Part shown: positions 1 through 64,000 of the stretch, piece by piece
Numbering within the stretch: position 1 is the first letter of the stretch
Layout of the letters: every line of letters begins with the position of its first letter
Source: Eledone cirrhosa
Lineage: Eukaryota
Direction of reading: 5' to 3'
Assembly (NCBI GenBank): GCA_964016885.1
Contig: OZ024757.1
Span: 7,440,001-7,504,000, forward strand
Length of the DNA stretch: 64,000 nucleotides
Position numbers and translations under genes: made by a program
The notes under the pieces: generated by a model
Databases searched by the model: none
The model's input: the letters and a program-made list of their open reading frames with translations, nothing else
Told to the model about the DNA's origin: nothing

Positions 1-3000
1 GTACCTAGGACTACATTATATAATGTACAGTATAGTGGCTATCAGACATAGTGTACCTAGGACTACATTATCTAATGTACAGTATAGTGGCTATCAGACA
101 TAGTGTATCTAGGACTACATTATCTAATGTACAGTATAGTGGCTATCAGATATAGTGTATCTAGGACTACATTATCTAATGTACAGTATAGTGTCTATCA
201 GATATAGTGTACCTAGGACTACATTATCTAATGTACAGTATAGTGGCTATCAGACATAGTGTACCTAGGACTACATTATCTAATGTACAGTATAGTGGCT
301 ATCAGACATAGTGTATATAGGACTACATTATATAATGTACAGTATAGTGTCTATCAGACATAGTGTACCTCGGACTACATTATCTAATGTATAGTATAGT
401 GGCTATCAGACATAGTGTACCTAGGACTACATTATATAATGTACAGTATAGTGTCTATCAGACATAGTGTACCTAGGACTACATTATCTAATGTACAGTA
501 TAGTGGCTATCAGACATAGTGTACCTAGGACTACATTATCTAATGTATAGTATAGTGGTTATCAGACATAGTGTACCTAGGACTACATTATCTAATGTAC
601 AGTATAGTGGCTATCAGACATAGTGTATCTAGGACTACATTATCTAATGTATAGTATAGTGGCTATCAGACATAGTGTACCTAGGACTACATTATATAAT
701 GTACAGTATAGTGGCTATCAGACATAGTGTACCTAGGACTACATTATCTAATGTACAGTATAGTGGCTATCAGACATAGTGTACCTAGGACTCCATTATA
801 TAATGTAAAGTATGGTGGCTATCAAACATAGTGTACCTAGGACTACATTATCTAATGTACAGTATAGTGGCTATCAGACATAGTGTACCTAGGACTACAT
901 TATCTAATGTACAGTATAGTGGCTATCTGACATAGTGTACCTAGGACTACATTATCTAATGTACAGTATAGTGACTATCAGACATAGTGTATCTAGGACT
1001 ACATTATCTAATCTACAGTATAGTGGCTATCAGACATAGTGTACCTAGGACTACATTATCTAATGTACAGTATAGTGGCTATCAGACATAGTGTACCTAG
1101 GACTACATTATCTAATGTAGTGTATCTAAGACTACATTGTCTAATGTACAGTATAGTGGCTATCAGACGTAGTGTACCTAGGACTACATTATCTAATCTA
1201 CAGTATAGTGGCTATCAGACAGTGTATCTAAGACTACATTATCTAACGTACAGTATAGTGGCTATCAGACATAGTGTATCTAGGACTACATCATATAATG
1301 TACAGTATAGTGGCTATCAGACATAGTGTATCTAAGACTACATTATCTAATGTACAGTATAGTGGCTATCAGACATAGTGTACCTAGGACTACATTATCT
1401 AATGTACAGTATAGTGGCTATCAGATATAGTGTATCTAGGACTACATTATCTAATGTACAGTATAGTGGCTATCAGACGTAGTGTACCTAGGACTACATT
1501 ATCTAATCTACAGTATAGTGGCTATCAGACATAGTGTATCTAAGACTACATCATCTAATGTACAGTATAGTGGCTATCAGACATAGTGTATCTAGGACTA
1601 CATTATCTAATGTACAGTATAGTGGCTATCAGACGTAGTGTACCTAGGCCTACATTATATAATGTACAGTATAGTGGCTATCAGATATAGTGTATCTAGG
1701 ACTACATTATCTAATGTACAGTATAGTGTCTATCAGACATAGTGTACCTAGGCCTACATTATATAATGTACAGTATAGTGGCTATCAGATATAGTGTATC
1801 TAGGACTACATTATCTAATGTACAGTATAGTGTCTATCAGACATAGTGTACCTAGGACTACATTATATAATGTACAGTATAGTGGCTATCAGATATAGTG
1901 TATCTAGGACTACATTATCTAATGTACAGTATAGTGGCTATCAGACATAGTGTATCTAGGCCTACATTATCTAATGTACAGTATAGTGGCTATCAGATAT
2001 AGTGTAACTAGACTACATTATGTAATGTACAGTATAGTGGCTATCAGACATAGTGTACCTAGGACTACATTATCTAATGTACAGTATAGTGGCTATCAGA
2101 TATAGTGTACCTAGACTACATTATGTAATGTACAGTATAGTAGCTATCAGATATAGTGTACCTAGACTACATTATGTAATGTACAGTATAGTGGCTATCA
2201 GACATAGTGTACATAGACTACATTATGTAATGTACAGTATAGTGTCTATCAGACAGAGTGTACCTAGGACTACATTATCTAATGTACAGTATAGTGGCTA
2301 TCAGACATAGTGTACTTAGGACTACATTATCTAATGTACAGTATAGTGGCTATCAGACATAGTGTATCTAGGACTACATTATCTAATGTACAGTATAGTG
2401 GCTATCAGACATAGTGTACCTAGGACTACATTATATAATGTACAGTATAGTGGCTATCAGACATAGTGTACCTAGGACTACATTATCTAATGTACAGTAT
2501 AGTGGCTATCAGACATAGTGTATCTAGGACTACATTATCTAATGTACAGTATAGTGTCTATCAGACATAGTGTACCTAGGACTACATTATATAATGTACA
2601 GTATAGTGGCTATCAGACATAGTGTACCTAGGACTACATTATCTAATGTACAGTATAGTGGCTATCAGACATAGTGTATCTAGGACTACATTATCTAATG
2701 TACAGTATAGTGGCTATCAGATATAGTGTATCTAGGACTACATTATCTAATGTACAGTATAGTGTCTATCAGATATAGTGTACCTAGGACTACATTATCT
2801 AATGTACAGTATAGTGGCTATCAGACATAGTGTACCTAGGACTACATTATCTAATGTACAGTATAGTGGCTATCAGACATAGTGTATATAGGACTACATT
2901 ATATAATGTACAGTATAGTGTCTATCAGACATAGTGTACCTCGGACTACATTATCTAATGTACAGTATAGTGGCTATAAAAACAGTGTACCTAGGACTAC

Positions 3001-6000
3001 ATTATCTAATGTACAGTATAGTGGCTATCAGACATAGTGTACCTAGGACTACATTATCTAATGTACAGTATAGTGGCTATCAGACATAGTGTACCTAGGA
3101 CTACATTATCTAATGTATAGTATAGTGGTTATCAGACATAGTGTACATAGGACTACATTATCTAATGTACAGTATAGTGGCTATCAGACATAGTGTATCT
3201 AGGACTACATTATCTAATGTATAGTATAGTGGCTATCAGACATAGTGTATCTAGGACTACATTATCTAATCTACAGTATAGTGGCTATCAGACATAGTGT
3301 ACCTAGGACTACATTATCTAATGTACAGTATAGTGGCTATCAGACATAGTGTACCTAGGACTACATTATCTAATGTAGTGTATCTAAGACTACATTGTCT
3401 AATGTACAGTATAGTGGCTATCAGACGTAGTGTACCTAGGACTACATTATCTAATCTACAGTATAGTGGCTATCAGACAGTGTATCTAAGACTACATTAT
3501 CTAACGTACAGTATAGTGGCTATCAGACATAGTGTATCTAGGACTACATCATATAATGTACAGTATAGTGGCTATCAGACATAGTGTATCTAAGACTACA
3601 TTATCTAATGTACAGTATAGTGGCTATCAGACATAGTGTACCTAGGACTACATTATCTAATGTACAGTATAGTGGCTATCAGATATAGTGTATCTAGGAC
3701 TACATTATCTAATGTACAGTATAGTGGCTATCAGACGTAGTGTACCTAGGACTACATTATCTAATCTACAGTATAGTGGCTATCAGACATAGTGTATCTA
3801 AGACTACATCATCTAATGTACAGTATAGTGGCTATCAGACATAGTGTACCTAGGACTACATTATGTAATGTACAGTATAGTGGCTATCAGACATAGTGTA
3901 CCTAGGACTACATTATCTAATGTACAGTATAGTGGCTATCAGATATAGTGTACCTAGACTACATTATGTAATGTACAGTATAGTGGCTATCAGACATAGT
4001 GTACCTAGGACTACATTATCTAATGTACAGTATAGTGGCTATCAGATATAGTGTACATAGACTACATTATGTAATGTACAGTATAGTGTCTATCAGACAG
4101 AGTGTACCTAGGACTACATTATCTAATGTACAGTATAGTGGCTATCAGACATAGTGTATCTAGGACTACATTATCTAATGTACAGTATAGTGTCTATCAG
4201 ACATAGTGTATCTAGGACTACATTATCTAATGTACAGTATAGTGGCTATCAGACATAGTGTACCTAGGACTACATTATCTAATGTACAGTATAGTGGCTA
4301 TCAGATATAGTGTACCTAGGACTACATTATCTAATGTACAGTATACTGGCTATCAGACATAGTGTACCTAAGACTACATTATCTAATGTACAGTATAGTG
4401 GCTATCAGACATAGTGTATCTAGGACTACATTATCTAATGTACAGTATAGTGGCTATCAGACATAGTGTACCTAGGACTACATTATCTAATGTACAGTAT
4501 AGTGGCTATCAGACATAGTGTACTTAGGACTACATTATCTAATGTACAGTATAGTAGCTATCAGACATAGTGTACTTAGGACTACATTATCTAATGTACA
4601 GTATAGTGTCTATCAGACATAGTGTACCTAGGACTACATTATATAATGTACAGTATAGTGGCTATCAGACATAGTGTACCTAGGACTACATTATCTAATG
4701 TACAGTATAGTGGCTATCAGACATAGTGTATCTAGGACTACATTATCTAATGTACAGTATAGTGGCTATCAGATATAGTGTATCTAGGACTACATTATCT
4801 AATGTACAGTATAGTGTCTATCAGATATAGTGTACCTAGGACTACATTATCTAATGTACAGTATAGTGGCTATCAGACATAGTGTACCTAGGACTACATT
4901 ATCTAATGTACAGTATAGTGGCTATCAGACATAGTGTATATAGGACTACATTATATAATGTACAGTATAGTGTCTATCAGACATAGTGTACCTCGGACTA
5001 CATTATCTAATGTATAGTATAGTGGCTATCAGACATAGTGTACCTAGGACTACATTATATAATGTACAGTATAGTGTCTATCAGACATAGTGTACCTAGG
5101 ACTACATTATCTAATGTACAGTATAGTGGCTATCAGACATAGTGTACCTAGGACTACATTATCTAATGTATAGTATAGTGGTTATCAGACATAGTGTACC
5201 TAGGACTACATTATCTAATGTACAGTATAGTGGCTATCAGACATAGTGTATCTAGGACTACATTATCTAATGTATAGTATAGTGGCTATCAGACATAGTG
5301 TACCTAGGACTACATTATATAATGTACAGTATAGTGGCTATCAGACATAGTGTACCTAGGACTACATTATCTAATGTACAGTATAGTGGCTATCAGACAT
5401 AGTGTACCTAGGACTCCATTATATAATGTAAAGTATGGTGGCTATCAAACATAGTGTACCTAGGACTACATTATCTAATGTACAGTATAGTGGCTATCAG
5501 ACATAGTGTACCTAGGACTACATTATCTAATGTACAGTATAGTGGCTATCTGACATAGTGTACCTAGGACTACATTATCTAATGTACAGTATAGTGACTA
5601 TCAGACATAGTGTATCTAGGACTACATTATCTAATCTACAGTATAGTGGCTATCAGACATAGTGTACCTAGGACTACATTATCTAATGTACAGTATAGTG
5701 GCTATCAGACATAGTGTACCTAGGACTACATTATCTAATGTAGTGTATCTAAGACTACATTGTCTAATGTACAGTATAGTGGCTATCAGACGTAGTGTAC
5801 CTAGGACTACATTATCTAATCTACAGTATAGTGGCTATCAGACAGTGTATCTAAGACTACATTATCTAACGTACAGTATAGTGGCTATCAGACATAGTGT
5901 ATCTAGGACTACATCATATAATGTACAGTATAGTGGCTATCAGACATAGTGTATCTAAGACTACATTATCTAATGTACAGTATAGTGGCTATCAGACATA

Positions 6001-9000
6001 GTGTACCTAGGACTACATTATCTAATGTACAGTATAGTGGCTATCAGATATAGTGTATCTAGGACTACATTATCTAATGTACAGTATAGTGGCTATCAGA
6101 CGTAGTGTACCTAGGACTACATTATCTAATCTACAGTATAGTGGCTATCAGACATAGTGTATCTAAGACTACATCATCTAATGTACAGTATAGTGGCTAT
6201 CAGACATAGTGTATCTAGGACTACATTATCTAATGTACAGTATAGTGGCTATCAGACGTAGTGTACCTAGGCCTACATTATATAATGTACAGTATAGTGG
6301 CTATCAGATATAGTGTATCTAGGACTACATTATCTAATGTACAGTATAGTGTCTATCAGACATAGTGTACCTAGGACTACATTATATAATGTACAGTATA
6401 GTGGCTATCAGACATAGTGTACCTAGGACTACATTATCTAATGTACAGTATAGTGGCTATCAGACATAGTGTATCTAGGACTACATTATCTAATGTACAG
6501 TATAGTGGCTATCAGATATAGTGTATCTAGGACTACATTATCTAATGTACAGTATAGTGTCTATCAGATATAGTGTACCTAGGACTACATTATCTAATGT
6601 ACAGTATAGTGGCTATCAGACATAGTGTACCTAGGACTACATTATCTAATGTACAGTATAGTGGCTATCAGACATAGTGTATATAGGACTACATTATATA
6701 ATGTACAGTATAGTGTCTATCAGACATAGTGTACCTCGGACTACATTATCTAATGTATAGTATAGTGGCTATCAGACATAGTGTACCTAGGACTACATTA
6801 TCTAATGTACAGTATAGTGTCTATCAGACATAGTGTACCTAGGACTACATTATCTAATGTACAGTATAGTGGCTATCAGACATAGTGTACCTAGGACTAC
6901 ATTATCTAATGTATAGTATAGTGGTTATCAGACATAGTGTACCTAGGACTACATTATCTAATGTACAGTATAGTGGCTATCAGACATAGTGTATCTAGGA
7001 CTACATTATCTAATGTATAGTATAGTGGCTATCAGACATAGTGTACCTAGGACTACATTATATAATGTACAGTATAGTGGCTATCAGACATAGTGTACCT
7101 AGGACTACATTATCTAATGTACAGTATAGTGGCTATCAGACATAGTGTACCTAGGACTCCATTATATAATGTACAGTATGGTGGCTATCAAACATAGTGT
7201 ACCTAGGACTACATTATCTAATGTACAGTATAGTGGCTATCAGACATAGTGTACCTAGGACTACATTATCTAATGTACAGTATAGTGGCTATCTGACATA
7301 GTGTACCTAGGACTACATTATCTAATGTACAGTATAGTGACTATCAGACATAGTGTATCTAGGACTACATTATCTAATCTACAGTATAGTGGCTATCAGA
7401 CATAGTGTACCTAGGACTACATTATCTAATGTACAGTATAGTGGCTATCAGACATAGTGTACCTAGGACTACATTATCTAATGTAGTGTATCTAAGACTA
7501 CATTGTCTAATGTACAGTATAGTGGCTATCAGACGTAGTGTACCTAGGACTACATTATCTAATCTACAGTATAGTGGCTATCAGACAGTGTATCTAAGAC
7601 TACATTATCTAACGTACAGTATAGTGGCTATCAGACATAGTGTATCTAGGACTACATCATATAATGTACAGTATAGTGGCTATCAGACATAGTGTATCTA
7701 AGACTACATTACCTAATGTACAGTATAGTGGCTATCAGACATAGTGTACCTAGGACTACATTATCTAATGTACAGTATAGTGGCTATCAGATATAGTGTA
7801 TCTAGGACTACATTATCTAATGTACAGTATAGTGGCTATCAGACGTAGTGTACCTAGGACTACATTATCTAATCTACAGTATAGTGTCTATCAGACATAG
7901 TGTATCTAATACTACATCATCTAATGTACAGTATAGTGGCTATCAGACATAGTGTATCTAGGACTACATTATCTAATGTACAGTATAGTGGCTATCAGAC
8001 GTAGTGTACCTAGGCCTACATTATATAATGTACAGTATAGTGGCTATCAGATATAGTGTATCTAGGACTACATTATCTAATGTACAGTATAGTGGCTATC
8101 AGACATAGTGTATCTAGGACTACATTATCTAATGTACAGTATAGTGGCTATCAGATATAGTGTACCTAGACTACATTATGTAATGTACAGTATAGTGGCT
8201 ATCAGACATAGTGTACCTAGGACTACATTATCTAATGTACAGTATAGTGGCTATCAGATATAGCGTACATAGACTACATTATGTAATGTACAGTATAGTG
8301 TCTATCAGACAGAGTGTACCTAGGACTACATTATCTAATGTACAGTATAGTGGCTATCAGACATAGTGTATCTAGGACTACATTATCTAATGTACAGTAT
8401 AGTGTCTATCAGACATAGTGTATCTAGGACTACATTATCTAATGTACAGTATAGTGGCTATCAGACATAGTGTACCTAGGACTACATTATCTAATGTACA
8501 GTATAGTGGCTATCAGATATAGTGTACCTAGGACTACATTATCTAATGTACAGTATACTGGCTATCAGACATAGTGTACCTAAGACTACATTATCTAATG
8601 TACAGTATAGTGGCTATCAGACATAGTGTATCTAGGACTACATGATCTAATGTACAGTATAGTGGCTATCAGACATAGTGTACCTAGGACTACATTGTAT
8701 AATGTACAGTATAGTGGTTATCAGACATAGTGTATCTAGGACTACATTATCTAATGTACAGTATACTGGCTATCAGACATAGTGTACCTAGGACTACATT
8801 ATCTAATGTACAGTATAGTGGCTATCAGACATAGTGTACTTAGGACTACATTATCTAATGTACAGTATAGTGTCTATCAGACATAGTGTATCTAGGACTA
8901 CATTATCTAATGTACAGTATAGTGGCTATCAGACATAGTGTACCTAGGACTACATTATCTAATGTACAGCATAGTAGCTATCAGACATAGTGTACTTAGG

Positions 9001-12000
9001 ACTACATTATCTAATGTACAGTATAGTGTCTATCAGACATATTGTACCTAGGACTACGTTATATAATGTACAGTATAGTGGCTATCAGACATAGTGTACC
9101 TAGGACTACATTATCTAATGTACAGTATAGTGGCTATCAGACATAGTGTATATAGGACTACATTATATAATGTACAGTATAGTGTCTATCAGACATAGTG
9201 TACCTCGGACTACATTATCTAATGTACAGTATAGTGGCTATAAAAACAGTGTACCTAGGACTACATTATCTAATGTACAGTATAGTGGCTATCAGACATA
9301 GTGTAGCTAGGACTACATTATCTAATGTACAGTATAGTGGCTATCAGACATAGTGTACCTAGGACTACATTACATAATGTACAGTATAGTGGCTATCAAA
9401 TATAGTGTATCTAGGACTACATTATCTAATCTACAGTATAGTGGCTATCAGACATAGTGTATCTAAGACTACATTATCTAATGTACAGTATAGTGGCTAT
9501 CAGACATAGTGTATCTAGGACTACATTATCTAATGTACAGTATAGTGTCTATCAGACATAGTGTACCTAGGACTACATTATCTAATGTACAGTATAGTGG
9601 CTATCAGACATAGTGTACCTAGGACTACATTATATAATGTACAGTATAGTGGCTATCAGATATAGTGTATCTAGGACTACATTATCTAATGTACAGTATA
9701 GTGGCTATCAGACATAGTGTATCTAGGCCTACATTATCTAATGTACAGTATAGTGGCTATCAGATATAGTGTAACTAGACTACATTATGTAATGTACAGT
9801 ATAGTGGCTATCAGACATAGTGTACCTAGGACTACATTATCTAATGTACAGTATAGTGGCTATCAGATATAGTGTACCTAGACTACATTATGTAATGTAC
9901 AGTATAGTAGCTATCAGATATAGTGTACCTAGACTACATTATGTAATGTACAGTATAGTGGCTATCAGACATAGTGTACATAGACTACATTATGTAATGT
10001 ACAGTATAGTGTCTATCAGACAGAGTGTACCTAGGACTACATTATCTAATGTACAGTATAGTGGCTATCAGACATAGTGTACTTAGGACTACATTATCTA
10101 ATGTACAGTATAGTGGCTATCAGACATAGTGTATCTAGGACTACATTATCTAATGTACAGTATAGTGGCTATCAGACATAGTGTACCTAGGACTACATTA
10201 TATAATGTACAGTATAGTGGCTATCAGACATAGTGTACCTAGGACTACATTATCTAATGTACAGTATAGTGGCTATCAGACATAGTGTATCTAGGACTAC
10301 ATTATCTAATGTACAGTATAGTGTCTATCAGACATAGTGTACCTAGGACTACATTATATAATGTACAGTATAGTGGCTATCAGACATAGTGTACCTAGGA
10401 CTACATTATCTAATGTACAGTATAGTGGCTATCAGACATAGTGTATCTAGGACTACATTATCTAATGTACAGTATAGTGGCTATCAGATATAGTGTATCT
10501 AGGACTACATTATCTAATGTACAGTATAGTGTCTATCAGATATAGTGTACCTAGGACTACATTATCTAATGTACAGTATAGTGGCTATCAGACATAGTGT
10601 ACCTAGGACTACATTATCTAATGTACAGTATAGTGGCTATCAGACATAGTGTATATAGGACTACATTATATAATGTACAGTATAGTGTCTATCAGACATA
10701 GTGTACCTCGGACTACATTATCTAATGTACAGTATAGTGGCTATAAAAACAGTGTACCTAGGACTACATTATCTAATGTACAGTATAGTGGCTATCAGAC
10801 ATAGTGTACCTAGGACTACATTATCTAATGTACAGTATAGTGGCTATCAGACATAGTGTACCTAGGACTACATTATCTAATGTATAGTATAGTGGTTATC
10901 AGACATAGTGTACATAGGACTACATTATCTAATGTACAGTATAGTGGCTATCAGACATAGTGTATCTAGGACTACATTATCTAATGTATAGTATAGTGGC
11001 TATCAGACATAGTGTACCTAGGACTACATTATATAATGTACAGTATAGTGGCTATTAGACATAGTGTACCTAGGACTACATTATCTAATGTACAGTATAG
11101 TGGCTATCAGACATAGTGTACCTAGGACTACATTATCTAATGTATAGTATAGTGGTTATCAGACATAGTGTACCTAGGACTACATTATCTAATGTACAGT
11201 ATAGTGGCTATCAGACATAGTGTATCTAGGACTACATTATCTAATGTATAGTATAGTGGCTATCAGACATAGTGTACCTAGGACTACATTATATAATGTA
11301 CAGTATAGTGGCTATCAGACATAGTGTACCTAGGACTACATTATCTAATGTACAGTATAGTGGCTATCAGACATAGTGTACCTAGGACTCCATTATATAA
11401 TGTACAGTATGGTGGCTATCAAACATAGTGTACCTAGGACTACATTATCTAATGTACAGTATAGTGGCTATCAGACATAGTGTACCTAGGACTACATTAT
11501 CTAATGTACAGTATAGTGGCTATCTGACATAGTGTACCTAGGACTACATTATCTAATGTACAGTATAGTGACTATCAGACATAGTGTATCTAGGACTACA
11601 TTATCTAATCTACAGTATAGTGGCTATCAGACATAGTGTACCTAGGACTACATTATCTAATGTACAGTATAGTGGCTATCAGACATAGTGTACCTAGGAC
11701 TACATTATCTAATGTACAGTATAGTGACTATCAGACATAGTGTATCTAACACTACATTATCTAATGTACAGTATAGTGGCTATCAGACGTAGTGTACCTA
11801 GGACTACATTATCTAATCTACAGTATAGTGGCTATCAGACATAGTGTATCTAAGACTACATTATCTAACGTACAGTATAGTGGCTATCAGACATAGTGTA
11901 TCTAGGACTACATCATATAATGTACAGTATAGTGGCTATCAGACATAGTGTATCTAAGACTACATTATCTAATGTACAGTATAGTGGCTATCAGACATAG

Positions 12001-15000
12001 TGTACCTAGGACTACATTATCTAATGTACAGTATAGTGGCTATCAGATATAGTGTATCTAGGACTACATTATCTAATGTACAGTATAGTGGCTATCAGAC
12101 GTAGTGTACCTAGGACTACATTATCTAATCTACAGTATAGTGGCTATCAGACATAGTGTATCTAAGACTACATCATCTAATGTACAGTATAGTGGCTATC
12201 AGACATAGTGTATCTAGGACTACATTATCTAATGTACAGTATAGTGGCTATCAGACGTAGTGTACCTAGGCCTACATTATATAATGTACAGTATAGTGGC
12301 TATCAGATATAGTGTATCTAGGACTACATTATCTAATGTACAGTATAGTGGCTATCAGACATAGTGTATCTAGGACTACATTATCTAATGTACAGTATAG
12401 TGGCTATCAGATATAGTGTACCTAGGACTACATTATCTAATGTACAGTATACTGGCTATCAGACATAGTGTACCTAAGACTACATTATCTAATGTACAGT
12501 ATAGTGGCTATCAGACATAGTGTATCTAGGACTACATTATCTAATGTACAGTATAGTGGCTATCAGACATAGTGTACCTAGGACTACATTGTATAATGTA
12601 CAGTATAGTGGCTATCAGACATAGTGTATCTAGGACTACATTATCTAATGTACAGTATAGTGGCTATCAGACATAGTGTACCTAGGACTACATTATCTAA
12701 TGTACAGTATAGTGGCTATCAGACATAGTGTACTTAGGACTACATTATCTAATGTACAGTATAGTGTCTATCAGACAGTGTACCTAGGACTACATTATCT
12801 AATGTACAGTATAGTGTCTATCAGACATAGTGTATCTAGGACTACATTATCTAATGTACAGTATAGTGGCTATCAGACATAGTGTACCTAGGACTACATT
12901 ATCTAATGTACAGTATAGTAGCTATCAGACATAGTGTACTTAGGACTACATTATCTAATGTACAGTATAGTGTCTATCAGACATATTGTACCTAGGACTA
13001 CGTTATATAATGTACAGTATAGTGGCTATCAGACATAGTGTACCTAGGACTACATTATCTAATGTACAGTATAGTGGCTATCAGACATAGTGTATATAGG
13101 ACTACATTATATAATGTACAGTATAGTGTCTATCAGACATAGTGTACCTCGGACTACATTATCTAATGTACAGTATAGTGGCTATAAAAACAGTGTACCT
13201 AGGACTACATTATCTAATGTACAGTATAGTGGCTATCAGACATAGTGTAGCTAGGACTACATTATCTAATGTACAGTATAGTGGCTATCAGACATAGTGT
13301 ACCTAGGACTACATTATATAATGTACAGTATAGTGGCTATCAGACATAGTGTATCTAAGACTACATTATCTAATGTACAGTATAGTGGCTATCAGACATA
13401 GTGTATCTAGGACTACATTATATAATGTACAGTATAGTGGCTATCAGACATAGTGTATCTAAGACTACATTATCTAACGTACAGTAAAGTGGCTATCAGA
13501 CGTAGTGTACCTAGGACTACATTATCTAATCTACAGTATAGTGGCTATCAGACATAGTGTATCTAAGACTACATTATCTAATCTACAATATAGTGGCTAT
13601 CAGACATAGTGTATCTAGGACTACATTATATAATGTACAGTATAGTGGCTATCAGACATAGTGTATCTAAGACTACATTATCTAATGTAGAGTATAGTGG
13701 CTATCAGACATAGTGTACCTAGGACTACATTATCTAATGTACAGTATAGTGGCTATCAGATATAGTGTATCTAGGACTACATTATCTAATGTACAGTATA
13801 GTGGCTATCAGACGTAGTGTACCTAGGACTACATTATCTAATGTACAGTATAGTGGCTATCAGACATAGTGTATCTAGGACTACATTATCTAATGTACAG
13901 TATAGTGTCTATCAGACATAGTGTACCTAGGACTACATTATCTAATGTACAGTATAGTGGCTATCAGACATAGTGTACCTAGGACTACATTATCTAATGT
14001 ACAGTATAGTGGCTATCAGACATAGTGTATATAGGACTACATTATATAATGTACAGTATAGTGTCTATCAGACATAGTGTACCTCGGACTACATTATCTA
14101 ATGTACAGTATAGTGACTATAAAAACAGTGTACCTAGGACTACATTATCTAATGTACAGTATAGTGGCTATCAGACATAGTTTACCTAGGACTACATTAT
14201 CTAATGTACAGTATAGTGGCTATCAGACATAGTGTACCTAGGACTACATTATATAATGTACAGTATAGTGGCTATCAAATATAGTGTATCTAGGACTACA
14301 TTATCTAATGTACAGTATAGTGGCTATCAGACATAGTGTACCTAGGGCTACATTATATAACGTACAGTATAGTGGCTATCAGACATAGTGTACCTAGGAC
14401 TACATTATATAACGTACAGTATAGTGGCTATCAGACATAGTGTACCTAGGACTACATTATCTAATGTACAGTATAGTGGCTATCAGACATAGTGTACCTA
14501 GGACTACATTATCTAATGTATAGTATAGTGGTTATCAGACATAGTGTACCTAGGACTACATTATCTAATGTACAGTATAGTGGCTATCAGACATAGTGTA
14601 CCTAGGACTACATTATCTAATGTACAGTATAGTGGCTATCAGACATAGTGTACCTAGGACTACATTAGCTAATGTACAGTATAGTGGCTATCTGACATAG
14701 TGTACCTAGTACTACATTATCTAATGTACAGTATAGTGACTATCAGACATAGTGTATCTAGGACTACATTATCTAATCTACAGTATAGTGGCTATCAGAC
14801 ATAGTGTACCTAGGACTACATTATCTAATGTACAGTATAGTGGCTATCAGACATAGTGTACCTAGGACTACATTATCTAATGTACAGTATAGTGGCTATC
14901 AGACATAGTGTACCTAGGACTACATTATCTAATGTACAGTATAGTGACTATCAGACATAGTGTATCTAAGACTACATTATCTAATGTACAGTATAGTGGC

Positions 15001-18000
15001 TATCAGACGTAGTGTACCTAGGACTACATTATCTAATCTACAGTATAGTGGCTATCAGACATAGTGTATCTAAGACTACATTGTCTAATCTACAGTATAG
15101 TGGCTATCAGACATAGTGTATCTAGGAATACATTATATAATGTACAGTATAGTGGCTATCAGACATAGTGTATCTAAGACTACATTATCTAATGTACAGT
15201 ATAGTGGCTATCAGACGTAGTGTACCTAGGACTACATTATCTAATCTACAGTATAGTGGCTATCAGACATAGTGTATCTAAGACTACATTATCTAATCTA
15301 CAGTATAGTGGCTATCAGACATAGTGTATCTAGGACTACATTATATAATGTACAGTATAGTGGCTATCAGACATAGTGTATCTAAGACTACATTATCTAA
15401 TGTACAGTATAGTGGCTATCAGACATAGTGTACCTAGGATTACATTATCTAATGTACAGTATAGTGGCTATCAGATATAGTGTATCTAGGACTACATTAT
15501 CTAATGTACAGTATAGTGGCTATCAGACGTAGTGTACCTAGGACTACATTATCTAATCTACAGTATAGTGGCTATCAGACATAGTGTATCTAAGACTACA
15601 TTATCTAATGTACAGTATAGTGGCTATCAGACATAGTGTATCTAGGACTACATTATCTAATGTACAGTATAGTGTCTATCAGACATAGTGTATCTAGGAC
15701 TACATTATCTAATGTACAGTATAGTGGCTATCAGACATAGTGTATCTATGACTACATTATATAATGTACAGTATAGTGGCTATCAGACATAGTGTATCTA
15801 AGACTACATTATCTAATGTACAGTATAGTGGCTATCAGACAGTGTACTTAGGACTACATTATCTAATGTACAGTATAGTAGCTATCAGACATAGTGTACT
15901 TAGGACTACATTATCTAATGTACAGTATAGTGGCTATCAAACATAGTGTACCTAGGACTACATAATCTAATGTACAGTATAGTGGCTATCAGACATAGTG
16001 TACCTAGGACTACATTATATAATGTACAGTATAGTGGCTATCAGATATAGTGTATCTAGGACTACATTATCTAATGTAGAGTATAGTGGCTATCAGATAT
16101 AGTGTATCTAGGACTACATTATCTAATGTACAGTATAGTGGCTATCAGACATAGTGTATCTAGGACTACATTATCTAATGTACAGTATAGTGGCTATCAG
16201 ATATAGTGTACCTAGACTACATTATGTAATGTACAGTATAGTGGCTATCAAACATAGTGTACCTAGGACTACATTATCTAATGTACAGTATAGTGGCTAT
16301 CAGATATAGTGTACATAGACTACATTATGTAATGTACAGTATAGTGTCTATCAGACAGAGTGTACCTAGGACTACATTATCTAATGTACAGTATAGTGGC
16401 TATCAGACATAGTGTATCTATGACTACATTATCTAATGTACAGTATAGTGGCTATCAGACATAGTGTACCTAGGACTACATTATCTAATGTACAGTATAG
16501 TGGCTATCAGACAGTGTACTTAGGACTACATTATCTAATGTACAGTATAGTAGCTATCAGACATAGTGTACTTAGGACTACATTATCTAATGTACAGTAT
16601 AGTGTCTATCAGACATAGTGTACCTAGGACTACATTATATAATGTACAGTATAGTGGCTTTCAGACATAGTGTATCTAGGACTACATTATCTAATGTACA
16701 GTATAGTGTCTATCAGATATAGTGTACCTAGGACTACATTATCTAATGTACAGTATAGTGGCTATCAGACATAGTGTATCTAGGACTACATTATATAATG
16801 TACAGTATAGTGGCCATCAGATATAGTGTACCTAGGACTACATTATCTAATGTACACTATAGTGGCTATCAGACATAGTGTACCTAGGACTACATTATCT
16901 AATGTACAGTATAGTGGCTATCAGACATAGTGTATATAGGACTACATTATATAATGTACAGTATAGTGTCTATCAGACATAGTGTACCTCGGACTACATT
17001 ATCTAATGTACAGTATAGTGGCTATAAAAAACAGTGTACCTAGGACTACATTATCTAATGTACAGTATAGTGGCTATCAGACATAGTGTACCTAGGACTA
17101 CATTATCTAATGTACAGTATAGTGGCTATCAGACATAGTGTACCTAGGACTACATTATATAATGTACAGTATAGTGGCTATCAAATATAGTGTATCTAGG
17201 ACTACATTATCTAATGTACAGTATAGTGGCTATCAGACATAGTGTATCTAGGACTACATTATCTAATGTACAGTATAGTGGCTATCAGACATAGTGTACC
17301 TAGGACTACATTATCTAATGTACAGTATAGTGGCTATCAGACAGTGTACTTAGGACTACATTATCTAATGTACAGTATAGTGGCTATCAGACATAGTGTA
17401 TCTAGGACTACATTATCTAATGTACAGTATAGTGTCTATCAGACATAGTGTATCTAGGACTACATTATCTAATGTACAGTATAGTGGCTATCAGATATAG
17501 TGTACCTAGGACTACATTATCTAATGTACAGTATACTGGCTATCAGACATAGTGTACCTAAGACTACATTATCTAATGTACAGTATAGTGGCTATCAGAC
17601 ATAGTGTATCTAGGACTACATTATCTAATGTACAGTATAGTGGCTATCAGACGTAGTGTACCTAGGACTACATTGTATAATGTACAGTATAGTGGCTATC
17701 AGACATAGTGTATCTAGGACTACATTATCTAATGTACAGTATAGTGGCTATCAGACATAGTGTACCTAGGACTACATTATCTAATGTACAGTATAGTAGC
17801 TATCAGACATAGTGTACTTAGGACTACATTATCTAATGTACAGTATAGTGTCTATCAGACATAGTGTACCTAGGACTACATTATATAATGTACAGTATAG
17901 TGGCTATCAGACATAGTGTATCTAGGACTACATTATCTAATGTACAGTATAGTGGCTATCAGATATAGTGTACCTAGGACTACATTATCTAATGTACAGT

Positions 18001-21000
18001 ATAGTGTCTATCAGATATAGTGTACCTAGGACTACATTATCTAATGTACAGTATAGTGGCTATCAGACATAGTGTACCTAGGACTACATTATCTAATGTA
18101 CAGTATAGTGGCTATCAGACATAGTGTATATAGGACTACATTATATAATGTACAGTATAGTGTCTGTCAGACATAGTGTACCTCGGACTACATTATCTAA
18201 TGTACAGTATAGTGGCTATAAAAACAGTGTACCTAGGACTACATTATCTAATGTACAGTATAGTGGCTATAAAAACAGTGTACCTAGGACTACATTATCT
18301 AATGTACAGTATAGTGGCTATCAGACATAGTGTACCTAGGACTACATTATCTAATGTACAGTATAGTGGCTATCAGACATAGTGTACCTAGGACTACATT
18401 ATATAATGTACAGTATAGTGGCTATCAAATATAGTGTGTCTAGGACTACATTATCTAATGTACAGTATAGTGGCTATCAGACATAGTGTATCTAGGACTA
18501 CATTATCTAATGTACAGTATAGTGGCTATCAGACATAGTGTACCTAGGACTACATTATCTAATGTACAGTATAGTGGCTATCAGACAGTGTACTTAGGAC
18601 TACATTATCTAATGTACAGTATAGTGGCTATCAGACATAGTGTATCTAGGACTACATTATCTAATGTACAGTATAGTGTCTATCAGACATAGTGTATCTA
18701 GGACTACATTATCTAATGTACAGTATAGTGGCTATCAGACATAGTGTACCTAGGACTACATTATCTAATGTACAGTATAGTGGCTATCAGATATAGTGTA
18801 CCTAGGACTACATTATCTAATGTACAGTATACTGGCTATCAGACATAGTGTACCTAAGACTACATTATCTAATGTACAGTATAGTGGCTATCAGACATAG
18901 TGTATCTAGGACTACATTATCTAATGTACAGTATAGTGGCTATCAGACATAGTGTACCTAGGACTACATTGTATAATGTACAGTATAGTGGCTATCAGAC
19001 ATAGTGTATCTAGGACTACATTATCTAATGTACAGTATAGTGGCTATCAGACATAGTGTACCTAGGACTACATTATCTAATGTACAGTATAGTAGCTATC
19101 AGATATAGTGTACTTAGGACTACATTATCTAATGTACAGTATAGTGTCTATCAGACATAGTGTACCTAGGACTACATTATATAATGTACAGTATAGTGGC
19201 TATCAGACATAGTGTATCTAGGACTACATTATCTAATGTACAGTATAGTGGCTATCAGACATAGTGTACCTAGGACTACATTATCTAATGTACAGTATAG
19301 TAGCTATCAGATATAGTGTACTTAGGACTACATTATCTAATGTACAGTATAGTGTCTATCAGACATAGTGTACCTATGACTACATTATATAATGTACAGT
19401 ATAGTGGCTATCAGACATAGTGTATCTAGGACTACATTATCTAATGTACAGTATAGTGGCTATCAAACATAGTGTACCTAGGACTACATAATCTAATGTA
19501 CAGTATAGTGGCTATCAGACATAGTGTACCTAGGACTACATTATATAATGTACAGTATAGTGGCTATCAGATATAGTGTATCTAGGACTACATTATCTAA
19601 TGTAGAGTATAGTGGCTATCAGATATAGTGTATCTAGGACTACATTATCTAATGTACAGTATAGTGGCTATCAGACATAGTGTATCTAGGACTACATTAT
19701 CTAATGTACAGTATAGTGGCTATCAGATATAGTGTACCTAGACTACATTATGTAATGTACAGTATAGTGGCTATCAAACATAGTGTACCTAGGACTACAT
19801 TATCTAATGTACAGTATAGTGGCTATCAGATATAGTGTACATAGACTACATTATGTAATGTACAGTATAGTGTCTATCAGACAGAGTGTACCTAGGACTA
19901 CATTATCTAATGTACACTATAGTGGCTATCAGACATAGTGTATCTAGGACTACATTATCTAATGTACAGTATAGTGTCTATCAGACATAGTGTATCTAGG
20001 ACTACATTATCTAATGTACAGTATAGTGGCTATCAGACATAGTGTACCTAGGACTACATTATCTAATGTACAGTATAGTGGCTATCAGATACAGTGTACC
20101 TAGGACTACATTATCTAATGTACAGTATACTGGCTATCAGACATAGTGTACCTAGGACTACATTATCTAATGTACAGTATAGTGGCTATCAGACATAGTG
20201 TACCTAGGACTACATTATCTAATGTACAGTATAGTAGCTATCAGACATAGTGTACCTAGGACTACATTATCTAATGTACAGTATAGTGGCTATCAGACAT
20301 AGTGTATCTAGGACTACATTATCTAATGTACAGTATAGTGGCTATCAGACATAGTGTACCTAGGACTACATTATCTAATGTACAGTATAGTGGCTATCAG
20401 ACAGTGTACTTAGGACTACATTATCTAATGTACAGTATAGTAGCTATCAGACATAGTGTACTTAGGACTACATTATCTAATGTACAGTATAGTGTCTATC
20501 AGACATAGTGTACCTAGGACTACATTATATAATGTACAGTATAGTGGCTTTCAGACATAGTGTATCTAGGACTACATTATCTAATGTACAGTATAGTGGC
20601 CATCAGATATAGTGTACCTAGGACTACATTATCTAATGTACAGTATAGTGGCTATCAGACATAGTGTACCTAGGACTACATTATCTAATGTACAGTATAG
20701 TGGCTATCAGACATAGTGTATATAGGACTACATTATATAATGTACAGTATAGTGTCTATCAGACATAGTGTACCTCGGACTACATTATCTAATGTACAGT
20801 ATAGTGGCTATAAAAAACAGTGTACCTAGGACTACATTATCTAATGTACAGTATAGTGGCTATCAGACATAGTGTACCTAGGACTACATTATCTAATGTA
20901 CAGTATAGTGGCTATCAGACATAGTGTACCTAGGACTACATTATATAATGTACAGTATAGTGGCTATCAAATATAGTGTATCTAGGACTACATTATCTAA

Positions 21001-24000
21001 TGTACAGTATAGTGGCTATCAGACATAGTGTATCTAGGACTACATTATCTAATGTACAGTATAGTGGCTATCAGACATAGTGTACCTAGGACTACATTAT
21101 CTAATGTACAGTATAGTGGCTATCAGACAGTGTACTTAGGACTACATTATCTAATGTACAGTATAGTGGCTATCAGACATAGTGTATCTAGGACTACATT
21201 ATCTAATGTACAGTATAGTGTCTATCAGACATAGTGTATCTAGGACTACATTATCTAATGTACAGTATAGTGGCTATCAGATATAGTGTACCTAGGACTA
21301 CATTATCTAATGTACAGTATACTGGCTATCAGACATAGTGTACCTAAGACTACATTATCTAATGTACAGTATAGTGGCTATCAGACATAGTGTATCTAGG
21401 ACTACATTATCTAATGTACAGTATAGTGGCTATCAGACGTAGTGTACCTAGGACTACATTGTATAATGTACAGTATAGTGGCTATCAGACATAGTGTATC
21501 TAGGACTACATTATCTAATGTACAGTATAGTGGCTATCAGACATAGTGTACCTAGGACTACATTATCTAATGTACAGTATAGTAGCTATCAGACATAGTG
21601 TACTTAGGACTACATTATCTAATGTACAGTATAGTGTCTATCAGACATAGTGTACCTAGGACTACATTATATAATGTACAGTATAGTGGCTATCAGACAT
21701 AGTGTATCTAGGACTACATTATCTAATGTACAGTATAGTGGCTATCAGATATAGTGTACCTAGGACTACATTATCTAATGTACAGTATAGTGTCTATCAG
21801 ATATAGTGTACCTAGGACTACATTATCTAATGTACAGTATAGTGGCTATCAGACATAGTGTACCTAGGACTACATTATCTAATGTACAGTATAGTGGCTA
21901 TCAGACATAGTGTATATAGGACTACATTATATAATGTACAGTATAGTGTCTGTCAGACATAGTGTACCTCGGACTACATTATCTAATGTACAGTATAGTG
22001 GCTATAGAAACAGTGTACCTAGGACTACATTATCTAATGTACAGTATAGTGGCTATAAAAACAGTGTACCTAGGACTACATTATCTAATGTACAGTATAG
22101 TGGCTATCAGACATAGTGTACCTAGGACTACATTATCTAATGTACAGTATAGTGGCTATCAGACATAGTGTACCTAGGACTACATTATATAATGTACAGT
22201 ATAGTGGCTATCAAATATAGTGTGTCTAGGACTACATTATCTAATGTACAGTATAGTGGCTATCAGACATAGTGTATGTAGGACTACATTATCTAATGTA
22301 CAGTATAGTGGCTATCAGACATAGTGTACCTAGGACTACATTATCTAATGTACAGTATAGTGGCTATCAGACAGTGTACTTAGGACTACATTATCTAATG
22401 TACAGTATAGTGGCTATCAGACATAGTGTATCTAGGACTACATTATCTAATGTACAGTATAGTGTCTATCAGACATAGTGTATCTAGGACTACATTATCT
22501 AATGTACAGTATAGTGGCTATCAGACATAGTGTACCTAGGACTACATTATCTAATGTACAGTATAGTGGCTATCAGATATAGTGTACCTAGGACTACATT
22601 ATCTAATGTACAGTATACTGGCTATCAGACATAGTGTACCTAAGACTACATTATCTAATGTACAGTATAGTGGCTATCAGACATAGTGTATCTAGGACTA
22701 CATTATCTAATGTACAGTATAGTGGCTATCAGACATAGTGTACCTAGGACTACATTGTATAATGTACAGTATAGTGGCTATCAGACATAGTGTATCTAGG
22801 ACTACATTATCTAATGTACAGTATAGTGGCTATCAGACATAGTGTACCTAGGACTACATTATCTAATGTACAGTATAGTAGCTATCAGATATAGTGTACT
22901 TAGGACTACATTATCTAATGTACAGTATAGTGTCTATCAGACATAGTGTACCTAGGACTACATTATATAATGTACAGTATAGTGGCTATCAGACATAGTG
23001 TATCTAGGACTACATTATCTAATGTACAGTATAGTGGCTATCAGATATAGTGTACCTAGGACTACATTATCTAATGTACAGTATAGTGTCTATCAGATAT
23101 AGTGTACCTAGGACTACATTATCTAATGTACAGTATAGTGGCTATCAGACATAGTGTACCTAGGACTACATTATCTAATGTACAGTATAGTGGCTATCAG
23201 ACATAGTGTATATAGGACTACATTATATAATGTACAGTATAGTGTCTGTCAGACATAGTGTACCTCGGACTACATTATCTAATGTACAGTATAGTGGCTA
23301 TAAAAACAGTGTACCTAGGACTACATTATCTAATGTACAGTATAGTGGCTATAAAAACAGTGTACCTAGGACTACATTATCTAATGTACAGTATAGTGGC
23401 TATCAGACATAGTGTACCTAGGACTACATTATCTAATGTACAGTATAGTGGCTATCAGACATAGTGTACCTAGGACTACATTATATAATGTACAGTATAG
23501 TGGCTATCAGACATAGTGTATCTAAGACTACATTATCTAATCTACAGTATAGTGGCTATCAGACATAGTGTATCTAGGACTACATTATATAATGTACAGT
23601 ATATTGGCTATCAGACATAGTGTATCTAAGACTACATTATCTAATGTACAGTATAGTGGCTATCAGTCATAGTGTACCTAGGACTACATTATCTAATGTA
23701 CAGTATAGTGGCTATCAGATATAGTGTATCTAGGACTACATTATCTAATGTACAGTATAGTGGCTATCAGACGTAGTGTACCTAGGATTACATTATCTAA
23801 TCTACAGTATAGTGGCTATCAGACATAGTGTATCTAAGACTACATTATCTAATGTACAGTATAGTGGCTATCAGACATAGTGTATCTAGGACTACATTAT
23901 CTAATGTACAGTATAGTGTCTATCAGACATAGTGTATCTAGGACTACATTATCTAATGTACAGTATAGTGGCTATCAGACATAGTGTATCTAGGACTACA

Positions 24001-27000
24001 TTATCTAATCTACAGTATAGTGGCTATCAGACATAGTGTACCTAGGACTACATTATCTAATGTACAGTATAGTGGCTATCAGACATAGTGTACCTAGGGC
24101 TACATTATATAACGTACAGTATAGTGGCTATCAGACATAGTGTACCTAGGACTACATTATCTAATGTACAGTATAGTGGCTATCAGACATAGTGTATATA
24201 GGACTACATTATATAATGTACAGTATAGTGTCTGTCAGACATAGTGTACCTCGGACTACATTATCTAATGTACAGTATAGTGGCTATAAAAACAGTGTAC
24301 CTAGGACTACATTATCTAATGTACAGTATAGTGGCTATAAAAACAGTGTACCTAGGACTACATTATCTAATGTACAGTCTAGTGGCTATCAGACATAGTG
24401 TACCTAGGACTACATTATCTAATGTACAGTATAGTGGCTATCAGACAGTGTACTTAGGACTACATTATTTAATGTACAGTATAGTGGCTATCAGACATAG
24501 TGTATCTAGGACTACATTATCTAATGTACAGTATAGTGTCTATCAGACATAGTGTATCTAGGACTACATTATCTAATGTACAGTATAGTGGCTATCAGAC
24601 ATAGTGTACCTAGGACTACATTATCTAATGTACAGTATAGTGGCTATCAGATATAGTGTACCTAGGACTACATTATCTAATGTACAGTATACTGGCTATC
24701 AGACATAGTGTACCTGAGACTACATTATCTAATGTACAGTATAGTGGCTATCAGACATAGTGTATCTAGGACTACATTATCTAATGTACAGTATAGTGGC
24801 TATCAGACATAGTGTACCTAGGACTACATTGTATAATGTACAGTATAGTGGCTATCAGACATAGTGTATCTAGGACTACATTATCTAATGTACAGTATAG
24901 TGGCTATCAGACATAGTGTACCTAGGACTACATTATCTAATGTACAGTATAGTAGCTATCAGACATAGTGTACTTAGGACTACATTATCTAATGTACAGT
25001 ATAGTGTCTATCAGACATAGTGTACCTAGGACTACATTATATAATGTACAGTATAGTGGCTATCAGACATAGTGTATCTAGGACTACATTATCTAATGTA
25101 CAGTATAGTGGCTATCAGATATAGTGTACCTAGGACTACATTATCTAATGTACAGTATAGTGTCTATCAGATATAGTGTACCTAGGACTACATTATCTAA
25201 TGTACAGTATAGTGGCTATCAGACATAGTGTACCTAGGACTACATTATCTAATGTACAGTATAGTGGCTATCAGACATAGTGTATATAGGACTACATTAT
25301 CTAATGTACAGTATAGTGGCTATAAAAACAGTGTACCTAGGACTACATTATCTAATGTACAGTATAGTGGCTATAAAAACAGTGTACCTAGGACTACATT
25401 ATCTAATGTACAGTATAGTGGCTATCAGACATAGTGTACCTAGGACTACATTATCTAATGTACAGTATAGTGGCTATCAGACATAGTGTACCTAGGACTA
25501 CATTATATAATGTACAGTATAGTGGCTATCAAATATAGTGTATCTAGGACTACATTATCTAATGTACAGTATAGTGGCTATCAGACATAGTGTATCTAGG
25601 ACTACATTATCTAATGTACAGTATAGTGGCTATCAGACATAGTGTACCTAGGACTACATTATCTAATGTACAGTATAGTGGCTATCAGACAGTGTACTTA
25701 GGACTACATTATCTAATGTACAGTATAGTGGCTATCAGACATAGTGTATCTAGGACTACATTATCTAATGTACAGTATAGTGTCTATCAGACATAGTGTA
25801 TCTAGGACTACATTATCTAATGTACAGTATAGTGGCTATCAGACATAGTGTACCTAGGACTACATTATCTAATGTACAGTATAGTGGCTATCAGATATAG
25901 TGTACCTAGGACTACATTATCTAATGTACAGTATACTGGCTATCAGACATAGTGTACCTAAGACTACATTATCTAATGTACAGTATAGTGGCTATCAGAC
26001 ATAGTGTATCTAGGACTACATTATCTAATGTACAGTATAGTGGCTATCAGACATAGTGTACCTAGGACTACATTGTATAATGTACAGTATAGTGGCTATC
26101 AGACATAGTGTATCTAGGACTACATTATCTAATGTACAGTATAGTGGCTATCAGACATAGTGTACCTAGGACTACATTATCTAATGTACAGTATAGTGGC
26201 TATCAGACAGTGTACTTAGGACTACATTATTTAATGTACAGTATAGTGGCTATCAGACATAGTGTATCTAGGACTACATTATCTAATGTACAGTATAGTG
26301 TCTATCAGACATAGTGTATCTAGGACTACATTATCTAATGTACAGTATAGTGGCTATCAGACATAGTGTACCTAGGACTACATTATCTAATGTACAGTAT
26401 AGTGGCTATCAGATATAGTGTACCTAGGACTACATTATCTAATGTACAGTATACTGGCTATCAGACATAGTGTACCTAAGACTACATTATCTAATGTACA
26501 GTATAGTGGCTATCAGACATAGTGTATCTAGGACTACATTATCTAATGTACAGTATAGTGGCTATCAGACATAGTGTACCTAGGACTACATTGTATAATG
26601 TACAGTATAGTGGCTATCAGACATAGTGTATCTAGGACTACATTATCTAATGTACAGTATAGTGGCTATCAGACATAGTGTACCTAGGACTACATTATCT
26701 AATGTACAGTATAGTAGCTATCAGACATAGTGTACTTAGGACTACATTATCTAATGTACAGTATAGTGTCTATCAGACATAGTGTACCTAGGACTACATT
26801 ATATAATGTACAGTATAGTGGCTATCAGACATAGTGTATCTAGGACTACATTATCTAATGTACAGTATAGTGGCTATCAGATATAGTGTACCTAGGACTA
26901 CATTATCTAATGTACAGTATAGTGTCTATCAGATATAGTGTACCTAGGACTACATTATCTAATGTACAGTATAGTGGCTATCAGACATAGTGTACCTAGG

Positions 27001-30000
27001 ACTACATTATCTAATGTACAGTATAGTGGCTATCAGACATAGTGTATATAGGACTACATTATCTAATGTACAGTATAGTGGCTATAAAAACAGTGTACCT
27101 AGGACTACATTATCTAATGTACAGTATAGTGGCTATAAAAACAGTGTACCTAGGACTACATTATCTAATGTACAGTATAGTGGCTATCAGACATAGTGTA
27201 CCTAGGACTACATTATCTAATGTACAGTATAGTGGCTATCAGACATAGTGTACCTAGGACTACATTATATAATGTACAGTATAGTGGCTATCAAATATAG
27301 TGTATCTAGGACTACATTATCTAATGTACAGTATAGTGGCTATCAGACATAGTGTATCTAGGACTACATTATCTAATGTACAGTATAGTGGCTATCAGAC
27401 ATAGTGTACCTAGGACTACATTATCTAATGTACAGTATAGTGGCTATCAGACAGTGTACTTAGGACTACATTATCTAATGTACAGTATAGTGGCTATCAG
27501 ACATAGTGTATCTAGGACTACATTATCTAATGTACAGTATAGTGGCTATCAGACATAGTGTACCTAGGACTACATTATCTAATGTACAGTATAGTGGCTA
27601 TCAGACATAGTGTATATAGGACTACATTATCTAATGTACAGTATAGTGGCTATAAAAACAGTGTACCTAGGACTACATTATCTAATGTACAGTATAGTGG
27701 CTATAAAAACAGTGTACCTAGGACTACATTATCTAATGTACAGTATAGTGGCTATCAGACATAGTGTACCTAGGACTACATTATCTAATGTACAGTATAG
27801 TGGCTATCAGATATAGTGTACCTAGGACTACATTATCTAATGTACAGTATACTGGCTATCAGACATAGTGTACCTAAGACTACATTATCTAATGTACAGT
27901 ATAGTGGCTATCAGACATAGTGTATCTAGGACTACATTATCTAATGTACAGTATAGTGGCTATCAGACATAGTGTACCTAGGACTACATTGTATAATGTA
28001 CAGTATAGTGGCTATCAGACATAGTGTATCTAGGACTACATTATCTAATGTACAGTATAGTGGCTATCAGACATAGTGTACCTAGGACTACATTATCTAA
28101 TGTACAGTATAGTAGCTATCAGACATAGTGTACTTAGGACTACATTATCTAATGTACAGTATAGTGTCTATCAGACATAGTGTACCTAGGACTACATTAT
28201 ATAATGTACAGTATAGTGGCTATCAGACATAGTGTATCTAGGACTACATTATCTAATGTACAGTATAGTGGCTATCAGATATAGTGTACCTAGGACTACA
28301 TTATCTAATGCACAGTATAGTGTCTATCGGATATAGTGTACCTAGGACTACATTATCTAATGTACAGTATAGTGGCTATCAGACATAGTGTACCTAGGAC
28401 TACATTATCTAATGTACAGTATAGTGGCTATCAGACATAGTGTATATAGGACTACATTATATAATGTACAGTATAGTGTCTGTCAGACATAGTGTACCTC
28501 GGACTACATTATCTAATGTACAGTATAGTGGCTATAAAAACAGTGTACCTAGGACTACATTATCTAATGTACAGTATAGTGGCTATAAAAACAGTGTACC
28601 TAGGACTACATTATCTAATGTACAGTATAGTGGCTATCAGACATAGTGTACCTAGGACTACATTATCTAATGTACAGTATAGTGGCTATCAGACATAGTG
28701 TACCTAAGACTACATTATATAATGTACAGTATAGTGGCTATCAGACATAGTGTATCTAAGACTACATTATCTAATCTACAGTATAGTGGCTATCAGACAT
28801 AGTGTATCTAGGACTACATTATATAATGTACAGTATAGTGGCTATCAGACATAGTGTATCTAAGACTACATTATCTAATGTACAGTATAGTGGCTATCAG
28901 ACATAGTGTACCTAGGACTACATTATCTAATGTACAGTATAGTGGCTATCAGATATAGTGTATCTAGGACTACATTATCTAATGTACAGTATAGTGGCTA
29001 TCAGACGTAGTGTACCTAGGATTACATTATCTAATCTACAGTATAGTGGCTATCAGACATAGTGTATCTAAGACTACATTATCTAATGTACAGTATAGTG
29101 GCTATCAGACATAGTGTATCTAGGACTACATTATCTAATGTACACTATAGTGTCTATCAGACATAGTGTATCTAGGACTACATTATCTAATGTACAGTAT
29201 AGTGGCTATCAGACATAGTGTATCTAGGACTACATTATCTAATCTACAGTATAGTGGCTATCAGACATAGTGTACCTAGGACTACATTATCTAATGTACA
29301 GTATAGTGGCTATCAGACATAGTGTACCTAGGGCTACATTATATAACGTACAGTATAGTGGCTATCAGACATAGTGTATATAGGACTACATTATCTAATG
29401 TACAGTATAGTGTCTATCAGACATAGTGTATCTAGGACTACATTATCTAATGTACAGTATAGTGGCTATCAGACATAGTGTATCTAGGACTACATTATCT
29501 AATCTACAGTATAGTGGCTATCAGACATAGTGTACCTAGGACTACATTATCTAATGTACAGTATAGTGGCTATCAGACATAGTGTATATAGGACTACATT
29601 ATATAATGTACAGTATAGTGTCTGTCAGACATAGTGTACCTCGGACTACATTATCTAATGTACAGTATAGTGGCTATAAAAACAGTGTACCTAGGACTAC
29701 ATTATCTAATGTACAGTATAGTGGCTATAAAAACAGTGTACCTAGGACTACATTATCTAATGTACAGTCTAGTGGCTATCAGACATAGTGTACCTAGGAC
29801 TACATTATCTAATGTACAGTATAGTGGCTATCAGACAGTGTACTTAGGACTACATTATTTAATGTACAGTATAGTGGCTATCAGACATAGTGTATCTAGG
29901 ACTACATTATCTAATGTACAGTATAGTGTCTATCAGACATAGTGTATCTAGGACTACATTATCTAATGTACAGTATAGTGGCTATCAGACATAGTGTACC

Positions 30001-33000
30001 TAGGACTACATTATCTAATGTACAGTATAGTGGCTATCAGATATAGTGTACCTAGGACTACATTATCTAATGTACAGTATACTGGCTATCAGACATAGTG
30101 TACCTAAGACTACATTATCTAATGTACAGTATAGTGGCTATCAGACATAGTGTATCTAGGACTACATTATCTAATGTACAGTATAGTGGCTATCAGACAT
30201 AGTGTACCTAGGACTACATTGTATAATGTACAGTATAGTGGCTATCAGACATAGTGTACCTAGGACTACATTATCTAATGTACAGTATAGTAGCTATCAG
30301 ACATAGTGTACTTAGGACTACATTATCTAATGTACAGTATAGTGTCTATCAGACATAGTGTACCTAGGACTACATTATATAATGTACAGTATAGTGGCTA
30401 TCAGACATAGTGTATCTAGGACTACATTATCTAATGTACAGTATAGTGGCTATCAGATATAGTGTACCTAGGACTACATTATCTAATGTACAGTATAGTG
30501 TCTATCAGATATAGTGTACCTAGGACTACATTATCTAATGTACAGTATAGTGGCTATCAGACAGTGTACCTAGGACTACATTATCTAATGTACAGTATAG
30601 TGGCTATCAGACATAGTGTATATAGGACTACATTATCTAATGTACAGTATAGTGGCTATAAAAACAGTGTACCTAGGACTACATTATCTAATGTACAGTA
30701 TAGTGGCTATAAAAACAGTGTACCTAGGACTACATTATCTAATGTATAGTATAGTGGTTATCAGACATAGTGTACCTAGGACTACATTATCTAATGTACA
30801 GTATAGTGGCTATCAGACATAGTGTACCTAGGACTACATTATCTAATGTACAGCATAGTGGCTATCAGACATAGTGTACCTAGGACTACATTAGCTAATG
30901 TACAGTATAGTGGCTATCTGACATAGTGTACCTAGGACTACATTATCTAATGTACAGTATAGTGACTATCAGACATAGTGTATCTAGGACTACATTATCT
31001 AATCTACAGTATAGTGGCTATCAGACATAGTGTACCTAGGACTACATTATCTAATGTACAGTATAGTGGCTATCAGACATAGTGTACCTAGGACTACATT
31101 ATCTAATGTACAGTATAGTGACTATCAGACATAGTGTATCTAAGACTACATTATCTAATGTACAGTATAGTGGCTATCAGACGTAGTGTACCTAGGACTA
31201 CGTTATCTAATCTACAGTATAGTGGCTATCAGACATAGTGTATCTAAGACTACATTATCTAATGTACAGTATAGTGGCTATCAGACATAGTGTATGTAGG
31301 ACTACATTATATAATCTACAGTATAGTGGCTATCAGACATAGTGTACCTAGGACTACATTATCTAATGTACAGTATAGTGGCTATCAGACATAGTGTACC
31401 TAGGGCTACATTATATAACGTACAGTATAGTGGCTATCAGACATAGTGTATATAGGACTACATTATCTAATGTACAGTATAGTGTCTATCAGACATAGTG
31501 TATCTAGGACTACATTATCTAATGTACAGTATAGTGGCTATCAGACATAGTGTATCTAGGACTACATTATCTAATCTACAGTATAGTGGCTATCAGACAT
31601 AGTGTACCTAGGACTACATTATCTAATGTACAGTATAGTGGCTATCAGACATAGTGTACCTAGGGCTACATTATATAACGTACAGTATAGTGGCTATCAG
31701 ACATAGTGTACCTAGGACTACATTATCTAATGTACAGTATAGTGGCTATCAGACATAGTGTATATAGGACTACATTATATAATGTACAGTATAGTGTCTG
31801 TCAGACATAGTGTACCTCGGACTACATTATCTAATGTACAGTATAGTGGCTATAAAAACAGTGTACCTAGGACTACATTATCTAATGTACAGTATAGTGG
31901 CTATAAAAACAGTGTACCTAGGACTACATTATCTAATGTACAGTCTAGTGGCTATCAGACATAGTGTACCTAGGACTACATTATCTAATGTACAGTATAG
32001 TGGCTATCAGACAGTGTACTTAGGACTACATTATTTAATGTACAGTATAGTGGCTATCAGACATAGTGTATCTAGGACTACATTATCTAATGTACAGTAT
32101 AGTGTCTATCAGACATGGTGTATCTAGGACTACATTATCTAATGTACAGTATAGTGGCTATCAGACATAGTGTACCTAGGACTACATTATCTAATGTACA
32201 GTATAGTGGCTATCAGATATAGTGTACCTAGGACTACATTATCTAATGTACAGTATACTGGCTATCAGACATAGTGTACCTAAGACTACATTATCTAATG
32301 TACAGTATAGTGGCTATCAGACATAGTGTATCTAGGACTACATTATCTAATGTACAGTATAGTGGCTATCAGACATAGTGTACCTAGGACTACATTGTAT
32401 AATGTACAGTATAGTGGCTATCAGACATAGTGTACCTAGGACTACATTATCTAATGTACAGTATAGTAGCTATCAGACATAGTGTACTTAGGACTACATT
32501 ATCTAATGTACAGTATAGTGTCTATCAGACATAGTGTACCTAGGACTACATTATATAATGTACAGTATAGTGGCTATCAGACATAGTGTATCTAGGACTA
32601 CATTATCTAATGTACAGTATAGTGGCTATCAGATATAGTGTACCTAGGACTACATTATCTAATGTACAGTATAGTGTCTATCAGATATAGTGTACCTAGG
32701 ACTACATTATCTAATGTACAGTATAGTGGCTATCAGACATAGTGTACCTAGGACTACATTATCTAATGTACAGTATAGTGGCTATCAGACATAGTGTATA
32801 TAGGACTACATTATCTAATGTACAGTATAGTGGCTATAAAAACAGTGTACCTAGGACTACATTATCTAATGTACAGTATAGTGGCTATAAAAACAGTGTA
32901 CCTAGGACTACATTATCTAATGTATAGTATAGTGGTTATCAGACATAGTGTACCTAGGACTACATTATCTAATGTACAGTATAGTGGCTATCAGACATAG

Positions 33001-36000
33001 TGTACCTAGGACTACATTATCTAATGTACAGCATAGTGGCTATCAGACATAGTGTACCTAGGACTACATTAGCTAATGTACAGTATAGTGGCTATCTGAC
33101 ATAGTGTACCTAGGACTACATTATCTAATGTACAGTATAGTGACTATCAGACATAGTGTATCTAGGACTACATTATCTAATCTACAGTATAGTGGCTATC
33201 AGACATAGTGTACCTAGGACTACATTATCTAATGTACAGTATAGTGGCTATCAGACATAGTGTACCTAGGACTACATTATCTAATGTACAGTATAGTGAC
33301 TATCAGACATAGTGTATCTAAGACTACATTATCTAATGTACAGTATAGTGGCTATCAGACGTAGTGTACCTAGGACTACGTTATCTAATCTACAGTATAG
33401 TGGCTATCAGACATAGTGTATCTAAGACTACATTATCTAATGTACAGTATAGTGGCTATCAGACATAGTGTATGTAGGACTACATTATATAATGTACAGT
33501 ATAGTGGCTATCAGACATAGTGTATCTAAGACTACATTATCTAATGTACAGTATAGTGGCTATCAGACGTAGTGTACCTAGGACTACATTATCTAATCTA
33601 CAGTATAGTGGCTATCAGACATAGTGTATCTAAGACTACATTATCTAATCTACAGTATAGTGGCTATCAGACATAGTGTATCTAGGACTACATTATATAA
33701 TGTACAGTATAGTGGCTATCAGACATAGTGTATCTAAGACTACATTATCTAATGTACAGTATAGTGGCTATCAGACATAGTGTACCTAGGACTACATTAT
33801 CTAATGTACAGTATAGTGTCTATCAGACATAGTGTACCTAGGACTACATTATCTAATGTACAGTATAGTAGCTATCAGACATAGTGTATCTAGGACTACA
33901 TTATCTAATGTACAGTATAGTGGCTATCAGACATAGTTTACCTAGGACTACATTATATAATGTACAGTATAGTGGCTATCAGACATAGTGTACCTAGGGC
34001 TACATTATATAATGTACAGTATAGTGGCTATCAGACATAGTGTACCTAGGACTACATTATCTAATGTACAGTATAGTGGCTATCAGACATAGTGTACCTA
34101 GGACTACATTATCTAATGTATAGTATAGTGGTTATCAGACATAGTGTACCTAGGACTACATTATCTAATGTACAGTATAGTGGCTATCAGACATAGTGTA
34201 TCTAGGACTACATTATCTAATGTATAGTATAGTGGCTATCAGACATAGTGTACCTAGGACTACATTATATAATGTACAGTATAGTGGCTATCAGACATAG
34301 TGTACCTAGGACTACATTATATAATGTACAGTATAGTGGCTATCAGACATAGTGTATCTAGGACTACATTATCTAATGTACAGTATAGTGGCTATCAGAC
34401 ATAGTGTACCTACGACTACATTATCTAATGTACAGTATAGTGGCTATCAGACATAGTGTACCTAGGACTACATTATCTAATGTACAGTATAATAGCTATC
34501 AGACATAGTGTACCTAGGACTGCATTATCTAATGTACAGTATAGTGGCTATCAGACATAGTGTATCTAGGACTACATTATCTAATGTACAGTATAATAGC
34601 TATCAGACATAGTGTACCTAGGACTACATTATCTAATGTACAGTATAGTGTCTATCAGACATAGTGTACCTAGGACTACATTATCTAATGTACAGTATAG
34701 TGGCTATCAGACATAGTGTATCTAGGACTACATTATCTAATGTACAGTATAATAGCTATCAGACATAGTGTACCTAGGACTACATTAACTAATGTACAGT
34801 ATAGTGGCTATCAGACATAGTGTACCTAGGACTACATTATCTAATGTACAGTATAGTAGCTATTAGACATAGTGTACCTAGGACTACATTATCTAATGTA
34901 CTGTATAGTGGCTATCAGACATGGTGGACCTAGTACTACATTATCTAATGTACAGTATAGTAGCTATCAGACATAGTGTATCTAGGACTACATTACCTAA
35001 TGTACAGTATAGTGCCTATCAGACATAGTGTACCTAGGACTACATTATCTAATGTACAGTATAGTGTCTATCGGACATAGTGTATCTAGGACTACATTAT
35101 CTAATGTACAGTATAGTGGCTATCAGACATAGTGTACCTAGGACTACATTATCTAATGTACAGTATAGTGGCTATCAGACATAGTGTATATAGGACTACA
35201 TTATCTAATGTACAGTATAGTGGCTATAAAAACAGTGTACCTAGGACTACATTATCTAATGTACAGTATAGTGGCTATAAAAACAGTGTACCTAGGACTA
35301 CATTATCTAATGTATAGTATAGTGGTTATCAGACATAGTGTACCTAGGACTACATTATCTAATGTACAGTATAGTGGCTATCAGACATAGTGTACCTAGG
35401 ACTACATTATCTAATGTACAGCATAGTGGCTATCAGACATAGTGTACCTAGGACTACATTAGCTAATGTACAGTATAGTGGCTATCTGACATAGTGTACC
35501 TAGGACTACATTATCTAATGTACAGTATAGTGACTATCAGACATAGTGTATCTAGGACTACATTATCTAATCTACAGTATAGTGGCTATCAGACATAGTG
35601 TACCTAGGACTACATTATCTAATGTACAGTATAGTGACTATCAGACATAGTGTATCTAAGACTACATTATCTAATGTACAGTATAGTGGCTATCAGACGT
35701 AGTGTACCTAGGACTACGTTATCTAATCTACAGTATAGTGGCTATCAGACATAGTGTATCTAAGACTACATTATCTAATGTACAGTATAGTGGCTATCAG
35801 ACATAGTGTATGTAGGACTACATTATATAATCTACAGTATAGTGGCTATCAGACATAGTGTACCTAGGACTACATTATCTAATGTACAGTATAGTGGCTA
35901 TCAGACATAGTGTACCTAGGGCTACATTATATAACGTACAGTATAGTGGCTATCAGACATAGTGTATATAGGACTACATTATCTAATGTACAGTATAGTG

Positions 36001-39000
36001 TCTATCAGACATAGTGTATCTAGGACTACATTATCTAATGTACAGTATAGTGGCTATCAGACATAGTGTATCTAGGACTACATTATCTAATCTACAGTAT
36101 AGTGGCTATCAGACATAGTGTACCTAGGACTACATTATCTAATGTACAGTATAGTGGCTATCAGACATAGTGTACCTAGGGCTACATTATATAACGTACA
36201 GTATAGTGGCTATCAGACATAGTGTACCTAGGACTACATTATCTAATGTACAGTATAGTGGCTATCAGACATAGTGTATATAGGACTACATTATATAATG
36301 TACAGTATAGTGTCTGTCAGACATAGTGTACCTCGGACTACATTATCTAATGTACAGTATAGTGGCTATAAAAACAGTGTACCTAGGACTACATTATCTA
36401 ATGTACAGTATAGTGGCTATAAAAACAGTGTACCTAGGACTACATTATCTAATGTACAGTCTAGTGGCTATCAGACATAGTGTACCTAGGACTACATTAT
36501 CTAATGTACAGTATAGTGGCTATCAGACAGTGTACTTAGGACTACATTATTTAATGTACAGTATAGTGGCTATCAGACATAGTGTATCTAGGACTACATT
36601 ATCTAATGTACAGTATAGTGTCTATCAGACATGGTGTATCTAGGACTACATTATCTAATGTACAGTATAGTGGCTATCAGACATAGTGTACCTAGGACTA
36701 CATTATCTAATGTACAGTATAGTGGCTATCAGATATAGTGTACCTAGGACTACATTATCTAATGTACAGTATACTGGCTATCAGACATAGTGTACCTAAG
36801 ACTACATTATCTAATGTACAGTATAGTGGCTATCAGACATAGTGTATCTAGGACTACATTATCTAATGTACAGTATAGTGGCTATCAGACATAGTGTACC
36901 TAGGACTACATTGTATAATGTACAGTATAGTGGCTATCAGACATAGTGTACCTAGGACTACATTATCTAATGTACAGTATAGTAGCTATCAGACATAGTG
37001 TACTTAGGACTACATTATCTAATGTACAGTATAGTGTCTATCAGACATAGTGTACCTAGGACTACATTATATAATGTACAGTATAGTGGCTATCAGACAT
37101 AGTGTATCTAGGACTACATTATCTAATGTACAGTATAGTGGCTATCAGATATAGTGTATCTAGGACTACATTATCTAATCTACAGTATAGTGGCTATCAG
37201 ACATAGTGTACCTAGGACTACATTATCTAATGTACAGTATAGTGGCTATCAGACATAGTGTACCTAGGGCTACATTATATAACGTACAGTATAGTGGCTA
37301 TCAGACATAGTGTACCTAGGACTACATTATCTAATGTACAGTATAGTGGCTATCAGACATAGTGTATATAGGACTACATTATATAATGTACAGTATAGTG
37401 TCTGTCAGACATAGTGTACCTCGGACTACATTATCTAATGTACAGTATAGTGGCTATAAAAACAGTGTACCTAGGACTACATTATCTAATGTACAGTATA
37501 GTGGCTATAAAAACAGTGTACCTAGGACTACATTATCTAATGTACAGTCTAGTGGCTATCAGACATAGTGTACCTAGGACTACATTATCTAATGTACAGT
37601 ATAGTGGCTATCAGACAGTGTACTTAGGACTACATTATTTAATGTACAGTATAGTGGCTATCAGACATAGTGTATCTAGGACTACATTATCTAATGTACA
37701 GTATAGTGTCTATCAGACATGGTGTATCTAGGACTACATTATCTAATGTACAGTATAGTGGCTATCAGACATAGTGTACCTAGGACTACATTATCTAATG
37801 TACAGTATAGTGGCTATCAGATATAGTGTACCTAGGACTACATTATCTAATGTACAGTATACTGGCTATCAGACATAGTGTACCTAAGACTACATTATCT
37901 AATGTACAGTATAGTGGCTATCAGACATAGTGTATCTAGGACTACATTATCTAATGTACAGTATAGTGGCTATCAGACATAGTGTACCTAGGACTACATT
38001 GTATAATGTACAGTATAGTGGCTATCAGACATAGTGTACCTAGGACTACATTATCTAATGTACAGTATAGTAGCTATCAGACATAGTGTACTTAGGACTA
38101 CATTATCTAATGTACAGTATAGTGTCTATCAGACATAGTGTACCTAGGACTACATTATATAATGTACAGTATAGTGGCTATCAGACATAGTGTATCTAGG
38201 ACTACATTATCTAATGTACAGTATAGTGGCTATCAGATATAGTGTACCTAGGACTACATTATCTAATGTACAGTATAGTGTCTATCAGATATAGTGTACC
38301 TAGGACTACATTATCTAATGTACAGTATAGTGGCTATCAGACATAGTGTACCTAGGACTACATTATCTAATGTACAGTATAGTGGCTATCAGACATAGTG
38401 TATATAGGACTACATTATCTAATGTACAGTATAGTGGCTATAAAAACAGTGTACCTAGGACTACATTATCTAATGTACAGTATAGTGGCTATAAAAACAG
38501 TGTACCTAGGACTACATTATCTAATGTATAGTATAGTGGTTATCAGACATAGTGTACCTAGGACTACATTATCTAATGTACAGTATAGTGGCTATCAGAC
38601 ATAGTGTACCTAGGACTACATTATCTAATGTACAGCATAGTGGCTATCAGACATAGTGTACCTAGGACTACATTAGCTAATGTACAGTATAGTGGCTATC
38701 TGACATAGTGTACCTAGGACTACATTATCTAATGTACAGTATAGTGACTATCAGACATAGTGTATCTAGGACTACATTATCTAATCTACAGTATAGTGGC
38801 TATCAGACATAGTGTACCTAGGACTACATTATCTAATGTACAGTATAGTGGCTATCAGACATAGTGTACCTAGGACTACATTATCTAATGTACAGTATAG
38901 TGACTATCAGACATAGTGTATCTAAGACTACATTATCTAATGTACAGTATAGTGGCTATCAGACGTAGTGTACCTAGGACTACGTTATCTAATCTACAGT

Positions 39001-42000
39001 ATAGTGGCTATCAGACATAGTGTATCTAAGACTACATTATCTAATGTACAGTATAGTGGCTATCAGACATAGTGTATGTAGGACTACATTATATAATGTA
39101 CAGTATAGTGGCTATCAGACATAGTGTATCTAAGACTACATTATCTAATGTACAGTATAGTGGCTATCAGACGTAGTGTACCTAGGACTACATTATCTAA
39201 TCTACAGTATAGTGGCTATCAGACATAGTGTATCTAAGACTACATTATCTAATCTACAGTATAGTGGCTATCAGACATAGTGTATCTAGGACTACATTAT
39301 ATAATGTACAGTATAGTGGCTATCAGACATAGTGTATCTAAGACTACATTATCTAATGTACAGTATAGTGGCTATCAGACATAGTGTACCTAGGACTACA
39401 TTATCTAATGTACAGTATAGTGTCTATCAGACATAGTGTACCTAGGACTACATTATCTAATGTACAGTATAGTAGCTATCAGACATAGTGTATCTAGGAC
39501 TACATTATCTAATGTACAGTATAGTGGCTATCAGACATAGTTTACCTAGGACTACATTATATAATGTACAGTATAGTGGCTATCAGACATAGTGTACCTA
39601 GGGCTACATTATATAATGTACAGTATAGTGGCTATCAGACATAGTGTACCTAGGACTACATTATCTAATGTACAGTATAGTGGCTATCAGACATAGTGTA
39701 CCTAGGACTACATTATCTAATGTATAGTATAGTGGTTATCAGACATAGTGTACCTAGGACTACATTATCTAATGTACAGTATAGTGGCTATCAGACATAG
39801 TGTATCTAGGACTACATTATCTAATGTATAGTATAGTGGCTATCAGACATAGTGTACCTAGGACTACATTATATAATGTACAGTATAGTGGCTATCAGAC
39901 ATAGTGTACCTAGGACTACATTATATAATGTACAGTATAGTGGCTATCAGACATAGTGTATCTAGGACTACATTATCTAATGTACAGTATAGTGGCTATC
40001 AGACATAGTGTACCTACGACTACATTATCTAATGTACAGTATAGTGGCTATCAGACATAGTGTACCTAGGACTACATTATCTAATGTACAGTATAATAGC
40101 TATCAGACATAGTGTACCTAGGACTGCATTATCTAATGTACAGTATAGTGGCTATCAGACATAGTGTATCTAGGACTACATTATCTAATGTACAGTATAA
40201 TAGCTATCAGACATAGTGTACCTAGGACTACATTATCTAATGTACAGTATAGTGTCTATCAGACATAGTGTACCTAGGACTACATTATCTAATGTACAGT
40301 ATAGTGGCTATCAGACATAGTGTATCTAGGACTACATTATCTAATGTACAGTATAATAGCTATCAGACATAGTGTACCTAGGACTACATTAACTAATGTA
40401 CAGTATAGTGGCTATCAGACATAGTGTACCTAGGACTACATTATCTAATGTACAGTATAGTAGCTATTAGACATAGTGTACCTAGGACTACATTATCTAA
40501 TGTACTGTATAGTGGCTATCAGACATGGTGGACCTAGTACTACATTATCTAATGTACAGTATAGTAGCTATCAGACATAGTGTATCTAGGACTACATTAC
40601 CTAATGTACAGTATAGTGCCTATCAGACATAGTGTACCTAGGACTACATTATCTAATGTACAGTATAGTGTCTATCGGACATAGTGTATCTAGGACTACA
40701 TTATCTAATGTACAGTATAGTGGCTATCAGACATAGTGTACCTAGGACTACATTATCTAATGTACAGTATAGTGGCTATCAGACATAGTGTATATAGGAC
40801 TACATTATCTAATGTACAGTATAGTGGCTATAAAAACAGTGTACCTAGGACTACATTATCTAATGTACAGTATAGTGGCTATAAAAACAGTGTACCTAGG
40901 ACTACATTATCTAATGTATAGTATAGTGGTTATCAGACATAGTGTACCTAGGACTACATTATCTAATGTACAGTATAGTGGCTATCAGACATAGTGTACC
41001 TAGGACTACATTATCTAATGTACAGCATAGTGGCTATCAGACATAGTGTACCTAGGACTACATTAGCTAATGTACAGTATAGTGGCTATCTGACATAGTG
41101 TACCTAGGACTACATTATCTAATGTACAGTATAGTGACTATCAGACATAGTGTATCTAGGACTACATTATCTAATCTACAGTATAGTGGCTATCAGACAT
41201 AGTGTACCTAGGACTACATTATCTAATGTACAGTATAGTGACTATCAGACATAGTGTATCTAAGACTACATTATCTAATGTACAGTATAGTGGCTATCAG
41301 ACGTAGTGTACCTAGGACTACGTTATCTAATCTACAGTATAGTGGCTATCAGACATAGTGTATCTAAGACTACATTATCTAATGTACAGTATAGTGGCTA
41401 TCAGACATAGTGTATGTAGGACTACATTATATAATCTACAGTATAGTGGCTATCAGACATAGTGTACCTAGGACTACATTATCTAATGTACAGTATAGTG
41501 GCTATCAGACATAGTGTACCTAGGGCTACATTATATAACGTACAGTATAGTGGCTATCAGACATAGTGTATATAGGACTACATTATCTAATGTACAGTAT
41601 AGTGTCTATCAGACATAGTGTATCTAAGACTACATTATCTAATGTACAGTATAGTGGCTATCAGACATAGTGTATCTAGGACTACATTATCTAATCTACA
41701 GTATAGTGGCTATCAGACATAGTGTACCTAGGACTACATTATCTAATGTACAGTATAGTGGCTATCAGACATAGTGTACCTAGGGCTACATTATATAACG
41801 TACAGTATAGTGGCTATCAGACATAGTGTACCTAGGACTACATTATCTAATGTACAGTATAGTGGCTATCAGACATAGTGTATATAGGACTACATTATAT
41901 AATGTACAGTATAGTGTCTGTCAGACATAGTGTACCTCGGACTACATTATCTAATGTACAGTATAGTGGCTATAAAAACAGTGTACCTAGGACTACATTA

Positions 42001-45000
42001 TCTAATGTACAGTATAGTGGCTATAAAAACAGTGTACCTAGGACTACATTATCTAATGTACAGTCTAGTGGCTATCAGACATAGTGTACCTAGGACTACA
42101 TTATCTAATGTACAGTATAGTGGCTATCAGACAGTGTACTTAGGACTACATTATTTAATGTACAGTATAGTGGCTATCAGACATAGTGTATCTAGGACTA
42201 CATTATCTAATGTACAGTATAGTGTCTATCAGACATGGTGTATCTAGGACTACATTATCTAATGTACAGTATAGTGGCTATCAGACATAGTGTACCTAGG
42301 ACTACATTATCTAATGTACAGTATAGTGGCTATCAGATATAGTGTACCTAGGACTACATTATCTAATGTACAGTATACTGGCTATCAGACATAGTGTACC
42401 TAAGACTACATTATCTAATGTACAGTATAGTGGCTATCAGACATAGTGTATCTAGGACTACATTATCTAATGTACAGTATAGTGGCTATCAGACATAGTG
42501 TACCTAGGACTACATTGTATAATGTACAGTATAGTGGCTATCAGACATAGTGTACCTAGGACTACATTATCTAATGTACAGTATAGTAGCTATCAGACAT
42601 AGTGTACTTAGGACTACATTATCTAATGTACAGTATAGTGTCTATCAGACATAGTGTACCTAGGACTACATTATATAATGTACAGTATAGTGGCTATCAG
42701 ACATAGTGTATCTAGGACTACATTATCTAATGTACAGTATAGTGGCTATCAGATATAGTGTACCTAGGACTACATTATCTAATGTACAGTATAGTGTCTA
42801 TCAGATATAGTGTACCTAGGACTACATTATCTAATGTACAGTATAGTGGCTATCAGACATAGTGTACCTAGGACTACATTATCTAATGTACAGTATAGTG
42901 GCTATCAGACATAGTGTATATAGGACTACATTATCTAATGTACAGTATAGTGGCTATAAAAACAGTGTACCTAGGACTACATTATCTAATGTACAGTATA
43001 GTGGCTATAAAAACAGTGTACCTAGGACTACATTATCTAATGTATAGTATAGTGGTTATCAGACATAGTGTACCTAGGACTACATTATCTAATGTACAGT
43101 ATAGTGGCTATCAGACATAGTGTACCTAGGACTACATTATCTAATGTACAGCATAGTGGCTATCAGACATAGTGTACCTAGGACTACATTAGCTAATGTA
43201 CAGTATAGTGGCTATCTGACATAGTGTACCTAGGACTACATTATCTAATGTACAGTATAGTGACTATCAGACATAGTGTATCTAGGACTACATTATCTAA
43301 TCTACAGTATAGTGGCTATCAGACATAGTGTACCTAGGACTACATTATCTAATGTACAGTATAGTGGCTATCAGACATAGTGTACCTAGGACTACATTAT
43401 CTAATGTACAGTATAGTGACTATTAGACATAGTGTATCTAAGACTACATTATCTAATGTACAGTATAGTGGCTATCAGACGTAGTGTACCTAGGACTACG
43501 TTATCTAATCTACAGTATAGTGGCTATCAGACATAGTGTATCTAAGACTACATTATCTAATGTACAGTATAGTGGCTATCAGACATAGTGTATGTAGGAC
43601 TACATTATATAATGTACAGTATAGTGGCTATCAGACATAGTGTATCTAAGACTACATTATCTAATGTACAGTATAGTGGCTATCAGACGTAGTGTACCTA
43701 GGACTACATTATCTAATCTACAGTATAGTGGCTATCAGACATAGTGTATCTAAGACTACATTATCTAATCTACAGTATAGTGGCTATCAGACATAGTGTA
43801 TCTAGGACTACATTATATAATGTACAGTATAGTGGCTATCAGACATAGTGTATCTAAGACTACATTATCTAATGTACAGTATAGTGGCTATCAGACATAG
43901 TGTACCTAGGACTACATTATCTAATGTACAGTATAGTGTCTATCAGACATAGTGTACCTAGGACTACATTATCTAATGTACAGTATAGTAGCTATCAGAC
44001 ATAGTGTATCTAGGACTACATTATCTAATGTACAGTATAGTGGCTATCAGACATAGTTTACCTAGGACTACATTATATAATGTACAGTATAGTGGCTATC
44101 AGACATAGTGTACCTAGGGCTACATTATATAATGTACAGTATAGTGGCTATCAGACATAGTGTACCTAGGACTACATTATCTAATGTACAGTATAGTGGC
44201 TATCAGACATAGTGTACCTAGGACTACATTATCTAATGTTTAGTATAGTGGTTATCAGACATAGTGTACCTAGGACTACATTATCTAATGTACAGTATAG
44301 TGGCTATCAGACATAGTGTATCTAGGACTACATTATCTAATGTATAGTATAGTGGCTATCAGACATAGTGTACCTAGGACTACATTATATAATGTACAGT
44401 ATAGTGGCTATCAGACATAGTGTACCTAGGACTACATTATATAATGTACAGTATAGTGGCTATCAGACATAGTGTATCTAGGACTACATTATCTAATGTA
44501 CAGTATAGTGGCTATCAGACATAGTGTACCTACGACTACATTATCTAATGTACAGTATAGTGGCTATCAGACATAGTGTACCTAGGACTACATTATCTAA
44601 TGTACAGTATAATAGCTATCAGACATAGTGTACCTAGGACTGCATTATCTAATGTACAGTATAGTGGCTATCAGACATAGTGTATCTAGGACTACATTAT
44701 CTAATGTACAGTATAATAGCTATCAGACATAGTGTACCTAGGACTACATTATCTAATGTACAGTATAGTGTCTATCAGACATAGTGTACCTAGGACTACA
44801 TTATCTAATGTACAGTATAGTGGCTATCAGACATAGTGTATCTAGGACTACATTATCTAATGTACAGTATAATAGCTATCAGACATAGTGTACCTAGGAC
44901 TACATTAACTAATGTACAGTATAGTGGCTATCAGACATAGTGTACCTAGGACTACATTATCTAATGTACAGTATAGTAGCTATTAGACATAGTGTACCTA

Positions 45001-48000
45001 GGACTACATTATCTAATGTACTGTATAGTGGCTATCAGACATGGTGGACCTAGTACTACATTATCTAATGTACAGTATAGTAGCTATCAGACATAGTGTA
45101 TCTAGGACTACATTACCTAATGTACAGTATAGTGCCTATCAGACATAGTGTACCTAGGACTACATTATCTAATGTACAGTATAGTGTCTATCGGACATAG
45201 TGTATCTAGGACTACATTATCTAACGTACAGTATAGTGGCTATCAGACAGTGTATATAGGACTACATTATATAATGTACAGTGTAGTGGCTATCAGACAT
45301 AGTGTATCTAGGACTACATTATATAATGTACAGTATAGTGGCTATCAGACATAGTGTATATAGGACTACATTATATAATGTACAGTATAGTGGTTATCAG
45401 ACATAGTGTACCTAGGACTACATTATCTAATGTACAGTATAGTGGCTATCACACATAGTGTACCTAGGACTACATTATCTAATGTACAGTATAATAGCTA
45501 TCAGACATAGTGTACCTAGGACTACATTATCTAATGTACAGTATAGTGGCTATCAGACATAGTGTATCTAAGACTACATTATATAATGTACAGTATAGTG
45601 GCTATCAAACATAGTGTACCTAGGACTACATTATCTGATGTACAGTATAGTGGCTATCAGACATAGTGTACCTAGGACTACATTATATAATGTACAGTAT
45701 AGTGGCTATCAGATATAGTGTATCTAGGACTACATTATGTAATGTACAGTATAGTGGCTATCAGACATAGTGTACCTAGGACTACATTATCTAATGTACA
45801 GTATAGTGGCTATCAGACATAGTGTACCTAGGACTACATTATCTAATGTACAGTATAGTGGCTATCAGACATAGTGTACCTAGGACTACATTATCTAATG
45901 TACAGTATAGTGGCTATCAGACATAGTGTATCTAGGACTACATTATCTAATGTACAGTATAGTGGCTATCAGACATAGTGTACCTAGGACTACATTATCT
46001 AATGTACAGTATAGTGGCTATCAGATATAGTGTACCTAGGACTACATTATCTAATGTACAGTATACTGGCTATCAGACATAGTGTACCTAAGACTACATT
46101 ATCTAATGTACAGTATACTGGCTATCAGACATAGTGTACCTAGGACTACATTATCTAATGTACAGTATAGTGGCTATCAGACATAGTGTACCTAGGACTA
46201 CATTATCTAATGTACAGTATAATAGCTATCAGACATAGTGTACCTAGGACTACATTATCTAATGTACAGTATAGTGGCTATCAGACATAGTGTATCTAGG
46301 ACTACATTATCTAATGAACAGTATAATAGCTATCAGACATAGTGTACCTAGGACTACATTATCTAATGTACAGTATAGTGTCTATCAGACATAGTGTACC
46401 TAGGACTACATTATCTAATGTACAGTATAGTGGCTATCAGACATAGTGTATCTAGGACTACATTATCTAATGTACAGTATAATAGCTATCAGACATAGTG
46501 TACCTAGGACTACATTATCTAATGTACAGTATAGTGGCTATCAGACATAGTGTACCTAGGACTACATTATCTAATGTACAGTATAGTAGCTATTAGACAT
46601 AGTGTACCTAGGACTACATTATCTAATGTACTGTATAGTGGCTATCAGACATGGTGGACCTAGTACTACATTATCTAATGTACAGTATAGTAGCTATCAG
46701 ACATAGTGTATCTAGGACTACATTACCTAATGTACAGTATAGTGCCTATCAGACATAGTGTACCTAGGACTACATTATCTAATGTACAGTATAGTGTCTA
46801 TCGGACATAGTGTATCTAGGACTACATTATCTAACGTACAGTATAGTGGCTATCAGACAGTGTATATAGGACTACATTATATAATGTACAGTGTAGTGGC
46901 TATCAGACATAGTGTATCTAGGACTACATTATATAATGTACAGTATAGTGGCTATCAGACATAGTGTATATAGGACTACATTATATAATGTACAGTATAG
47001 TGGTTATCAGACATAGTGTACCTAGGACTACATTATCTAATGTACAGTATAGTGGCTATCAGACAGTGTACCTAGGACTACATTATCTAATGTACAGTAT
47101 AATAGCTATCAGACATAGTGTACCTAGGACTACATTATCTAATGTACAGTATAGTGGCTATCAGACATAGTGTATCTAAGACTACATTATCTAATGTACA
47201 GTATAGTGGCTATCAAACATAGTGTACCTAGGACTACATTATCTGATGTACAGTATAGTGGCTATCAGACATAGTGTACCTAGGACTACATTATATAATG
47301 TACAGTATAGTGGCTATCAGATATAGTGTATCTAGGACTACATTATGTAATGTACAGTATAGTGGCTATCAGACATAGTGTACCTAGGACTACATTATCT
47401 AATGTACAGTATAGTGGCTATCAGATATAGTGTACATAGACTACATTATGTAATGTACAGTATAGTGTCTATCAGACAGAGTGTACCTAGGACTACATTA
47501 TCTAATGTACAGTATAGTGGCTATCAGACATAGTGTATCTAGGACTACATTATCTAATGTACAGTATAGTGGCTATCAGACATAGTGTACCTAGGACTAC
47601 ATTATCTAATGTACAGTATAGTGGCTATCAGATATAGTGTACCTAGGACTACATTATCTAATGTACAGTATACTGGCTATCAGACATAGTGTATCTAGGA
47701 CTACATTATCTAATGTACAGTATAGTGGCTATCAGACATAGTGTACCTAGGACTACATTGTATAATGTACAGTATAGTGGCTATCAGACATAGTGTATCT
47801 AGGACTACATTATCTAATGTACAGTATAGTGGCTATCAGACATAGTGTACCTAGGACTACGTTATCTAATGTACAGTATAGTGGCTATCAGACATAGTGT
47901 ATATAGGACTACATTATATAATGTACAGTATAGTGTCTATCAGACATAGTGTACCTCGGACTACATTATCTAATATACAGTATAGTGGCTATAAAAACAG

Positions 48001-49698
48001 TGTACCTAGGACTACATTATCTAATGTACAGTATAGTGGCTATCAAATATAGTGTATCTAGGACTACATTATCTAATGTACAGTATAGTAGCTATCAGAC
48101 ATAGTGTATATAGGACTACATTATATAATGTACAGTATAGTGGTTATCAGACATAGTGTACCTAGGACTACATTATCTAATGTACAGTATAGTGTCTATC
48201 AGACATAGTGTACCTAGGACTACATTATCTAATGTACAGTATAGTAGCTATCAGACATAGTGTATCTAGGACTACATTATCTAATGTACAGTATAGTGGC
48301 TATCAGACATAGTTTACCTAGGACTACATTATATAATGTACAGTATAGTGGCTATCAGACATAGTGTACCTAGGGCTACATTATATAATGTACAGTATAG
48401 TGGCTATCAGACATAGTGTACCTAGGACTACATTATCTAATGTACAGTATAGTGGCTATCAGACATAGTGTACCTAGGACTACATTATCTAATGTATAGT
48501 ATAGTGGTTATCAGACATAGTGTACCTAGGACTACATTATCTAATGTACAGTATAGTGGCTATCAGACATAGTGTATCTAGGACTACATTATCTAATGTA
48601 CAGTATAGTGGCTATCAGACATAGTGTATCTAGGACTATATTATCTAATGTACAGTATAGTGGCTATCAGACATAGTGTATCTAGGACTACATTATCTAA
48701 TGTACAGTATAGTGGCTATCAGACATAGTGTATCTAGGACTATATTATCTAATGTACAGTATAGTGGCTATCAGACATAGTGTACCTAGGACTACATTAT
48801 CTAATGTACAGTATAGTGGCTATCAGACATAGTGTACCTAGGACTACATTATCTAATGTACAGTATAATAGCTATCAGACATAGTGTACCTAGGACTACA
48901 TTATCTAATGTACAGTATAGTGGCTATCAGACATAGTGTATCTAGGACTACATTATCTAATGTACAGTATAATAGCTATCAGACATAGTGTACCTAGGAC
49001 TACATTATCTAATGTACAGTATAGTGTCTATCAGACATAGTGTACCTAGGACTACATTATCTAATGTACAGTATAGTGGCTATCAGACATAGTGTATCTA
49101 GGACTACATTATCTAATGTACAGTATAATAGCTATGAGACATAGTGTACCTAGGACTACATTATCTAATGTACAGTATAGTGGCTATCAGACATAGTGTA
49201 CCTAGGACTACATTATCTAATGTACAGTATAGTAGCTATTAGACATAGTGTACCTAGGACTACATTATCTAATGTACAGTATAGTGGCTATCAGACATGG
49301 TGGACCTAGTACTACATTATCTAATGTACAGTATAGTAGCTATCAGACATAGTGTATCTAGGACTACATTATCTAATGTACAGTATAGTGCCTATCAGAC
49401 ATAGTGAACCTAGGAATACATTATCTAATGTACAGTATAGTGTCTATCGGACATAGTGTATCTAGGACTACATTATCTAACGTACAGTATAGTGGCTATC
49501 AGACAGTGTATATAGGACTACATTTTATAATGTACAGTATAGTGGCTATCAGACATAGTGTATCTAGGACTACATTATATAATGTACAGTATAGTGGCTA
49601 TCAGACATAGTGTATATAGGACTACATTATATAATGTACAGTATAGTGGTTATCAGACATAGTGTACCTAGGACTACATTATCTAATGTACAGTATAG
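1..49698. repeat. 52-bp satellite array, about 955 head-to-tail monomers, continuing past the window start; consensus GTACCTAGGACTACATTATCTAATGTACAGTATAGTGGCTATCAGACATAGT
   Basis: The 52-bp periodicity is directly visible. Monomers differ by a few substitutions, with recurrent 51-, 50- and 29-bp deletion variants. One orientation throughout. Confidence 0.99.
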
Positions 49699-50502
49699 CA
49701 GTTAGTATTTGTGGCTATCATTATTATGGACTTCAAGTAAATCTTTGTCAACTTACCTCCTTCACATATAATCAATGTGTTGTGTTGTTAGTTGTTACTA
49801 ACCAAAGAAATAATCTCTTTGTTATCAAATTAGAAGTTCCAAAGATGTTATCAGCTTTATTTCACGACATTAACGTTGGTGTATCTTCTTCATCTTTAGT
49901 CATAAATTGATATATTGTCAGAATGAAGTAGTGAGGCTGACCTTATGTCTTTAGCTACAGATTTGATAGGAAATATATATATATTAGGTTGATATGTGGT
50001 CTAAAATATATATATTGTCTATAAATGACTGATAGCAGATGTTCTGGTGAAATAGTAGTTTTACTACTACAGATTGTTATGGAACTCTTAGTAGACACAA
50101 TTGTAAAGTAAGAATAGATATGACAGTGTAAGACTGATGTCGAGGAATTAAAATTATAATTAGATTAATTAAAGTTATAATGAAGACAGCAGGTACTCGG
50201 TGTCGTTGAGAATGTTTCAACTGTCGTACCGGTGTCGTACGTTAAAAGTCCCTGATATAATTTAATACCTTCAGACACAGTTACAATAGTATTTAATTTA
50301 TTGTAAATCAGAAAGTATCACTCAGTAAAATATCAATTATATATCAATAAGAAAACCTCCACGTAGTCTCTCTAACTGCTAGAAATAGCAGTGATATTAC
50401 CCAATACAACTGCTCTCGCTCTCTCTATATATATACACACACATATGGACGTATGTATGTAAATGTGTATACAACTCTTATGTGTATGTATATGTATAAA
50501 CA

Positions 50503-50950
50503 ACTATGGAGAGTTAGTTAAAGGAAAACGACCTCCACATAAACCAAAAAAGAGGTATAAGGATTCCTTGAAAGCCTCTTTGAAAGACGCTAACATCTCT
50601 GCTGATACATGGGAAAATGTTGCTGCTGGTCGTAATAAATGGGGAAAGACTGTATATGAGGGAAAAGTTGCCTTTTTGGCATCTCGAATCGCATACGAGA
50701 AAGTAAAGTGGGATGTGAGGAAAGGCATTGCTGTTGCACTTCCAGACGGAGAGGGTCCTCCTATGGTGCTGACATGCAGCGTCTGTGCGAGAGTCTGCCT
50801 CAGCAAAGCTGGATTCGAAAGTCATCTTCCCAACCACAGCCGACTATTCCCAGTGAATGTTATGGTTGCCAACTCTGGGCAAGACATTTTAGATCATTGG
50901 CTGGGCTAAAAAGCCACATTCGATCGCAGCGCTGTTAATTGCTATCACAC
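50503..50950 (+). mobile_element. RTE-clade LINE 3' fragment: C-terminal region with two C2H2-like zinc motifs, frameshifted
   Basis: YGELVKGKRPPHKPKKRYKDSLKASLK...W..VA.GRNKW matches the RTE/BovB-type C-terminus. It is followed by CSVCARVCLSKAGFESH and, in another frame, C..C...FRSLAGLKSHIRS. Flanked by (TA)/(GT) microsatellites. Confidence 0.85.
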
Positions 50951-51080
50951 GTGTGTGTGTAGATATGTTTATGTGTGTGTGTATATATATATACGTGTGT
51001 TTAATGGTAGTTATGGTGCTTCCATAGCCGGTATGCCAAAATTAGCACTCAATGTTCTTACAGAGCAGAGTGTGAATAGT

Positions 51081-51720
51081 ATAAAGCTGAGCGTCGTCTT
51101 TCACCCTCTCTATAATTTAACTGCTTTACTCTCTCTGTCGCTCTTCTCTCTCTATATGACAACACTCTTTTACTTTCCGTAGAGATGAGCGTTGTATGTA
51201 AATTCGTCTCTCTATAATATACCATTCCCCCTCTCTATAATTTAACTGCTTTACTCTCTCTCTCGCTCTTCACTCTCTAATATTATAAAGCTGTGCATCG
51301 TCTCTCTCTCTCTCTCCCTCTTTCACCCTCTCTATAATTTAACTGCTTTACTCTCTCTGTCTCTCTTCACTCTCTATATGACAGCAGGTAATACATACAT
51401 CAAAAGGCAACCCTGACAAATATAATTATGTATCCCACACACTTTTTCTGTCGTCACTCGCATAACACACACACAAACACAAATACACACACACACACAC
51501 ACACACAAATACACATACTTTCACACCTGATTTCACCAATTGCTGGTAATATCAAAACAAAACACACAGACACACACATGCACATACACACACACACACA
51601 CACATCTATACATTATATGTATACATCTATGTAAGATCATTCCCCCTCTCTATAATTTAACTGCTTTACTCTCTCTGTCGCTCTTCACTCTCTATATGAC
51701 AACACTGTTTTAGTTTCCGT
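51081..51720. repeat. Four local copies of a 55-75 bp unit (CCCTCTCTATAATTTAACTGCTTTACTCTCTCTGTCGCTCTTC...) with (CT)n and (CA)n tracts between them
   Basis: Copies start near 51104, 51228, 51325 and 51643. Confidence 0.9.
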
Positions 51721-51917
51721 ATCTCCCTTCAATATATACAGAGAGAGAGAGAGAGAGAGAGAGGGGGAGAGATTTAGGGAAAGATTAGGAAAACTACAAA
51801 CACACATCTACAGAGAGAGACAGAGAAAAACAGAGGGAGGGGAAAAAGAGAGAGATAGGCCGTTAGACAGAGAGTGGTACAATTAAAGTGTTAGTTATTC
51901 AGAGAGAGAGAGAGAAG

Positions 51918-52302
51918 GACAATGTGACAAGAGTCGCACCCAGTCGCTCGTTCGATTTGATTCCAGTGCACTCCCAATCGACGAAGCGAGGGCATCGGCT
52001 ACCGGCACCCGGGCTGCTCTCGGGATCCTGAGTGGTATCTTCCGGCACCGCCTGAGCCGAGCGATGATGACCAGTGACGCTAGGGCATCAGGCAAGCTCG
52101 CTGTCTCATCTGGTGGTGTGCTAGATGGCCGTGGCTGGGCAGACGAGGTCCTGCAGGTGTCGACTGGTGGGGATAGAGGATAGGGCGTGGGGCACAGAGT
52201 GGCATCAGGGGTGAGTGGCTGGCTGCCACCAGCCTAGGTGCTAGGCACAACTGTGTGGGTGGAAGGAAAAGTGCTGATAAGAGGTAAACCGGCGCGACAC
52301 AT
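51918..52302 (-). mobile_element. Probable CRE-clade non-LTR retrotransposon fragment (N-terminal, pre-RT region)
   Basis: GC/CpG-rich island. The minus frame reads a Pro/Ser/Thr-rich linker, then RKIPLRIPRAARVPVADALASSIGSALESNRTSDWVRLLS. This resembles my recollection of the RIPxxAR...W..LL motif upstream of CRE RT. One in-frame stop at 52234-52236; truncated at a (GA)n tract. Confidence 0.55.
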
Positions 52303-52602
52303 ATACCCGCACACGAACGATAAGTACAGATATGGAGGGGTCAGAAGACAAGAGAGAAAAGAAGAGGGTGCATGGAGGGGGGGGGACACAAGAAGGTAGA
52401 ATGTTAGCAAATAAATAAATGAATGAATGAATGAATATACAAAAAAGAAAACGGGGTTGTTCCCAGTGGGAAGACCCAGACTTCAGCACACACACATGCA
52501 AGCATGTTAGCAGTTTCTCATAGAACCTTGTGGCTAAAGGTGAGTCTTTCAATCCTGAAAACATATATGTTGTTGTTATTGTCACTGATGCGGGAGTTGG
52601 CT

Positions 52603-52738
52603 TAATAATAATAATAATAATAATAATGAAATTATTGTGTACAGTGCTCAGGTGCACTACAACTCATCAAAGGTGCATGTATAGTACATAGAATAATGTA
52701 CAGATGTCAGGAAAATGAACAGTGTATGAGTCATGATA
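52603..52738 (-). mobile_element. Second, diverged copy of the CR1-group LINE 3' UTR with its own (ATT)n tail
   Basis: Aligns end to end with 52739-52869 but has many substitutions. (TAA)n run on the plus strand at 52603-52627. Confidence 0.85.
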
Positions 52739-52902
52739 TAATAATAATAACAATAATGAAATATTGTGTACAGTGCCCAGGTGCACCACAACTCATCAAA
52801 AAACTGCATGTACAGTACATAGGGCAATGCACAAACATCAGTAAAATGAACAGTGCACGAGTCATGATACACACATGTGTGCATGTGTATGGAAGGGGTA
52901 CA

Positions 52903-55041
52903 TCAAGTGTAGTTTTGGCGTATTTCGGGAAGCATGAGTGTCTTAAAGGATGCAGTGTCTCGGCAGCTAACAATTGACGCAGGCAGTTTGTTCCATGCTT
53001 CAGCAACTCTGAGCGTGAACAAATGTCTACGAAAGTCATGGGAGCTGTGCTGTTTTCTGATCTTGTAGGCATGTCCACGTGTGTTAGACACCTGGAGATC
53101 AAAGAGGCGCTCAGGGTTGCAATTGGCGAGATGGTTAAAAACTTTGTGGGTATTCACCAAGTCCATTGCCAGACGTCGGAGCTTCAATGGATCCATGCCC
53201 AGGGAAGCAAGGCGTTCAGAGTATGGTAGGTGTCTGATGGAGGGTATGCGCTTGGTTGCACGTCTCTGAACAGTTTCCAGGAGGTCAATGTTCTGAGCAA
53301 GATAGGGATTCCAGACTGATGATGCGAATTCCAAGTGTGGTCGTACCATAGCTGTATACAGTTTTAAATAGATGGCTGGAGAGCGGCTAACAAAGGTCTT
53401 GCTGAGTGATGCCAAGACACCCTCGGCCTTCTTGACAATCTTAGAGACATGCTTTGTCCAACGCACATCGTTGCTGACAGTAATGCCCAGGTCACGTTCA
53501 CAAGAGGACTTCTTGATATCAGTGTTGTGGAGGGAGTATGTGGACGCTGGATTTTTCCTCCCAAAATGCATGGTGGTACACTTGTCCACAGCCAGCTTCA
53601 GTTGCCAGTCTGTGATCCATTGCTGCATTGTGTCCAGGTCTGATTGTAGGAAAGAGTTGTAGATTTCAGGATCAGTCCTTTTGATTTCAAGGTACAGCTT
53701 GATGTCATCTGCATATTTCAGTACCGTGGCATTCTTTAAGTTGGCATATATGTCATTAATATATGCCACAAACAAAAGGGGACCAAGAACAGATCCCTGT
53801 GGTACACCAGATGACATCTCATATGGTGAAGAATGCTGTCCTAGAACCGTGACTACCTCTTTTCGGCTGAGAATGAAGGATTTCAACCAGTTGAAAAGAT
53901 CATCCCTCACACCCATTGCAGAGAGTTTTGCCATAAGTCTTTTATGTGGCACAGAATTAAAAGCCTTAGTGAAGTCAAGGTAAACAACATCCACCCATGA
54001 GCCGCTGTCAGTGATCCGGGTAATGTCTTCAAGGAACTCGATAAGCTGATCACAGCAGCTGGAGTTAGGGATAAATCCAAACTGTGAAGGCCGGATGAGG
54101 CTGTGAGAGCTCCAGAAGTTCCAAAGTGTTTCTCTGACACAGGATTCCATCAGTTTGGCCATACAGCTAGTAAGACTGACTGGACGATAGTTGACAGGTG
54201 ACATGCGGTTGCCCTTTTTGAACAGGGGAATGACACTGGCAGTTTTCCACTGCTCCGGAGTAGCACCATTTTTGAGACAGTATTGAAAGAAGAAAGAAAG
54301 CTGGCGCAAAAGGAAATACCCGCCACGTTTGAGAAGCAGGTATGTAACACCATCAAGACCAGGGGAGGCAGAGTTGCACTTATTCTTAAGGTGACGTCGC
54401 AACATTGCAGGTGTAAATTCCATAGTTGTTATGGAATTTGATGTTAGAGATGGTGGAGATGGTACGTTCTGGTTTTCAACAGTAAAAATCCTTGCATAGC
54501 ACTCAGCAATGAGTTCTGCGCATTCTTTGGGATCGTCAGTGATCTGGCTTGTGTGGGGATTGTGAAGAGGACCAACTGGGGAGTGAGGTCGCTGCTTTGA
54601 ATGAACATATTTCCAGAACACCTTACTGTCAGGAATGGTTGCTATGCACTGTTCAAATTCAAGCACTGCCTTCTTTGTCCCTTGCTTGAGATGGTTAGAA
54701 GATTTATTCTGCTTTTTTTCTGTTGGCATCTGATTTATGCAGTTTATATTCCCGTTCAGCATCCCAACATTCTTTCCTGGCAAGTCGGACTGCTGAAGTT
54801 TCCCAAATTGCACTTTTGGGGTGGTTTTTTTCTGCTTACGTGGCACCGATGCTGCACATGCTATCCATATTGTGTCCAGGATGCTCTGGAGTATAGTGTT
54901 CACATCTCCAGAGTTATACATCTCATGCCAGTTTGGGCGCTGTAGCTCAGTGCAGTACAAGTTCCAATCTGCTTTATTCCAATCAAAGCAAGCAGATTGG
55001 AGATGGCTCTGGTTTGCTGCCCTCAAGTGCCAGATTGGCAA
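52903..55041 (-). pseudogene. LINE ORF2 reverse transcriptase portion (712-aa open frame, N-terminal part partly out of frame)
   Basis: Motifs SPGLDG, WKTASVIPLFKKG, NYRPVSLTS, QFGF, YLDFTKAFNSV, GVPQGSVLGPLLF, YADD. Confidence 0.92.
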
Positions 55042-55044
55042 TGA

Positions 55045-55659
55045 TCATAGCATGATCAGATTCGCCTAGAGGTTCCTCAGTAGAACAACTGATAACCACT
55101 TCAGGAGAGTGTTGAAGATCAGGTCCAAAGTGTTGTCACCTCTTATTGGAGAGGTGACTACTTGTGACCAGTTTGAGTCCAGCACTAGTTCAAGGATATC
55201 GTTTGCACTTTGTGGCCAACGAAAGGTTTTCCAATCGATCTCACGATGATTGAAGTCACCTGCAATAAACACATAAGTGGCTGTTTTCTTGGCAGCAACT
55301 CTGAGGATATCGCAAAGCTGTGTGTCCTGATGGTAGTTTGGGGGGCGATAAACAATACCAAGCAGAAGTATTGACATGGTCATACGTAGGTCACAAAAAA
55401 AAACTTCTTCTTGTAATTCGTTCAAATCAACGCAAGGAATTACCAAAAAGATTGAACGAACGTAGACCATCACACCACCACCACGGCGATTAATGCGGTC
55501 CTTGCAGAAAAGGTTGTACCCAGTAATGCTGAAAACCCCATCACAGAGTAAGGAATGTGCCCATGTTTCAGTGACTGTGATGAAGTCAGGGTCGATGCTT
55601 CTGACGTAGGAGTTAAACAGATGTATCTTGTTGCATAAACTGCAAGCATTTAAGGACAA
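55045..55659 (-). pseudogene. LINE ORF2 APE endonuclease domain
   Basis: Motifs LNACSL, VTETW, DR...GGGV, YRPP, GDFN, NTLDLIF. After a frameshift near 55108 the frame continues EPLGESDHAMI (catalytic SDH). Confidence 0.9.
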
Positions 55660-55666
55660 CTACCCT

Positions 55667-55675
<9 letters not shown>

Positions 55676-55715
<40 letters not shown>

Positions 55716-55727
55716 GACAGACACACA
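55676..55727. repeat. (TA)n/(CA)n microsatellite at the 5' truncation point of the LINE
   Basis: Directly visible. Confidence 0.95.
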
Positions 55728-55740
55728 TATGTATATTTAT

Positions 55741-56056
55741 TTTCTTCTTTCCAGAGTGTGTCTGTATATTTGTGTTTCACATTTCACAGTGATGGGGTTT
55801 ATCACTGGTGTTGACTACATTTGTGAACAACCAGCGAAGTAATCCATGGGAAGGATTTCTCACATATTTCACAATGGAAGGGTTTTTCTTCAGTGTGACT
55901 CCGTATGTGGATGACAAGATTAGAATTATAAGTGAAAGATTTCTCACATATTTCACAGTGGAAGGGTTTTTCTCTACTGTGTATTTTCTCGTGTGAGGAT
56001 AGTTTCAGTTTTGAAGAGAAAGTTTTCCTACAAATCTCACAGCTATATTCAGACAT
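55741..56056 (-). pseudogene. C2H2 zinc-finger gene, probably pseudogenised: two intact fingers, a third frameshifted, a fourth degenerate
   Basis: CEICRKTF...HEKIH-SREKPFH-CEICEKSF...HIRSH-TEEKPFH-CEICEKSF. After a 1-bp shift the frame reads HTSDKPHHCEM*, then IQTHSGKK. Confidence 0.85.
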
Positions 56057-56303
56057 ATTTCTAGCTAGAGATCTTTACATAAAGGATTCTCACCACTTTT
56101 ACTGATACATTAAGATATGTAGATATGGTTAATAGATGCCATGTAGTCTAATATACACAGGGTCCATAAAAGATTGCAGAACTCCGCTTTCTTCTTCTAC
56201 AAAGTTGTAATGTAGCATTTAGTTGGTACAAGTAATAAGACATATGACAGCGTAAGACTGATCTTGGATGAAGAAAAAGCAAGTGCTTATATATATATAT
56301 ATA

Positions 56304-56490
56304 TCATCATCATCACTGTTTTAGGTCCGTTCTTCCACGCTAGCATGGGTTAGATGTGTTGTCCTGTTGTGGGCAGTGTCTGGTCAGCTGATCTTGTCTT
56401 GCTCATACGGGAACTGATTCTGGCTTGATTTCTACAGCTGGATGCCCTTCCTAGCACCAACCTCATTTACAGTGAGTGCTGGGTGCTTTA
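56304..56490 (-). mobile_element. 3' end of an RTE-related LINE/SINE with an (ATG)n tail
   Basis: 56427-56480 is the reverse complement of the sequence near 63947-64000 (CACTGTAAATGAGGTT...TAGGAAGGGCATCCAGCTGTAGAAATCA), which lies downstream of an RTE ORF end. (CAT)n on the plus strand at 56305. Confidence 0.7.
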
Positions 56491-56949
56491 TATATATATA
56501 TAAGTGATTATTGTGGAGTATACCACTATTTTATTTGCTTAGGTGAGAGAAGCTCTATTCACAATAACATCCTCAGCTCATAAAACAGATGAATAAAACT
56601 TCTATAGTTAAGGTTCTTGTTATTGAGGACAGTTCAGGTCAGAAGAAAATTAATATCCATAATTTCAAAAGATGAAGGTTAATATATATACACATATATA
56701 TATATACAGACATACAGTGTTTACGTATGAGAGAGAGAAATAGACGTGTGTATAGAAATATGTGTGTACGTGTTGTAATAAGTCAAGATATTTCACTTCA
56801 GATACTAGAAAAGTTCACAATGTTTGTGTTGTGATGGAAAATGAAATAATACGTACTTTAGTTGTCAAATAAAGTCAAGAAAATTTAGTAAAAACTAATT
56901 ATTCACTGATTTCTGATTAAAAAAACATTTTCCTGTCCTGTAAAATGAT

Positions 56950-57210
56950 CAGATGGCAGAAGTTGGGCAGTCTGGTGTTTCTTGTTATGTAATTCTACCA
57001 GAATCTCTTCGGGAGCCTTCGAGATGTTGGTCCAGGCAGTGTTGATCTGGTTCTCTATCAGTGTGGGTGTAATTCCAGTGATGTCCGAGTAGAGACTGTC
57101 ATAGTTGAGATGTTGGTGGGCTCGGTTGTTGTAGGCCTCTCTGGTAATAACACAAAACTATTTTCCCTTGTCCGATGAGAGGTATACAAGGTTCTTAGAT
57201 CTGAGGTTAA
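56950..57210 (-). mobile_element. Penelope-like element RT fragment (DKG region)
   Basis: Manual translation gives NLRSKNLVYLSSDKGK*FCVITREAYNNRAHQHLNYDSLY..., then after a frameshift TRLPNFCHLI. These match the PLE DKG..VV....Y and P.FY.LPK.HK motifs. Confidence 0.75.
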
Positions 57211-57592
57211 CTTAGGGTAGCGAGTTGTGGTGAGTATGGGTGTGTTTTTGTAGGATCTCGAGAATAAACTCTCACAGTTAAAACTAACATCCTACAAAAC
57301 ACACACATACTCCCCACAACCTCTCCAGAGGTGAAAGCAGTGATTCTTTGCTTAAACTTTAATCTGTTCTTATAATATATATATAACCAAGTGGAAAGAT
57401 ATATACATATATCTTTTCACTTGGTTATATATTTAGAGAGAGAAAGAGCCAAATATTGTATAAGGTATATGATATATGGGTCTTTCTCTCTCTCTCTATA
57501 TATATATCTTTGTATTTGGTTGTTATGTCTCTCTCTCTCTCTGTCTCTCTCTCTCTATATATATATATATATCTTTGTATTTGGTTGTTATG

Positions 57593-57663
<71 letters not shown>

Positions 57664-57743
57664 TTATATTTGGTTGTTATGGCTCTCTCTCTCTCTATAT
57701 ATATATTTATATATATATATATCTTTATATTTGGTTGTTATGG

Positions 57744-57787
<44 letters not shown>

Positions 57788-57916
57788 GTGAGGTTTTTTT
57801 TACAAAATGAAAAATAACCGGTGTCCTACACGAGTGAAAGTATAAAGAAAAAGAGATGAAATCGAAAATGCAACTGGAGTCTTATTTTTTAAAAAAATAT
57901 ATATATTTATTTGGTT

Positions 57917-57955
57917 CCTTTACCGGTTTCGCAGTTCTTCTGCTTTTCCAAAAGG
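57917..57955 (-). ncRNA. Second hammerhead-like motif in the opposite arm, with palindromic CCGG stem III and one extra G in the core
   Basis: The minus strand reads CCTT-TTGGAAAA-GCAGaagaaCTGC-GAAA-CCGG-TA-AAGG. Confidence 0.5.
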
Positions 57956-58038
57956 TGAGTTGAGATGGAGGGTCTGCGGTTTTTCTCACATCTCATTCTC
58001 AGATGTGAGAAAAACCACAGACCCTCCATCTCAACTCA

Positions 58039-58076
58039 CCTTTTGAAAAGCAGAAGAACTGCGAAACTGGTAAAGG
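58039..58076 (+). ncRNA. Minimal type I hammerhead ribozyme-like motif, U3-A8 core variant
   Basis: CCTT (stem I) - TTGAAAA (core) - GCAG aagaa CTGC (stem II) - GAAA - CTGG - TA - AAGG (stem I'), followed by AATAAA. Confidence 0.6.
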
Positions 58077-58194
58077 AACCAAATAAATATATATATTTTT
58101 TTTTAAATAAGACTCCAGTTGCATTTTCGATTTCATCTCTTTTTCTATATATATATATATATATATACATATATCTTTTTATTTGGTTGTTATG

Positions 58195-58225
<31 letters not shown>

Positions 58226-58245
58226 CTTTGTATTTGGTTGTTATG

Positions 58246-58278
<33 letters not shown>

Positions 58279-58355
58279 CTTTGTATTTGGTTGTTATGTC
58301 TCTCTCTCTCTCTATATATATATATATACATATATCTTTTTATTTGGTTGTTATG

Positions 58356-58402
<47 letters not shown>

Positions 58403-58504
58403 GGTTGTTATGGCTCTAGATAAAGTCTATTGAGCCTCCTTATTGAGAAACACAAACATATCTGATGTGTTATATACTCAAATAATGAATCAAAACACAT
58501 CAAA

Positions 58505-58690
58505 TATGGATTGGCAGTATTGGTAGAGGGTCGGACGTCATGCTTTGATGCATAGAGTTACGGCCCTTTCCATTCTGAGTTCAAATCCCGCCGAGGTCAA
58601 CTTTGCCTTTCATCCTTACGGGGTCGATAAAATAAAGTACCAGTAATGTACTGGTGCTATTGCTGGCCTTGTGCCAAAAGTAGAAACAAT
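58505..58690 (+). mobile_element. tRNA-derived SINE, copy 1
   Basis: A box TGGCAGTATTGG (58512), B box GTTCAAATCC (58579), central domain CTTTGCCTTTCATCCTT..GGGGTCGATAAAATAAAGTACCAG (Meta-domain-like from recollection). Homologous to copies 2 and 3. Confidence 0.85.
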
Positions 58691-58798
58691 TATATATATA
58701 TATATAACTCCGGAAAACCATAACTGTTGAGTGCTTCCAATCTATTGTAAAACTCATTCTTTGATTTATTCATTGAACGTTGTTTAACCTTTAAAAAA

Positions 58799-58841
<43 letters not shown>

Positions 58842-59321
58842 TATATATGCCATTATAGTTTATTGTCACGGCAGGAAAACCTTTAATTACAAGTTTACTT
58901 GACCATACCAACCTGGGACTTAATTTAAGCCAGGCGGTGTTGTCTCCCTTAGCACTAATCACTGAATTAATATCCAGTAACGTCTGCTTTTCTTCTAGGT
59001 TTAGTTAAGCCTTTATCATTAACGTTACTCTATATTTACTATTATATTTTCCCAGTAAACATAATTATCTCACAAAATATTGTATCTATGAGATTTTGAC
59101 ATTATTTATTTTGGGAACAATACCTTAACATCAGCATGAGAGGCTTGTTAGTGCCAGTTAGACAGGAAAATGTCAAAGAATTCTGGCCGGATATGGACGG
59201 TTTAAATAAATAACAGCTCTATTGAAACACTACTGTGTTGTTCTGAGATGATTTCAGTAGAATTTCAAATGGTAGAAGGACAAATATATTCTACATTTAC
59301 TTTAATATAGATTTAAACAAA

Positions 59322-59530
59322 GATGGTAGAATGACAGAATTGGTAGAGTGTCAGATAACCTACCATTGCAGTATTTGTCCTGGTTTTTAACATTCTGAGT
59401 TCAAATCCCACTGAGGTAAATTTTATATTTTATTCTTCTAGACTGGATAAAATATATTATATGTACTACGGTTGATTTAATAAACTTTGCCCTTCCCCCA
59501 AAATTGCTGGTCTTGAGCCTAATTTACAAA
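59322..59530 (+). mobile_element. tRNA-derived SINE, copy 2 (more decayed)
   Basis: TGACAGAATTGG A box, CATTCTGAGTTCAAATCCC B box, 3' end ATTGCTGGTCTTGAGCC shared with copy 1. Confidence 0.75.
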
Positions 59531-59597
59531 TAAATAGAGATTTAACAAGTTTGTTGCTTCAATTTCTCAAAACACTTTTATTTAGTGTGGCTAGTGC

Positions 59598-59790
59598 AGT
59601 AAATTGGCAGTAATCGGTAGAGCACCAGACAACAAGCTTTGCATCATATAGTTATGTCCTGTTACGTTCTGAGTTCAAATCATGCGGAGAGTAGCTTTCC
59701 CTTTCATCCATACGGGGGTTGATAAAATAAAGTACCAGTAATACACTGAGGTTGATTTAACTTTCCCCACGCTCAATATTATTGGCCTAC
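59598..59790 (+). mobile_element. tRNA-derived SINE, copy 3
   Basis: TGGCAGTAATCGG A box, GTTCAAATC B box, CTTTCATCC...GGGGTTGATAAAATAAAGTACCAGTAA. Confidence 0.82.
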
Positions 59791-60403
59791 ATCAAATACC
59801 ATTATTTACTGTGTCTAACAACACTCAGTAACCTATACTATCACTACCCCAATGATACCAGCCAAGACAGTGTCTCAAAATTCTCTCTGGCCTGCAGAAA
59901 CCCAGGTACCAGTTGCCTCATGCTCCTGGCTAAGGACAGAATGGAGAAAGGGTTAACCTGGAAGATAGTGAGGGAGATGTGTTGAAGTAGCCATTAAAAC
60001 CTTTGGGGCCTCACAAGTTTTAAAAACAACAAAGTTCAATAGAATTTTAAACATTTCAAATACCAATGAAGTGTTTGTGTTTGATTTCTTCTAACTACTT
60101 TCAAGATACCATTACATATGGTGTTCTTAACAGATATTTAGATGGGAAAATAACAAAAATATGGAATCACAGACTGGACAAATTCCTCAAATGTAACTCT
60201 TTACTTAATACAAATAGATTGAATTTCAGGAGATAAATATAGTTTATTTAATATGTTATGAAAACCTAATAAATGATTTACGCTAAAAAGACAGAATATA
60301 AAAACCAGGAAAAGACATATACACTCCTTCAATTAAATGTGTAAGGAATTGAACTAGGAACAGTTATTTGTAAATTTCTATTTCAACACAATAAAGCACA
60401 ATA

Positions 60404-60520
60404 AACTGTAGAAATGTGGAACTGGAGAACTGTTGATCTGGAGAAATGTTGAACTGAAGAACTGTAAAACTGTAGAACTGATGAACTGAAGAAATGCTGA
60501 ACTGTTGAACTGAAGAACTA
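60404..60520. repeat. Degenerate short-unit (7-9 bp) tandem repeat, AACTG(T/A)AG-like
   Basis: Repeated AACTG(A/T)(A/T)G words. Confidence 0.75.
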
Positions 60521-60747
60521 AAGTGAGGATGTAACAACAACAGAAATAATTGTGTACTCCAGTAGCTGTAAGGCTGTACTTCAAACCTGTTGGATAAAAT
60601 TGTGTACCCCAGTTTAGCTGAAGTATAATAGGCAAAAATATGAGCACACTTGAAACACATAATTGTGATATGATTGGCTGTCATTAAATAATTGAACCAT
60701 AACGCAGCACTTGTTAAATGACATACAATATGAGTTCAATATGTGAT

Positions 60748-61521
60748 AATGTTGGTGCTGCTTTGTAATATTTCTGAGACAAGACACTGACAGCATTAGT
60801 TCAGGTGATAGAGGGTCCCTCAATTACACACCACAACAGGGAATGTTGGTGTTGACCTCTAACAGATCTGAGACAAGACACTGACAGCATTAGTTCAGGT
60901 GATAGAGAGTCTCTCAATTACACAGCACAACAGGGAATGTTGGTGTTGACCTCTAACAGATCTGAGACAAGATACAGCATTAGTTCAGGTGATAGAGGGT
61001 CCTTCAATCACACATTACAAAAGGGAATGTTGGTGTTGACCTCTAACAGATCTGAGACAAGACACTGACAGCATTAGTTCAGGTGATAGAGAGTCTCTCA
61101 ATTACACATTACAACAGGGAATGTTGGTGTTGACCTCTAACAGATCTGAGACAAGACACTGACAGCATTAGTTCAGGTGATAGAGGGTCCCTCAATTACA
61201 CACCACAACAGGGAATGTTGGTGTTGACCTCTAACAGATCTGAGACAAGACACTGACAGCATTAGTTCAGGTGATAGAGGGTCCCTCAATTACACACCAC
61301 AACAGGAAATGTTGGTGTTGACCTCTAACATATCTGAGACAAGATACAGCATTAGTTCAGGTGATAGAGGGTCCCTCAATCACACATTACAACAGGGAAT
61401 GTTGGTGTTGACCTCTAACATATCTGAGACAAGACACAGCATTAGTTCAGGTGATAGAGACAAGACATATCATTACCTCAAGTGATAGAGGGTCCCTCAA
61501 TCACACATTACAACAGGGAAT
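60748..61521. repeat. 94-bp minisatellite, about 8 copies, with 90-bp variants
   Basis: TCTGAGACAAGA starts at 60773, 60867, 60961, 61051, 61145, 61239, 61333 and 61423, with degenerate partial units at both ends. Confidence 0.97.
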
Positions 61522-61699
61522 TTTAGCTGTTACAAACACAGAAAAAAAGAAAAAGTATTTTGCAATTATATCATTAAACATGACTTTAGGAAGACAAAAG
61601 TTAGACATGGAAAGGATTTTGATTCCAGTTAAAACATATTTAAGAAATGGAGTCTGTAGAAGTGTTATGGTTACATTTTTGATGTTGGTGGACATTAAG

Positions 61700-61970
61700 T
61701 TTAGACTGGGAAAAGGAAGGGTATCTCAGGGTTCACAGTTAAATAGTTTTATCACCAGTGTGTGTTTCTAAGTTACTGTTAGTCACAAAATATTTCCCAC
61801 ATGTTTCACTGGGGAAGGTCCTTTTTCTGCAGTCTGACTATGTGGTCAACACGAATAGAATTCTGAATAAAAGATGTCCAACATGTTTCACACTGGAAGT
61901 TTCTTTCCTCCAGTCTGAAGACATATATGTTTATTAAGTACCAAACTATCTGTAAAAGATTTCTCACATG
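61700..61970 (-). pseudogene. Heavily decayed C2H2 zinc-finger remnant (3-4 fingers)
   Basis: Minus-strand fragments across frames: CEKSFTDSLVLNKHICLQTG, RNFQCETCWTSFIQNS...H, ETCGKYFVTNSNLETHTGDK, FNCEP. Confidence 0.75.
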
Positions 61971-62439
61971 AAATGAAATATTTAATCATGTAGCAACACC
62001 TATCTTGAAACATGTAGCTCACTCTATGTTATCTACACAATATTAACTTTCACTTTAACATGAGATAATTACTACATAAAATATAATTAGATTAATTAAT
62101 TAAGATGGCAGGTACATGGTGTCGTTGATAGTGTTTCCTTTTCCAGATGGTGACATGACTTAAAAGTCCCCTACATAATTTAATACATTCAGAAACAACT
62201 TCAGTTATATTACTTCACACATTCAATCAATAAGCTAATCTTTATTCAGATTTGTGTAAATAACATTCGGAATTTTATATAACTGTTAATATTAAACCAA
62301 AATACATTATTAAAGGTAATAAAATATTTAAGAAATGGAAACGAAAAGAAGGAAAACAAATCAAGCAATGTCACTAATGGTAGAGGGAAAGGGACAGACA
62401 CTATATTCCAGTCTGAGCTGTGATTCAGCCCCACCCTAC

Positions 62440-62625
62440 AGAAACTATGTTTGGAAGGAAACCAGAGTAGAGGATGACCAAGAAAGTCAGGGGCAAATGT
62501 TGTGAGAGCCGAACTCAAAACGCTAAAACTGGAAGAGATGAAGGAACGCATCTAGTGGAGAGATGCCATGCTGAGAAGGACCTGTACAACTGTTGCAAGC
62601 ATGGAATAGTAGATATAATGATGAT
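62440..62625 (+). mobile_element. Decayed RTE-clade LINE 3' end
   Basis: KLCLEG...RG*PRK...VVRAELKTLKLEEMKERI*WRDAML, followed by GCAAGCATGGAA and an ATGATGAT tail. Confidence 0.65.
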
Positions 62626-62768
62626 ACACAAAATATACACTATACATATAAATACTATGTATATAGTGTATGTGCTACATATACACAATATATACACTAT
62701 ATATAGAGTATATGCTACATATAGACAATATATAAACTATATATATACTACATACACATTATATATAA
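62626..62768. repeat. Low-complexity TATACAC/TATATG degenerate microsatellite
   Basis: Directly visible. Confidence 0.75.
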
Positions 62769-62809
62769 TGTTGTCCCAGGGAATAGCTGAAACAGCTTGG
62801 CGCTAATGA

Positions 62810-62875
62810 CATCATAGATCATCATTTAATGTCTACTTTCCCTGCTAGCAAGGGTGGGACAGGTCTTTGCAAACC
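62810..62875 (-). mobile_element. Short RTE-type 3' tail fragment
   Basis: CATCATTTAATGTCTACTTTCCCTGCTAGCAAGGGT resembles 56305-56352. Confidence 0.5.
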
Positions 62876-63339
62876 AGGGGGCAGTGGTTATTCTACATTC
62901 TACTGAGTGTATTTTATTGTGGCACCAGTACTAAAGAGGTTGTCATGTCTTTGACAGAACTGAAGGGTCCTCCCAAACCTTTGTTTGTCAAGAGAAGAAA
63001 ATTGTAAAGTATTTTCAAATGTGAATTATTTCTATAAAAAAAAGTCATAATTTCAACTGTCATGAAAGTACCATCAACAAATATTAAAGTTATAAAATTG
63101 TTTTTATTTACACATAAATGTGGATATTTTGTCATAAATATAAACATAAACCAGTTAGTGTTTGTAAAATAACACATATAAACACATCAATCTTGTTTGT
63201 TTTTCTTATATTGATGGAGTCATAGGTGTGTCACTGTGGGCATTTGAAACTTGGTGGAGCCCTTCACTCACCAGGTTGGAACAGGTGATTTCTTCCAGAG
63301 AAGGAGAATAATAAATATTCATCAATATATATATATATT

Positions 63340-63575
63340 ATTTCGTGGCATTCTTGAGATCATTAATCCCCAGCTGAACATCCCTAGACATCTGATCTAT
63401 GTAGGACATTTTCAGTCATCCCACTAGGGTCTTACTATGTTTGGGTATCCACCACAGGAGCCAGCTCATCAGGGCATCCATTCTTCGGTAGGAATGTCTG
63501 GTATGTCTTGTCCTCGGCTCCCTAGTTATTGTAGTAATCTTCAATATATGGCAGTATGTTTCTTGTTTGATTGAG
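63340..63575 (-). mobile_element. RTE-group LINE C-terminal fragment from a different family
   Basis: REPRTRHTRHSYRRMDALMSWLLWWIPKHSKTLVG*LKMSYIDQMSRD resembles the R.RR.R.AGH..R...LLLW.P.HG....GRP..TYIDQL..D motif. Confidence 0.7.
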
Positions 63576-63603
63576 GAATATATATATATATATATACATA
63601 GAT

Positions 63604-64000
63604 GCATATGAAGGATGACAGCTGCATTAACAGGTGCAGAGTTCTATAAGTCGATGTAAGCCATGGGGTGGGGAGAACCAGGAAGACCTGAGATGAGGTG
63701 ATAAAGAATGACCTTGCCCAATTGTGCCTCTCAAATACAATGACACAGGACCGTGACCTCTGATGTCAGTCGGTAATACAGAAGACCTGACTTCACACGG
63801 GTACAAGCCGAAGCTGAAGCATATAGACAATATCTCCCCATCCCTACCCACTGCAAAAATGGTCATGGAGATATCACGACAAAAAAAATCACCCTGCCCG
63901 CACTGTAAAGTAGTCGTGTAGATACCATGGTAAAAAAAGCACCCACCACTCACTGTAAATGAGGTTTTGTGTTAGGAAGGGCATCCAGCTGTAGAAATCA
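63604..64000 (+). mobile_element. RTE-clade LINE 3' fragment with 3' UTR, running off the window
   Basis: MKDDSCINRCRVL*VD...GRTRKT*DEVIKNDLAQLCLSNTMTQDRDL*CQ is a GRPRKTW...DR..W motif with Trp codons decayed to stops. Confidence 0.78.

What the first reader, a model, noticed from the sequence alone, without database searches (positions are those of the whole stretch)
57846..58146. Foldback carrying two minimal hammerhead-like motifs with a compensatory U3-A8 core
Seen: 146-148 bp inverted arms. Each carries stem I CCTT/AAGG, stem II GCAG/CTGC, GAAA, a minimal C(C/T)GG stem III and a GUA site. In the right arm the core is UUGAAAA rather than CUGANGA. Known: Penelope-like elements carry minimal type I hammerheads with a palindromic stem III and often form inverted terminal repeats, and hammerhead positions 3 and 8 base-pair. 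Inference: the double change C3U/G8A preserves that pair, which suggests selection, and canonical CUGAnGA searches would miss this variant family. Each arm has one apparent lesion (extra G on the left, CCGG to CTGG on the right), so the ancestor would be CCTTTTGAAAAGCAGAAGAACTGCGAAACCGGTAAAGG.
Basis: partly seen in the sequence, partly recalled or inferred. Interest (0 to 1): 0.75.

Follow-up and report, generated by a model that had tools for sequence, protein, structure and literature searches.

The report
Head-to-head Penelope ends with variant hammerhead
This hairpin is two head-to-head copies of the front end of a very abundant Penelope-type jumping gene, each holding a damaged copy of a known variant of a small self-cutting RNA motif; this copy is likely inert, so the finding is ordinary.

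Summary
In detail: arms 57846-57993 and 58001-58146, 142 of 146 aligned bases identical. Each arm is the 5' UTR of an RT + GIY-YIG Penelope-like element (PLE); a 66-base tail (57780-57845) was missed.

The U3-A8 core is the family norm: 17,989 motifs against 4 in the control. Related families keep the core while stem II covaries. Paired 3-8 states (17,989 and 9,834) far outnumber unpaired ones (228 and 247), though a few families dominate these counts.

U3-A8 PLE hammerheads and opposite-strand pairs are already published (PMC4209133), and this scan found such motifs before on other DNA. Of 87 sampled insertions, 46 start at the inferred transcription start and 4 near the cut site, so templates were likely mostly uncut. 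The two motifs lie on opposite strands, both are damaged, and they are predicted to be locked in a long hairpin. New member of a known kind; cleavage untested.

The parts
57780..57845 (-). PLE 'tail': 66 nt between the two preferred 3' ends (about +75 and +141 from the cut site); outer end abuts (TA)n; in full-length elements it runs on to the ORF start about 30 nt later
   Evidence: tail as the stretch between two RT start sites follows PMC11167929 (inference for this family)
57846..57993 (-). Left arm: PLE 5' UTR from the inferred transcription start, read on the minus strand and continuing into the tail
57917..57955 (-). Left hammerhead-like motif, CCGG intact, extra G in the core (absent from duplicate L008, present in L003/L033 and L034)
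57994..58000 (.). 7-nt junction between the arms, at the inferred RNA 5' end (A of CAGATG is 30 nt after a TATAAAA in 25 of 25 matches in full-length copies)
58001..58146 (+). Right arm: PLE 5' UTR from the inferred transcription start to the short 3' end (about +75), joined to (TA)n
58039..58076 (+). Right hammerhead-like motif: U3-A8 core 58043-58049, stem II 58050-58062, palindrome damaged (CCGG to CTGG, CpG-type change), predicted cut after 58072
57481..57779 (.). Host minisatellite (TC)n(TA)n-TCTTT..GGTTGTTATG, left part; target of the insertion
   Evidence: empty sites L036, L041
58147..58417 (.). Host minisatellite, right part

Best explanation
The fold-back is a non-coding insertion of a Penelope-like retroelement (RT plus C-terminal GIY-YIG, Neptune-type cysteine linker), made of two head-to-head copies of the element's 5' UTR in a (TA)n tract, each with a damaged copy of the family's U3-A8 minimal type I hammerhead motif, and it was likely made from uncut transcript and is likely inert here. 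Shown: family identity, boundaries, empty sites, ancestral state, copy counts. Inferred mechanism: a pLTR promoter (CCAAT, TATA) starts an RNA about 72 nt upstream of the cut site. The element's protein nicks (TA)n and starts reverse transcription inside the 5' UTR at two sites (+141, +75), probably one on each side of the break. Both cDNAs run to the RNA 5' end and are joined head to head, which leaves the optional 66-nt tail on one arm. In intact elements the motif is predicted to cut only weakly, as a dimer through the ACCGGU palindrome or with protein help, and U3 may pair with A17 and damp it further. At this locus both motifs are damaged, lie on opposite strands and would be buried in a long duplex.
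For: Motif 153-173 nt upstream of the ATG in 20 of 30 ORF-anchored loci; intact parents L225/L227 with RVT_1 (E 1.5e-6) and GIY-YIG (E 3e-6) and CxxxxCxxC linker, a Neptune/Nematis trait per PMC8557442. Same motif downstream of the GIY-YIG end in ORF-linked 3' repeats. 17,989 motifs vs 4 control. Core and palindrome kept while stem II pairs switch (CG/AT, AT/TA, GC/TA) across 7 U3-A8 representatives of families whose ORFs are 57% identical (A vs C) and whose UTRs gave a local alignment only near the ATG. C3-G8 9,834 (control 217), C3-A8 228 (51), U3-G8 247 (88). 5' ends: 46 of 87 insertions at -80..-62, 29 further upstream, 4 within 6 nt of the cut, 8 further 3'. Contigs of one unnamed sample (X1-X3) show best-supported loose ends at the inferred start and flat depth across the cut. 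In 11 of 13 close head-to-head pairs one arm ends near +75 and the other near +141; 13 of 61 solo arms end near +75; 2 of 22 pairs join arms of different subfamilies. PMC11167929 shows internal RT initiation, both strands nicked and extended, uncut RNA as main substrate, and protein-assisted cleavage for another PLE. Window hairpin folds at -236 kcal/mol.
Against: No cleavage assay and no RNA run listed, so promoter, start site and activity are inferred. The 3-8 counts are dominated by a few families and are not independent events; the U3-A8 count used CCGG only while the other three allowed any two middle bases. A small dispersed family (8 of the first 100 rows) reads as C3 with A8 or as a core lacking N7, an unexplained exception. 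Stem I is weak: 4, 3, 3, 2, 2, 1 and 2 contiguous pairs in the 7 U3-A8 representatives; in predicted dimers the palindrome pairs with P>=0.87 in only 4 of these 7 and stem I forms in only 1. 20 of 22 pairs share a subfamily, as a self-primed hairpin would also give. Two held copies (L103, L130) begin exactly at the cut, and no insertion started between -61 and -7 while 12 started at -6 or further 3' (some are alignment breaks, e.g. an internal deletion in L164), which hints at occasional cut templates. The sample is the first 100 of 12,823 anchor matches, all on contig C1.
Confidence: 0.82

Rival explanations
1. Same element, but the second arm was made by snap-back: the first cDNA folded on its own 3' end at the RNA start and primed copying of itself until it joined the (TA)n target near +75.
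For: 20 of 22 close pairs share a subfamily; some pairs share private changes on both arms (L011, L015); many junctions read as small hairpins around CTCA/TGAG. PMC3846280 reads palindromes at inverted junctions as self-priming.
Against: 13 of 61 solo arms also end near +75, so that site can start an arm by itself; 2 pairs mix subfamilies; both window arms reach the inferred start with 7 extra bases between. Shared changes can also come from one RNA template or conversion between arms (seen in L034).
Confidence: 0.35
2. The motif is a vestigial hammerhead: it keeps the shape for another job (for example protein binding or template recognition) and no longer cleaves.
For: Few copies start at the cut; weak stem I, and U3-A17 pairing P=0.53 in the dimer model of the window's subfamily, analogous to the presumed C3-G17 block described in PMC3884650; hammerhead mutants did not affect insertion in vitro in PMC11167929.
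Against: All catalytic core positions are invariant across 8 diverged representatives and N17 is A, C or U but never G in them; unpaired 3-8 states are rare. U3-A17 pairing is predicted in 1 of 8 representatives only.
Confidence: 0.25
3. An independent miniature inverted-repeat DNA transposon or a chance AT-rich look-alike.
For: Short, high-copy, inverted structure in (TA)n; Rfam finds no hammerhead.
Against: Arms are the PLE 5' UTR joined to an RT-endonuclease ORF; junctions differ from copy to copy; control patterns give 4 matches against 17,989.
Confidence: 0.02

Closest known systems
Minimal hammerheads of metazoan Penelope-like elements, including the U3-A8 core variant of Schistosoma mansoni Cercyon (Cervera and De la Pena 2014, PMC4209133; parts 1-2 of 4 read, supplements not seen)
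   Same: Type I motif in the pLTR, U3-A8 core, G10.1-C11.1 pair, palindromic positions 15.2-16.2, short helix I, mostly single or truncated copies, opposite-strand pairs 100-700 bp apart, dimer requirement proposed.
   Different: Helix II is 4 bp rather than 7-8; no extra base between positions 9 and 10.1; a 2-nt palindromic insert (CCGG) as in the Drosophila virilis type; about 18,000 motifs rather than about 1,300; N17 is A in the main family.
Inverted 5'-truncated pLTR insertions with optional tail of endonuclease-bearing PLEs (PMC8557442, PMC3846280; passages read)
   Same: Head-to-head inverted repeats, tail on one end only, (TA)n targets, TATA plus initiator in the pLTR, cysteine linker between RT and GIY-YIG as in Neptune/Nematis.
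   Different: Tail is 66 nt rather than 30-40 and lies wholly in the 5' UTR; the insertion has no ORF sequence; the parent has ORF1 and RT-EN in a -1 overlap.
PAc Poseidon element of Anolis carolinensis (PMC11167929; passages and section 3 part 2 read)
   Same: Two preferred ends that define the tail, AT-rich targets, uncut RNA as template.
   Different: PAc has a C3-G8 core overlapping the ORF start and initiates inside the ORF at a site not homologous to the target; here the ends fall at short TA stretches in the UTR, and nothing was tested biochemically.
Natural U3-A8 hammerheads (Perreault et al. 2011, PMC3088659; passages read)
   Same: C3-G8 covaries to U3-A8; the paper states such cores had been shown active in vitro.
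   Different: Those passages do not concern minimal PLE motifs; the cited kinetic paper (PMC1986816) was not held, so the rate penalty of U3-A8 was not read.

Membership tests
Endonuclease-bearing Penelope-like element (pLTR / 5' UTR derivative) | Same sequence linked to an ORF with RT and C-terminal GIY-YIG | tested here: met
   (20 of 30 ORF-anchored loci carry the motif upstream; RVT_1 just under Pfam cut-off, GIY-YIG above)
Endonuclease-bearing Penelope-like element (pLTR / 5' UTR derivative) | Direct or inverted pLTRs with optional tail | tested here: met
   L228 and L229 carry two same-strand motifs about 4.7 kb apart around the ORFs; inverted pairs and two tail ends
Endonuclease-bearing Penelope-like element (pLTR / 5' UTR derivative) | Insertion into AT-rich or (TA)n targets | tested here: met
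   empty sites L036, L041 versus filled L031, L033, L034, L008; target duplication cannot be read inside (TA)n
Neptune clade | CX2-5CxxC motif between RT and endonuclease | tested here: met
   CGRSNCGTC in the 775-aa ORF; feature shared with Nematis (PMC8557442)
Neptune clade | RT phylogeny with reference PLEs | not tested
   no reference PLE proteins were fetched
Endonuclease-bearing Penelope-like element (pLTR / 5' UTR derivative) | Spliceosomal intron near the 5' end (present in some PLEs) | tested here: inconclusive
   no spliced-type copy in 265 loci; no intron-like joint in contigs; no RNA run listed
Minimal type I hammerhead of PLEs | Core U4 G5 A6 A9, G12 A13 A14 A15.1, U16.1, H17 | tested here: met
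   invariant in 8 representatives; met by the right arm, broken by an extra G on the left arm
Minimal type I hammerhead of PLEs | Watson-Crick 3-8 pair | tested here: met
   counts not independent; one small family is a possible exception
Minimal type I hammerhead of PLEs | Stem II with G10.1-C11.1 and covariation | tested here: met
   GC,CG,AT,GC / GC,CG,AT,TA,TA / GC,AT,TA,GC
Minimal type I hammerhead of PLEs | Palindromic stem III allowing a dimer | tested here: met
   ACCGGU pairs between two copies in the family A model, active-like dimer -21.1 vs best -22.5 kcal/mol; lost in the right arm of the window
Minimal type I hammerhead of PLEs | Stem I closing the motif | tested here: inconclusive
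   4 bp in the window's subfamily, 1-3 contiguous pairs in the others
Minimal type I hammerhead of PLEs | Self-cleavage after NUH | not testable with these tools
   needs an assay; genomic 5' ends argue it is infrequent on templates
Non-LTR retrozyme | Tandem head-to-tail monomers each with a hammerhead | tested here: not met
   window copy is a single inverted pair; L028's 920-bp tandem includes host flank; the 467-bp C3-G8 arrays are a separate family

The most novel reading that the evidence does not exclude
In this family U3-A8 is a tuned-down switch: U3 pairs with A17 and keeps the ribozyme off, so uncut RNAs serve as templates, and the thousands of short copies are a fossil record of both the RNA start and the cleavage rate in the germ line (about half start at the promoter, about 1-5% at the cut). 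Combined with a -1 frameshift between ORF1 and RT-endonuclease, the family would be a ready test system for what PLE hammerheads are for.
Probability: 0.15. Interest if true: 0.55.

Novelty: new member of a known kind. Interest (0 to 1): 0.22.

Why it matters
The locus itself matters little: it is one decayed copy among many thousands. The family has modest use. U3-A8 motifs outnumber C3-G8 motifs in these searches (17,989 vs 9,834), so hammerhead surveys with the canonical core undercount in this genome. The role of PLE hammerheads is still open, and copy ends give a genome-only hint that templates are mostly uncut, matching the in vitro result for PAc. Near-intact parent copies (L225, L227) make the cleavage and two-site priming questions testable.

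Tried and rejected
Rfam at E<=10: no hammerhead model, only hairpin-type miRNA matches below gathering score. Canonical core with this family's stem II: 0 matches; canonical core with CCGG: 3 matches, control 144, so no C3-G8 sister of this family was found. Sequencing runs: no RNA holder listed; only contigs could be laid, which cannot show RNA ends. Intron idea (GT of stem III as donor): no spliced-type copy in 265 loci and no such joint; left open. Idea that the 4-bp stem I variant marks only short copies: rejected, it is on full-length copies too. Neighbouring fragment 56940-57300 as the parent ORF: rejected, tblastn E 0.3 and 4.7 against the family ORF, and 16 of 20 loci fetched with it show no arm within the stretch held. 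Single master MITE: rejected, junctions vary. Within-family conservation test: uninformative. One search's 5' end mapping failed (reference lacked the anchor) and was redone. MAFFT misaligned stem II, so pairs were read by anchored motif; no covariance model or R-scape-type test was run. Lunse et al. (PMC5785218) and Przybilski and Hammann (PMC1986816) were not held; they and the unread supplements of PMC4209133 may already list this or a close motif. Paper searches for a report of this family listed none by title or abstract start; this does not show absence.

Full report
1. Observation. The inverted repeat is real: arms 57846-57993 and 58001-58146, 142 identities, 4 mismatches, 2 gaps, 7-nt spacer. 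The right arm holds stem I CCTT/AAGG, core TTGAAAA (58043-58049), stem II GCAG/CTGC, GAAA, CTGG and a GUA ending at 58072; the left arm holds the same motif on the minus strand with CCGG intact and an extra G in the core. Rfam shows no hammerhead among 67 matches at E<=10.

2. Context. The insertion lies in a (TC)n(TA)n minisatellite inside a duplicated segment. L036 and L041 are empty sites; L008, L033 and L034 carry the same insertion. L034 has the extra G on both arms, which suggests conversion between arms. The ORF-like fragment at 56940-57300 is not the parent.

3. Family. A search with the right arm gave 1,113 candidates, 40 scored. A 21-base anchor 3' of the cut matches 12,823 times. 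The same motif lies downstream of a GIY-YIG end and 153-173 nt upstream of the ATG in 20 of 30 ORF-anchored loci. L225 and L227 carry a 400-aa ORF1 and a 775-aa ORF with RVT_1 and GIY-YIG and a CxxxxCxxC linker, a Neptune/Nematis trait in PMC8557442 (passages read). No tree was built, so the clade is a lead. In full-length copies a TATAAAA lies 30 nt before the A of CAGATG (25 of 25 matches), the point where both window arms begin. Each arm is therefore the 5' UTR from an inferred transcription start.

4. Is the hammerhead real? The U3-A8 pattern with CCGG matches 17,989 times against 4 for the control. By my count of its first 100 rows, 85 are this family and 15 belong to relatives with other stems II. 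In 7 U3-A8 representatives and 1 C3-G8 repeat the core is invariant apart from 3, 7 and 8, stem II pairs switch on both sides, and N17 is A, C or U. Family C is tied to a PLE ORF 57% identical to family A's, while their UTRs gave a local alignment only near the ATG. With any two middle bases in stem III, C3-G8 gives 9,834 (control 217), C3-A8 228 (control 51) and U3-G8 247 (control 88). Most listed unpaired rows look like point mutants of the large families. Limits: a few families dominate; one small family (8 of 100 rows) may have C3 with A8; stem I has only 1-4 contiguous pairs; within the family, stems are not better kept than flanks (core 23/1092, stem II 54/672, CCGG 17/336, flanks 80/2100 and 24/840; 84 of 100 arms, those reaching -60), as expected for copies that decay after insertion.

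5. Would it cut? For the window's subfamily the active-like dimer is -21.1 kcal/mol against a best fold of -22.5 in which U3 pairs with A17 (P=0.53). PMC3884650 (one passage) describes the presumed C3-G17 pair as the reason G17 blocks minimal hammerheads; the analogy to U3-A17 is my inference and holds in 1 of 8 representatives. PMC4209133 reports low in vitro activity for PLE minimal motifs, and PMC11167929 reports cleavage only with protein. At this locus the motifs are on opposite strands, both damaged, and a read-through RNA folds into a -236 kcal/mol hairpin.

6. Copy ends. I took the first 100 anchor matches on contig C1, chosen by sequence 3' of the cut. After merging 13 close head-to-head pairs, 46 of 87 insertions start at -80..-62, 29 further upstream, 0 at -61..-7, 4 within 6 nt of the cut and 8 further 3'. 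Contigs of one unnamed sample show their best-supported loose ends at the inferred start and flat depth across the cut (123 rows not shown). Among all loci held, 205 occurrences continue across the cut, 2 (L103, L130) begin exactly at it, 12 are an unrelated match inside the ORF and 1 is diverged (this set is biased to whole motifs). So templates were likely mostly uncut, with a hint of rare cut ones. 3' ends fall in two classes, 59 near +141 and 31 near +75, with 10 others.

7. How the fold-back formed. In 11 of 13 close pairs one arm is long and one short; 13 of 61 solo arms end at the short site; 2 of 22 pairs mix subfamilies. This fits priming at two internal sites on the two sides of a break, in line with PMC11167929 (both strands nicked and extended; tail equals the stretch between two RT starts). 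I took up this reading after seeing earlier scan notes and then tested it. Snap-back self-priming (PMC3846280) remains a real rival, since 20 of 22 pairs share a subfamily.

8. What is known. PMC4209133 (parts 1-2 of 4) describes U3-A8 minimal hammerheads in Cercyon PLEs, found by homology after the descriptor missed them, about 1,300 hits, and opposite-strand pairs. PMC3088659 (passages) reports natural U3-A8 covariation. PMC8557442 and PMC3846280 (passages) describe inverted pLTRs, tails and (TA)n targets. PMC6765202 (passages) reviews the dimer model. The preprint 10.64898/2026.07.22.740005 (part 1 of 5) links retrozymes to pLTRs. Two directly relevant papers were not held, and supplements were not read. 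Searches listed no paper on this family. Earlier notes of this scan report the same kind of motif in other genomes; these are unchecked and are not support.

9. Verdict. A new member of a known kind, interest 0.22. The side results (end mapping, possible U3-A17 damping, -1 overlap in the parent) are the parts worth keeping.

Noticed in passing
L225:1208-4671, L227, L224, L226, L228; family C L238-L265: The parent PLE has ORF1 (about 400 aa, no Pfam match) and RT-endonuclease in the -1 frame with an in-frame U_UUU_UUA heptamer in the overlap (5 of 5 intact family A copies); most family C copies show the same heptamer and offset. Predicted -1 ribosomal frameshift. PMC8557442's Fig. 1 legend mentions an ORF1 frameshift with pseudoknot for some PLE types; the clade could not be seen. 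Searches listed no paper on it.
   Followed up: partly
L230 (G000:C1:5738000-5740500) and many other places: Tandem 466-469-bp repeats each with a canonical C3-G8 hammerhead, CTAG stem III and a longer stem I: retrozyme-like arrays.
   Followed up: partly
G000, 8 of the first 100 rows (e.g. C1:91259722): A small dispersed family with CCGG stem III and a purine/pyrimidine stem II whose core reads as C3 with A8, or as lacking N7; a possible exception to the 3-8 pair.
   Followed up: no
L217:1231-1247: Contigs of run X4 show a cluster of A>G differences nearly absent from X1; the run kind is not on record, so RNA editing is only a possibility.
   Followed up: no
window 56940-57300 (-): Degenerate ORF-like fragment with a DKG motif, at best weakly similar to the family ORF; part of a multi-copy duplicated segment (640 candidates).
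   Followed up: partly
window 1-49698: About 49.7 kb satellite array of a 52-bp unit.
   Followed up: no
window about 52900-55660 (-): AP-endonuclease/RT-type non-LTR retrotransposon remnant judged by eye from the sequence; not tested.
   Followed up: no
window 60773-61460 and 60404-60523: 94-bp tandem repeat (7.4 copies) and an 8-bp-period array.
   Followed up: no
L028: At least three 920-bp tandem units, each a solo arm plus host flank; looks like local duplication rather than a retrozyme.
   Followed up: partly
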